Program-made: the position numbers and the translations under genes
Notes under the pieces: model-generated
The model's input: the letters and a program-made list of their open reading frames with translations, nothing else
What the model was told of the DNA's origin: nothing
Databases searched by the model: none
Shown here: positions 1 through 49,165 of the stretch, piece by piece
Layout: every line of letters begins with the position of its first letter
Position numbering within the stretch: the stretch's first letter is position 1
DNA from: a virus
Lineage: Duplodnaviria; Caudoviricetes
Strand: one strand, 5' to 3'
IMG/VR virus record: IMGVR_UViG_3300035183_000834
Span: 1 to 49,165 of that record
DNA length: 49,165 nt

Positions 1-123
1 CGATTCCGAACTCCGGCGGAACCCTTTACATCAGCATCCTGAGCCTCAGCTGGAGCGTGCAGGGGCGCATAATGCTGTACGACCGCCTGTTCGCCTGCGG
101 GGCCTACGCGTACAACGCCGACG
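1..123. repeat. Terminal direct repeat, left copy (circular-assembly overlap)
   Basis: 1-123 identical to 49043-49165; the reading frame runs through the junction. Confidence 0.97.
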
Positions 124-590
124 TGACCCTGACGGCGCAACCCAGCTACGCGTCGCGGCTTCCGATAGCGGGAGATTACAAGGGACTCCAGCTGTGGATC
201 GAGACGGTGACGGCATTCACCGGAACCCCGAGCTTCGAGATCAACTATCTCGACCAGGACGGGAACGCGGGCGACACGGGAGTCATCTCTGCCGGATCGG
301 CTCTGACCGTCGGGCGTTGTTTCCACATGCCTCTGCAGACGGGGGACAGCGGCATCCAGCAGATCACCCGGGTGCGCTGCACGGTTGCGACGGCAGGCAC
401 ATTCAATGTGATGGTGCTGCGGCCTCTGGCCGTCGCCACCTGCGCCATCACGGGACTGGGCGAGGTGCAGGACCTGCTGCGGACGGGTTTGCCGAGAATC
501 TTCCCTGACACGGCGCTCTACGCGCTGGTGGAGACCGTGGGCACGTCGTCCGGCGTGCCGCAACTGATGATCGAGGTGGCCGAGGGATGA
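1..590 (+). CDS. 3' part of junction-spanning beta-rich putative structural protein (starts at 48844, ~262 aa)
   Basis: Frame of ORF 57..590 is continuous with ATG 48844 across the overlap (MAITSLDDYIAAA...YPAIPNSGG...VQGRIMLYDRL). Confidence 0.8.
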   Translation, partial: IPNSGGTLYISILSLSWSVQGRIMLYDRLFACGAYAYNADVTLTAQPSYASRLPIAGDYKGLQLWIETVTAFTGTPSFEINYLDQDGNAGDTGVISAGSALTVGRCFHMPLQTGDSGIQQITRVRCTVATAGTFNVMVLRPLAVATCAITGLGEVQDLLRTGLPRIFPDTALYALVETVGTSSGVPQLMIEVAEG

Positions 591-1525
591 AATCCGTCTT
601 CCGCAGAGCGCCGTCCAACCGGCTTGCCGCCGGGATGCTCGTGCGCCTGAGCAACGGATGGACCGCGCACCTGGTTGCGGATGATTTTTTCGAGTGGTCC
701 GGAATCACTCATGACGGACAGGTGATCATGTCGGCGTCGGGAGGCTTTTCCGCCACAGGGCAGAGACGGGAAGGCGGAAGCGCCATCTTCCAGGGATCGT
801 CATGGATGCAGCAGTCCGCCACCCGGCAGGCAGGCGGCTCAGTGGAGATGACGGCGGCGGGCGAATTGTCAGCGTCCGGCGGACGCAGGATGCACGGGCA
901 GGCGGCGATGAGCGGCCAGAGCGGGATGTCTCCGGCTGGCGGCAAGAGCATCCCTGCAGGATCATCGATGCAGGGGCTGTCATCGATGACGCTGTCCGGA
1001 ATGCGGTCGGCTGGCGGCGAGGTGGCGATGAGCGGGCAGTCCGCCGTGGCTGCGGCGGCGCAACAGATCATGGCGGCGGCAGCCGTGATGGGGGGTCTGG
1101 GTTCCATGGCGGCGTCCGCCAGCCTGGCGAATCATGCAGCGGCGCTGATGTCCGGCTCGTCTGGATTCATCGCGGCGGCGGAGGATCATGGAGGTCCAAT
1201 GGCTCAGGTAAATCCGGCAGCGTTCCAGATCACCCGGTTCTCCGGGATGAACAGCTCAACATGGGTTGCGGTCAAGGTCCCCCCGGGAATGCCCGTGTGC
1301 CGGAAGGTGGTGATCTGCAATCAGTCCCCCAACACCATCCAGGTAACCACGGATCCGGACGACCCGTCGGCGGTGGACAGCATCCCTGCGGGCGGAACCT
1401 ACACTGTCACGTTGTTTTTCGGCATGTTCCAGGGCGGCGCTCTGATGCCGAGTCCGTACGGCGACGTGGTTTGCCTGATCAAAGGGGCCGGCCCGCAGCA
1501 GCCCCTGATACTGTTCTCGGCGTGA
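587..1525 (+). CDS. Gly/Ser/Ala/Met-rich repetitive protein with beta-rich C-terminal domain, putative fibre/spike
   Basis: Quasi-repeats such as G..AMSGQS..S; ATGA overlap with the upstream gene. Confidence 0.55.
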   Translation: MKSVFRRAPSNRLAAGMLVRLSNGWTAHLVADDFFEWSGITHDGQVIMSASGGFSATGQRREGGSAIFQGSSWMQQSATRQAGGSVEMTAAGELSASGGRRMHGQAAMSGQSGMSPAGGKSIPAGSSMQGLSSMTLSGMRSAGGEVAMSGQSAVAAAAQQIMAAAAVMGGLGSMAASASLANHAAALMSGSSGFIAAAEDHGGPMAQVNPAAFQITRFSGMNSSTWVAVKVPPGMPVCRKVVICNQSPNTIQVTTDPDDPSAVDSIPAGGTYTVTLFFGMFQGGALMPSPYGDVVCLIKGAGPQQPLILFSA

Positions 1526-1659
1526 ATCGGCAGGAGGCGGTTGATCGTGCTTGTGAAGAACGGCAGCGGCAACGTCCAGGGGGGCAACGGCAGGATCACA
1601 GGGATGGCTGCACGAACCAGAGACAGAGGGAAATCTTGGAATCAGGTGGTGAACGGAAG

Positions 1660-1941
1660 ATGGAAGTTTCGATCAACGGAGACAGCGGCCCTTCCATGCG
1701 GCTCAAGATCGGGTTCCTGGCGTTGGTTCAGGTGATTGTGGCATTGGCCACTTTTTTCGGAGCAATGAAGGTGATGAGCATGGATGTGGAACGGCTGAAA
1801 CAGGGGCAGCAGATGGCCAGTGAGAAGATCGACCGGATGCTGGATACCCAAGCCAGGATGGAAACGACGATACAGCAGCTGCGGGAAGAGGTGCGGTACT
1901 ACCGCGAGCGGCTGGATCGGCATATCGAGAAAAATCAGTGA
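1660..1941 (+). CDS. Small protein with one TM helix and a coiled coil, possible lysis protein
   Basis: MEVSING...IGFLALVQVIVALATFFGAM then heptad-like helix; start chosen inside ORF 802..1941. Confidence 0.6.
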   Translation: MEVSINGDSGPSMRLKIGFLALVQVIVALATFFGAMKVMSMDVERLKQGQQMASEKIDRMLDTQARMETTIQQLREEVRYYRERLDRHIEKNQ

Positions 1942-1958
1942 AAAGGAGGCTGGGAACG

Positions 1959-2180
1959 ATGAAGAAAGTGCTCAAAGGCGTGGTCAAGGGAGTGCAGGTC
2001 GTAGGCGTGGGGCTGGGCGCCGCGGCGCTGACGGATCCGGTTTCTCTGTCAACGATTCTGCCCCCGAAGTACCTGCCGCCGGTGCTTGCAGCCAGCGCGA
2101 TCATCAACGCATTCGCGCCGGGCCTGGCGCAGGATCTCAGGAAGAAGAAACAGGAACTGGGCGGGGAAGATGAAACGTGA
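1959..2180 (+). CDS. Small hydrophobic protein, holin-like
   Basis: AAGGAGG SD, two hydrophobic segments, charged C-terminus, near the lysozyme-like gene. Confidence 0.5.
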   Translation: MKKVLKGVVKGVQVVGVGLGAAALTDPVSLSTILPPKYLPPVLAASAIINAFAPGLAQDLRKKKQELGGEDET

Positions 2181-2242
2181 TTCGCCTGACCTTCGCCTTT
2201 TCTGGACATTATTTCCGAAATGTGGGGCATTTTGAGAACTAG

Positions 2243-2313
2243 CAGCGATAGAACCCCGCCTCGAGTGTATATACTCCTACGGAGTATATACCGAGAGCGG
2301 GGTTCTGTCGCTG
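2243..2313. repeat. Long intergenic inverted repeat/hairpin
   Basis: CAGCGATAGAACCCCGC pairs with GCGGGGTTCTGTCGCTG; inner perfect GTATATACTCC-TAC-GGAGTATATAC. Confidence 0.85.
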
Positions 2314-2443
2314 AGTTACTTGCCCTGCAGCGAGAACAATATTTCTTTTACTAGTGTTATATACGCGCGCGTATTGGTATTGAATACTGACACTGGCACT
2401 GTCACTGGCGGACGGCGCCGTCCGCCGGAAGGGAGGTTCAGTC

Positions 2444-3226
2444 ATGGCATCGATTCGCGACCTGGCCGACGCCGTCGTCCGCATGGAAGGCTCCATGCTG
2501 CCCGGCAGTGTGAACATGACCATGGTGGCCCAGCACGGGCTGTGGAACGTAGGGCATCTTGTATGGGCTGACCAGAGAAACGCAGTGCCCGTAGTCATCA
2601 ACGGGCGCACCTGGGCCGGGTGGCCGACCTACGACGAGGCCTACGCCGGCCTGATCCGGCAGATCCGGCTGGACACCTCGCGAGGAATGACACTGTCCCA
2701 GTTCATCGCCAAGTATGCGCCGAAGAATGAGAACAACACTGCCGCCTACATCGCCAACGTGAGCGCATGGACAGGAATTCCCCCCGACGCCCGGCTTTCC
2801 GATGCGCTGGATGATTGGCAAAACCCTCCCTTGGCCCCGGCGTTGAACTCCCGCCTGACGCCGGGGCCGGTTCCTGGTGGGAAACGCTCCTTGCCGGCAA
2901 TGGCGGCGGCGGATTCCAGATCGCCGGATTCGACGGAGCCGCAGCGCTCTGGCTCCTCGCAGCCGCTGTTGGCATCCTCGGCATTGTCATCCTCTCCCGG
3001 CGGGATTGAGCCAGGCAGCGGATCCGGCCCGGACTCCAGAATGCCCCGCGCGAGCGCTGGCTCAGCCCAGGACAAGCCGGAGGAGCCGGGGGATACCCTG
3101 ACCATACCCGCACCGTCTCCGGCTCGTTCCGGGCCAATTCTGGCGGCGCAGCGGGCCGCTCTCGCAAGGTTCCTGATCCGGCTGGCCCGCCTGATCTCTG
3201 GCGAAGGCCTGAGTTCTGGTGTATGA
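2444..3226 (+). CDS. Lysozyme-like (muramidase-type) protein, zero-frame product
   Basis: N-terminal ~128 aa match the phage lysozyme-like pattern (E-G; NVGHL; TLSQFIAKYAPKNENNTAAYIANV); GGGAGG SD; C-terminal half is low-complexity S/P/G/A. Confidence 0.65.
   Translation: MASIRDLADAVVRMEGSMLPGSVNMTMVAQHGLWNVGHLVWADQRNAVPVVINGRTWAGWPTYDEAYAGLIRQIRLDTSRGMTLSQFIAKYAPKNENNTAAYIANVSAWTGIPPDARLSDALDDWQNPPLAPALNSRLTPGPVPGGKRSLPAMAAADSRSPDSTEPQRSGSSQPLLASSALSSSPGGIEPGSGSGPDSRMPRASAGSAQDKPEEPGDTLTIPAPSPARSGPILAAQRAALARFLIRLARLISGEGLSSGV
2821..2882 (+). other. Putative -1 programmed ribosomal frameshift signal
   Basis: In-frame heptamer A_AAC_CCT (2821-2827), 5-nt spacer, 11-bp stem 2833-2843/2858-2868, loop 2849-2855 complementary to 2876-2882; the -1 frame (stop 3009) encodes a TM anchor. 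Confidence 0.65.
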
Positions 3227-3938
3227 TTCCCGCATGGAGAACTCCGTCATGTCCCATGAACCCTCAGTGATCGCCCTGCCCCTGCTGGAGGACTGCCATT
3301 CAGCCCGCATCGTAGACCTGGCGTGCGCTTCACTGTCGGACGCCGCCGAGTACGGCGTGTCGAACCATGGCTGGCAGATCGTGTCTCTGCCGCTCTCTCT
3401 GCTGGTCGGCAAAACCCACCTCATGCAACTCGATCTCATGGAGCCGGACTCTGCAACGAAACTCGCTGCAGTAAGCCTTGAGGCGCTTCTGCAGGCGCAG
3501 AGGGATCCCATGAGCGACCTGACCGTTCGGCGGGTCGTGACGAGGAACTACGTCATAGCCGTGGCGAGCCTGGCCGACGGCACGCATGTCTACGAAGCCG
3601 TTGAGCTTATCGCCAACCGCGACGCGGAGGATCCGGCGATGGCCGCCATCCAGTGCTACGACGACGTGGACGAAGAAGATGAATGGGAAGACGACGAGTT
3701 GGAATGGGAGGATGAGGACGAGGAATACGAGGGGGACGAGGAGGATGAGGAGGATGAGGAGGACGAGGAGGATGAGGAGGATGAGGAGGAATACGAGGAT
3801 GACGAGGATGATTCCGACTTTGAGGTGGAGGACGAGGAAATCGGCGTCGACGGCGCTGATGAGATTGACGTGGAGGAACCCGGGGAGGAAGCTTTGGATC
3901 CTGAGCCGGACGGCGACGGTGCGGGCCGGGCGGCCTGA
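3219..3938 (+). CDS. Hypothetical protein with an extremely acidic C-terminal tract
   Basis: ~60-residue Asp/Glu tract encoded partly by GAGGATGAG repeats; start may be ATG 3234. Confidence 0.75.
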   Translation: MYDSRMENSVMSHEPSVIALPLLEDCHSARIVDLACASLSDAAEYGVSNHGWQIVSLPLSLLVGKTHLMQLDLMEPDSATKLAAVSLEALLQAQRDPMSDLTVRRVVTRNYVIAVASLADGTHVYEAVELIANRDAEDPAMAAIQCYDDVDEEDEWEDDELEWEDEDEEYEGDEEDEEDEEDEEDEEDEEEYEDDEDDSDFEVEDEEIGVDGADEIDVEEPGEEALDPEPDGDGAGRAA

Positions 3939-3974
3939 CCGAAACCCGAAGCGGGCTGTGCTGTGGGTCGGCGC

Positions 3975-4100
3975 CGGCTACTGATGCAGGTTATTGCCTT
4001 CCTCTGCATTCCGTAGTATTCTCTCCATAGTCCTCTCTGGACGCGCAGCGCTCGTATCCTCCGGTGCTGCATGAGGCCATATTCCTCCGGGCCTCGCGAG
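3975..4100 (+). ncRNA. Candidate sRNA: tandem hairpins with UCCU(C)C-type loops
   Basis: Four consecutive stems with pyrimidine-rich anti-SD-like loops directly before an intrinsic terminator. Confidence 0.4.
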
Positions 4101-4140
4101 AAGCCCCTGATCCCCCCCTACCGGATCAGGGGTTTTTTCT
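4101..4140 (+). terminator. Rho-independent terminator
   Basis: CCCCTGATCC/GGATCAGGGG stem followed by TTTTTTCT. Confidence 0.85.
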
Positions 4141-4194
4141 GCTCTGTAGTGTCCAGTGGATTCGATTTTTCGCCCTCCGAATCGAAAATCCCTA

Positions 4195-4223
4195 TTGACT
4201 CCAACACAGAGCGAGTGGACAGT
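4195..4223 (+). promoter_or_regulatory. Possible sigma70 promoter
   Basis: TTGACT then 17 bp then a poor -10 (GACAGT), in an AT-richer gap after the terminator. Confidence 0.3.
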
Positions 4224-4255
4224 ATTACCATAGTGACCGATTTAGGAACTAAAAC

Positions 4256-4501
4256 ATGACCATGCACGATCTCTTCCGGAGACACCCGTACTCGATCCGG
4301 GTGCTCCGCCCCACCGCCGCCTTCCCGGACTGCGAGTGGCGCTGTTACTCCAATCTGCGGTTGCTGAAGAGCACCGTCGCCGCCTACCGGGCGTCCTGCA
4401 TCACCGCCAACGTGCAGCCCGAGTACGAGGTGCGGGTGTACGACCAGGAGCGCCGCACATGGTCGCCGTTCGAGGACATCACCCTGGGAGACCCGTCATG
4501 A
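4256..4501 (+). CDS. Hypothetical protein
   Basis: AGGA SD, first of an ATGA-coupled run of genes. Confidence 0.65.
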   Translation: MTMHDLFRRHPYSIRVLRPTAAFPDCEWRCYSNLRLLKSTVAAYRASCITANVQPEYEVRVYDQERRTWSPFEDITLGDPS

Positions 4502-4914
4502 AAAACTCCGCCCGCTGCCCTGACTACGAAATGCAGATCGCCTGGAAGCGCCACATCGACTTCCTCGCCCACTGCCGCTCTGCGAAAACGGTTGCCCTGG
4601 CGTGGATCCATTTCCGCCGCGCCGTGATGCGCTGGATGCGCCGCGAGAAGGACAATGGGCTGCGAGCCAGGCTGGGACGGCTGGCGTTTCATGATCCCGT
4701 CTCGGCTATTGACTCCCTGTACAAGGTGCTGGTTAACCTTGAACAGATCCATTGCGAGATCTACTCTCTTCTGAAAGGATTGCCCGTCAATGAATCCGAC
4801 ATCGCCTCTTCCGTCATCGAACGCCCGGACTGGCTCCCGCCTTCCGATCCGGCTGCTGGTTCCGGCGCTGCTGCTGCTCGGCGCCGCTCCCGCCGCCGCG
4901 CAGACAAAGCCTGA
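4498..4914 (+). CDS. Hypothetical protein
   Basis: ATGA overlap; MKNSARCPDYEMQIAW... Confidence 0.6.
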   Translation: MKNSARCPDYEMQIAWKRHIDFLAHCRSAKTVALAWIHFRRAVMRWMRREKDNGLRARLGRLAFHDPVSAIDSLYKVLVNLEQIHCEIYSLLKGLPVNESDIASSVIERPDWLPPSDPAAGSGAAAARRRSRRRADKA

Positions 4915-5266
4915 CGCCCGACAGCTCCGCGCCCCGGCTGCGCCGCCTGTCGTCGTGCTCGTGTTCCAGGGCGGCAAGGCGACTCTCGCCGCCCTGGGCG
5001 AGGGGCTGGCGCTCGACACCACTGTCTCGCCGCCCGTCATCCGCGCCGCAGCATCGACTGTCACGGCGTCGAAGCTCGTCCGCGCAGCGGACGGATCCTG
5101 GACGCTGCCATCCGGTTGCGCGGCCCCGGCTGCGGTTTACCGAAACGGACTGCGCCAGTGGGCTGCGGACGACTACTCGATCTCCGGCTCGGCTCTCCGC
5201 TTCCGCGACGGAGCCGCAGATCCGAGCCTCGACGACGATACCGTGATCGCGGAGTGCAAACAATGA
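4790..5266 (+). CDS. Predicted secreted beta-rich protein
   Basis: Signal-peptide-like RLLVPALLLLGAAPAAAQ; VYRNGLRQ...DYSISG motif; overlaps the previous gene by 125 nt. Confidence 0.6.
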   Translation: MNPTSPLPSSNARTGSRLPIRLLVPALLLLGAAPAAAQTKPDARQLRAPAAPPVVVLVFQGGKATLAALGEGLALDTTVSPPVIRAAASTVTASKLVRAADGSWTLPSGCAAPAAVYRNGLRQWAADDYSISGSALRFRDGAADPSLDDDTVIAECKQ

Positions 5267-5775
5267 AAACCCTGGCCGATTATCAACAGGATCCTTTCCT
5301 CATCTTCGCCTTCCCGGAATACCGGGACGATGCGTGCTACATCATGCTGGCCGAATCCGCAATCCAGTCTTTGGAAAAAGCGAAGAACTCGGTCAAGTCC
5401 CCCGTCGAGGAAGCGACCGTGCCCGTGCCGTACCTAGAACTGATCGGCATGGATGGCGTGGAAAACGACGCCAACGTCAAGCTTGGCAAGGGCGTCGGTG
5501 TGATCACGGCATACCGCCTGTGGAACTACGGAGTGGACGAGGACACCCGCCTCGATTTCGTCACCGGAGCATGTGAAACCTACGACCTGGTAAGGCTCCA
5601 GTTAAGGGAAAACAAGAACGGCTGCGAGTTCCGCGCCGTCGGAACCAGCGATTACGAGGGTCTCAAAGGCGGCGCTTACGAGTACACGCCGTGGATCCCG
5701 CTGGAGAAACTGGCCGACGCGGCGGAAAAGACGGCGCGCATGGCCGCCGACAAGGAGAACTTCGAATCGGAGTGA
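5263..5775 (+). CDS. Hypothetical protein
   Basis: ATGA overlap, GGAG SD, globular composition. Confidence 0.7.
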   Translation: MKTLADYQQDPFLIFAFPEYRDDACYIMLAESAIQSLEKAKNSVKSPVEEATVPVPYLELIGMDGVENDANVKLGKGVGVITAYRLWNYGVDEDTRLDFVTGACETYDLVRLQLRENKNGCEFRAVGTSDYEGLKGGAYEYTPWIPLEKLADAAEKTARMAADKENFESE

Positions 5776-6116
5776 CGGCTGTGCGGCTGCTTCTCCCGTT
5801 GCTGGCTCTGACACTCGCCGCCCAAACCCGCATCGACGCGCCCACGCAGGCGCGAAGCATGAGCGGACGAGCCTACTACTACGCCGGCACAGAGCCATTG
5901 TCGATCCCGGCCAACTCGTGCGCAGAGTTCCAGTTCCCGGCGCCGGGCGCAGGAATCGGGGATCGTATCGCTCCCGGCTGGCCGGAGTCGCTCCCCTCCG
6001 GCGTCGTCGGCGTCATGCGCGGCGCGGACAACGCCATCGTGGTGCGCTTGTGCGCCGTGGGAACCGCCGCTGCTGTTCCGTCTGCCGTATGGAGTGCGAT
6101 TGTGATCCGGGAATGA
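5772..6116 (+). CDS. Predicted secreted small beta-rich protein
   Basis: GTGA overlap; signal-peptide-like MTAVRLLLPLLALTLAAQ. Confidence 0.6.
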   Translation: MTAVRLLLPLLALTLAAQTRIDAPTQARSMSGRAYYYAGTEPLSIPANSCAEFQFPAPGAGIGDRIAPGWPESLPSGVVGVMRGADNAIVVRLCAVGTAAAVPSAVWSAIVIRE

Positions 6117-6125
6117 ACTGGAGGT

Positions 6126-6353
6126 ATGACGATGTTTCCTGATCCTGCGGATCTCGCCGCATCCCGCGACGCGTTCCTCGAACGCCAGCACCGTCTGTGG
6201 CTCGCAGACAACCGCGACCGCATCGAGGAACTCATCGGGAAGCTGCGCGAGGCGTACTCGCTTTCCCGCAAGGTCTGGTCCAGCGACGAGGACGAGGTGC
6301 CTGCGGCGATTCTCAATGCGCTGTACACGGCTGAGTCGGAGCTGGAGGACTGA
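6126..6353 (+). CDS. Hypothetical protein
   Basis: GGAGG SD, helical acidic 75 aa. Confidence 0.65.
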   Translation: MTMFPDPADLAASRDAFLERQHRLWLADNRDRIEELIGKLREAYSLSRKVWSSDEDEVPAAILNALYTAESELED

Positions 6354-6634
6354 TGAGAGTCCTGAACCTGGGCGCCGGCGTGCAGAGCACAACCACCAAG
6401 TCGAACGAGCAGTGGCTCTGGCTGCGGGACAACGACCCGGAGGGCTGGGCGCGTGCGGTCGAGATCGACGAGGCCCTGAGAAACGGCGCTGTCGCCAGCC
6501 GGGGGATGGCCGGGCAGCAGTACGTGCATCGGTCCGCAGTGCCGCTAGCCGAAGCCGACCTGGAGCAGGACGGCGGATCCAGCAGCCCGCAGTTGTCGTT
6601 CGCGCTGGAATGCACAGGCATGTGCGGGGTTTGA
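6353..6634 (+). pseudogene. Internally deleted PAPS-reductase-family (PP-loop) gene remnant
   Basis: N-terminal MRVLNLGAGVQSTT motif joined directly to the family's C-terminal WARAVEIDEALR...YVHRSAVPL...ECTGMCGV; central domain absent. Confidence 0.55.
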
Positions 6635-6651
6635 CTGGGAGACAGGATGCC

Positions 6652-6897
6652 ATGACTGATTTCAACCACGGAGATGCATACCGGCTCCGGGCGCTGGGAG
6701 TGGCGGCGGATCCGGACGGGCTGAGCGTGATCACGAGCGAAGAGTTTCTCAGAGCCTGCCTGAACGCGCTGTTCCGGGTTCAGCGGGAGCGAAACGAGGC
6801 GCTGGCCGCAGCGGCCCGGTGGCAGCGTCTGTTCTGGCTGTGCTCGATGGTCTCGCTGGCGGCGGCGGCAGTCGCTGCGAGGAGCTGGCCATGGTGA
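6652..6897 (+). CDS. Hypothetical protein with C-terminal hydrophobic segment
   Basis: MTDFNHG...LFWLCSMVSLAAAAVAA. Confidence 0.55.
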   Translation: MTDFNHGDAYRLRALGVAADPDGLSVITSEEFLRACLNALFRVQRERNEALAAAARWQRLFWLCSMVSLAAAAVAARSWPW

Positions 6898-8108
6898 GAG
6901 ACAGGGGGTGTCTGGAACGGTTCATCCGCGAGGCTGCGGACGAGGACGAGCTGCAGGCGGTGCTTGACTACTACTACGGCGGCAGCATTGAGAGCTACCT
7001 GGAGTCCATGGATCTGAACTCCGGGGAGGATCTGGACGAGCTGATCGAGGACTGGGGCGGGGAAACCAACGCCAGGCAGTTCATCTACGACTCCGTCCAC
7101 GAGGACTTCCGCGACGTCGAGGAGATGCTTGAGAAAGAGCGGCGGCGGCGGGAGATCGAGGAAGAGGAGGATCGGCAATGGGCGGCCTACCGCCGCCTGG
7201 TTGTGCCGCTGATGGAGCAGGCCGTGCGGTACGCGCGGCGCCATCCCGACATCTACTCGATCCGGGAGAACGAATCGAGCACCTACATCTACGGCCCCGG
7301 CGGCGTGATCCGGTTCAGCGACCACCCGCAGAAAGTCGAGTACGACAGCCGGGGGTATCCCGTCGTTCGCGGCGGCTGGGCAAAGAGAGGCGGGCTTTGG
7401 GAGGACAGCTACTACCCGGCGGCGGACTACTCGCTCGATCCGTCCAACATGGACAGAATCGACTGGGAGGACGTGCAGAAGTGGCTCGAGAGCATCGCCC
7501 GCGACGAGGACGACATCCCGAGGGAAAGCAACCCGCCGCACTGGGCGTCCAGGCGCATTCCCACGACGCACTGGGGCTGGGTCGTCGACGGCAGGGTCCA
7601 CGACTTCCTTACCCACGAGCCTGAGGACGGAGCCGAGGTGTGGGACCACGGGCAGGCGGCGCGGTGGCTCATGGAAAGGAAACCGGAACTGGCCCGCCGC
7701 ACGCTGGAAATGATCCGCAGGCTGCCCGGCGGCTCCCGCATCCGGTCGCTCGACGACCTGCACTGGCAGTCGTCCCTGTTCACCGGGTTCGAGCACGCTG
7801 GCGCCGTCCGGTTCCTCGTCCAGCCGCCGGTGCTCGAGATGACCACCGCGTTCCTCGACGACAGCCGTTTCCGGGACAAGATCGGGAACCTGACCTACGC
7901 CATGCGCTCGCTGGCCCGGCACGCCGAGCAGGGCGGCTACGTCGAGTTCAGCGTCGGCGGCTCGGTCAAGGCGAACGAGATCAAGGTTTCCCGCAGCTAC
8001 GTTCTCGATTTCGACAGCCGCGCCGAGCTGGTCGATGCCGCCGAACAGCTGGAGGTCATCGACCGCAAGTCCAAGCTGGCCGCGTGGCTCAAGGCGAGAG
8101 GAGCATGA
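6891..8108 (+). CDS. Hypothetical acidic protein (~405 aa)
   Basis: Long ORF, GAGGAG SD, coupled to neighbours. Confidence 0.75.
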
Positions 8109-8719
8109 CCGGGAACTCCAGGAGCATCCGATATGCAACCAGGGAGCAGATCGACGCACTGCTCCGCGCTGCGAAGGGCAACGTCCGCGACAGGGCGCTG
8201 CTGACCGTGATGTACTGGCGCGGCCTGCGCGCATCGGAAGCCGGCAAGCTCATGCTCGCCGACTACAACCAGCAGGCGCGCCGTCTGTTCGTCAGACGGG
8301 CCAAGCGCGGTTTGGGCGCGGAGTATCCACTGTCGCCCGACGAGGTCTCTGCGCTCTCCGCGTGGCTGCGGGTGCGGGGTTCGGATCCGGGGCCGTTGTT
8401 CGTCTCGAAGAAGCAGCGCCCGGTCAGCCGTCAGCTTGTGTTCGACCTGGTGCGCCGCTATGCGCAGATGGCAGGCTGGCCCGGGGAGCTGTGCCATCCG
8501 CACACGCTGAGGCACTCCATCGCCGTTCATTTGGTCGAGCAGGGCGTCGACCTGCTCGCCATCAAGGACTGGCTGGGGCACAGCAGCATCAACAGCACGG
8601 TCATATACGCCCAGCTGACCAGCCGCACGCGCAACAAGGTTGCCGAGCAGGTGTATTCCTCGCTGGAGCCGGAAAAAGTGAGAGTGGACTGGGGCAGGAA
8701 CGAAAAGAGGCGGCGATGA
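8105..8719 (+). CDS. Small tyrosine recombinase (catalytic domain only, FimB/Xer-like)
   Basis: [27 protein letters not shown] give the R-HxxR-H-Y catalytic set; 204 aa. Confidence 0.92.
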
Positions 8720-9210
8720 TCGAGGTTGCGTTCTACAAAGCGAGGTATGGCAACAGGTGGGACAGGATCGTGGCTGCCGGCACCGGCAGCCCTTACTCGC
8801 ACTGTGAGCTGGTATTCGACAGCCGCACCGGATTCAGCGCGAGTCCGCGCGACGGAGGCGTGCGCCGCAAGCAGATCGACTTCGAGGACGGAAAGTGGGA
8901 TCTGCTGCCGGTAATGTTGCCGGATCCGGAAACCGATTGCGAGTCCCGCATCTGGCAATGGTGCTTGTCCCAGGAAGGAAGGCAATACGACTGGCCGGGA
9001 GTGTTCGCCCTGGGTCTCGCCGGGGTGTCTGCCAGCTCCGGCGTTCCGTGTGACATTCCAGCCTGGTGGTTCTGCAGCGAGTTCTGCACTGCCGCGCTGC
9101 AACAGGGCGGGTTGTTCCCGTCCCTGCAACCGAAATTCGTCACGCCGCATGCGCTGTCATACGCGATGCTGGCATGGAACGATTGCATGAGAAGAAAGGA
9201 GAATCGATGA
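8716..9210 (+). CDS. Permuted papain-like (NlpC/P60-type) cysteine hydrolase
   Basis: YSHCELV ... YDW ... WFCSEF ... VTP, with His before Cys. Confidence 0.75.
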
Positions 9211-9788
9211 TCATCAAAGGCAACCCCAACGTGAAGCCGATCCGTGAAGCATACGCTCCGCTGACCGAGCTGCAAGTGTTCGACGTCTACCAGACGCGAC
9301 AGGACTACGAAGAGGCCACGGGCAATCCGTGTCCGCCGCCGGATCCAAAGCGGCGGCGAAAGCATTGGTTCGACCCCGCCTACGCGGGAGTGCGCCAGGA
9401 GGACGATGACGGGCAACTCGTGTTTTACCAGGCCCTGGCGGTCAACCCGCGCACTCGCGCCGTGGTGCGCGACATCAACGGCAAGCCGATGCTCACGACC
9501 ATTGCTCTGAGCAAGTGGGAGGCCGGCCAGGTCAACATCCCCGAGGGCACCACCAACGAGTTCCCGCCTTCCGAGCCGATCATGATGTTCGACCAGATCC
9601 AGGCGCCGCTGCGTTCCCTGATGCCGGAGGAGGAGCTGGAGTTCTACGGCCCGATGGGCGTGGTGCGCGTCGTCAACACGGTTCTGCGCGACGCAGGCAA
9701 GGCCGGGTCCGAACAGTTCACCAATGCTGACCGGGAGACGCTTCGTCAGATCCTGCAAATCGTGCAAGAAATCGGGCGGCGAGTTTAG
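9207..9788 (+). CDS. Hypothetical protein
   Basis: AAGGAG SD, ATGA overlap. Confidence 0.75.
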   Translation: MIIKGNPNVKPIREAYAPLTELQVFDVYQTRQDYEEATGNPCPPPDPKRRRKHWFDPAYAGVRQEDDDGQLVFYQALAVNPRTRAVVRDINGKPMLTTIALSKWEAGQVNIPEGTTNEFPPSEPIMMFDQIQAPLRSLMPEEELEFYGPMGVVRVVNTVLRDAGKAGSEQFTNADRETLRQILQIVQEIGRRV

Positions 9789-10038
9789 GCGCTAAACGCA
9801 TCCTGCGGGCGCGGATCATGCCGTACAACAGTTCTCCGGGCGGTATCCCGGACGCCCGGCTGAGTTGCCGGATGGCGTCCGCGCCCGCTTCTCTTTGCCC
9901 TGTCAGGAGCTGCCAAATGTACTGTCTGCTGCACCCCATGATGCGCCCGATCCGGGCCAGGTTGATCGGCCTGCCGTACACTCTCTCCAGCGCGGATTTC
10001 TTCGCCACTACTGATAGATTATCCGGCTCTGATGCCAA
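9718..10038 (-). CDS. Cro/CI-type HTH transcriptional regulator
   Basis: LARIGRIMGCSRQYIWQLLTGQREAGADAIRQLSRASGIPPGEL; divergent from the replication operon; start uncertain. Confidence 0.7.
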   Translation of the reverse strand: MASEPDNLSVVAKKSALERVYGRPINLARIGRIMGCSRQYIWQLLTGQREAGADAIRQLSRASGIPPGELLYGMIRARRMRLAPKLAARFLARFAGSDEASPGQHW

Positions 10039-10051
10039 CGAAAACTGCCAG

Positions 10052-10080
10052 TTGACACCGGACGCACCTGGCGTTAGCGT
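10052..10080 (+). promoter_or_regulatory. Putative sigma70 promoter of the replication operon
   Basis: TTGACA-17 bp-TAGCGT upstream of the GGAGG SD of 10104. Confidence 0.5.
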
Positions 10081-10103
10081 GTGATTTCAGCCATGGAGGA
10101 ACG

Positions 10104-10406
10104 ATGCAAATTCCCATACAGGAGCTGATTCGCCAAAGAGAAACCCTGGCGGCGCAACTCAGGCAGGCCAACGCGATCCTTGCCGAGGATCTCGAGGATT
10201 ACTCATCGCTTCGGAAGCGGTGTGACGAGTCCCAGGGCAATGAACTGCTCGCCGCTCTGCTCTCGCGGCTGGAGACCGTCGTGCGCCGCCAGATCGACGC
10301 CAATAACCAGACGCTGTCGGCGGTGGAGGCGGACCTGGCGCAACTCAACCGGGCGCTGGGGCAGATGATCCTGCACGCCGCGCCGATCACCGGCAAGGGG
10401 AATTGA
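10104..10406 (+). CDS. Coiled-coil hypothetical protein
   Basis: GGAGG SD; heptad-rich. Confidence 0.7.
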   Translation: MQIPIQELIRQRETLAAQLRQANAILAEDLEDYSSLRKRCDESQGNELLAALLSRLETVVRRQIDANNQTLSAVEADLAQLNRALGQMILHAAPITGKGN

Positions 10407-10409
10407 GCC

Positions 10410-11000
10410 GTGGCCCGGAGGAAATCGACAACGACCATCGAGCCTGACATGGCCGGCCCGAAGGCTTTGGACATGCTCCATCTGGAAGAGGTGGATCTGG
10501 CCGAGGACGACTGGAACGTGCCGGCTACCGACAACCGGGGCCACAGTGCGAAACTGACCACACGCGTGCCGCCTGTGATGGCCCGCGCCGTCGAGCAGCT
10601 TGTGCAGAGCCGCGTGTACCCGTTCCTCACCACCGATGATTTCCAGAGATTCGCCATCCGGCTGGCTCTGCACGTCCTGAACCGTGCTGCGGGAGGCCAT
10701 GTGGTCACCACGCTGACAGCAGCGGAAGCCATCATCAAGATCGTACGGGACTACGAGAACCTGCAAGCCGTGCAGTCTGCGCTGGAGATGGCCCGTCAAA
10801 GCTGCGAGGCGATGATGGCCGACGGAGACGCATCCACGCTGGCGTCCCATCTCGCCTACATCGACCACACGCTCGCCAAGATGAGCGGGACAAGCGCCTG
10901 GCGGCGCAAGTTCGAGGCGGACTGGAAACGTCAGAGCCAGCGCTACCGCGACTATCTCCGCAGCGTGAACGGAGCGTCGGAGGAGCCTGATGACGAGTAG
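10410..11000 (+). CDS. Hypothetical protein, possible ribbon-helix-helix-like DNA binder
   Basis: KLTTRVPPVMARAVEQLV...TTDDFQRFAIR pattern. Confidence 0.6.
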   Translation: MARRKSTTTIEPDMAGPKALDMLHLEEVDLAEDDWNVPATDNRGHSAKLTTRVPPVMARAVEQLVQSRVYPFLTTDDFQRFAIRLALHVLNRAAGGHVVTTLTAAEAIIKIVRDYENLQAVQSALEMARQSCEAMMADGDASTLASHLAYIDHTLAKMSGTSAWRRKFEADWKRQSQRYRDYLRSVNGASEEPDDE

Positions 11001-12546
11001 CGCCGTCCGCCCCGACGACAGCATCTTCGCCGGCGTCGACCTCCACGAGCATCTCCGCCTGCCGGAACGGTTCCGTTCCATGCGCCTGCAGCAATCGGTG
11101 ATGGCGCAACGGATCCTGGACTCGGCGCTGGACTGCCGATCCAGCGTCCATGCTGCGCCCACGGGAACAGGCAAGACGCTCGCCTATGTAGGCGCTGCTG
11201 TGGCAGGCAATCTCCGCTGCTGCGTGCTGACTGCCACCAAGGCGTTGCAGGACCAGATCGTCGGCGATTTCGGACAGTTTTGCCTGGATGTGCGCGGAGC
11301 GGGGAATTTCCGCTGCGCCAAGCTCAATGCGAGCTGCGCCGTGGGCAGGAGAATGAAATGCGCCGACAGCTACTGCGCCTACCGGGCGCAACTGTCGCGC
11401 ATCCCGCAGCACTCCGGAGTGGTCGTAACCAACTACGCGTGGTGGATCAATGCGAGGAAAGCGGGCATCAACACGGGCCATTTCCATCTGCTCGTTCTGG
11501 ACGAGGCTCATCAAGCGGTCGACATTGTCACGGCATTCTCGAGCGCACGCATCGATGAGGACACCGCCATGCTGCTGTCCGGCGCAGCGAACTGTCCGCA
11601 TCCCGAACCGGACGCCTCGTCCTTGCTGAAATGGACGGAATCAGTGACTCCGCACGCCCGCCGCTTTCTGGAGACCGCTGTGAGGAACCACGACCTGCGG
11701 CGCATGGACAAGTTTTGCGAAGTGGTCGATGCGCTCGAGGCGGCGCCCACGCTGCTCGGACGCCCTGGCACGCTGGTCAACACGGATAACGGGCGGATTC
11801 TCATCGCCCCGATCTGGCCCGCGTCCAATGCGCAGGCGCTCCTGTTCGCCGGCATACCGTCCGTCGCCGTAGTCAGTGCGACGATCAACCGGGAGATTTG
11901 CCACCTGCTGGGCATGGAACTGGGAGCCTACTCGTTTTACGAGTACGACAGCGAGTTCCCTCCGGAGAACGGGCCGGTGTATCTGCTCGATGTGGCAAGG
12001 CTGAGCTACCGCACGGAGCGTTCGGAGATCGGAAAGGTTTATGAGGCTGCGCTGGATCTGTGCAAACGCCATGGCCGGCAGAAGGGCATAGTCCACTGCG
12101 GCAGCTATGCGAGAGCGTCCGAGTTCTGCGAACTCGCGCGCAGGGAGCTGCCCCATGCCGTTTTCTCGCACACTCGCGCCGAGGGCAGCAGCAAGGCGGT
12201 TGCTGCGCACAAGGAGCACAGCGGGCCTGCACTGCTCGTCAGCCCCAGCGTGGGCACTGGCGTGGATTTTCCTGACGAGCAGGCCGAGTTCCAGATTTTG
12301 CTCAAGACGCCGTACCCGGACATGAAAGACCCGATAGTGGCCGCCCGCTGCCGAAAAATGAGCCACTATCCGTCCATCATCGCTGCGCAGGCGCTCGTGC
12401 AGATCAGCGGGCGCGGTCTGAGGCATCGCGAGGATCGATGCGTGACGTACGTCCTGGACGGCAACGCAAGGGTTTTGTTCGAGCAACGGCCCGGGCTGTT
12501 CCCGTTGTGGTTCCGGCGCCGTGTGCACTGCCAGGAGGACTGGTAG
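10990..12546 (+). CDS. DinG/Rad3-like SF2 helicase
   Basis: APTGTGKT, Cys cluster, VVTNY, LDEAH, GVDFP, QISGRGLRHREDRC. Confidence 0.9.
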   Translation: MTSSAVRPDDSIFAGVDLHEHLRLPERFRSMRLQQSVMAQRILDSALDCRSSVHAAPTGTGKTLAYVGAAVAGNLRCCVLTATKALQDQIVGDFGQFCLDVRGAGNFRCAKLNASCAVGRRMKCADSYCAYRAQLSRIPQHSGVVVTNYAWWINARKAGINTGHFHLLVLDEAHQAVDIVTAFSSARIDEDTAMLLSGAANCPHPEPDASSLLKWTESVTPHARRFLETAVRNHDLRRMDKFCEVVDALEAAPTLLGRPGTLVNTDNGRILIAPIWPASNAQALLFAGIPSVAVVSATINREICHLLGMELGAYSFYEYDSEFPPENGPVYLLDVARLSYRTERSEIGKVYEAALDLCKRHGRQKGIVHCGSYARASEFCELARRELPHAVFSHTRAEGSSKAVAAHKEHSGPALLVSPSVGTGVDFPDEQAEFQILLKTPYPDMKDPIVAARCRKMSHYPSIIAAQALVQISGRGLRHREDRCVTYVLDGNARVLFEQRPGLFPLWFRRRVHCQEDW

Positions 12547-12632
12547 GGTCTGACACATTTTCCGTTCGATGTCGCGCCGTGTGATCCCGCACGGTGCAGT
12601 GCCAACAATCTGTCTCTGTTCAGGAGGTTGTA

Positions 12633-13415
12633 ATGCCACTCAGCTTGAATCCCGCCACTTTCGTCAAAGGCGGTCTCATCAACGATGTCGATGTGCGGAT
12701 CCTCTCCGCACGTTTCACGAGCTACGACTACCAGGGGAGGCTGACCGGAGCCGACCAGCTTGTCTGCGCCCTGAAGCTGGACTATGCGCCGCTGGACAAT
12801 CTTGAGGATGTCCACACGGACTACCTGAGCTTCGGCAAGATCGCCGATTTCCAGCCTACCGAGGACGGCAAGGGCGTCGAGAGCGTCAGCGGCAAGATGC
12901 CCAACCAGGACACGGTGTTCCACCTGTTCATGCAGTCGATGCAGGAAGCCGGATTTCCGATGGCCGAGCTGGACAAGGGGGACATCAGCGTCCTGGACGG
13001 GCTGGAAGTCCACATCGTGCGCCGCCCTGCGCCGGAGCGGTGGAAGGCGCTGGCATCCGGGCGCCGCAGCGAGGGCGAGCCGGTCCGCGAGAAGACGTAC
13101 CTCGCCGTCAGCAAGGTGCTGGGCCGGGCCAAGCCGCAGGCGAAGCCGGGCGCCAAACCCGCTGCGAAGAACGCTCCTCCGGCGGCGGACATCGAGTCCA
13201 AAGCCGCCGACGCCGTGCTCGCAGTGATGTCGGAAATCGGCGGCGGCATCAAAATCAAGGCGTTGCAGATGAAGTTGCTGAAGACATTCACCGCAGAAGA
13301 TCCGGCTGTCCGCAAGGCGATTCTGGAGAAGGTTGCCAACACGGAATTCCTGACCGGCATCGGACTGTCCGTCAACGGGGACACTGTCAGCGTGGGGGAA
13401 GACGTTCCGTTCTGA
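12633..13415 (+). CDS. Hypothetical replication protein, possible ssDNA-binding protein
   Basis: AGGAGG SD; beta-rich N-domain, K/P/A linker, ends EDVPF like SSB tails. Confidence 0.55.
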   Translation: MPLSLNPATFVKGGLINDVDVRILSARFTSYDYQGRLTGADQLVCALKLDYAPLDNLEDVHTDYLSFGKIADFQPTEDGKGVESVSGKMPNQDTVFHLFMQSMQEAGFPMAELDKGDISVLDGLEVHIVRRPAPERWKALASGRRSEGEPVREKTYLAVSKVLGRAKPQAKPGAKPAAKNAPPAADIESKAADAVLAVMSEIGGGIKIKALQMKLLKTFTAEDPAVRKAILEKVANTEFLTGIGLSVNGDTVSVGEDVPF

Positions 13416-13421
13416 CGAGCC

Positions 13422-13970
13422 ATGCGACTCTCGCGCATCAGCAGCCGGTTCTGCCTGCCGCCGTCGCAAGGGCGTCCTCCAGGAGTGCACATGAGCGGCG
13501 TCATCCGCGCTGCGCTCATGGCGGCCAGGGCGTGGCCCTACGAGCGGGACGGTGCGGAGCGCAGCGAATCGTCGCAGCTCTCCATGGCGGTCGGCCTTGC
13601 GTGGGAGGACTGGTACGGGCCGCGGATCCCCGGAGCGGTCTACCACCCCGGCGCGCTCTTTTTCGAGGGTGTCTGGTTCAGTCCGGACGCCCTCGATCTG
13701 GACAATCTCGTCCTGCACGAGATCAAGACGACCACCAAACACGAAGCGACGCCGCGGAGCGTGCTTCACTGGGATCTGCAACTCCGCGGCTACTTGTGGG
13801 CGCTGGGAGAAGGCGAGTGGCGGCGAGCCGTGCTGCATGTCTTGCACGTCGGGCAGCCGCCACTTCCCGAGCTGAGGATCTGGGAGATCGAGTACGACTA
13901 CGAGGAGTTGAGAGACACATGGAAAACCGTGCTGAGTCCGTTTATCGCCAGAGCGATTCCGGAGACGTAG
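13422..13970 (+). CDS. PD-(D/E)xK nuclease (Cas4/exonuclease-like)
   Basis: SPDAL...HEIKTT...QLRGY motifs. Confidence 0.75.
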   Translation: MRLSRISSRFCLPPSQGRPPGVHMSGVIRAALMAARAWPYERDGAERSESSQLSMAVGLAWEDWYGPRIPGAVYHPGALFFEGVWFSPDALDLDNLVLHEIKTTTKHEATPRSVLHWDLQLRGYLWALGEGEWRRAVLHVLHVGQPPLPELRIWEIEYDYEELRDTWKTVLSPFIARAIPET

Positions 13971-14785
13971 AGCTGCAGGAGTTTCGCGCACTCGCATCCC
14001 GGTGCAAATGGGACATCCGTGTCATCCTGCGCAGGCTGGGACTGGCGAGGTTCTACTCCGCCAGCACCCTGGTTTACGCGAAGAGGAAGACAGAGCTGAT
14101 CAGATTGATGAAGAAGTGGATCGCCGCCATGGGTCCGTTTTCGGTGACGCGGCGCGCATCGTTCGCTTATATCGACCCATATCTTGGCGAGGAGATCATT
14201 GCGCTGCCTGTCGATTCCGCTGCGCATGACTTCGCCTCATGGAACAAACGGAAGCTGGCCGCAGCGATCCTGGCGATGCAGGATCTGCTGCTGAGGATGC
14301 TGTACGACTGCGGCATGCCAGGATTGGCGCCGCAAGAGCACTCGCCGTCATCCCCGCTGGTGTTGTCAGGCGGGAGCGGCACTGCCACCGCCACCGACAC
14401 CGCCACTGCCACCGACACCGCCACTGCCACCGACACCGACACCGCCACTGCCACCGACACCGCCACCGACACCGCCACCGACACCGCCACTGCCAATTCC
14501 CAATCGCAACTGAAGCATTCGGACAAGTACATGGCGCAGTATGTGGCGCAACTGGAGCTGCAGCTGAAGGCTGCGGCGAATGCGGCGGGTGCGCTCAGCA
14601 AGGCGGCGGACGAAGTGCATGAGATAGGGCTTTATCTCCGCAACGCCTACGCTAGCGAGATCGCACGGGGGGAGCACGCCAACCAGACGCTGTGCCAGGT
14701 GCTGCGGCGCTACCTGGAGAAGGAGCGCATGATGGCCAAGGCGGCGCCGTTGCGGAGAATGTGGCTCGCGCTGAAGTTGTGGTGA
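13919..14785 (+). CDS. Hypothetical protein with internal (TA/TD)n tract
   Basis: GAGGAG SD before ATG 13919; 3' portion of ORF 13040..14785. Confidence 0.6.
   Translation: MENRAESVYRQSDSGDVELQEFRALASRCKWDIRVILRRLGLARFYSASTLVYAKRKTELIRLMKKWIAAMGPFSVTRRASFAYIDPYLGEEIIALPVDSAAHDFASWNKRKLAAAILAMQDLLLRMLYDCGMPGLAPQEHSPSSPLVLSGGSGTATATDTATATDTATATDTDTATATDTATDTATDTATANSQSQLKHSDKYMAQYVAQLELQLKAAANAAGALSKAADEVHEIGLYLRNAYASEIARGEHANQTLCQVLRRYLEKERMMAKAAPLRRMWLALKLW
14381..14494 (+). repeat. In-frame hexamer tandem repeat (ACYGCC/ACCGAC)n
   Basis: ~19 units encoding TATATDTATATD... Confidence 0.9.
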
Positions 14786-14798
14786 AGGAGAATCCGAA

Positions 14799-15581
14799 AT
14801 GAAGAACGCAGTGAAGCCGGTTGCAGGCAAGCAGAGCCTGTTCCAGAAAGTGACCGTGGCCGAAAAGCGCTCGCTCAGCGTGTGCAGCTACGGCCACGAG
14901 AAGAGGGGCAAGACATGGTTCGCCCTGTCCGCTCCCGGACCCGTCGCCGTCATCAGCAGCGACAGCGGCACGGAGAACGCCGTGCGCGAATGGCAGCGGC
15001 AGGGCAAGGAGATCTACCTGTTCCAGCACACGCTGCCGCCGCTGGGCCAGAAAATCGACGTCTACGAGAGTGCGTGGGACCGGCTTGCAGAAGCGATCTA
15101 CGAGGCGATCACCAGCGCCCAGTTCCGCAGCGTGGTCGTGGACACTGCAACAGAGGTGTGGGAGCTGTTGCGCCTGGCGAGGTTCGGCCGGCTGACGCAG
15201 GTCATGCCGCACCACTACGGGCCGGTCAACAACGAGTTCCGCAGCCTGCTGAACAAGGCTGTGGCGAGCGACAAGAACACGGTTTGGATCCACAAAGTGA
15301 AGAAGGTCTACAAGACGAACAAGGAGGGCAAGGACTCCTGGACTGGCGAGTGGGAGCGCAGCGGATTCGCCGATTTCGGGTACATCATCGATGTGGTGAT
15401 CGAGCACCGCATCGTGGAAGACGAAGACTCCGGGAAGCTCGACTTCGGCGTGAAGGTGATCGACAGCCGCTTTCGCCCGACGCAAGTGTGCGGGCGCATC
15501 TTCACCGGATTCGAGGCGACGTTCCCAGCGCTTGCGATGACGCTGCTTCCTGACACTGGCATCGACGCCTGGGAGGACTGA
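14799..15581 (+). CDS. P-loop ATPase, AAA_24/Sak4-like recombination protein
   Basis: YGHEKRGKT Walker A, VVVDT Walker B; near nuclease and putative SSB genes. Confidence 0.75.
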   Translation: MKNAVKPVAGKQSLFQKVTVAEKRSLSVCSYGHEKRGKTWFALSAPGPVAVISSDSGTENAVREWQRQGKEIYLFQHTLPPLGQKIDVYESAWDRLAEAIYEAITSAQFRSVVVDTATEVWELLRLARFGRLTQVMPHHYGPVNNEFRSLLNKAVASDKNTVWIHKVKKVYKTNKEGKDSWTGEWERSGFADFGYIIDVVIEHRIVEDEDSGKLDFGVKVIDSRFRPTQVCGRIFTGFEATFPALAMTLLPDTGIDAWED

Positions 15582-15584
15582 AAG

Positions 15585-16034
15585 ATGATATTGGTTCCTG
15601 TAGGGGATCGTTACGAACTCGCGGACAATGGTTGCATTGTGCTGTCGCTGCCGGCGTCGCTGTTCGCCGGGCGCGAGGCGGCAGAGCAGGTTTACGCCGC
15701 CTTTGAAGCAGCGCTGGATCAGCGGGAGCAGGGCTACGAGGAACTGCTCGCGGCTGTTGAGGAGGACGCCGGCTCCCGCATCGATCCGTCGGATCTGCCC
15801 GACAGAGTGGACATCCGGGTGCAGGCCCGGCTGAGTCTTGATTCCCCCGGCGTGCTTGTGGTTTGCGATCCGGTCACGCAGGCTCTGATTGCGGAAATCC
15901 GTCCGGGATGCAGTTCCCGGAAAATGCTGGAGTGCATGAAGAAGATCGTGGAGTGGGCGTTGGAGCGGGCTTTCCGCGAGTACTGCAATGTCCTGCTCGA
16001 CGCTCCGGATACGAGTTTCGGTTACGAGGAATGA
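15585..16034 (+). CDS. Hypothetical protein
   Basis: GGAGG SD, tight packing. Confidence 0.65.
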   Translation: MILVPVGDRYELADNGCIVLSLPASLFAGREAAEQVYAAFEAALDQREQGYEELLAAVEEDAGSRIDPSDLPDRVDIRVQARLSLDSPGVLVVCDPVTQALIAEIRPGCSSRKMLECMKKIVEWALERAFREYCNVLLDAPDTSFGYEE

Positions 16035-16766
16035 ATGCTGTGGGTCGACGAACGGGAAGGCAGCAGGGAACTAGCGGAGCCGCTGCGAGCGCTCGGACTC
16101 GACGTCGAGTTGCAGCGGCTCGACTACGGAGACGTCTGCTGGATGGGGGACGGGCCGGATGGGCCGTGCCTGGTGGGCGTGGAGCGCAAAACCGTGACCG
16201 ATCTGCTCGGCTCGATGCGCACAGGACGGCTGTGCGGACACCAGCTGCCGGGCATGAGCACGCAGTACCAGACGCTGTACCTGGTCGTGGAGGGCGTGGT
16301 GCGCGAGTGCCCGGAGCACGGACTGTTGCAGCAGCTGTGGCGCGGGCGCTGGAGCGACGTTCGCGTGGGCCAGCAGCGGTTCATGTGGACCGATTACGAG
16401 CACTATCTGACTACGCTGGACACGCTGGCCGGGGTGCGAGTCAGGCGCACCGGGAGCCTGCGGGAGTCGGCTTCCGTCATCAAGGCGCTGTACTCCTGGT
16501 GGCAGAAGCCGTGGAGCCGGCACGGCAGCCACAAGGTGATCTACACGCCGGATCCGCGCACCGTGTTCCTGGTTGCGCCGACCACGCTGCGCCGCGTGGC
16601 GGTGCAGCTGCCCGGCGTGGGCTGGGAGCGCAGCCGCGAGGTGGAGCGATACTTCCGCACGGTGCGCCGCATGGCGGACGCGGAGATTGCGGACTGGCGG
16701 AACATCTCCGGCATTGGCAAAACCATTGCCGCCCGCGTGCATCGCATCATCAACGAGGGCGACTGA
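16035..16766 (+). CDS. ERCC4/XPF-family structure-specific nuclease with HhH
   Basis: VDERE, LDYGD, VERKTVTDL, GRL..Q; C-terminal ISGIGKTIA. Confidence 0.88.
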   Translation: MLWVDEREGSRELAEPLRALGLDVELQRLDYGDVCWMGDGPDGPCLVGVERKTVTDLLGSMRTGRLCGHQLPGMSTQYQTLYLVVEGVVRECPEHGLLQQLWRGRWSDVRVGQQRFMWTDYEHYLTTLDTLAGVRVRRTGSLRESASVIKALYSWWQKPWSRHGSHKVIYTPDPRTVFLVAPTTLRRVAVQLPGVGWERSREVERYFRTVRRMADAEIADWRNISGIGKTIAARVHRIINEGD

Positions 16767-16767
16767 G

Positions 16768-18276
16768 ATGAGATCGGAGCAGTGCCCGTACTACCGCAAA
16801 GGGCTGTGCCCGTCCGGGCGCACCGTGGTGGAGCCGGTGATCGTTCCGGGCAGCCGGTTGATGATCATCGGGGAAGCGCCCGGGCCGACAGAGGACAGCG
16901 AGGGCGTTCCGTTCTGCGGCTCGAGCGGCGAGGAGCTGAACCGGATCTACCTGCGCCAGGCGGGGCTGCACCGCGACCAGGTGTCGGTCACCAACACGGT
17001 TCTGTGCCTGCCGCCATTGAGTTCCCGCGGGGATTACACCCCGTCGCAGGAACTGGTGGAACACTGCAGCGGCCGGTATCTGGAAGGCGCTCTGGCCGCT
17101 GCTGCGCCGGATGTGGTTATCGCCGTGGGCGCCGTCGCGGCGAGGCGCATGGGACTGTCCCGGCCTTTGGAAGAGATCGCATCGCTGCCGCACTGGATCC
17201 GGCTGGACGGACGCAAGGTTCTGCTTCTGCCCAGCTACCATCCAGCCGCAGTGATGCGATCCGAGACGCGCCCGGCTGTGATCATGACCTCCATCCTGCG
17301 CGCGTTCGAGCAGGCGGGGCAGGCGCTGCGCGGGAAGTTGCCTCCGGAGGATGCTTTCCCGGAACCGGATTACTGCGAGGTGCCGGATCCGGCGGGGCTG
17401 TCGTTGTCCGGCGGCGATGTTTCGTTGGACACAGAAACCGTGCATGGCGAGTGGTACATGACGAGCTGGTGCGAAGCGCCGGGAGTCGCCAGGTGTACTC
17501 GCAGCCGCGACGTGGTGTCGGCGCTGCTGGACGGGATCAGAGGCTCCGGCATCCGCCTGGTGATGCACAATGCGCCGTACGACATGGACGTGCTGCGCCG
17601 CGCAGGGTTCCGGCTGGACGGCATTGAGATCCACGACACGATGCTCGCCGCCTACGAGTTTCGCACCGTGCCGCAGGGCCTGAAAATGCTCGCGCGGCTC
17701 CTGGCCGGGATGGAGATGCACAGCTATGAGAGCACTGTGCTGCCGCACACGTTGGCCGCTCTCGCACAGTGGGTCGAGGATGCGGAGGAGACGCTGCGGA
17801 ACCGCGTGCTCGCACTCACGCCCGTGCGCGGCGAGCCGCTGCCTCTCATCCAGAACCCGATTCCGGCCCGCTGGCTGAAGCGCAAGGGCGAGACAGTCCG
17901 GGAGCACCGTGAGCGCCTCATGGGCCTTCGCAGCGAGATCGTCGAACTGGCGCGGACGGCGCCGGCGGTGCCCGTGCTCGACAACGCCGGAATGAAGATG
18001 GTTGCCTTGCTCAACGAGGTTCTTGCAGCGGGGCAGCGTGCATCGCACGAGGCGCTGGCGCTGCTGGACAAGGTCAGGGATCGCATCATCGCAGAGGATC
18101 CGGCAGCGTTCGAACTCGCAGTGCAGGCGGCTGAACTGGAGCGCCTGCCGCCGCCGCCGCAGAACACGCTGGCGCATTGCCCGGACGATGTGAGAACCCG
18201 CTACTCGTGCCGCGACGCGGACGCGACTCTGCGGATTTGGATGATTCTGAAACGGGAGCTTGGAGTGGAGGACTGA
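16768..18276 (+). CDS. Family-4 uracil-DNA-glycosylase domain fused to a PolA-type 3'-5' exonuclease
   Basis: IIGEAPG..E..G.PF.G, YHPAA; ExoI LDTET, ExoII HNAPYD, DTML, ExoIII YSCRD. Confidence 0.85.
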   Translation: MRSEQCPYYRKGLCPSGRTVVEPVIVPGSRLMIIGEAPGPTEDSEGVPFCGSSGEELNRIYLRQAGLHRDQVSVTNTVLCLPPLSSRGDYTPSQELVEHCSGRYLEGALAAAAPDVVIAVGAVAARRMGLSRPLEEIASLPHWIRLDGRKVLLLPSYHPAAVMRSETRPAVIMTSILRAFEQAGQALRGKLPPEDAFPEPDYCEVPDPAGLSLSGGDVSLDTETVHGEWYMTSWCEAPGVARCTRSRDVVSALLDGIRGSGIRLVMHNAPYDMDVLRRAGFRLDGIEIHDTMLAAYEFRTVPQGLKMLARLLAGMEMHSYESTVLPHTLAALAQWVEDAEETLRNRVLALTPVRGEPLPLIQNPIPARWLKRKGETVREHRERLMGLRSEIVELARTAPAVPVLDNAGMKMVALLNEVLAAGQRASHEALALLDKVRDRIIAEDPAAFELAVQAAELERLPPPPQNTLAHCPDDVRTRYSCRDADATLRIWMILKRELGVED

Positions 18277-18282
18277 CGAACG

Positions 18283-18846
18283 ATGGAACGCGACTTCAAC
18301 TTTTCCTGCGGCGCATTTTCGGCCCGCGCCCGCATCCGCGTATCGGACGGGGTGCTGACGCTGACCGTGCAGTCTGTGCAGCCGGACGGCAACCGGGAGC
18401 AGCTCGCGGATCTCCTGCTCGGCGCGATGATGCGCACTGTGAGGCTCCGGGGAGCAGTGGCGTCGGCAGTTGACGGGGACGCGGTCCGGTTGTCGGCCAG
18501 GGTCTCCGGCAACGCCGACCTGGACGCAGCGCTGAAATCCATCGACGCACGGTGGAACGCAGCGAGGCCGGCGATACGATCCATGGCGCAGCTGCTGACG
18601 GAGCTGGAGCGCCGGGGCTGGAGCAAACGGGATCTGAGCGCCGCCACGGGGCTGAGCTACCCGCGTCTGTGGGCGCTGATGCAGGACAACGGCGGCTGGC
18701 CGAGAGCGGCGGTATTCCTCAGGCTGAACGAGTGGCTGGACAAGCAGGCGCCGGATCTGGCGCCAACTCTGTCGGTGCTGGAGATGGAGGCGAAGAAAGT
18801 GCTGGGAGGGAACTTCTACAGATCTTCGAACAGGAGCGGGAAATGA
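18283..18846 (+). CDS. Hypothetical protein with C-terminal HTH-like segment
   Basis: GWSKRDLSAATGLSYPRLWALM. Confidence 0.6.
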   Translation: MERDFNFSCGAFSARARIRVSDGVLTLTVQSVQPDGNREQLADLLLGAMMRTVRLRGAVASAVDGDAVRLSARVSGNADLDAALKSIDARWNAARPAIRSMAQLLTELERRGWSKRDLSAATGLSYPRLWALMQDNGGWPRAAVFLRLNEWLDKQAPDLAPTLSVLEMEAKKVLGGNFYRSSNRSGK

Positions 18847-19136
18847 AGCAGCAGATGACGAATACCGAAACCGCGGCAGTGTATTTGGGAGTGCTTCTGA
18901 TTGCGGGCCTGTTAGCCTACAGCATCGCCGCATCGCTTGGATGGCAGTACTTGTTCTCGCTGATCGGCTCCATGGCGCTGGTGTTCGGCATTGCCATGTT
19001 CTCCCTGCCGAAGGTTGCCCGGTGGGCCGCAGTCATGCTGCTCGCCCACGCCGACGCAGTGGACAGCTACCTGGAGAAGGAGGTGGAGGCCTACCGCCGG
19101 TACGAGCGCGAAATTCTGCAGCGCGGGGAGGAGTGA
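18843..19136 (+). CDS. Two-TM membrane protein
   Basis: AVYLGVLLIAGLLAYSIAA and YLFSLIGSMALVFGIAMF. Confidence 0.65.
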   Translation: MKQQMTNTETAAVYLGVLLIAGLLAYSIAASLGWQYLFSLIGSMALVFGIAMFSLPKVARWAAVMLLAHADAVDSYLEKEVEAYRRYEREILQRGEE

Positions 19137-19139
19137 GCC

Positions 19140-20519
19140 ATGGACGTGCGTCTGGTGGACAGGCCGGATCCGGCCAATGCGTACCGTATCGACAGGGGCT
19201 GTCTGGAAATGATCGACGAGTTCCATGCCCACGGAATTCTCGCCGACCCGGAGCGGTTCCGCGAGCTGGACGCGAAAGTGGCGTCGGAACTGGAGCAGGC
19301 GCGAAGAGAGCTGCGCGACATCGCCGGGCGCGAGGTCAACGTCGGCAGCAGTGCGGATCTGGCGCGGTATCTGTACGACGAGCGCAAGCTGGAGCCTCCG
19401 CTGGGGCTGCGCTACACGGCGTCGGGCGCCCGCTCAACCGACAGCGAAACGCTGAAATCGATGCTGCAGCTCGATCCGAGCGTCCGGCTCGTGCTTCGCA
19501 TCCGCGAACTTGCCAAGCTGCGCAGCACCTACACGCAGCCGCTGCCGCAGATGATCCAGCCGGACGGGCGCATCCGCACCACGTTCCGCCACACATCCAC
19601 GGAAACCGGGAGGCTGACCAGCGATAACCCGAACCTGCAAAACATCCCTGGCAGAACGAAATTGGGCCTTGCCATCCGGGACTGCTTTGTCGCACCGCCG
19701 GGGCGCGTGCTGATCAGTTGCGATCTGAGCCAGATCGAGATGGTGCTGGCCGGGCATCTCAGCGGCGACGAGACGCTGCTCAATGCGATCCGCAACGGCA
19801 GCGACATCCACACGCTCACCGCAGTGAACGCAATGGGCGTTGCCGAGGCGCAGAAGCAGTACTACATCGGGCTGAGCCTGAAGGCCAAGCGGGAGGATGC
19901 CGGAGGCAACGAGGAATGGACGGACGAAGAGAGAGCTGACTGGAAGCGGTTCAAGCAGGAAGTGCGGCTGCCGGCGAAAACCGTGGGATTCGGCATCCTG
20001 TACGGGCAGAAGCCGCAGGGCGCACAGTACAACATCGTGGCGCAAGGCGGTCCGCTCCTGCCGCTGGAGCAGTGCGAGCAGATGGTGGAGAGCTTTTTCC
20101 GCACCTACCCGGGCATCCGGCGCTGGATGCAGCTGCAGGAATCGCGGGCCACGACGTTCGGCTGCGTCTGGGACATGTTCGGGCGGGTCCGGTTGCTGCC
20201 CACGGCGATGAGCACGCACGCGCCGCTGGCCAGGAAAGCGGTGCGCGAAGCGGGGAACATGCCCATCCAGTCAAGCGCACAGGGAATTCTGAAGATTGCG
20301 ATGAACCGGGCGATGGAACTCGTGCGCGAGTTCCGCAGCCTGGGATTCGCAGTGCTGCCTCTGCTCCAGATCCATGACGAGCTGGTGTTCGAGGCTGACG
20401 AGGACTGCGCGGAGGATTTCGCCTCCGCGTTGCGGCAAATCATGGTCAGCGCAGTGAAGCTGAGCGTGGACTACAATGCCAGCTACTCCATTGCGAGGAG
20501 CTGGGGACAACTGAAATGA
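19140..20519 (+). CDS. polA: DNA polymerase family A, polymerase domain only
   Basis: TGRLTS.NPNLQNIP; motif A DLSQIE; motif B AKTVGFGILYG; motif C QIHDELVFE. Confidence 0.95.
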   Translation: MDVRLVDRPDPANAYRIDRGCLEMIDEFHAHGILADPERFRELDAKVASELEQARRELRDIAGREVNVGSSADLARYLYDERKLEPPLGLRYTASGARSTDSETLKSMLQLDPSVRLVLRIRELAKLRSTYTQPLPQMIQPDGRIRTTFRHTSTETGRLTSDNPNLQNIPGRTKLGLAIRDCFVAPPGRVLISCDLSQIEMVLAGHLSGDETLLNAIRNGSDIHTLTAVNAMGVAEAQKQYYIGLSLKAKREDAGGNEEWTDEERADWKRFKQEVRLPAKTVGFGILYGQKPQGAQYNIVAQGGPLLPLEQCEQMVESFFRTYPGIRRWMQLQESRATTFGCVWDMFGRVRLLPTAMSTHAPLARKAVREAGNMPIQSSAQGILKIAMNRAMELVREFRSLGFAVLPLLQIHDELVFEADEDCAEDFASALRQIMVSAVKLSVDYNASYSIARSWGQLK

Positions 20520-20530
20520 GAGGACGAAAC

Positions 20531-20908
20531 ATGGCAACCAGAAACGAAGAACCTGTCCGGATGGAGGAGCTGGGGATTGCGCCGGAGGAGCTGGAGAGCT
20601 TCTCGCGCACCCTGGCGCAGTACATGGATGTGCGCAACCGCATCCGCGAACTGGAGGACGAGCAAAAAGCGGCCAAGGAATGGCTGATGGAATTCCTGTT
20701 GTCGCGGGGCCTTGAGAAGGCGCAGTACGAGTCGGTGGTCCTGAGCTACCGCGTGCAGGAGCGGCGCATGATCAGCCGAGAGAAGCTGCTGCGCAACGGA
20801 GTCCGGCCCGACATCATCGCCCGCAGCGAGGACGTGACCCAGTTCGCGGTGCTGGACGTGCGCGAGAAGAGGCGGAAACTGGGCGCCAGCGAGGCGATGA
20901 TGGAGTAG
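20531..20908 (+). CDS. Hypothetical coiled-coil protein
   Basis: GAGG SD before ATG 20531. Confidence 0.7.
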   Translation: MATRNEEPVRMEELGIAPEELESFSRTLAQYMDVRNRIRELEDEQKAAKEWLMEFLLSRGLEKAQYESVVLSYRVQERRMISREKLLRNGVRPDIIARSEDVTQFAVLDVREKRRKLGASEAMME

Positions 20909-20913
20909 CGGCG

Positions 20914-21306
20914 ATGCGGATCGTCATGACGAACCCCAGGGTGGCGGCGGTGCACCGCCGCTGCCACACAACCGTGGTGGTGCTCCAGGAACGCGGCTAC
21001 GAGATCGAGCTGCTGTACACGAGCCTCGCCGCTCTGGACGCGCTCGCGGAGGACATGGCCGCCGGCGTGGACGCAGCGCTGGACGGACAGGCGGGCACGG
21101 AGTGGCACAACCCGAAATGCGCAGTGCGCACTCGCCGCAGCGACGAGATCAGTGATCTGCTGTACGACGCCGGGCTGCTGGAGAGGCCTGCGTTCATGAG
21201 GCGCAGCAAGAGCGTCAGTACGCCGCGCGGCGAGGGCGCCCGCGTGCAGCGGATCGAGAGTGTGGCGGGATCAAATGATCCCAAGCCCAAGGCGAAGTCA
21301 GAGTGA
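20914..21306 (+). CDS. Hypothetical protein
   Basis: GGAG SD, tight packing. Confidence 0.6.
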   Translation: MRIVMTNPRVAAVHRRCHTTVVVLQERGYEIELLYTSLAALDALAEDMAAGVDAALDGQAGTEWHNPKCAVRTRRSDEISDLLYDAGLLERPAFMRRSKSVSTPRGEGARVQRIESVAGSNDPKPKAKSE

Positions 21307-21310
21307 CGTC

Positions 21311-21661
21311 ATGGCGCGGCGCAGAGTGGCGGTGCCGTGTGCGTTGTGCGGCGCACAAGTTCCGACCGCGACGCAGTGGCTGAAGGCGCAACCGGATCTG
21401 CGGCGGATGTGCAGCGGCTGCCGGCTGCGGCAGAAGCGGCTGCGACTGGCGCTGCACCGCGCTGCGCCGCGCATCGAGGCGCTGTTGTGGGTCGCCAGGG
21501 AGGCGTTGCGGCAAGCGGAAGCGGCGCTGGACGCCATACCGGATCTCAGGGAGATCGAGCGGGCGGGCTACCGGGCGCGAGTGCCGGCATCGCTATGGAC
21601 ATCCATAGAGGAGATGCTGCCGGAGTGGCTGCGGCGGCTTGAGGGAGGAGTCGATAAATGA
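21311..21661 (+). CDS. Zn-finger hypothetical protein
   Basis: CALC...CSGC pairs. Confidence 0.55.
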   Translation: MARRRVAVPCALCGAQVPTATQWLKAQPDLRRMCSGCRLRQKRLRLALHRAAPRIEALLWVAREALRQAEAALDAIPDLREIERAGYRARVPASLWTSIEEMLPEWLRRLEGGVDK

Positions 21662-21760
21662 TTTGCTATCAGTACTTTGCAGACATCAAGAGGATTTGCA
21701 GAGCGCCTGCTGCGGCATGCGGGCGCAGAGACGGGATCCGCAAGTCCATGAAAACAGGGA

Positions 21761-21811
21761 GAATATTTTTTCGAAAAAACTGTTGACAGTCTGACAGTGG
21801 CGGGGCATAAT
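21761..21811 (+). promoter_or_regulatory. Strong sigma70 promoter with UP-like element
   Basis: TTGACA (21783-88)-17 bp-CATAAT (21806-11), preceded by AATATTTTTTCGAAAAAAC. Confidence 0.88.
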
Positions 21812-21817
21812 CAAATC

Positions 21818-22100
21818 ATGACGGGCACAGCCCGGCGGCCTGGGAGATCAGGACGCCGAGCGGTGCTCGGCGACGGCAGCGCCGCCCCATCAAGGCGGTA
21901 GGCGCCGTTGCGGTGACCTGCCCCGGCCACCGGGGGCAGGGAGCTGCACACACAGGTGGCAGCCTCCCCGGGGTGAGGGCGTCCCCCGGGCGGGCGGATA
22001 CAGCGCCACCACGCTTCGGCCAATAGGCTCAGAAGCGCCGCCCCATCAAGGCGGTGAGCCTGAGCACACCGAGGCGTGGAACGGAGGACGCCCTCCCCAG
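21818..22100 (+). ncRNA. Highly structured leader RNA with a duplicated hairpin
   Basis: Many stems; identical 22-mer AGCGCCGCCCCATCAAGGCGGT at 21878 and 22034; long-range pairings ~21975/22086 and ~22009/22069. Confidence 0.6.
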
Positions 22101-22117
22101 AAAACAAGGAGAAAACA

Positions 22118-22333
22118 ATGCCAAGACACAAGCACTCAGTCCTATTGGAGTTCGACGTTCCACATAACCCCAGCCGAAGACGGCAGTTTTGTCGGTGCGG
22201 CTGGCTCCGTGACGTGTACGGAGCCGACGGCGAGCTTTTCCGCCGTGAGTATGGTCCATGGCGTCAAGCGGAGACGCTTGACGAACTCAACGACTATCTG
22301 CGGGAAATGGCGCTCGCCAAAGATCGCCATTAA
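22118..22333 (+). CDS. Small early protein (before ribozyme 1)
   Basis: AAGGAG SD; TAA directly precedes hammerhead 1. Confidence 0.75.
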   Translation: MPRHKHSVLLEFDVPHNPSRRRQFCRCGWLRDVYGADGELFRREYGPWRQAETLDELNDYLREMALAKDRH

Positions 22334-22406
22334 CCCGCCTGACGAGTCCCCTCATGCGGCAGGGGGACGAAACACGGGACTTGCCCCGTGTCGCGGAATT
22401 GCCGCA
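22334..22406 (+). ncRNA. Type I hammerhead ribozyme 1 (cleavage predicted after C22392)
   Basis: CUGACGA-stem II-GAAA-stem III-GUC; stem I CCGC/GCGG; loop II UGCGGC complementary to 3' GCCGCA. Confidence 0.93.
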
Positions 22407-22417
22407 AGGAGAAGGGA

Positions 22418-22612
22418 ATGGAGAACCTCATCAGCATCTTCGATCTTTCCCGCGAGAAGCAGGTGTCCATCGATGTTATCGAGGAGCTTATCGAAGCAAA
22501 GCTCCTCTCCGCCACCCCCGACAGGTTTTGGATCACCCGTTCCTCCGTGGAAGCGCTTGACCGCTTCCTTGAGGCCGTGCGTGAGCTCAGGGAGTATTGG
22601 GAATCCGCCTGA
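22418..22612 (+). CDS. Small protein, ribozyme cassette 1
   Basis: SD after HH1; stop TGA is within the CUGA core of HH2. Confidence 0.75.
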   Translation: MENLISIFDLSREKQVSIDVIEELIEAKLLSATPDRFWITRSSVEALDRFLEAVRELREYWESA

Positions 22613-22674
22613 CGAGTCCTCCCGTGCGGCGGGGGACGAAACACGGGGCTTGCCCCGTGTCGCGGGAAGCCGCA
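22604..22674 (+). ncRNA. Type I hammerhead ribozyme 2 (cleavage predicted after C22661)
   Basis: Complete core; stems GUCCUCC/GGGGGAC and ACACGGGG/CCCCGUGU; pseudoknot UGCGGC/GCCGCA. Confidence 0.93.
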
Positions 22675-22689
22675 GAGAGGAAGGGAGAC

Positions 22690-22950
22690 ATGACTGACAT
22701 CAACGCCATCGCCGACCGTGCCGCACGATCCGGCTGGTTTCGGATTCCGCGTGCCGAGGAGGGACCGTTAACCGACAACGGCTATCGGTATCGGTCAGGA
22801 GCTTGGGCCATCGACGTTTTCTACGGTCCGGGCAACCGCCCGGTGTCCGCCGAGATCGTTGACTGGCCCGACAATGCAACCCGCGCCTCTGCGCGGCGCA
22901 AACTGAAGGTGCTGCTCTCGAGGCTCCTCGAGAGTGAGGAGACTGCCTGA
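22690..22950 (+). CDS. Small protein, ribozyme cassette 2
   Basis: GGAG SD; stop TGA is within the core of HH3. Confidence 0.75.
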   Translation: MTDINAIADRAARSGWFRIPRAEEGPLTDNGYRYRSGAWAIDVFYGPGNRPVSAEIVDWPDNATRASARRKLKVLLSRLLESEETA

Positions 22951-23014
22951 CGAGTCCCCCCGTGCGGCGGGGGGACGAAACACCCGGGCGTCCGGGTGTC
23001 GCGGGATTGCCGCA
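22943..23014 (+). ncRNA. Type I hammerhead ribozyme 3 (cleavage predicted after C23000)
   Basis: Complete core; covaried stem III ACACCCGG/CCGGGUGU; pseudoknot retained. Confidence 0.93.
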
Positions 23015-23026
23015 GAAAGGAATGGT

Positions 23027-23254
23027 ATGAACAAAAATGGCTTCGTCAAGGTGCGCAACAGGCATGGTTTTGTCACCATGCATGCCGGTTTCTCGATTCT
23101 CGGTGCAGAATCTGCGCTGAGTAGGAATGCCTGGACCGTCTGCGCGCGCGACGCAGACGGCGAGGAGTGGGCGTGGGCGCGTTTGGCCACGCCCGCAGAA
23201 GCACAGCAATGGCTCGCCCAGGGGAACAACCTGGGCGAGTGGGTGGAGGCCTGA
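23027..23254 (+). CDS. Small protein, ribozyme cassette 3
   Basis: AAGGA SD after HH3; 75 aa. Confidence 0.75.
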   Translation: MNKNGFVKVRNRHGFVTMHAGFSILGAESALSRNAWTVCARDADGEEWAWARLATPAEAQQWLAQGNNLGEWVEA

Positions 23255-23264
23255 CCCTCCCCAA

Positions 23265-23330
23265 CCCGCCTGACGAGTCCCCCGCGGTGGGGGACGAAAC
23301 GCCCCTTGCGGGGCGTCGCGGGATGCCGCA
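23265..23330 (+). ncRNA. Type I hammerhead ribozyme 4 (cleavage predicted after C23317)
   Basis: Complete core; stem III ACGCCCC/GGGGCGU; loop II GCGGU pairs with GCCGC. Confidence 0.92.
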
Positions 23331-23343
23331 GAGAGGAGAAACT

Positions 23344-23619
23344 ATGATCATCTTCCGAAATGCAGATAATACCATCGTCGGCTGGGTGCCGATCAGCACG
23401 CGCGAGGTCGAAAGCATCGCCCACGCATGCGCCGCGGAAGCGCGGCACCTCGCCGCAATCGGATGCCGGAACTGGACTGCGCACTCGCCCGAGGTTCACT
23501 CCTATCTATTCGGGAGTCCGGGCGACGGCATCATCGCCAAGTATGCGCCTGGATCGGCAGACCACGGACACTGGCTGCCGGAGTCGCCGGAGCAGTGGCT
23601 CCGGCTCTGGACCGCCTGA
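23344..23619 (+). CDS. Small protein, ribozyme cassette 4
   Basis: GAGGAG SD; stop TGA is within the core of HH5. Confidence 0.75.
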   Translation: MIIFRNADNTIVGWVPISTREVESIAHACAAEARHLAAIGCRNWTAHSPEVHSYLFGSPGDGIIAKYAPGSADHGHWLPESPEQWLRLWTA

Positions 23620-23678
23620 TGAGCCCCCGCGCGGCTGGGGGCGAAACGCCCCGCGAGGGGCGTCGCGGAATTGCCGCG
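23612..23678 (+). ncRNA. Type I hammerhead ribozyme 5 (cleavage predicted after C23664)
   Basis: CUGAUGA core; stem II GCCCCC/GGGGGC; GNRA-capped stem III; covaried pseudoknot CGCGGC/GCCGCG. Confidence 0.93.
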
Positions 23679-23691
23679 AAAGGAGATCGAG

Positions 23692-24453
23692 ATGGCTTAC
23701 GTCATCGTCGATGACATGACCCAGTCCGTCATCGACGGACCCTACTCGTCCCGCGCCGATGCGGAGCAGGCTCTGCTCCGCATCGGCCTGGACTCGGCGT
23801 ATGTCGCCGAGTCCCCGGCTCCGGAGCCGCCGTCCCGCCCCGGCACGGAGCAGATCGAGGCTCTGCGCCGGCGGTGGCGCCATATCGCCGGCGGCCACTG
23901 GGTGGCCGCGTACAACGCCATGCGGCGCGGCGAGTGGGAGACCATGCGCCGCGAGGCGGGTGCGGCCAAGGACGCCCGCGCCCACGCCGACCCCATGGTC
24001 GGCGCGGTCTTCGGCGGCCCGCCCCCCATTCCCCGCGGCCTGGAGCGCTACGAGGAGGCGGGCGCCCGCTACGAGCGGGAGATCTCGCGCCTCGCCGGCG
24101 CCGTCAGCGCCGAGATGCGCCGTCACGAGGACTGGCGGCGCGAGATGCGCCTCTGGGAGCGCGAGGCCCGCCGGCGCGGCGGCGACGCTCGCCAGCTCTT
24201 CCGCGAGTTCCACCGCATCGCGGATGCCCTCCCCGCCGCCGGCGCCAAGGTGTCGGTGCTGCTGCGCCCGGCTGTGCGCGGCACTCATCATGAGGCCGAA
24301 CTGGACGGCTCCCGGCTGCTCGTCTACGTTCCGTTCGAGCAGCGGCTGGCCCCGGGCAAGCGCCGCCGGGCCGTAGTCGAGCTGCGGGAGCACAGCAGCC
24401 CGCCTGATCATCATCGTGCGGCCAACTGGGTCCGCTGGGAGGATGAACCATGA
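23692..24453 (+). CDS. Hypothetical Arg/Ala-rich protein
   Basis: AAGGAG SD right after HH5. Confidence 0.7.
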   Translation: MAYVIVDDMTQSVIDGPYSSRADAEQALLRIGLDSAYVAESPAPEPPSRPGTEQIEALRRRWRHIAGGHWVAAYNAMRRGEWETMRREAGAAKDARAHADPMVGAVFGGPPPIPRGLERYEEAGARYEREISRLAGAVSAEMRRHEDWRREMRLWEREARRRGGDARQLFREFHRIADALPAAGAKVSVLLRPAVRGTHHEAELDGSRLLVYVPFEQRLAPGKRRRAVVELREHSSPPDHHRAANWVRWEDEP

Positions 24454-24641
24454 ACGAAAAAACCACCACAACGCGCGGGATCAGCATCCCGCAGGAGTTG
24501 CTGGATGAACTGGACGAGGTGCGCTGGCAGCAGAGGCGCAGCCGCAGCTCGGCTATCACCGAGGCGATCAAGCTTTGGCTCCGGCACCAGAGGCCGGAGT
24601 CTTGGCGCAACCAGAAACGCAAACCACAGGAGGAACAATGA
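24450..24641 (+). CDS. Ribbon-helix-helix (CopG-like) regulator
   Basis: RGISIPQELLDELDEV...RSRSSAITEAIKLWL. Confidence 0.85.
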   Translation: MNEKTTTTRGISIPQELLDELDEVRWQQRRSRSSAITEAIKLWLRHQRPESWRNQKRKPQEEQ

Positions 24642-25036
24642 CTGTACTGAATCTGACCCAGCATCCCGCCACGCCGGATCAGGTCGAGGCAGGCGTGGTG
24701 GAGCCGCCTGACAAGGCGCTCGTGCAGCGCCTGCTCACATTTGACGAGATCCCCGATCCGGTGGAGATTGCCACGCGGGCGTTCGCTCTCGCCGACATTG
24801 CGGCAGAGTACGCCGATTACCATCATGTCGACGCCGTCATGATCGGCGGCGCGCCGTACCTGATGTCCGCTCTGGAGGCGGCGCTGAAGGCGGTCGATAT
24901 CCAGCCGGTGTACGCATTCACCCGGCGGGACGTCGTCGAGCGCGTGCAGCCGGACGGCAGCGTGGCCAAGATTGCCGTGTTCCGGTTTGCCGGCTGGGTC
25001 CGCCCGTGGCCCTACGGTGAGGGGGAGGAGGAGTAA
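24638..25036 (+). CDS. Phage protein resembling the Csx20 family
   Basis: NLTQHPATPDQ; DAVMIGG; PVYAFTRR..E...DGSVAK..F pattern, recalled rather than searched. Confidence 0.5.
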   Translation: MTVLNLTQHPATPDQVEAGVVEPPDKALVQRLLTFDEIPDPVEIATRAFALADIAAEYADYHHVDAVMIGGAPYLMSALEAALKAVDIQPVYAFTRRDVVERVQPDGSVAKIAVFRFAGWVRPWPYGEGEEE

Positions 25037-25038
25037 TC

Positions 25039-25248
25039 ATGTTCGTGCGAGGCTTCGTGTACGGAGTTGTCTGCGGCGGCCTGGGCGCCGCCGCCGCCCT
25101 CAACATCGAGGCGGGCAAATTCGGATACGCCGCTGCGGATATCGCTCTCAGCTCCGCGGCGCTGCTGCTCGCCGCGCGGGAATGGTTGCGCACCCGGCGG
25201 TTCGCGCGTCTGGTGGAGAAGATCGGAGGTCTGCCATGCGGCTGGTGA
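25039..25248 (+). CDS. Small membrane protein
   Basis: GGAGGAG SD; two hydrophobic segments. Confidence 0.6.
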   Translation: MFVRGFVYGVVCGGLGAAAALNIEAGKFGYAAADIALSSAALLLAAREWLRTRRFARLVEKIGGLPCGW

Positions 25249-25376
25249 TCCAGTACCGGAAGCCCAGCCTGCCGCTCCGGCTTCTGTGGGCCGCAGTCAT
25301 GCTGGCCGGGTTGGCGCTGATGACGGCGATCCCTGTCGCCATCGGGTATCTCTGGCTCACGCGGAGGCTGCCATGA
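25236..25376 (+). CDS. Small membrane protein
   Basis: GGAGG SD; LLWAAVMLAGLALMTAIPVAIGYLWL. Confidence 0.55.
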   Translation: MRLVIQYRKPSLPLRLLWAAVMLAGLALMTAIPVAIGYLWLTRRLP

Positions 25377-25633
25377 CTGCGCACAGGAAGCATTCCTGGC
25401 TTCGCCGCATCGATCCGGCGCGGCTTCCTGTGGAATCCCTGCTCGACGCCATGGAGCAGGATCTCGGCGTCGGCGTGTGCCTTGCCTGCTACGAGGAGCA
25501 GGATCAGGTGGAGCCGGACGGGCAGGGGCTGCTCTGCGAGTCCTGCGGAGAGCACGCCGTGTACGGCGTCGAGATCATCGTGATGGCGGTGCCCTCGACC
25601 GTGTTCGGGGGCGCGGAGGATGACGTGCAATGA
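25373..25633 (+). CDS. Zn-ribbon protein
   Basis: GVCLAC...VEPD...CESCGEHAVYG. Confidence 0.7.
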   Translation: MTAHRKHSWLRRIDPARLPVESLLDAMEQDLGVGVCLACYEEQDQVEPDGQGLLCESCGEHAVYGVEIIVMAVPSTVFGGAEDDVQ

Positions 25634-26406
25634 AACCGCAAGCAGTGCTCAAGCTGGCCCCCGGCGCCATCGAGCTGGGGGCCAACAGCCGCATCGGAGA
25701 CGAGCAGATCGACCGCATGGTCTCGGATCTGCTCGCCGTCGGGGTGCAGTTGCAGCCGGTGGGCGTTGTCCGGCATGGCGGCGCCTACCGGCTGGTCTAC
25801 GGCCACCGCCGAACGAAGGCGATCACGCGCATTGCCGAGCGCGGCCTCGTGCCGGAAGGGCATTCGCTGCGCAGCGTCATGGCCGTGCTGCTGCCGCCGG
25901 GCACGGACGAACTGGCGGCGCAGATTGCGGAGAACAGCCACCGGCTGGAGTACTCGCCCCTTGAAGAGGCAGCGCTGGTTGCCCGCATGGAGCAATCAGG
26001 GCTGCCCTCCAAGCGCATTGCCGAACTGTTCGGGCGAAGCCCGGGCTGGGTATCGCAGCGCAAGGCGTTGCTGTCGCTGCCCGAGCCGGTACAGAAGCTG
26101 ATCGGGCACCGTCTCACCGTCTACCAGGCGTACCAGCTCACGCTGCTGAGCGACGCACAGCGCGAAGCGGAGATCCGCAAACTGCTGCGCGACGCGGACG
26201 GGAAGCCGCAGGAACGGCAGGAGTCGGCGCCGCGCCTGTCCGGGCATTTCAGCCGCACTGCAGTGATCCGCGAGTTGAGCACTGCAGTGCAGTCCCTGCC
26301 CAAGGGCGACGAGTGCCGCCGCATCGCGGAACTGGTTCTGCGCCTGCTTCATGGCGAGGTGGGAGCTGACAGGTTCATCCGCAGTCTGGAGCAATTGTTG
26401 GGCTGA
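25630..26406 (+). CDS. ParB-like protein with HTH
   Basis: GVQLQPVGV, LVYGHRRTKA, ENSHR, SPLEEA, IAELFGRSPGWVSQR. Confidence 0.85.
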   Translation: MKPQAVLKLAPGAIELGANSRIGDEQIDRMVSDLLAVGVQLQPVGVVRHGGAYRLVYGHRRTKAITRIAERGLVPEGHSLRSVMAVLLPPGTDELAAQIAENSHRLEYSPLEEAALVARMEQSGLPSKRIAELFGRSPGWVSQRKALLSLPEPVQKLIGHRLTVYQAYQLTLLSDAQREAEIRKLLRDADGKPQERQESAPRLSGHFSRTAVIRELSTAVQSLPKGDECRRIAELVLRLLHGEVGADRFIRSLEQLLG

Positions 26407-26484
26407 TTGAATGGGTGTGTATACAGATACCGGATCCGTTCACAGTCCGGACGCGGGATTCCCTGCATAGGATGAGGAGAGAAT

Positions 26485-28623
26485 ATGGCACAGTACCTGA
26501 CCTACCGCAACGGGCGGTTTGAATGGCTCGGAGGCTACGACACCAAACTCATACCCAAGGACGCCAAATTCATCTGGGATGTCGAGCGTCGCTGCTGGTG
26601 GACCGATGATCCGGCCAGGGCGGAGGCGCTCAAACAGTACTGCGACCCGAGCGCAGCCGAGGCGCTCAATGCCTGGTATCGCCACCAGCAGGCGGAACTC
26701 GACGCCAGCATGGCCACCGATGCCGACATCCATGTCCCCGCACCTCCCGGACTGGCCTACCTCGGCTATCAGAAAGCCGGCATTGCTTACGCGATGCGCC
26801 GCGAGGCCACGCTGCTGGCCGACGAAATGGGCCTGGGCAAAACCATCCAGGCCATCGGCGTCGCCAACGCCATGCCGGAACTGCGCCGCATCCTGGTTGT
26901 CTGCCCCGCATCGCTCAAGATCAACTGGGCGAGGGAGATGGACAAGTGGCTGGTCAACGAGCGCCTCACCATCGGCATCGTGCGCGGCAGCGAGTGGCCG
27001 CAAACCGACGTCGTCATCATCAACTATGACATCGTCGAACGCCATCTGCGCAACATCCATGGAATCAACTGGGATCTGTTGATCCTGGACGAGGCCCACT
27101 ATGTGAAAAACCCCGACGCCAAACGCACCCAGGCGATCATGGGCGTGAAGCGATGGAATCCCGACGCCCGGGAGTGGATCGTCATAAAACCCGCCATCGA
27201 TGCCCGGCGCCGGCTCGCACTGACTGGCACGCCGATCCTCAACCGGCCGCAGGAGATGTGGACGCTCGTGGATTTCTGCCTGCGCCATGTCCCGGTCTGG
27301 AAGCGCCCGCAGTACATGCGGAGCAAGAGCAAGTTTTGGGAACGCTACGCCGGCTACCGCGAGGGCTACCGGGGCTACTACGAGTTCACCGGGCCGCAGA
27401 ACCTGGACGAGCTGCGGCAGGAGTGCCGGCGGCTGTTCATGATCCGCCGTTTGAAATCGCAGGTGCTGACCGATCTGCCGCCCAAGATCCGCCAGGTGGT
27501 TCAGGTGCCCAGCGACGCCTACCGCGAGGTGATCGCACGCGAGTGGGCTGCGCAGAAGGCCAAAGCGGAACAACTTGCCCTGGCGCGGGCGAAGATGCTC
27601 TTCGCCAAGGCCGCGGGAACCGAGGAAGAGTACCGCGAGGCGGTGCGCGAGCTGCGCGAGGCCCAGGCCGTCGCGTTCGAGGAGATGAGCCGCGTGCGGC
27701 ACGAGGTGGGGCTGGCTACGCTGGGCGCCTCGGAGTCCATCATCGAGAGCATTCTCGACGGCGGCAAGAAAGTGGTTTTCTTCGCGCATCACCGCGACGT
27801 CATCGAGAAACTCAGCGACCTGTGCGCAGAGCATATCGGAAAAGACAAGGTGGTGGTGTTGTACGGGGGCATGAGCGAAAGCGCCAAAGACGCTGCGCGG
27901 GAACGGTTCCAGAGGGACAAGTCCGTGCAGGTGTTCGTCGGCTCCATCATGGCCGCCGGCGTGGGTCTGACCCTCACTGCCGCGTCGCATGTCGTGTTCC
28001 TCGAGCTGGACTGGGTGCCAGCCAACGTGGCGCAGGCTGAGGATCGGCTGCACCGCATCGGGCAGGAAGAGCCTGTGCTGGTGCAGCACCTGGTGCTCGA
28101 AGGCTCGCTTACGGCCCGCATGGCGCAAGTGGTGGTCGAGAAGCAGCGCACCATCGAGGAGGCCATGGACGGAGACTACAGCAATCCCTACGCGGGCGAG
28201 GTCGTCACTGCTGCGGATGCGGACAACCCCGGCGGCGTGGCAGTGAGCCGCGAGCGGATCCACAAGGAGGCGGAATCCTTGCCGGAGAGGCACGTCGTCC
28301 TGATCCGGTCTTTCATCCGCTACCTCGCTTCCGCCTGCGACTACGCCGGCAGACGGGACGACTGCGGTTTCAACAAGTACGATGCCGTCCTGGGACACCG
28401 ATTGGCGGGTATTCCCGATGAGCAGTTCACTCCGCGCGTGGCGGTGCTTGCCAAGGCGTTGTGCCGCAAGTACCATCGCCAGTTGATCGCGGAGTTTGGC
28501 AGCGACGCCTACGAAACGGTCTACGGCGCCCCCTCATCCGAACGCAAGAGGGTTCGCAATCCCCAGGGTCGCGACAGCGGAGATGATCCGGTGGAGGAGC
28601 TGTTCCGGCTGCAGTCCCTGTGA
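26485..28623 (+). CDS. SNF2-family helicase (SMARCAL1-like)
   Basis: LADEMGLGKT, DEAH, LTGTP, GVGLTLTAA, QAEDRLHRIGQ. Confidence 0.93.
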   Translation: MAQYLTYRNGRFEWLGGYDTKLIPKDAKFIWDVERRCWWTDDPARAEALKQYCDPSAAEALNAWYRHQQAELDASMATDADIHVPAPPGLAYLGYQKAGIAYAMRREATLLADEMGLGKTIQAIGVANAMPELRRILVVCPASLKINWAREMDKWLVNERLTIGIVRGSEWPQTDVVIINYDIVERHLRNIHGINWDLLILDEAHYVKNPDAKRTQAIMGVKRWNPDAREWIVIKPAIDARRRLALTGTPILNRPQEMWTLVDFCLRHVPVWKRPQYMRSKSKFWERYAGYREGYRGYYEFTGPQNLDELRQECRRLFMIRRLKSQVLTDLPPKIRQVVQVPSDAYREVIAREWAAQKAKAEQLALARAKMLFAKAAGTEEEYREAVRELREAQAVAFEEMSRVRHEVGLATLGASESIIESILDGGKKVVFFAHHRDVIEKLSDLCAEHIGKDKVVVLYGGMSESAKDAARERFQRDKSVQVFVGSIMAAGVGLTLTAASHVVFLELDWVPANVAQAEDRLHRIGQEEPVLVQHLVLEGSLTARMAQVVVEKQRTIEEAMDGDYSNPYAGEVVTAADADNPGGVAVSRERIHKEAESLPERHVVLIRSFIRYLASACDYAGRRDDCGFNKYDAVLGHRLAGIPDEQFTPRVAVLAKALCRKYHRQLIAEFGSDAYETVYGAPSSERKRVRNPQGRDSGDDPVEELFRLQSL

Positions 28624-28680
28624 CCGGGCGCCTTGCGGAGCGCATCCGCCGCAGCAGAGGCGCGCCCGGAGGATGTCGAG

Positions 28681-28869
28681 TCAGCCGGAGCAGACATAAA
28701 CCACTCGCCCCTGCGGATCCAGCACTCGCACGGTCCTGCCTTGTGCTGCCAGCTGCCACGCCCGGGCCACCGCCGGTTCCAGGGACGGATACTCGCCATC
28801 GTCGTACCAATGCTCGCGGTAGAGGCATCGGTACTGCACCAGCCACCACTGCTGCGGCGCGAAGTACAT
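28681..28869 (-). CDS. Small hypothetical protein
   Basis: 62 aa, protein-like composition, downstream of the large minus-strand gene. Confidence 0.5.
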   Translation of the reverse strand: MYFAPQQWWLVQYRCLYREHWYDDGEYPSLEPAVARAWQLAAQGRTVRVLDPQGRVVYVCSG

Positions 28870-28971
28870 GGCTTGCCATGCAGGCTGGACAGCCGTTTCG
28901 GCGCCTGTCGGCCTGCTGCTCCCGCCCGGACGCGCCAGGCGGGATCACAACGCTGTGATGATGCTACATGA

Positions 28972-30825
28972 TCACGCCGCCGGTTGTCCAGATCCTGCGC
29001 TGCGCCGCTTGCGCTGCGTGGACTGGGCCGCCGCCGCTTCCGCCGCCTCCTCCGCAGCCCAGATCTGATCCGCAGTAAAGAACTCGTGCAGGAACTGGTT
29101 CCAGCGCTCGGGAGCTTTGCTGACCACGTCCCAGATCGGCGGGAACGTCTTGATCAGGGTGCCGACAACCTGCTCGCCATACTGGAGCACGCTGTCATAC
29201 ACGATCCGTCCCTGCGCCTGCTCGCCGAACATCCCGGCGTCGGTCAGCTCGATAAGGCGTGCAGCGAAATCGGCTCCGCTCTCGCCGTCGGAGAACGACT
29301 GGAGAAGCGGACGGCGGATCATGCCGAGGAACTGGTGGAACTGTGTCATGGTTGTGTCTCCCTGTGGTGTCGGCGGCTGCGGCTGTCCCTCCGGAGCCGC
29401 ACCCGGCTGCACCGCCCCGGCGGGCGGAACGACGCCGGCGGGCATGGATGCTGGCGGGACCGGCTGTCCCTGCCCTGTTTTCGCCACCGCCATATTGTAC
29501 ATCGCACCTGCGATGACGGTTCCCAGAATTGACAGGCCCTGCACGATCTGCGGAATGTAGTCGGTCCACGATGATTTTGGCGACGGCTGATCCTCGATGC
29601 CCAGCAGGTCGCGCAGCTTCTCCTTCACGCCGGAGAGTTCCTCTAGGCTCTGCATCAGCGACTTCGGCTGCTGATCCTGGCTCGCCGGCTCTGTTTGCGG
29701 CTGCGCTGCGCTGCGGGCAAGCATCGTTTCCATGGCACGGATTCGCTCTTCCTGGATCTGAAACACGCGGTCGATGTACTGCTTGTCGCGTTCCATCATC
29801 AGCGCAAGCACGCGCTCCATGTCCGACTGCGGTTTCTCCGGGATCATCTCGCGGATCACCTGCATGGTCTCCTTGAGCACTGCCGTAGGATTCTGCGCTG
29901 TCGGCTGAATCTTCAGGGCCTGCTCGACGCCCTTGTTCATTATCTGGGCGGCGCCTTCCGTTGCTGCCTTGATGACTTCCAGACTGCGGGCCGCAATGTC
30001 GGCGTCGCTGGCTGCGCCGCGGCTTTTCTCCACCTCGGCGCGCTTCGCTTTTTCCTCGGCTACGGCCAGCATTCTGTCCGTCATGCGGTTGACAGTGCTT
30101 GCCAGCTCTTTGACTGCTTCCACGTTCGCCATGTCGTCCTCGTTCTCCTTCCTGCTTCTGAAACCCTCGTCCCCCGGAACCTGGATGCCCTGGCTCCGAC
30201 ACCATGTGATGTAGCTCTGGTTTAGCGGATCTGTGACCTCCAGGTGGTCGAGATCGAGTACCGGGCGGTGCTGCGAAAGATCCCGGCCACCCAGATTGCG
30301 TATCGTGCAGGTGGTCACATTGGAGAGTCCCATGTCCGAATCGTTCAGCTTGAGGTGGTAGTCGCCGGCGCCGTACATTCTGAGCAGATCGTCTTGCGAG
30401 ACATACTCGTAGAGCTTGTCTACCTGACGGTGCCCCTGTTTCATGACGGGCCAGATCCGGTAGAGGTAAACCACGACGCGGTCGTGGTACTCCGGCTTTT
30501 CCATCAGGCTGCGCCAGTAGTCGAAGAATTTCGCCGGCTTGACTCGGGCGTCCGTAGTGTCATCGCGGAAGTGGCGCGTGATCGGCTTCGGCAGCGGTTT
30601 GATCAACACTTTCGGGGGCCGCTTCTTCCGCTCCTTCGGCGAAGCCGGCACTCGCACAGCACGCTGCGGCTCCGTTTCAGGCTCCCGATCCTCGGGAGCC
30701 GCTTCGTCCCGCAACTCCTGCTCGATCAGCTCCGCTTCCGTCTGCCGCTGTTGTTCCAGATACTCCTCCAGCGCCTGATCTTCAGGTGCGGGAGGCACGG
30801 GCTTGATTTCGTCTGCACCAGCCAT
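28972..30825 (-). CDS. Large hypothetical protein with coiled coil and one hydrophobic segment
   Basis: 617 aa, GGAGG SD, divergent from the structural operon. Confidence 0.8.
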   Translation of the reverse strand: MAGADEIKPVPPAPEDQALEEYLEQQRQTEAELIEQELRDEAAPEDREPETEPQRAVRVPASPKERKKRPPKVLIKPLPKPITRHFRDDTTDARVKPAKFFDYWRSLMEKPEYHDRVVVYLYRIWPVMKQGHRQVDKLYEYVSQDDLLRMYGAGDYHLKLNDSDMGLSNVTTCTIRNLGGRDLSQHRPVLDLDHLEVTDPLNQSYITWCRSQGIQVPGDEGFRSRKENEDDMANVEAVKELASTVNRMTDRMLAVAEEKAKRAEVEKSRGAASDADIAARSLEVIKAATEGAAQIMNKGVEQALKIQPTAQNPTAVLKETMQVIREMIPEKPQSDMERVLALMMERDKQYIDRVFQIQEERIRAMETMLARSAAQPQTEPASQDQQPKSLMQSLEELSGVKEKLRDLLGIEDQPSPKSSWTDYIPQIVQGLSILGTVIAGAMYNMAVAKTGQGQPVPPASMPAGVVPPAGAVQPGAAPEGQPQPPTPQGDTTMTQFHQFLGMIRRPLLQSFSDGESGADFAARLIELTDAGMFGEQAQGRIVYDSVLQYGEQVVGTLIKTFPPIWDVVSKAPERWNQFLHEFFTADQIWAAEEAAEAAAAQSTQRKRRSAGSGQPAA

Positions 30826-31055
30826 TTACCCTCCATCGGCGCAGATGTGCGCAGATCGAGTCTATCACAGGGCGAAGAACATTGAGACGGAGGGATTGAC
30901 ATCATGCTTGACATCGGCGCCATAGGAACATTTCCGGACAGGAATGTTTCTGCGGGAAATCAACAACTTGCAAAGGCCGTCCGCTGCCCCGTAGTTGCAT
31001 AAGATATAAGTATCATATTGCACTGCGATTTCCGCTGTGGGACTATGCCCGCAGC

Positions 31056-31703
31056 GTGAACCAATCCTTCCTGCATCCGGTTTTGGGCGCAGTGAACGTC
31101 CGCGCCGACACGGTGCCCGACGGGGGAGACGGGCAGACGGCTGCGGTGATCCGCCTGATGACGGAATACGCCGTCCAGGACAGCCGCAGCGCCGCAGTCC
31201 AGGACGCAGTGCGCGAGGCGCAGGTCGCCTACCCCGGACTGTCGCCCGAAGAGCAGATCTTTTATTACGTCCGGGGCCGCGTCCGGTTTGTCGAGGACGA
31301 GGTGACGGCCCTGCCGCTCCAGACCTGGTATCAGGAGCCGATAGTCGAAGCGCTGATCCGCCCGGCGGATCTTCTCGCACAGCGTCCTGTGGCCCAGGGC
31401 GACTGCGACGACTTCTCCATGCTCGTCGCGGCGATGCTGCTCGCGCAGGGCATTCCCTGCTCCTACGTCACTGTCGCCGCCGATCCGAGGGATCCCGGCC
31501 AGTTCAGCCACGTCTACGTTGCGAGCTACCGCAACGGCAAGAGGGTCCCCATCGACGCCAGCCACGGCGAGTATCCGGGCTGGGAAGCCAGGTCGCCGTA
31601 CCGCAGGACGGAGTGGCCCGTGGCTGACGAGGAGATGATTCGAAACAGAGCGCTGGCGCTGGCAATTGCGCTGGCGGCAGGAGTGTACATCCTATGCAGG
31701 TAG
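31056..31703 (+). CDS. Transglutaminase-like Cys protease with C-terminal TM, putative maturation protease
   Basis: GDCDD ... SHVY ... PIDAS Cys-His-Asp triad; first gene of the structural operon. Confidence 0.8.
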   Translation: MNQSFLHPVLGAVNVRADTVPDGGDGQTAAVIRLMTEYAVQDSRSAAVQDAVREAQVAYPGLSPEEQIFYYVRGRVRFVEDEVTALPLQTWYQEPIVEALIRPADLLAQRPVAQGDCDDFSMLVAAMLLAQGIPCSYVTVAADPRDPGQFSHVYVASYRNGKRVPIDASHGEYPGWEARSPYRRTEWPVADEEMIRNRALALAIALAAGVYILCR

Positions 31704-32026
31704 CGACTCCGGGTTGTGCCACTTGCCCCGTCATGCCGGTCTCCGGCCTGGGCGACTGGTCACAGACTATCCAGGACATGCTTACGAGCTGGTCGAAGGC
31801 CGGGCAGCAGATCCTGCTCAATCTCAACCAGCCGAAAGTGTACGAGTCCACGCCAACGGGTACGACAGTGTATGCCACAGGAACCAGCGGGGCTTTGGGT
31901 CCGGTAGGCTCGCAGCGCACCGTGACCCCGGCGGAAAACGTGGTCGGGCAAATCTCCACCACGACGCTCCTGGTGGTTGGCGGAATCGTCATCGTCGCAA
32001 TGATGATGTTCAGAAAGGAAGAATGA
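31694..32026 (+). CDS. Putative virion membrane protein
   Basis: SGLGD motif; C-terminal TM followed by RK. Confidence 0.7.
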   Translation: MQVATPGCATCPVMPVSGLGDWSQTIQDMLTSWSKAGQQILLNLNQPKVYESTPTGTTVYATGTSGALGPVGSQRTVTPAENVVGQISTTTLLVVGGIVIVAMMMFRKEE

Positions 32027-32364
32027 GAATGCCACTGAGGGTAAAGAACATCGAGCAGGGATTCACGGATTCGCAGGGGAGATTCCATCCGATCCGTGCA
32101 TCGAGCGACTACGACCCCGTCCGGGCCGGCGACAATCTGCCTCCGGAATTGAAGAAGAAATTTGCCAGATCCGGCAGGAAGAAGGCAACCAAGAAAGCTG
32201 CGACGAAAGCCGTGAAGAAAGCTGCGAAGAAAACTGTCGCTCGCGGTGCGGTCAGATTGTCCAGCCGGAAGCAGAGGAAACGGAATCCGATCCCTGTCGA
32301 CCGCTACATCAAGGCCAGGGTCAAACGCACCCGCAGCGGCGACATCAAGATCATGATTGGCTGA
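32023..32364 (+). CDS. Basic histone-like putative core protein
   Basis: KKATKKAATKAVKKAAKK; RKRNP. Confidence 0.65.
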   Translation: MRMPLRVKNIEQGFTDSQGRFHPIRASSDYDPVRAGDNLPPELKKKFARSGRKKATKKAATKAVKKAAKKTVARGAVRLSSRKQRKRNPIPVDRYIKARVKRTRSGDIKIMIG

Positions 32365-32366
32365 CA

Positions 32367-33221
32367 ATGACGCTGACCAATCCAGTTCTGGCTCCGCACG
32401 CTCCTCCGGCTCCGCTGCGCCACGCGAAGCCGGGGCGGGATCCCCGCTCCGGCTCCGTGCGGCGCGGCGTAGGGCAATACACCCCGGACATCAATGACGT
32501 GGTCATGCCGGAAGAGTATGGAGGATCCGGCATCAGCTGGAGCAGCGCAGCAACCAGTTACGGCACAAGCGTCGCCACTGCGGCTGCTTCCGGGCAGAAC
32601 GTAGGGCAGGCTGCTGTTCTCGGCGGCGTGGCAACTGCGGGCCAGATCATGTCGGGCTTGACCTCTGCGGCCTGGGCCGTGCCTGTGATCGGCGCTGCCG
32701 TGGCCGGCGTCACGTTCTGGCTGTCTTCGATCTTCAGGCGGAACGCGCAGAAGAAAGCGGCCACTCAGATCGTGAACCAGATCGAGCCGAAACTGCAGGA
32801 GAATCTGCAGGCCTATTATTCCGGGCCGCGTACGAGGGAAAGCCAGGCGCAGGCGCTGCACAACTTCGATGCGGCATGGGAGGCGATGAGGCAGGCCTGT
32901 GCGAACTCGCAGTTGGGCGACGCCGGCCGCCGCTGCATCTCGGACCGGGATCGCGGCGCCTGCGTGTGGAAGGCGCGCTGTTCCCGCCGCATCGACGGCG
33001 TCTGCGTGGATTACGAGCTGGATCCGGCGGGCGAGTGCTGGAACTGGTTTGTCGGCTACCGCGATCCGATTGAGAAGGATCCGATGCCGGCGATGCTGGC
33101 GCAAAGCCGCAGTGCGTTGCCGGGCGTCGCGGATTCCCTGTCGTCCGGCGACAGCTCGCTGTTGCTGCTGGCAGGCGCTGGGCTGATCCTGTACTCGCTG
33201 CTGTCAGCGAAAGGAGACTGA
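32367..33221 (+). CDS. Putative virion membrane protein with Cys-rich domain
   Basis: Internal hydrophobic helices, six Cys, C-terminal TM. Confidence 0.7.
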   Translation: MTLTNPVLAPHAPPAPLRHAKPGRDPRSGSVRRGVGQYTPDINDVVMPEEYGGSGISWSSAATSYGTSVATAAASGQNVGQAAVLGGVATAGQIMSGLTSAAWAVPVIGAAVAGVTFWLSSIFRRNAQKKAATQIVNQIEPKLQENLQAYYSGPRTRESQAQALHNFDAAWEAMRQACANSQLGDAGRRCISDRDRGACVWKARCSRRIDGVCVDYELDPAGECWNWFVGYRDPIEKDPMPAMLAQSRSALPGVADSLSSGDSSLLLLAGAGLILYSLLSAKGD

Positions 33222-33223
33222 CC

Positions 33224-33508
33224 ATGGCGATGATTCACCTCGGTTCTACGGATTGCCAATGCATCGCGCCGCCATGCCAGTGCGACATGAAGCTCGTCTA
33301 CGATCCGGGCGAGTGCCCGCTGGGGACGAAAGCGGAGATCTACCACTCGCAGTCCGCGCCGGGCACGGCAGCGGCTACGGTTGTCCAGTACCAGTGCGTG
33401 CCGACATCTCCGGTCCTGGCCGGATTCGGCATCACGCCGAGGTGGCTTCTCATCGGCGGCTTGGCGTTGGCCGCGATCTGGTTTTTCAGCGGCGGAAAGG
33501 AGGGCTGA
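33224..33508 (+). CDS. Small Cys-rich tail-anchored membrane protein
   Basis: HLGS motif, CQC...CQC, C-terminal TM. Confidence 0.7.
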   Translation: MAMIHLGSTDCQCIAPPCQCDMKLVYDPGECPLGTKAEIYHSQSAPGTAAATVVQYQCVPTSPVLAGFGITPRWLLIGGLALAAIWFFSGGKEG

Positions 33509-35091
33509 TGCAGCTGCCAGTGCAAGGGAAGTTTGAAGAGGCCCCGGGCTGGGCGCTGCGTCCGGCATGGGGCCAGCAGTACGGGCGCAGCGATGGCGGG
33601 CGTCCTGAATGGGGCCAGAAGTATGGCCGCAGCCAGACTGCGGCTGCGCTGCGGCCCGACAGCCCGTGGTCCCGGCAGAACCGCAGTCCGCAGTGGGGCC
33701 GCCAGCGGATGCCCGAAGTGCGCAGATACCTGCGCGGGCTGGGCGGTGCGATTCCGTCGATGATGTCAGAGCCGGATTACGCGCAGGCCGCGTCGGATGC
33801 GAATTACTACTTCAATGTGTTCTTTCCGCGCTACAGCAATCAGTACTGGCAGCAGTCGAAAGACTTCGCCGACGCGGTTATCGCCGACCTCCAGTCGAGA
33901 GGCTACGAGCTGAGGAATCTGACTCTGGCCTGCGCTTCGTCGGACTGCTTCCCGGCCATGTACGGGTTCGTGATGGTCAAGGATGGGCGGTCCATGGAGG
34001 CGAGCGCCGGGAATCCGATCCGGTTCAACAGTCCGAGGGAAGAGGCGGATTTCCTCGACGCGGCGTTCGGCGGCAGCAGCAGCAGTCCCTATTGGATCGG
34101 TGGGCCTATGTCAGTGTCTGAAGGGGACATCGGAACGCTCATCGCCAATACGACTGTCACAAGCGTGGTTGCGGGGGATCCGGTATCTCCGCAGAGTTGC
34201 GGAGCGCTGATCGTCACCGCCAGCGGACCGCTCAAGGTGATCGGAGGGATGCTGCGAGGTGCGGCAATCGGCATCCGCCTCACGCACCTGGAGAGCGGAA
34301 CGAGCTACCCGGCGAACGGAGACATCTTCTGGGGGGGAACCCTTGCCGACAGACAGAACTCCCTCAACCCTCCGTCCTACGCAACAGATTCTTTCCTCCT
34401 GACACCGCTGACGAATCCCGGAAACTACAAGGTGGAGGTCTACCTCGGGTATCCGCCGCATGTTGCCGGGCAGCTCAAAGGCACCTATTATCTCAACGTG
34501 CCGCAGAGCAAGTGCACCAGCAGCTACTACCCGTCATCAAACCAGACGGCCAACACCGCAACAACGACGCAGGCGGCCAACACCGCCACCACGACCACCT
34601 ACCGCCGCGACGTGCAACTGCTCGCGCCGGACGGCTACCGCGCCGGCGGCAGGTTCACGCTGAAGGTTTGGGGCGCTCCGAACCAGGCGGTGGAAATCGC
34701 TGCGTGGCAGAACTCGCTCAGCCATGGGCGAACGGCGTACGGAACTACGGATTCCTCCGGCTACTTCGAAATCAGCGGCGTCTGGGCGCCGGAGCACGCC
34801 GGGCGCTGGCAGGAGGACATCTACGTCGGCGGCGAGCGGGTCGGCAGGCTGGACTTCGAGATCGCTGCGCCGCAGCAGACGAAACCGGCGGCGGACACGG
34901 TGGTGATCCTGCCTCCGGCCAACCAGCCGCCGCAGCCGGGGTCGGGCGCCTCTGTCGAAACTCCGTCTGACGGGACAGGCAGTGGAAGCGGAGACGTGGA
35001 GCCGTCGAGGCAAGCCGGATTCCCCATCTCGACGACAGTGCTTCTTGTCGGTGCGGCGGCGCTGGTGTTTCTTCTGGGAGGCAAGAAATGA
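33508..35091 (+). CDS. Large multi-domain tail-anchored protein, putative spike/adhesin
   Basis: N-terminal WGQxYGRS repeats then RGLGG, beta-rich domains, T/P linkers, C-terminal TM+KK. Confidence 0.7.
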   Translation: MQLPVQGKFEEAPGWALRPAWGQQYGRSDGGRPEWGQKYGRSQTAAALRPDSPWSRQNRSPQWGRQRMPEVRRYLRGLGGAIPSMMSEPDYAQAASDANYYFNVFFPRYSNQYWQQSKDFADAVIADLQSRGYELRNLTLACASSDCFPAMYGFVMVKDGRSMEASAGNPIRFNSPREEADFLDAAFGGSSSSPYWIGGPMSVSEGDIGTLIANTTVTSVVAGDPVSPQSCGALIVTASGPLKVIGGMLRGAAIGIRLTHLESGTSYPANGDIFWGGTLADRQNSLNPPSYATDSFLLTPLTNPGNYKVEVYLGYPPHVAGQLKGTYYLNVPQSKCTSSYYPSSNQTANTATTTQAANTATTTTYRRDVQLLAPDGYRAGGRFTLKVWGAPNQAVEIAAWQNSLSHGRTAYGTTDSSGYFEISGVWAPEHAGRWQEDIYVGGERVGRLDFEIAAPQQTKPAADTVVILPPANQPPQPGSGASVETPSDGTGSGSGDVEPSRQAGFPISTTVLLVGAAALVFLLGGKK

Positions 35092-35264
35092 CAGTGCAAC
35101 CCGGATCGATTGGGCAGCCAGTTGTGCCGCCGCCCGGGCAGCAGGACATGGCGATGGTCTACGGCCAATTGTTTGTGTTGGGATTCATCGCCTGGATCTT
35201 CTGGACCGTGTTTGTCGGCAGTGACAAGCCGCAATCGCGGTCCGGATTCGAAAAGGAGCGGTGA
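35088..35264 (+). CDS. Small membrane protein (58 aa, below the ORF-track cutoff)
   Basis: MTVQPGSIG...LFVLGFIAWIFWTVFVG; overlaps both neighbours at start/stop. Confidence 0.6.
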   Translation: MTVQPGSIGQPVVPPPGQQDMAMVYGQLFVLGFIAWIFWTVFVGSDKPQSRSGFEKER

Positions 35265-35776
35265 TGGAAGAGGGGAAGCTCGACTGGATGAAATACATCC
35301 TCATCGGACTGGGCGTGTTGCTCGTGTTCCAGTGGCTTCGCGGGCATTACAGAAGGCCACCCGAACTGGCTGCCGGGGGGCAGCCGCAGCAACCGCAGCC
35401 GCAGCCGCAGAGCGCATCGCCGCAGCTGCAGCAACAGCCGCAGAGCACATCGACAACGCCGATTCCGGAGAGTACCGGCACGCCGCCGCCGGACGACGTT
35501 CTCAAGCAGGCGGCGCTGGATCCATCCAAGGCGTCGCTCGCAGGCGGGTGGCGCTTCAGTTGGCATGCCTGGAATTACTACCGGGCGCAGGCGGCCATCG
35601 AGGCCGGTTTGTGCTCGCCTCCGTGTTCGGAGTACGCGCCGGTGCTCGGCGAGCGCTTCGGGCTGACTGACTCGCAAGGCATCACGGCTGGGGAGTACCA
35701 CGCATATCTGGCGCAGGCCGGCATGGGCCGCCTGTTCTGGGGCCGCAATGCCATGCATAGCAGCTGGAGGATGTGA
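35264..35776 (+). CDS. Membrane protein with N-terminal TM and Q/P linker
   Basis: AAGGAG SD; YILIGLGVLLVFQWL. Confidence 0.7.
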   Translation: MEEGKLDWMKYILIGLGVLLVFQWLRGHYRRPPELAAGGQPQQPQPQPQSASPQLQQQPQSTSTTPIPESTGTPPPDDVLKQAALDPSKASLAGGWRFSWHAWNYYRAQAAIEAGLCSPPCSEYAPVLGERFGLTDSQGITAGEYHAYLAQAGMGRLFWGRNAMHSSWRM

Positions 35777-35779
35777 GCG

Positions 35780-35959
35780 ATGATGTGCTCCACGGAACCG
35801 GGATTTGTCAGCAGCACCCTGGACTGGGACGCCTACATGCAAACACAGCAAGGTCCGCAGGAGACTGAGCAGACGGAGCGGAAAATCCCGTCCTGGGTCT
35901 GGATCGCCGGCGCATTGGCATTGATGCTTGCGCTCGGGCGCGAGGGGGAACAGCAATGA
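35780..35959 (+). CDS. Small membrane protein (59 aa, below the ORF-track cutoff)
   Basis: GGAGG SD; IPSWVWIAGALALMLALG. Confidence 0.6.
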   Translation: MMCSTEPGFVSSTLDWDAYMQTQQGPQETEQTERKIPSWVWIAGALALMLALGREGEQQ

Positions 35960-36354
35960 TGTTGCATCTTGGCGCCTACGATCCCAACGAGGAAATGCTG
36001 GACGTCTACTACTCTGGAGCAGACGTTGCAGATACCAACGCAGATCCCAACGAGGAAATGCTCAGCTCCTATTACGCCTCCCCATCGTACGCCTCTCCAT
36101 CTGGTGGATCCTACAACACGATCCTGATCCCGGGAACAGTGCAGCCGCAGCAACAACCGCAGCAGCCACAGCAGCCGCAGCAGCCACAGCAGCAACAGCC
36201 GCAGCAGGTGCAGCAACAGCCGCAGCAGCAACCTCTTGTGGATTCAGGCGCAGTGTACAAGGTCACGACGAATGCGAAAGCGCCTCCGGACGTCCCTTGG
36301 GGTCTTTTGATCCTGGGCGCCGTGGCGCTGGTGATGTTTGTCAGAAACAATTAG
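35956..36354 (+). CDS. Tail-anchored protein with poly-Q/P tract
   Basis: HLGA motif, duplicated DPNEEML, CAG-rich repeat, C-terminal TM. Confidence 0.7.
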   Translation: MMLHLGAYDPNEEMLDVYYSGADVADTNADPNEEMLSSYYASPSYASPSGGSYNTILIPGTVQPQQQPQQPQQPQQPQQQQPQQVQQQPQQQPLVDSGAVYKVTTNAKAPPDVPWGLLILGAVALVMFVRNN

Positions 36355-36362
36355 AGGTTTTT

Positions 36363-36650
36363 ATGTTTGTGAATCTGGGCAGCACGGAATCAACAACGAT
36401 TTCCAGCCAGGGCGGATTCCTCGTGGCGAACGCGGCTGGCTCCGCTGCCACGGACTGCTCGGATGTCCGCAACTGGAGAACCGCCGTGATCAACGGAAAG
36501 TGTGTGCAGATCTGCGGCGCGGACCTGTCTACGGCGATTGAACTGGATCCCGCATCCTGCCGGCAGGGAACGATTCTCGGCATGGATTCCAGGACTGTTC
36601 TGCTCGCCGCCGCAGGGGGAATCCTGCTGCTGGTTCTGGTGAAGTCATGA
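36363..36650 (+). CDS. Small Cys-containing tail-anchored protein
   Basis: GAGG SD; MFVNLGS; C-terminal TM. Confidence 0.7.
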   Translation: MFVNLGSTESTTISSQGGFLVANAAGSAATDCSDVRNWRTAVINGKCVQICGADLSTAIELDPASCRQGTILGMDSRTVLLAAAGGILLLVLVKS

Positions 36651-36949
36651 AGGACACGACCGGGCGTCTCGACATTCTGGCTTTCGGCATCCTCGAGCGC
36701 ATCGTGCAGCGGGATCCGGTGGCAAGCGCCGTGTTCCGCCTGCTGGAGCCGCAGATCCGGGACACGCTGCGAGTGCTGGACGTGCCATCGATCCGCACAG
36801 CAGTGCAGCAGGAAGCGGCGAAGGCGAAAGCGGAGAGCCGGCGGAAGGTGCCGCCTCCCAGCCGGAAGAGGAAGCAGATTCCGGCTGCGGTGACCGTAAC
36901 CGGATCGGATGGCAGAGCCGAGGTCGTGGAAGCGGAGTGGATTTCATGA
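36647..36949 (+). CDS. Hypothetical protein
   Basis: ATGA-coupled on both sides. Confidence 0.65.
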   Translation: MKDTTGRLDILAFGILERIVQRDPVASAVFRLLEPQIRDTLRVLDVPSIRTAVQQEAAKAKAESRRKVPPPSRKRKQIPAAVTVTGSDGRAEVVEAEWIS

Positions 36950-37392
36950 TGGTGCGTCTCGGAGCAGTTTCGGTGACCGTGGTCGACAATCCGAACAAGT
37001 GCCCGGCGGGCACCTATCCGTCCACTATCGCCGTCGCCACCGGAGCGTCCACGCCCCGTTACGAGTGCCTGTCCGGCGAGCCGTGGTACTGCGAGTGGTT
37101 CGGCATCGGCTGCAAGGGCGTTCCCGCTGCGCCGCCCGCTGCGCCGCAGACCGAGCAGCAGTTGCGTGATCCGCTGCAATGGACGCCGGAGACGAGCGTG
37201 GATGCGACCAAGCAGGCCCAGGACGCAGTAACCGCTCAATGGCTCGCCAACACGGACGGAATCGCCCAGGTCCCGGCTTGGCTGTCGGACACCGGAAACG
37301 AGCTGAAGACCATGGTGACGGCGCCGGGATTGTGGTTCGTCGTGGGGGCCGCCGCGGTGGTGGCTGTGATCATTTTGGCAAAGAGGGTTTGA
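36946..37392 (+). CDS. Tail-anchored Cys-containing protein
   Basis: MMVRLGA; C-terminal TM+KR. Confidence 0.7.
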   Translation: MMVRLGAVSVTVVDNPNKCPAGTYPSTIAVATGASTPRYECLSGEPWYCEWFGIGCKGVPAAPPAAPQTEQQLRDPLQWTPETSVDATKQAQDAVTAQWLANTDGIAQVPAWLSDTGNELKTMVTAPGLWFVVGAAAVVAVIILAKRV

Positions 37393-37394
37393 CT

Positions 37395-37883
37395 ATGCCT
37401 TTCATCAACGTTCATCCAGCGCCCGGTCTCGGGGAAATGCTGCCGGGATGGTATTTGGTGCCAAACAATCCGTTCCAGCCCCGCAAACCTGTGGCGATCG
37501 GCAAAGGCATGGGGCTGATGCTGCCTGCGTCGACGCCGATTCCGCAGAATCCCCTGATCGACACGCTGAAAACCGTGGGGATGCCCGCGGGGCAGACGGG
37601 CAAGGTGGGCGTGATCAACGGGCTGGGCGTGATCGATCTGGAGCAGTATGCAGCGAAGCTCGATCCGCGCAGCTGGAGCATGAACACCTGGCTGATCATC
37701 GGCGGCGCTTTGCTGATCATCCTGCTGATGACCCGCAAAGGCGCCAGCCGCTACGAGTACAAGGCGGCGAAAGCGGAGGCGAAGGCGCAGTACTACGCAG
37801 CGCTCGCCGCCGCCAAGAAGAAGCATCCGACCTTCATTGGAGCTGCTTACCAGCGCTACCAGCCGAAGGTATTCCTGGCTTAG
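37395..37883 (+). CDS. Membrane protein with repeated G[LM]G..PxNP motifs
   Basis: PGLGEMLP..VPNNPF, KGMGLMLP..IPQNPL, NGLG; one TM. Confidence 0.7.
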   Translation: MPFINVHPAPGLGEMLPGWYLVPNNPFQPRKPVAIGKGMGLMLPASTPIPQNPLIDTLKTVGMPAGQTGKVGVINGLGVIDLEQYAAKLDPRSWSMNTWLIIGGALLIILLMTRKGASRYEYKAAKAEAKAQYYAALAAAKKKHPTFIGAAYQRYQPKVFLA

Positions 37884-37892
37884 GAGACGAAC

Positions 37893-38474
37893 ATGAGCAG
37901 ACGCACTGGCGGACTCGTGATGGTCACCCCGGAGCGTGTCAGGCGCTTCAACCGGAGCTGGCCGGGATCGAAGCTGGATCCCGATCTCTACTACTACTTC
38001 GATTTCGACAGCGAAGGAACGCTGGTGGACGCATGGGCGCAGAGGACTCCAGGATCGAAACGCAGGATCGACACAGAGCCTTACGACGGGCCGGAACTCG
38101 TCGCGCTTGCCGAAGACGCGTACAACCTGCTCAGAACCAGGAAGTACAATCCGGCCTACGGCGACTACTACCTGGCCGACAGCCGCACGCACACGCTGAA
38201 GCGAGTGCCTGGCGACGAGATCGACGGCTGGAGGAGGCTGCAGAGTTCGACGCGCCGTCTGATCCGCGCGGGGGGCGATGATTTCTGGCGCCTGGTGAAT
38301 TCCGGCTGGCGCATTGTGAATCCGTATCTCGGATTCAAGCGGCTGACCGAGGAACTCGCGGCTCGCGGCGCAGAGTCGCCGCGCGCTCTCGCCGCATGGA
38401 TCGGAAGGCGAAAGTATGGAGCCAAGCGGTTCCAGAAGATGGCGCAGGAAGCGAGGCGGGGCAAACAGCGATGA
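37893..38474 (+). CDS. Modular protein segmented by NP motifs
   Basis: AGGAG SD; RKYNP, RIVNP; basic C-terminal module. Confidence 0.7.
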   Translation: MSRRTGGLVMVTPERVRRFNRSWPGSKLDPDLYYYFDFDSEGTLVDAWAQRTPGSKRRIDTEPYDGPELVALAEDAYNLLRTRKYNPAYGDYYLADSRTHTLKRVPGDEIDGWRRLQSSTRRLIRAGGDDFWRLVNSGWRIVNPYLGFKRLTEELAARGAESPRALAAWIGRRKYGAKRFQKMAQEARRGKQR

Positions 38475-39682
38475 ACATCTACAGCACAGGCGGAGACGAG
38501 GCGGTCTGGACCCCGGACGGGTCGGCGCACGCGCTCGGCAGCGCAGCGCACCTGGACTACGAGTCTGCAGTGGAGCTGTTGCGGATCCTGGGACTGGCGA
38601 AGGCCAGGAATCCGAAAAAAGGCGCTGGAGAGGAGGATCCCTGGCGCAAGATTTCGGAAGACCGCGTGAAGAAGCTGCTTGCGTCGCCGGACATCAAGTC
38701 CCGGTTCAAGGCGGTGCAGGAAGCCCTGCTCGAACTCGGCATGGCGCCGTCGAAGGACAAGGCGCAGGCAATCGTGCTGTGGTCGCCGCGCCGCCTGGCG
38801 AACGTGAGCCTCAACAGCGGCAACCAGAAGACCGGGCCGACGCTGTGCACCAACGCCTCGCAGGCCAGCTGCCCCGACGGCGTCAACAACGCTAGCGGAT
38901 TCCGCTGCCCGCTGTACGACTCCGGCTGCTACGCGGAGGACGGCAATCAGGGCCTGCAGCACACGGCCAAGCTCAACGAGGCTGCAGGGATCAACACGGG
39001 AAAGCGCGCAGTGGGCAAGGATCCGTCCAGGAGCCGCTACACGCCGGAGGATGTAGCCGAGGACGAAGCGGCGGTGCTCAGGATCGTGCATCCGTTCTGG
39101 CAGCTGCTGCGGCTGAACAACGGCGTGCGGCTGCACGTCGTCGGCGACTGCGTGACTCCGGCTGCGGCGAGAACCGTCGGCGCTGCGGCCCGGCTGTTCG
39201 CCGAGGGCAGGCTGACCGGCGCAGGCGTGCGCGAGAGCGGCGCGGCGGATGCGCGGAACGTGTGGAACTACACGCACGGCTGGCGCGACGTGCCGCGCTC
39301 GGCGTGGCCCGGCGAGATCAGCGTGCTGGCCAGTTGCGACACGGTCGAGGATCTTGAGGAGGCGCACCGCAAGGGATACGGCGCCGCCGTAGTCGTGCCC
39401 GACTACATCCAGCAGAAGATTGGCGAGACGGTGCGCTACTCCGGCAAGGCGATGACGACGGAGAACGGTTTCCGCCTGATCCCGTGTCCTTACGAGGTGG
39501 CTCACAAGAACAATCAGGGCCAGCGAATGTGGTGCATCGAGTGCAAACTCTGCCTGAGAGACGATTTCCTGCACAGCACGCGAAGCGCCATTGCGTTCGC
39601 TGCGCACGGTACGTCGGGTGCGAAGCGCACCACGGCGCAGCTTATCCAGATCGAGAGTCTGAAACCAGGAGCATCAGCATGA
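38471..39682 (+). CDS. Cys-rich Gp88-like putative metalloprotein with N-terminal RNP leader
   Basis: SGNQKTG..SCP..CP..GCYA; RLHVVGD; NYTH; CP..CIECKLC..FAAHG. Confidence 0.6.
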   Translation: MNIYSTGGDEAVWTPDGSAHALGSAAHLDYESAVELLRILGLAKARNPKKGAGEEDPWRKISEDRVKKLLASPDIKSRFKAVQEALLELGMAPSKDKAQAIVLWSPRRLANVSLNSGNQKTGPTLCTNASQASCPDGVNNASGFRCPLYDSGCYAEDGNQGLQHTAKLNEAAGINTGKRAVGKDPSRSRYTPEDVAEDEAAVLRIVHPFWQLLRLNNGVRLHVVGDCVTPAAARTVGAAARLFAEGRLTGAGVRESGAADARNVWNYTHGWRDVPRSAWPGEISVLASCDTVEDLEEAHRKGYGAAVVVPDYIQQKIGETVRYSGKAMTTENGFRLIPCPYEVAHKNNQGQRMWCIECKLCLRDDFLHSTRSAIAFAAHGTSGAKRTTAQLIQIESLKPGASA

Positions 39683-41028
39683 GCGGATTGGATGCATTTT
39701 ATCGTTCGCTTGGCGTTGGCGGCGGGAGAAGGAACCCTTACCACCGCAGCAGGAATCCGAAAACCTCATACTCGATGACGCGCCTGCAAAACGACATGGC
39801 GCGGCTGCCGACGTACTACGAGACCATAGGCGAAGTGAACGACGCCATCGACCGCACGCTGCGCAAGCACGGACTGTCGCTTGCCGGCTACGTCGATCAG
39901 GCCGTGCCGTACGACCAGACCCGGATGATGATCCTGCCGACATCGGATCCCACGCTCTATCTCTCCGTGCAGATCTACCGCACTCCCAACGGGAGGTACG
40001 AGCTGACGACGTACGCGACGCGGGACTCCCGGCGCCGGCGCAATCCGGAGGGCGACGTGGAGGACACGGCGGCAGAGTACATCACCCGCGAGCTGATCCG
40101 GCGGTGGGGATCCGATGTGATGTCCGGCAGTTCCGTTTACGAGGAAGCGATTCCGCTGGGCAAAGGCGCAGCGATGATCGTGCGCCCGGCGGAAACCTAC
40201 CAGGAACGAGGATCCGCGCTCTTCGACGTCTACTTCTGGACCGAGTCCAGCGGCGCCGGCGGAGAATGGCGGCGCAACAGCGACGTCTATTTCGAATCGA
40301 TGGTCAGCTCGGACGACTGGGACCTGTCGGATCTCAAGGAGGCTTTGCACTACGCCATGCATCACAAGACCCTGCGCGGGTTCCAGCCCGTGCATTCCAA
40401 GGTGACAAACAAGGTTCTGCCGCCGGAAACCCGCTTCGGCATCATGCGCAACCCGGGTGGGGACGAGCCGACGGAATTCGAAGTCGACGCCGACGTCCCT
40501 GCCGGCTCCGGCGAGGAGCCGCCAGAACTGCCCCGGCCTGAGCTTGCGCTCGACCGCGCCGAGTGGATTTACGAGGAATTCCACGGCAAACCAAGCGAGG
40601 AGCTGATCGAATCGGAAGAGGAAATCCGTTTGCGCGACACGCTGGCCGTGCTCGGGCGCCTGGTGCAGATCATCGTGGAGTCGGCAGACGCGTCCCGCTA
40701 CTCGATCACGTTCGGCGATGACACGATGCTGTGCGTCAGCGACGATGGCAAGCAGCTCTACGCCGTGGGCGGCGACCAGAGCCTCGACCTGGAGGCTCTG
40801 GGAGTCTCCGGACCCGCCGCTGAAAAGGACAAGGTTTTTGTCGGATCTGCGCTGCAGGTGACCTACCGCACGCGGAAGCAGTTCGACGACTTCGCCGAAG
40901 TGGACTACGTCCACGATTTCGGCGAGGATGGCGGAACATTGCCGCTGCTGGTGTACGACCGTCTCAACCAGACGGTGGAATTCGCCGGCGGCGACTACGA
41001 GATCAAGCGCGAGGGCATCGTCAACTGA
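39679..41028 (+). CDS. Multi-module protein segmented by RNP motifs
   Basis: RRNP, RSRNP, RRRRNP, MRNP between apparent domains; acidic C-terminal domain. Confidence 0.75.
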   Translation: MSGLDAFYRSLGVGGGRRNPYHRSRNPKTSYSMTRLQNDMARLPTYYETIGEVNDAIDRTLRKHGLSLAGYVDQAVPYDQTRMMILPTSDPTLYLSVQIYRTPNGRYELTTYATRDSRRRRNPEGDVEDTAAEYITRELIRRWGSDVMSGSSVYEEAIPLGKGAAMIVRPAETYQERGSALFDVYFWTESSGAGGEWRRNSDVYFESMVSSDDWDLSDLKEALHYAMHHKTLRGFQPVHSKVTNKVLPPETRFGIMRNPGGDEPTEFEVDADVPAGSGEEPPELPRPELALDRAEWIYEEFHGKPSEELIESEEEIRLRDTLAVLGRLVQIIVESADASRYSITFGDDTMLCVSDDGKQLYAVGGDQSLDLEALGVSGPAAEKDKVFVGSALQVTYRTRKQFDDFAEVDYVHDFGEDGGTLPLLVYDRLNQTVEFAGGDYEIKREGIVN

Positions 41029-41066
41029 CGCAGCCACCGCCTTGAGAAACCAACAGGGAGGCCTGT

Positions 41067-41819
41067 ATGGCGACAATCAAGCTGGTGCGGCGGCTAGCCA
41101 ATCCCCGGAGAGTCCGCCGCGCCAATCCGAGAAAAAGGCGGCTGAAGTCGCGCCGCCGCAACCCCGCGCTCGTGCTTACGCTCGGCGCAGTCAATCCGAA
41201 ACCCAAAAGGAGAAAGAACAGTATGGCTCGTTCCTATCGTCGTCGCAAGAACGCCCGGCGCCGCCGCACGGCTCGCAAGGCGATGGTGTTTCCTCTCATC
41301 CGCATGAAGGCCAACCGCCGGCGGCGCCGCCGGAATCCGGTCGTCATCCGCACTCGCCGGCGCTACGCCCGCAGGCGCCGGAATCCCGTGTTCAGCTCGG
41401 GCAACTGGACTGTCGTTGGCGGCGGCCTCGTCGGCGTGGCTGCCACCCGGTTCCTGGGCCAGGTGATCCCGCTGGGAATGCTGGGTTTCGCCGGCGGCAT
41501 GGCTCCGCTGCTGCGCGACGCCATTGCGGCGTTCGTGGTGAGCTGGGGCGGCAACGCCGTGGTGGGAACCGGCAGCGAGAGCAAGACCAAGTTCCGCGAC
41601 GGCATCACCTTCGGAGCGCTGATGCAGGTTGCGAGCACGGCGATCTCCGCCTTCGTGCCGAGCCTGCGGCAGTACGGCTTCGGCATCAGCGGCATGGGCT
41701 ACATGATGCCGGCGCAGTTCCCGGTTCCGCAGAATCCGCTCGGTCTGCCGCCCGCTCCGGCTCCGCAGGCCCGGGTCACGGCCAATGGCCTGTCCCGTGC
41801 GTTCGGCACTGCGCTCTGA
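41067..41819 (+). CDS. Protamine-like Arg-rich protein with C-terminal membrane domain, putative core protein
   Basis: Six NP motifs in an Arg-rich N-half; hydrophobic helices; GMGYMMP..PQNPL tail; directly upstream of the putative MCP. Confidence 0.75.
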   Translation: MATIKLVRRLANPRRVRRANPRKRRLKSRRRNPALVLTLGAVNPKPKRRKNSMARSYRRRKNARRRRTARKAMVFPLIRMKANRRRRRRNPVVIRTRRRYARRRRNPVFSSGNWTVVGGGLVGVAATRFLGQVIPLGMLGFAGGMAPLLRDAIAAFVVSWGGNAVVGTGSESKTKFRDGITFGALMQVASTAISAFVPSLRQYGFGISGMGYMMPAQFPVPQNPLGLPPAPAPQARVTANGLSRAFGTAL

Positions 41820-41950
41820 CGTTGTTTTCCGCAGGGGGGGCGCCCGTGCAAGGCGTGGCGCCCCGTCGGCGGCGGTGAGAAACCAGGCCCGGCAGAGATG
41901 CCGGAGATGATTCACAGCATCCGCCCCCAGGGCGGGAAGGAGACAATGCA

Positions 41951-42571
41951 ATGGCTGCTTATGACCAGATGATTCTCGATGCGTTTCGCAGCGAGACGTA
42001 CGTCAACAACCGGATGGACGTGCAGCACACGCCCATCTACGACACCATCGAAATCGCTGCCGGAGGCTCGGTGACCGAGCTGACCACGTCGTTCTTCACC
42101 AACGTCGGACCGGCCAGCAACAAGACCAAGGCGCAGACCAACATGAGCCAGTCGCGGCGGCTGCCCGCTCCGGAGGCGTTCTCGATCTTCGGATTCCGCC
42201 TGCGCTGGCGTGAGGACATCCTGGCTGCCGACCTGTTCGGGATTTTGAACAACTTCGTGCTCCAGTTCTACCTGGGCCAGAAGATCTACCAGGAAGCCCC
42301 GTTGTGGTACTTCAGCCCCGGCGGCGGCGTCAACGCGGTTGTGACGCTGGACGGCGCGGCGTCCTCCACGACCATCGACTACTTCACCAACGGCGTGCCG
42401 CATCGCGAGTCGATGCACAAGCTCGCCATCCCCATCGTCATCGAGAACCAGATGACGTTCTGGGCGCAGCTGGCCGGCGGCACCTACACTCTGACCGCCA
42501 GCGGCAGCGGCGGAACCGGACTCCAGCTCCAGCTCATCCTCGACGGCTTCTACGCCCGCGGCGTGCAGTGA
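41951..42571 (+). CDS. Putative major capsid protein, single jelly-roll type
   Basis: 206 aa all-beta pattern (PIYDT..FF..KTKAQTNM..LP..F; NGVP..PIVI..F..LDG..RGVQ), strong SD, followed by a hairpin; fold inferred. Confidence 0.65.
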   Translation: MAAYDQMILDAFRSETYVNNRMDVQHTPIYDTIEIAAGGSVTELTTSFFTNVGPASNKTKAQTNMSQSRRLPAPEAFSIFGFRLRWREDILAADLFGILNNFVLQFYLGQKIYQEAPLWYFSPGGGVNAVVTLDGAASSTTIDYFTNGVPHRESMHKLAIPIVIENQMTFWAQLAGGTYTLTASGSGGTGLQLQLILDGFYARGVQ

Positions 42572-42597
42572 GAATCCGTCAGTCAATGACGGCAACC

Positions 42598-42626
42598 GGG
42601 AGGGGGCTTCCCGAAGCCCCCTCTCC
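42598..42626 (+). terminator. Hairpin after the putative MCP gene (attenuator or stabiliser)
   Basis: AGGGGGCTTC-CC-GAAGCCCCCT; weak U-tract. Confidence 0.55.
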
Positions 42627-42660
42627 TAAGTCAAACTTGATGTGACAGGAGAAACGCACC

Positions 42661-43092
42661 ATGCGCAACAATCCCTATGCGCCGCCGGCGATCCGAGGCC
42701 TCGGCCGGCAGCCGGAAACGGCTCAGTACATTGACATCCCCCGGTTCCACCGCATCGAGGTGGCTCTGGCGGCGAGCGAGTTCATCCGCGACCGGGCGAG
42801 CGAGTTCAGCGACGAGGGTGATTTCATTCTCAGGGCCATCACCGTGGCTTCGTTCACCGGCGCGTTCAGCGTGCAGTTCACCGACGCCAACGGCTACGCG
42901 CTGTCCAACACGCTCATCAACCACTACACGTTCCTTGGCGCGAACAACAGCCCTGTGCCGTTTCCGGTGTTCCCCGAAGTGGTGTTCCCCAAGAGCAGCA
43001 AGATCAGCCTGAACATTCTCAACCTGACGACCTCGGCCAACACGGTGGTGTTCCTGCTGCACGGAGTGATGCGGGCGCAGGTGCTCAGGTAA
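42661..43092 (+). CDS. Putative minor capsid protein, jelly-roll-like
   Basis: DFILRAI..SVQFTD..LSN..PEVVFPKSSKISLNILN..LHGV. Confidence 0.6.
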   Translation: MRNNPYAPPAIRGLGRQPETAQYIDIPRFHRIEVALAASEFIRDRASEFSDEGDFILRAITVASFTGAFSVQFTDANGYALSNTLINHYTFLGANNSPVPFPVFPEVVFPKSSKISLNILNLTTSANTVVFLLHGVMRAQVLR

Positions 43093-43104
43093 GGAGGGCG
43101 GGCG

Positions 43105-43929
43105 ATGGACTACTTCGACCTGCCGTTCTTCTACGTCTACGACGCCGCGCCGCTGGCCAACGGGCAGAGCTACGACGGGCTGGCGCTCACGGTCGACCGG
43201 GACGCCGAGTTCCGCCTGCGGGCCGTGTTCGGCATCAACCTGGTGTGCTCCGGCGGGATCTACTTCTACGACGGCGCGGGCCGTCCGGCGACTCCGAGCG
43301 GCTTCATCCACCCGGGCAGCCAGCCGCTGCTGATCCAGCCGGAGATCGTCTATCCGCCCGCAGGGCAGATCCGGTTCAACCTGTCGAACGTGCAGCGGGC
43401 GGCGCACAACTACACCGGACCGCAGAAGGCGTACTACAGCGTCCTGGGATTCTACGGCGTGAAACGGTTCACTGGCGCCGCTGCGCAGCAGATAGCCGAA
43501 CAGGACCGCAGCAAGACGCCGTACCGCTACTACCCTTACCAGATCCGCAACGATCTGACGGTGAACATCTACAGCCACGTCTCGCCCGGCTTCACGCAGG
43601 AAGAATCGCCGCAGCAGTTCCGGATCGAGGTGGACAACTACGGCTACGACTGGTTCGCTCTGGCCGGCGAGCCGAGCCTGATCAACAACAAGCTGCTGCT
43701 GATGCCCTACGACTCGAGCGGCACGCGGCAGCTTGCCAGCGATTTCGTGCCGGCGTCGTTCCTGGCGTGGCGTCCGCACCGGCCATGGGCCTGTTTCCCT
43801 TCAGTGCCCGTGTTCTTCCCTGCCAGTTCACAAATGCGGATTGACTGGAAGAGCCGCTACACGGACACAGACACGCTGCCTGCAACGGTGCCGATCACGC
43901 TGATCGGAGCAAGGAGGATTGGATGCTGA
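43105..43929 (+). CDS. Putative capsid protein with two tandem domains paralogous to 42661
   Basis: PEIVYPPAGQIRFNL..FYGVKR and PVFFPASSQMRID..LIGARR. Confidence 0.6.
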   Translation: MDYFDLPFFYVYDAAPLANGQSYDGLALTVDRDAEFRLRAVFGINLVCSGGIYFYDGAGRPATPSGFIHPGSQPLLIQPEIVYPPAGQIRFNLSNVQRAAHNYTGPQKAYYSVLGFYGVKRFTGAAAQQIAEQDRSKTPYRYYPYQIRNDLTVNIYSHVSPGFTQEESPQQFRIEVDNYGYDWFALAGEPSLINNKLLLMPYDSSGTRQLASDFVPASFLAWRPHRPWACFPSVPVFFPASSQMRIDWKSRYTDTDTLPATVPITLIGARRIGC

Positions 43930-44450
43930 ACGCCATTGCCGACGGATTCACGCTGCATCCCGGCATGATTGAAGGACCGGGCCGCTACGAGCCGCTTGCC
44001 ATTGCGCAACTCGAACTGCTGCGGCAGGCGAAGACGTACCGTCCGTACTGGACGCTGGTGCCGGAGAACAACCAGACGATTCCCGCCTACGGCAGCTACC
44101 AGTACCAGGTGCACCTGAAGCCGGGCAGCTGGCTGTACGGGCTTCAGCTGACCGTGCTCAATGTCCTGGATCAGCCGGAGCTGGCGATGGACAAGGCCGT
44201 GCTGAGCGTGCAGATCACGGAGACCTACAGCGGGGCGCAGATATTCAGCGAGCACAGCCGGACGCAGCCGCTGTGCAACCAGTGCTGGTTCGGCGACGAG
44301 TCCCGGCTGCAGTTTTTCCTGCTGAGCGATCCGAAGGTGGTGATCGACCCGGGCGACCTGGACATCGACGTCTGCAATCTGACCGACTCGGCCCGCAAGT
44401 GGAACCTGATCCTGTTCGCCGCGGAGCCGTACGAGCTGGTGGAGGCGTGA
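43923..44450 (+). CDS. Putative minor capsid protein, jelly-roll-like
   Basis: SVQITE..IFS..PKVV..LDIDVCNLT..LILF resembles 42661. Confidence 0.55.
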   Translation: MLNAIADGFTLHPGMIEGPGRYEPLAIAQLELLRQAKTYRPYWTLVPENNQTIPAYGSYQYQVHLKPGSWLYGLQLTVLNVLDQPELAMDKAVLSVQITETYSGAQIFSEHSRTQPLCNQCWFGDESRLQFFLLSDPKVVIDPGDLDIDVCNLTDSARKWNLILFAAEPYELVEA

Positions 44451-44451
44451 G

Positions 44452-44985
44452 ATGCTGCAGGGCAGGTATGTTCCGAAGGCGAACGACGCAGACCGCACAC
44501 TGTGGACGTTGACGCTGGAAACGCCCCGCTGGAGAAGCGAGCGGCTGTTCGGCTCCAGCCGCTACCGTCTGGACCAGCCGCCGTGGCTGATCATGCCGCC
44601 GAATGCGATTCCGTTCCAGAAGTTCAACTCGGTTCCGCTTCCGGCCAACAACGGCCTGGACGTCACCGTGCTGCAGTTCACCGTTCCGCAGGGATATGAC
44701 GGCGTCATCAGCTCGCTGGTGCAGCAGTACACCGGCAACGGGTTTGTCGACGGCAGCGGCGACCTGAAGTGGCGCATCCGCATCGGCGACCGCTGGGCCG
44801 AGGACATGGGCAACATGATCACCCAGCTGGGCAGCCTGCAGTCGCCCTACCAGATCTACCGCAGCGGGGTCCGGCTGCGGGACCGGGACGTGGTCAGCTA
44901 CATGGTCAACCACTCGACGGGAAGCAGCCTGAGCGGAGGCCGCATCATCTGCGGCTGCTTCGGTTGGTATTATCCTACTGCCTGA
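44452..44985 (+). CDS. Putative jelly-roll capsid/penton-like protein
   Basis: TVLQFTVPQGYDG..YTGNGFVDGSGDLKWRIRIGD; paralog of the 47455 C-domain. Confidence 0.6.
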   Translation: MLQGRYVPKANDADRTLWTLTLETPRWRSERLFGSSRYRLDQPPWLIMPPNAIPFQKFNSVPLPANNGLDVTVLQFTVPQGYDGVISSLVQQYTGNGFVDGSGDLKWRIRIGDRWAEDMGNMITQLGSLQSPYQIYRSGVRLRDRDVVSYMVNHSTGSSLSGGRIICGCFGWYYPTA

Positions 44986-44995
44986 GGTATGAGGG

Positions 44996-45400
44996 ATGGC
45001 GAATGGACTGTACCGGAAAGCGTGCGAGGCGTACAGCTTCCCGAACATCATCGGGCACACAATCCGGGTGAGCCTGATCCGGACCGCCGGGGGCTACACG
45101 CCGAACCTGCAGACCGACCAGTTCTACTCGATCATCCCTGCCGCGGCAATCGTCTTCGAAGGGCCGTCGCTGACAGGCAAAACTTTCACCGGCGGCGTCT
45201 TCAAAGCGGACGACGTCAACTTCGGCGTCGTGCCTGCCAGCCCTGCTGCGGACGGAATGGTCATCTGGCGGGACACCGGCACACCGGCCACCAGCGAGCT
45301 GCTGGTCTGGTACGACACCGCGCCGGGGCTGCCGGTGACGCCGGACGGGCTGAACTTCATCGTGGTGCAGTGGCCGCCGACGTTCATCTTCCGGTTGTGA
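44996..45400 (+). CDS. Phage structural-type protein
   Basis: LTGKT..GVFKADDV.F..VIWRDTG..TSELL..D..GLPVTPDG..IFRL pattern familiar from virion gene clusters. Confidence 0.65.
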   Translation: MANGLYRKACEAYSFPNIIGHTIRVSLIRTAGGYTPNLQTDQFYSIIPAAAIVFEGPSLTGKTFTGGVFKADDVNFGVVPASPAADGMVIWRDTGTPATSELLVWYDTAPGLPVTPDGLNFIVVQWPPTFIFRL

Positions 45401-45407
45401 GGGCAGC

Positions 45408-46418
45408 ATGGCGCTCAGCATTTTGTGGATCGACGGCTTCGACGAGATCGGCAGCACGGACCAGAAGTACTCCGCATCCGAGCGCTCTGGCAGCTGGAGT
45501 TCGGGTCCGAACTCGGCCTACGGTTACGGCAGATCGCTGCGGGTGCAGAACGGCTGGGTCGCGCCAACGCTTTCCGGCGCCCCGTTCACCGTGCTCTTCT
45601 CGGCATTCGACCTGATCCTGTACAACGACTATGACGTCACGCAGCTGCAGTTCGAGTTCTGGGACGAGTCTGCGGCGTCGGTGCAATGCTACTTGAAAAC
45701 CGCGTTGAACCAGACGACCTTGGGCTACGACCTGCAGCTGTACCGGGGTGCGGCGCTGCTCTACACCTGGACCGGCGTTCTGCAGCAGAATCTCTGGCAG
45801 CACGTCAGCTTGCGATGCAAGATCGATCCGACCTCCGGGAGCGTTACCCTTGCGGTGAACGGCGTCGACAAGGGCACATTCACCGGCAACACGCAGAACA
45901 CGGCCAACACCCGGGTGGACCGGTTCCGGGTGAACATGACGGCCAACAACGAACGGGTCAACATCGACAACTGGGTCATCGCCGCCGGACTCGCGACGGA
46001 TTCGCTGCTGCCGGTGGCCAGAGTTTACGGCGCTCTGATGCCGAACGCCAACGTCGCCGTGCAGTGGACGCCGAGCACGGGGCAGAACTGGCAAACGGTG
46101 GACGAGATCCCGCCAAGCGACACCGATTACAACAGCACGTCTACTTCCGGCAACCGGGACGTGTTCTCCCACGCAGCGCCGGCATCGGTGGGAGACACGG
46201 TTCTGGCGGTCAGGGTCAACGCCCGCGCGTATGCGGATGCGAGCGACCAGATCCAGAACCTGGTGCGGGTGTCGGGGACGGATTACTACGGCGCGGCGAA
46301 ATCGCCGACGGCGAGCTACTTCAGCTACGGCTACCTCTGGCAGAACAACCCGGCGACCAGTTCGCCGTGGACGCCGACCGAGGCGATCAATGCAGGATTC
46401 GGATACAGGAGGGTGTAA
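45408..46418 (+). CDS. Beta-sandwich (lectin/LamG-like) putative receptor-binding protein, paralog A
   Basis: ILWIDGFDEIG; WQHVSLRCKID..GSVTLAVNG..FTGNT. Confidence 0.65.
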   Translation: MALSILWIDGFDEIGSTDQKYSASERSGSWSSGPNSAYGYGRSLRVQNGWVAPTLSGAPFTVLFSAFDLILYNDYDVTQLQFEFWDESAASVQCYLKTALNQTTLGYDLQLYRGAALLYTWTGVLQQNLWQHVSLRCKIDPTSGSVTLAVNGVDKGTFTGNTQNTANTRVDRFRVNMTANNERVNIDNWVIAAGLATDSLLPVARVYGALMPNANVAVQWTPSTGQNWQTVDEIPPSDTDYNSTSTSGNRDVFSHAAPASVGDTVLAVRVNARAYADASDQIQNLVRVSGTDYYGAAKSPTASYFSYGYLWQNNPATSSPWTPTEAINAGFGYRRV

Positions 46419-47453
46419 ATGGCCTACACGATTCTCTGGATGGACGGGTTCGACGAGATCGGCGACGCCGCCAACAAATACACCGGGGCGGCGGAGATCA
46501 GCAGCACATCGCAGGGCACCAGCACCAATGCCCCGTTCTCCTATGGGAGATCCTTGAAGTTCAACAGCGCCTTGGAAGTGATTCTGCAGAAGGTCATTCC
46601 CGGCGCTCCATACACGGTCTTCTTCGTGGGTTTCCATTTCCTGATCAACACCACGGACACTTCGGAACGCAACTTTATCCAGTTTTTGGATGCACAGAAC
46701 AACGTCGTGCAGATCGAGCTGCGGAGGATCTGGGACAACGTGCTGCTGAAGCATGTCCTGCGCCTGTACCGCGGATCCACGCTGCTTGGAACCACCTCTG
46801 ACGGGATTCCCCAGAATACCTGGGTCTGGGTCAGCGTGAAGCATGTCTGCAGCCAGAGCACCGGATCGGTCGAGGTCAAGCTCAACAACGCAACCGTGCT
46901 CACCTACAGCGGCAACACCCAGAACGGAGCCGCCAATCAGGTGCATCGACCAGTGATCCGCACCGGAACTGGCATAACTGATTTCTACTGCGACAACCTG
47001 GTGATCGCCACCGGTCTTGCGTCGGATCCACCGCTGTCCGAGTGCCGGATCTTCGGCGCGGTGGTTCCCACGTCGAGCTTCAGCACCGTCTTCACCCCGA
47101 ACGCGGGAACGAACTGGTCCAACGTGAACGAGATCCCACCGAACGACGATTCCAGCTACAACTCCTCGAACACGGTTGGCGCTACCGATGTGTTTGTCTG
47201 CGCCCCGCCGACGCTTACCGGGGTGATTCCGGCGGTCAAGGTCAATTTCCGGGCGCGGAAGGACGACGCAGGAGTCAGGCAGCTTGCCCCGGTCATCCGG
47301 CCCGGAACGACGAATCAACAAGGAGCGAACATCGAGATCACCTCGAGCTACTTCAACCAGGGCTACATTTGGCCGACCAACCCGGATACCGGGATGGCGT
47401 GGAACCCGGGCGACATCGCGAATCTGAAATTCGGCTACAAGATCACGGCTTGA
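46419..47453 (+). CDS. Beta-sandwich putative receptor-binding protein, paralog B
   Basis: ILWMDGFDEIG; colinear similarity to 45408 over its full length. Confidence 0.65.
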   Translation: MAYTILWMDGFDEIGDAANKYTGAAEISSTSQGTSTNAPFSYGRSLKFNSALEVILQKVIPGAPYTVFFVGFHFLINTTDTSERNFIQFLDAQNNVVQIELRRIWDNVLLKHVLRLYRGSTLLGTTSDGIPQNTWVWVSVKHVCSQSTGSVEVKLNNATVLTYSGNTQNGAANQVHRPVIRTGTGITDFYCDNLVIATGLASDPPLSECRIFGAVVPTSSFSTVFTPNAGTNWSNVNEIPPNDDSSYNSSNTVGATDVFVCAPPTLTGVIPAVKVNFRARKDDAGVRQLAPVIRPGTTNQQGANIEITSSYFNQGYIWPTNPDTGMAWNPGDIANLKFGYKITA

Positions 47454-47454
47454 T

Positions 47455-48429
47455 ATGGCGGCACGCGTCAGCCAAACGAACAAGGAGATCGCGGGGACGT
47501 CGTCCTCGCCAACGGCCCGTGTCACGCAGGCCAGCGCCGAGATCCTGTCCACCGGAGCTGCGGCCAATGCCCTGGTAACCCAGGCGAATGCGGAGATCCT
47601 GTCCACCGGAGCTGCGGCCAACGCGCTTGTGACCCAGGCCAGCGCGGAGATTCTCAACACGCAGTCCAATTCCAACGCGTGGGTGACCCAGGCCAGCGTG
47701 GAGGTCCTGGTTTACGTCCACAGCTGGATGATCTACGGCATTGGGCCGATAGACGAGTCCAGCGTGCCTGCTCCCACAGTGCTTCTGACGCCGCCGCCTC
47801 CGCCTCCGGTTTTCTACTACTACCCGTCCGGCGGCGGAAAGGTGCTCAAGTACAAGCCGGAGAAATCGGCAATCGACGACCGGTTGCTCGAGCTGCAGCG
47901 GATGTGGGAGGACTACGCCCAGGCGGCTGTGGAAGAGAATCCGCCGGCTGGCGTCCGCGGCCTTGGTTCCGTGGGCCGGATCAGCAACGGCTTCCGGTGG
48001 CTGGAATTCGGACGCCAGCGGAGACCGTGGATGCGGCAGGGATCGATTGTGACGCCCGCGCCGGCCAACGGCGACACCGTGGTGTGCGAGTTCGAGGCGC
48101 CGGAAGGCTACTACGGCTGGCTGAGCGGTTTCTGGTGGGCCTACACGGGCGCCGGCTACATCGAGGGCAGCACGGACATCGAGTGGCGGATCCGGATTGG
48201 CGACCAGTACCCGGACGGGTACGGGCAGGTGCGGTTCCAGATGGGCACTCCGACAGATCCGCTCGCCATCACCGGCATGCTGCCGCTGCGATCCAGGCAG
48301 AAAGTGCAGCTGATCGTGTTCGTCAAGAACGACAGCGGCAACATCCAGGTTGGCAGCAGCAGAATTGTCGGCGGGCTGCAGGGATGGCTGTACGAGCCGG
48401 AGCGGGTCGGAGAAGGAATTCACTGGTGA
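47455..48429 (+). CDS. Protein with 18-aa N-terminal repeats and C-terminal domain paralogous to 44452
   Basis: A(R/L/W)VTQA(S/N)AEIL repeats, poly-Pro linker, RGLGS, YTGAGYIEGSTDIEWRIRIGD. Confidence 0.65.
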   Translation: MAARVSQTNKEIAGTSSSPTARVTQASAEILSTGAAANALVTQANAEILSTGAAANALVTQASAEILNTQSNSNAWVTQASVEVLVYVHSWMIYGIGPIDESSVPAPTVLLTPPPPPPVFYYYPSGGGKVLKYKPEKSAIDDRLLELQRMWEDYAQAAVEENPPAGVRGLGSVGRISNGFRWLEFGRQRRPWMRQGSIVTPAPANGDTVVCEFEAPEGYYGWLSGFWWAYTGAGYIEGSTDIEWRIRIGDQYPDGYGQVRFQMGTPTDPLAITGMLPLRSRQKVQLIVFVKNDSGNIQVGSSRIVGGLQGWLYEPERVGEGIHW

Positions 48430-48438
48430 GGTAAAGCA

Positions 48439-48840
48439 ATGGCAGGAAAGACCTACACGCATAGCGATGTGATCCTGAACCTCCTGAGGAACATCAACGC
48501 CTCGGGGTACGCCAACGTCTACATGGGGCTTCTCTCCACGGCCCCGGTCAACGACGGCGACCCCGGCACGGAACTCAGCGGAAACGGCTACGCGCGGCAG
48601 GTGATCACGTTCTCCGCGCCGGTTGCCGGAACAGGCGAGTCGAGGAAGATCGACAACAACGCGGACGTGGAGTTCGGCCCGGCCACGGCCAACTGGCCTA
48701 CTGTGGTGGCGGCAGCGCTTTACACGGCAGTCACTGGCGGAACCATGCTCTACTGGGGCAATCTGACAACGCCAAAGACCGTGCAGAGCGGGGACACGCT
48801 CCGGTTCACAGCGGGCAACGCAACGGTCAGCGAGGACTGA
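48439..48840 (+). CDS. Phage structural-type protein (fibre-associated family)
   Basis: VYMGL.TAP..D.G.ELSGNGYARQ.ITF..ATANW..TGGTML..G.L...K.V..GD pattern. Confidence 0.7.
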   Translation: MAGKTYTHSDVILNLLRNINASGYANVYMGLLSTAPVNDGDPGTELSGNGYARQVITFSAPVAGTGESRKIDNNADVEFGPATANWPTVVAAALYTAVTGGTMLYWGNLTTPKTVQSGDTLRFTAGNATVSED

Positions 48841-48843
48841 AGC

Positions 48844-49165
48844 ATGGCGATCACGAGTCTGGACGACTACATCGCCGCGGCCAAGCGGCGCATCACGTTC
48901 ATGAAGAGCGCGGCCAGAACCACCGTGGCCGGGACTCAGTTCAGCGTCTTCGACCTGGCGGGCAACCCTGGCGCGGGCACGCTGGCCATCGGCAACACAG
49001 CCAACGGCGTTGTCCACACGAGCGCCACCGCCGGATATCCGGCGATTCCGAACTCCGGCGGAACCCTTTACATCAGCATCCTGAGCCTCAGCTGGAGCGT
49101 GCAGGGGCGCATAATGCTGTACGACCGCCTGTTCGCCTGCGGGGCCTACGCGTACAACGCCGACG
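48844..49165 (+). CDS. 5' part of the junction-spanning structural gene (continues to 590)
   Basis: ATG 48844 after GAGG SD, open to the window end. Confidence 0.8.
   Translation, partial: MAITSLDDYIAAAKRRITFMKSAARTTVAGTQFSVFDLAGNPGAGTLAIGNTANGVVHTSATAGYPAIPNSGGTLYISILSLSWSVQGRIMLYDRLFACGAYAYNAD
49043..49165. repeat. Terminal direct repeat, right copy
   Basis: Identical to 1-123. Confidence 0.97.

Follow-up and report, generated by a model that had tools for sequence, protein, structure and literature searches.

Why would a gene end on the very nucleotides that form the catalytic core of a ribozyme? The question is raised by a phage locus in which small ORFs alternate with hammerhead ribozyme motifs. 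A preliminary description of this DNA noted that three of the ORFs stop on the UGA of a hammerhead core. It proposed that a ribosome terminating there would cover the core, so that cleavage could be gated by translation of the upstream gene, and that the repeat supplies captured ORFs with a ready-made stop and the next Shine–Dalgarno (SD) sequence. We examined these proposals in the window, which is the whole stretch of DNA analyzed (a complete virus record of 49,165 bases with direct terminal repeats at its ends), and in homologous loci.

PHROGs matches in the window include a DNA polymerase, a helicase, and ParB-like and Sak4-like proteins. The DNA polymerase is split (window 16768–20519) into two ORFs of 502 and 459 amino acids, both matching phrog_17, with two small genes between them; the start of the first ORF has what we take to be a uracil-DNA-glycosylase-like look. 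On the minus strand, opposite to the otherwise plus-strand gene flow, lies a 617-amino-acid ORF (28972–30825) for which no PHROGs or Pfam match was found. Low-complexity and 54-nt tandem repeats occur in coding regions at 14359–14513, 35380–35443, 36132–36237, and 47510–47708.

The hammerhead array is headed by a plus-strand sigma-70-type promoter, TTGACA-17-CATAAT (21783–21811), that matches the consensus at 11 of 12 positions. Three sites of this type were found in the region, versus 0.5 expected from shuffled sequences, and judging from the promoter the array operon would be early. The promoter is followed on the same strand by a GC-rich structured leader of ∼300 nt (21815–22117), whose predicted folding is unusually stable (z = −7.1; none of 100 shuffles folds as well) and which carries two copies of one 21-nt hairpin motif at about 21884 and 22036. 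Rfam yielded no match for the leader, and the full 21-nt motif was not found in the homolog loci searched; one related contig covers the leader. Downstream from the array, positions 24450–24641 encode a small ribbon–helix–helix protein (PF01402, above cut-off) that could be a regulator of the array promoter.

Five type I hammerhead motifs are present, all on the plus strand and with one ORF per interval. HH1 (22335–22406; C3 at 22339) has a predicted cut after 22392 and a pseudoknot strand, which doubles as the decoy strand discussed below, at 22401–22406, with an SD at 22407. HH2 (22604–22674; C3 at 22609) has a predicted cut after 22661 and a pseudoknot strand at 22669–22674. The predicted cut of HH3 (22943–23014; C3 at 22947), whose stem I contains a U–G wobble, follows position 23000, that of HH4 (23265–23330; C3 at 23270) follows 23317, and that of HH5 (23612–23678; C3 at 23616) follows 23664. 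Hammerheads have the consensus core CUGANGA, the sequence GAAA, and an NUH cleavage triplet, and this consensus is also visible in the Rfam model. CUGAYGA, GAAA, and GUC occur in all five copies, and the core positions are invariant in the alignment.

Stems I, II, and III are fully paired in all five copies, stem I being open-ended as in type I ribozymes. Across the five-copy alignment 99.1% of 113 cells pair and five pairs are changed on both sides, including one in stem II, three in stem III, and none in stem I; 0 of 500 shuffles reach this pairing percentage or the covariation score, which nevertheless draws on five related sequences and so constitutes modest evidence. Loop II can pair with 5–6 nt of the 3′ tail that follows stem I in every copy, with one compensatory change (U–A to C–G, in HH5), and this pseudoknot tail ends 0–3 nt before the next SD. 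A pseudoknot helix score of at least 5 was obtained for 103 of 322 homologs among the matches listed, compared with 15% after partner swaps. The invariant cores and two-sided pair changes point to selection acting on the RNA fold. The five copies are predicted to self-cleave.

The copies have the topology and core of Rfam Hammerhead_1 (RF00163, type I), and three of them align over all 45 model positions. They differ from that family in their longer stems II and III and their pseudoknot tail, and they score below its gathering threshold of 34: Three are listed (26.8, 26.4, and 22.6 bits) and two, HH2 and HH5, are not. When folded by a model that excludes pseudoknots, stem I has a probability of 0–0.01 in four copies and 0.8 in HH4. 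On this modeling, the active hammerhead fold may be marginal and easily tipped.

Six plus-strand ORFs follow the promoter and leader and are separated by the five repeats. ORF1 (71 amino acids; 22118–22333) has its own TAA (22331–22333), which lies 9 nt before the core UGA of HH1 and in frame with it. ORF2 (64 amino acids; 22418–22612), ORF3 (86 amino acids; 22690–22950), and ORF5 (91 amino acids; 23344–23619) each start with an ATG and an SD, have GCC as their last codon, and stop on the core UGA of HH2 (22610–22612), HH3 (22948–22950), and HH5 (23617–23619), respectively, just as the preliminary description had placed them. Its further observation that the ends of these genes form the 5′ strand of stem I (4–5 bp) also holds, the overlap comprising the last 1 1/3 to 2 codons, as does its statement that the remaining two stops lie just upstream of the core. 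The second of these is the TGA (23252–23254) of ORF4 (75 amino acids; 23027–23254), 19 nt before the core UGA of HH4. ORF6 (253 amino acids; 23692–24453) is the first gene 3′ of the last ribozyme. TGA ends 36 of the 42 genes in a hand-picked gene chain of the window.

The three core-stopping ORFs belong to real families, with five homologs for ORF2, five for ORF3, and 11 for ORF5. None of the six array ORFs matches PHROGs or Pfam, and an Atlas search gave no usable match for ORF5 and only matches below the bar for ORF6; an anti-defense role for the array cargo is unsupported by these searches. A two-codon mini-ORF (ATG GTA TGA; window 23022–23030) follows HH3 and overlaps the start of ORF4. 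The end of ORF4 (window 23247–23256) reads GCC TGA C, identical to the start of the repeat although 19 nt 5′ of HH4, and is possibly a relic of an earlier core-UGA junction; in locus L022 a similar end precedes a hammerhead copy.

To establish where stops fall in general, we surveyed homologous loci. Five pattern scans, four of which fixed most or all of stem I, returned at least 535 loci, and flanks were taken for at most 80 loci per scan, which makes the survey a sample. A structural filter gave at least 621 hits, of which 365 were unique; 334 remained once redundancy was removed and a minimum of 150 nt of upstream sequence was required. Removal of the window copies and of those with <400 nt upstream left 241 non-redundant ribozymes among the matches listed. 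A simple SD-plus-start caller assigned an upstream ORF to 157 of these copies and found no callable ORF end near the other 84.

Among the matches listed, 41 of the 157 genes stop at offset 0, on the core UGA itself, 55 stop at −12 to −7, 28 at −20 to −13, 27 farther up (>20 nt), and six just downstream from the UGA. At 464 control CTGA sites the counts are 55 at 0, 20 at −12 to −5, 15 at −20 to −13, and 128 downstream. Expressed for the same listed matches, the core UGA is used in 26% of cases (41/157) versus 12% of controls (55/464), the stop lies 7–20 nt upstream in 83 of 157 versus 35 of 464 controls at 5–20 nt, and the gene runs past the UGA in six of 157 versus 128 of 464. A bootstrap with one copy per locus gives, again among the matches listed, 26% (19%–34%) at 0 and 77% (70%–84%) at 0 to −20. 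The upstream stops in this set peak at −9 (22 copies), followed by −8 (15), −10 (8), and a tail, and in 31 listed cases the stop ends exactly at the stem I boundary. Positions −9 and −8 are as near to the ribozyme as a stop can be placed with stem I left free of it.

All six stops past the core UGA are ahead of the cut, and none of the 157 called genes among the matches listed crosses it. SD-started ORFs that are open at the core are distributed 42:8:2 by frame in the listed matches. In a separate frame scan of those matches, eight ORFs enter in other frames; six end before the cut and two cross it, both at copies with another evident gene end (L004, offset 0; L052, TAG at −8). Stop classes are mixed within arrays, with offsets of −10, 0, −8, and 0 in L004 and of −9, 0, 13, −10, and 0 in L025; in L528 all three copies are at 0.

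The proximity of stops to the core is far beyond chance, and use of the UGA itself is a minority class. With 124 of 157 stops at 0 to −20 among the matches listed, placement in homologous arrays is not random, which agrees with the expectation of the preliminary description. The idea that the core UGA is specially chosen finds no support: Genes with their own upstream stop outnumber those using the UGA (83 versus 41), and the upstream stops do not favor the UGA frame (31/83; p = 0.48), both among the matches listed. This absence of in-frame bias also speaks against selection of the UGA as a back-up stop. Where a locus uses the core UGA, its other genes tend to end in TGA as well (59/103 versus 87/204, p = 0.016, among the matches listed).

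An origin of the core-UGA class by decay of an upstream stop was considered and rejected. In 18 of 41 cases a single change would turn the codon at −9 into TAA, against a background of 10.6%. However, an excess of A at −8 and −7 is also seen in copies that have no callable ORF (0.49 and 0.44 among the matches listed), which confounds this reading. The TGG at −9 in ORF5 encodes an invariant Trp and likewise speaks against it.

On the 3′ side, the proposal that the repeat carries the next SD is borne out: Among the matches listed, 229 of 322 copies have an SD-linked start no more than 120 nt from the cut, at a median of 39 nt. In four loci with unrelated arrays (L004, L018, L025, and L528), the stretch that separates the ribozyme tail from the start codon contains a conserved CTGCAATGGAG-like motif. 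In L093–L096 and L127, unlike in the window, stem I sequences differ within one array and cannot cross-pair.

We favor, with a probability of roughly 0.6, the explanation that stops become fixed at the core through gene packing and through selection against stop-less mRNA, within an mRNA-dividing array of a known kind. The five hammerheads between the six small genes probably cut the transcript constitutively into single-gene mRNAs. Each ribozyme would fold and cleave after GUC. The downstream product would bear a 5′-OH, and its first 12–13 nt would refold into a GCGG/CCGC hairpin (the decoy) just 5′ of the SD, where it would help release and stability, as proposed for RiboJ. The upstream product would carry stems II and III and a cyclic phosphate at its end, which would leave hardly any 3′ UTR exposed.

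Stop-less mRNAs need ribosome rescue. Genes that cross the cut would give such an mRNA and be lost, and after loss of its stop, or a joining event at the repeat, a gene would survive only if a stop is met before the cut. The core UGA would offer this stop in one frame of three; once in use, it would be maintained by catalysis at first and by the gene later on, which would make the state persist. Three genes thus probably stop on the core UGA because packing pushes gene ends to stem I, where this UGA is the only fixed stop before the cut. A ribosome terminating there would melt stem I briefly, which likely amounts to a modest slowing of cleavage and not to a switch.

Ordinary gene gaps in this phage are short, with a median of 1 nt and 30 of 31 at 12 nt or less (31 gaps under 100 nt among 42 hand-picked window genes). 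Ribozyme-free junctions in the homolog loci have a median stop-to-start distance of 53 nt (n = 287), a figure that gives tight packing no support and that comes from a crude ORF caller that misses genes. Type II hammerheads, in which the core UGA lies after the cut, provide a control: From 95 non-redundant examples, 24 of them without an ORF, the upstream stop lies between −8 and 12 nt from the first helix in 54 of the remaining 71 (the median distance is 2 nt). This control is also compatible with melting of the first helix by a ribosome.

The histories of the core-stopping genes bear on how such overlaps arise and persist. Stops of homologs were deduced from C-terminal residues, except in L542 and L543, for which DNA was used. 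ORF3 ends Thr-Ala at the core, whereas none of its five homologs (71%–85% identical) ends in Ala; they end 0–2 residues earlier, and from this comparison the use of the core UGA by ORF3 looks recent. Four of five ORF2 homologs end Ser-Ala, and L542 has two ORF2 homologs with their own TAA in a hammerhead-free array. All 11 ORF5 homologs end in the same column, with Ala in nine and Ser in two. The overlap is kept in ORF5 and ORF2 homologs across 52%–82% identity, and this conservation, like the three copies of L528 at 0, fits either a ratchet or selection.

In L543 (positions 2769–2810), an ORF5 ortholog ends on a relic 5′ half-hammerhead joined straight to an SD. GAAA, stem III, and the cut site are gone, and the 5.3-kb locus has no intact hammerhead, so the sequence indicates a stop that has outlived its ribozyme. 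Three relic half-cores were found in homolog loci among the matches listed, and one of the three ends an ORF. The proposal that the repeat can donate a stop is therefore upheld, both by the 86-amino-acid ORF3, which ends on the core UGA while none of its five homologs ends in Ala, and by the L543 relic half-core, which still stops an ORF. The related suggestion that the repeats act as a capture cassette is supported in part: In related contigs, L052 and L529 among them, the intervals separating these repeats contain other genes.

A pile-up of stops is expected from packing and from gating alike. Under gating, the terminating ribosome would hold the 5′ strand of stem I, the freed GCGG would pair with the downstream CCGC and so remove the pseudoknot strand, and the ribozyme would be off while its gene is translated and cut afterward. 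The proposal is supported insofar as a terminating ribosome would cover stem I, given the ∼10 nt reported as protected downstream from the A site (PMC4824070). With a 10-nt footprint, 120 of 157 stops among the matches listed touch the 5′ strand of stem I and 96 cover all of it; four of the five window copies have a stop within reach, and the ORF4 stop falls just beyond this reach of HH4. A physical precedent exists in the terminators described by Li et al. (2016; PMC4824070), where a ribosome occupying a stop codon a few bases ahead of the helix prevents it from folding and represses the terminator hairpin almost fully. However, a terminator makes a one-time co-transcriptional decision, whereas a ribozyme could presumably refold between ribosomes and cleave later. 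A downstream copy of the stem I strand is conserved more widely than the pseudoknot would require, occurring in 97 of 193 listed copies whose loop II cannot pair with CCGC (24 expected). It also varies along with stem I: Copies with other stem I sequences have a matching hairpin in 30 of 59 cases, versus a mean of 19.8 and a maximum of 27 in 200 partner swaps, among the matches listed. Yet the decoy is no commoner where a stop is in reach (57/96 versus 71/138, p = 0.29, among the matches listed), and its −4.7 to −5.7 kcal/mol must compete with −4.4 to −8.3 for stem I plus −8.5 to −10.8 for the pseudoknot, all crude duplex values without loop costs. A toy model with assumed rates gives a slowing of 1.0- to 5-fold. 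Moreover, among the matches listed, an upstream ORF end could not be called for 84 of 241 copies, and 27 of 157 stops are >20 nt away. L543 has lost the ribozyme and L542 lacks one, stops are packed just as tightly against type II hammerheads (54/71), and clustered hammerheads are reported to cleave in vitro without translation (PMC3088659). We consider gating quite unlikely; by analogy, the decoy is most simply taken as a post-cleavage 5′ hairpin like that of RiboJ. More doubtful still is a scheme in which the cut comes first and the ribosome drives release: The terminating ribosome would unzip stem I, the 5′ hairpin would snap in, religation would be blocked, and the next ribosome site would be freed, coupling one gene's termination to initiation of the next. 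The products would be held together by stem I and by the 5–6-bp pseudoknot that ends 0–3 nt before the SD, the region from SD to start is predicted to be more accessible in product than in precursor in four of five copies (by a model without pseudoknots), and the decoy hairpin is conserved; but the ribosome would melt stem I and not directly the pseudoknot, decoy and stop class are unassociated (p = 0.29), and such short duplexes would probably separate unaided. The broader proposition that the arrays are ribosome-operated, with the ribosome stripping the stem I strand, a conserved copy capturing its partner, and translation setting either the cut or the release of product and ribosome site, is unlikely on our assessment.

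Two further readings were considered. The excised units, with their 5′-OH and cyclic phosphate ends, might rebuild a hybrid hammerhead and ligate into circular mini-mRNAs whose stop lies in the reformed core. A hybrid stem I of 4–5 bp could form in all four units of the window and, among the matches listed, in 22 of the 31 homologous units that escape the CCGC/GCGG search bias; between the five copies, two-sided changes affect three pairs of stem III and none of stem I. But nine of the 31 listed units are incompatible, the decoy hairpin would hide the 5′ end, the main text of Perreault et al. reports that circular or spliced products were sought and none found (PMC3088659), and shared stems would be expected after mere duplication; we regard circles as very improbable. 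It is scarcely credible, finally, that the repeats matter mainly as DNA, serving as recombination handles that equip captured genes with an SD and a spare stop while their catalysis is incidental. The other genes between the same repeats in L052 and L529 and the retention of stop and SD alone in L543 are what this reading would predict, but the core is invariant in all five copies, 99.1% of paired cells hold, and five pairs are changed on both sides (0 of 500 shuffles).

The preferred reading, packing with selection against stop-less mRNA, places the locus among known arrays. Perreault et al. (2011) described clustered hammerheads that flank single genes in prophages and proposed that they divide polycistronic RNA (PMC3088659). 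Three clustered arrays cleaved during in vitro transcription and one cleaved in E. coli under T7 polymerase, a test that does not mimic coupled translation; a pseudoknot of the same kind as in the window was required for rapid cleavage of a type II example (PMC3088659). The window has the layout of these arrays: several same-orientation hammerheads in a phage context, single short variable genes between them, and a stem I–II pseudoknot, to which the proposal of gene-length mRNAs would apply equally. It has five copies, as against the three tested there. The main text of that article does not deal with stops inside the core, with packing of genes against stem I, or with the decoy; its supplementary figures or Dataset S1 may show overlaps (PMC3088659). 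A search of titles and abstract openings, in which subscription journals are thinly covered, returned no report of a stop/core overlap or of translation effects on hammerheads. The array is of a known kind, with a layout rule of stops in or against the core that this search did not find in print.

RiboJ (Clifton et al. 2018; PMC6206723) resembles the window copies in being a self-cleaving ribozyme followed by a hairpin ahead of a ribosome site, and its use is reported to raise mRNA about twofold and protein two- to tenfold. It differs in being engineered and placed after a promoter, whereas the window hairpin would form by alternative pairing of the ribozyme's own strands, in a unit that lies between genes and overlaps the upstream stop.

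A review from 2019 describes the purpose of clustered phage hammerheads as open (PMC6765202). The present layout narrows that purpose, as stops are crowded against the first helix of type I and type II ribozymes alike and a 5′ hairpin would form on the new end. Here, clearly, a single trinucleotide belongs to a catalytic core and is a stop codon as well, and the relic shows such a stop outliving its ribozyme. If translation controlled the cut, self-cleaving RNA would have a new role in regulation, and a ribosome-operated array would amount to a natural translation-sensing ribozyme across hundreds of phages; the window array offers matched cases for this question, with stop offsets of 0, 0, 0, −9, and −19. 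On the reading that we prefer, the layout points to fully protected single-gene mRNAs, which would be the natural counterpart of RiboJ.
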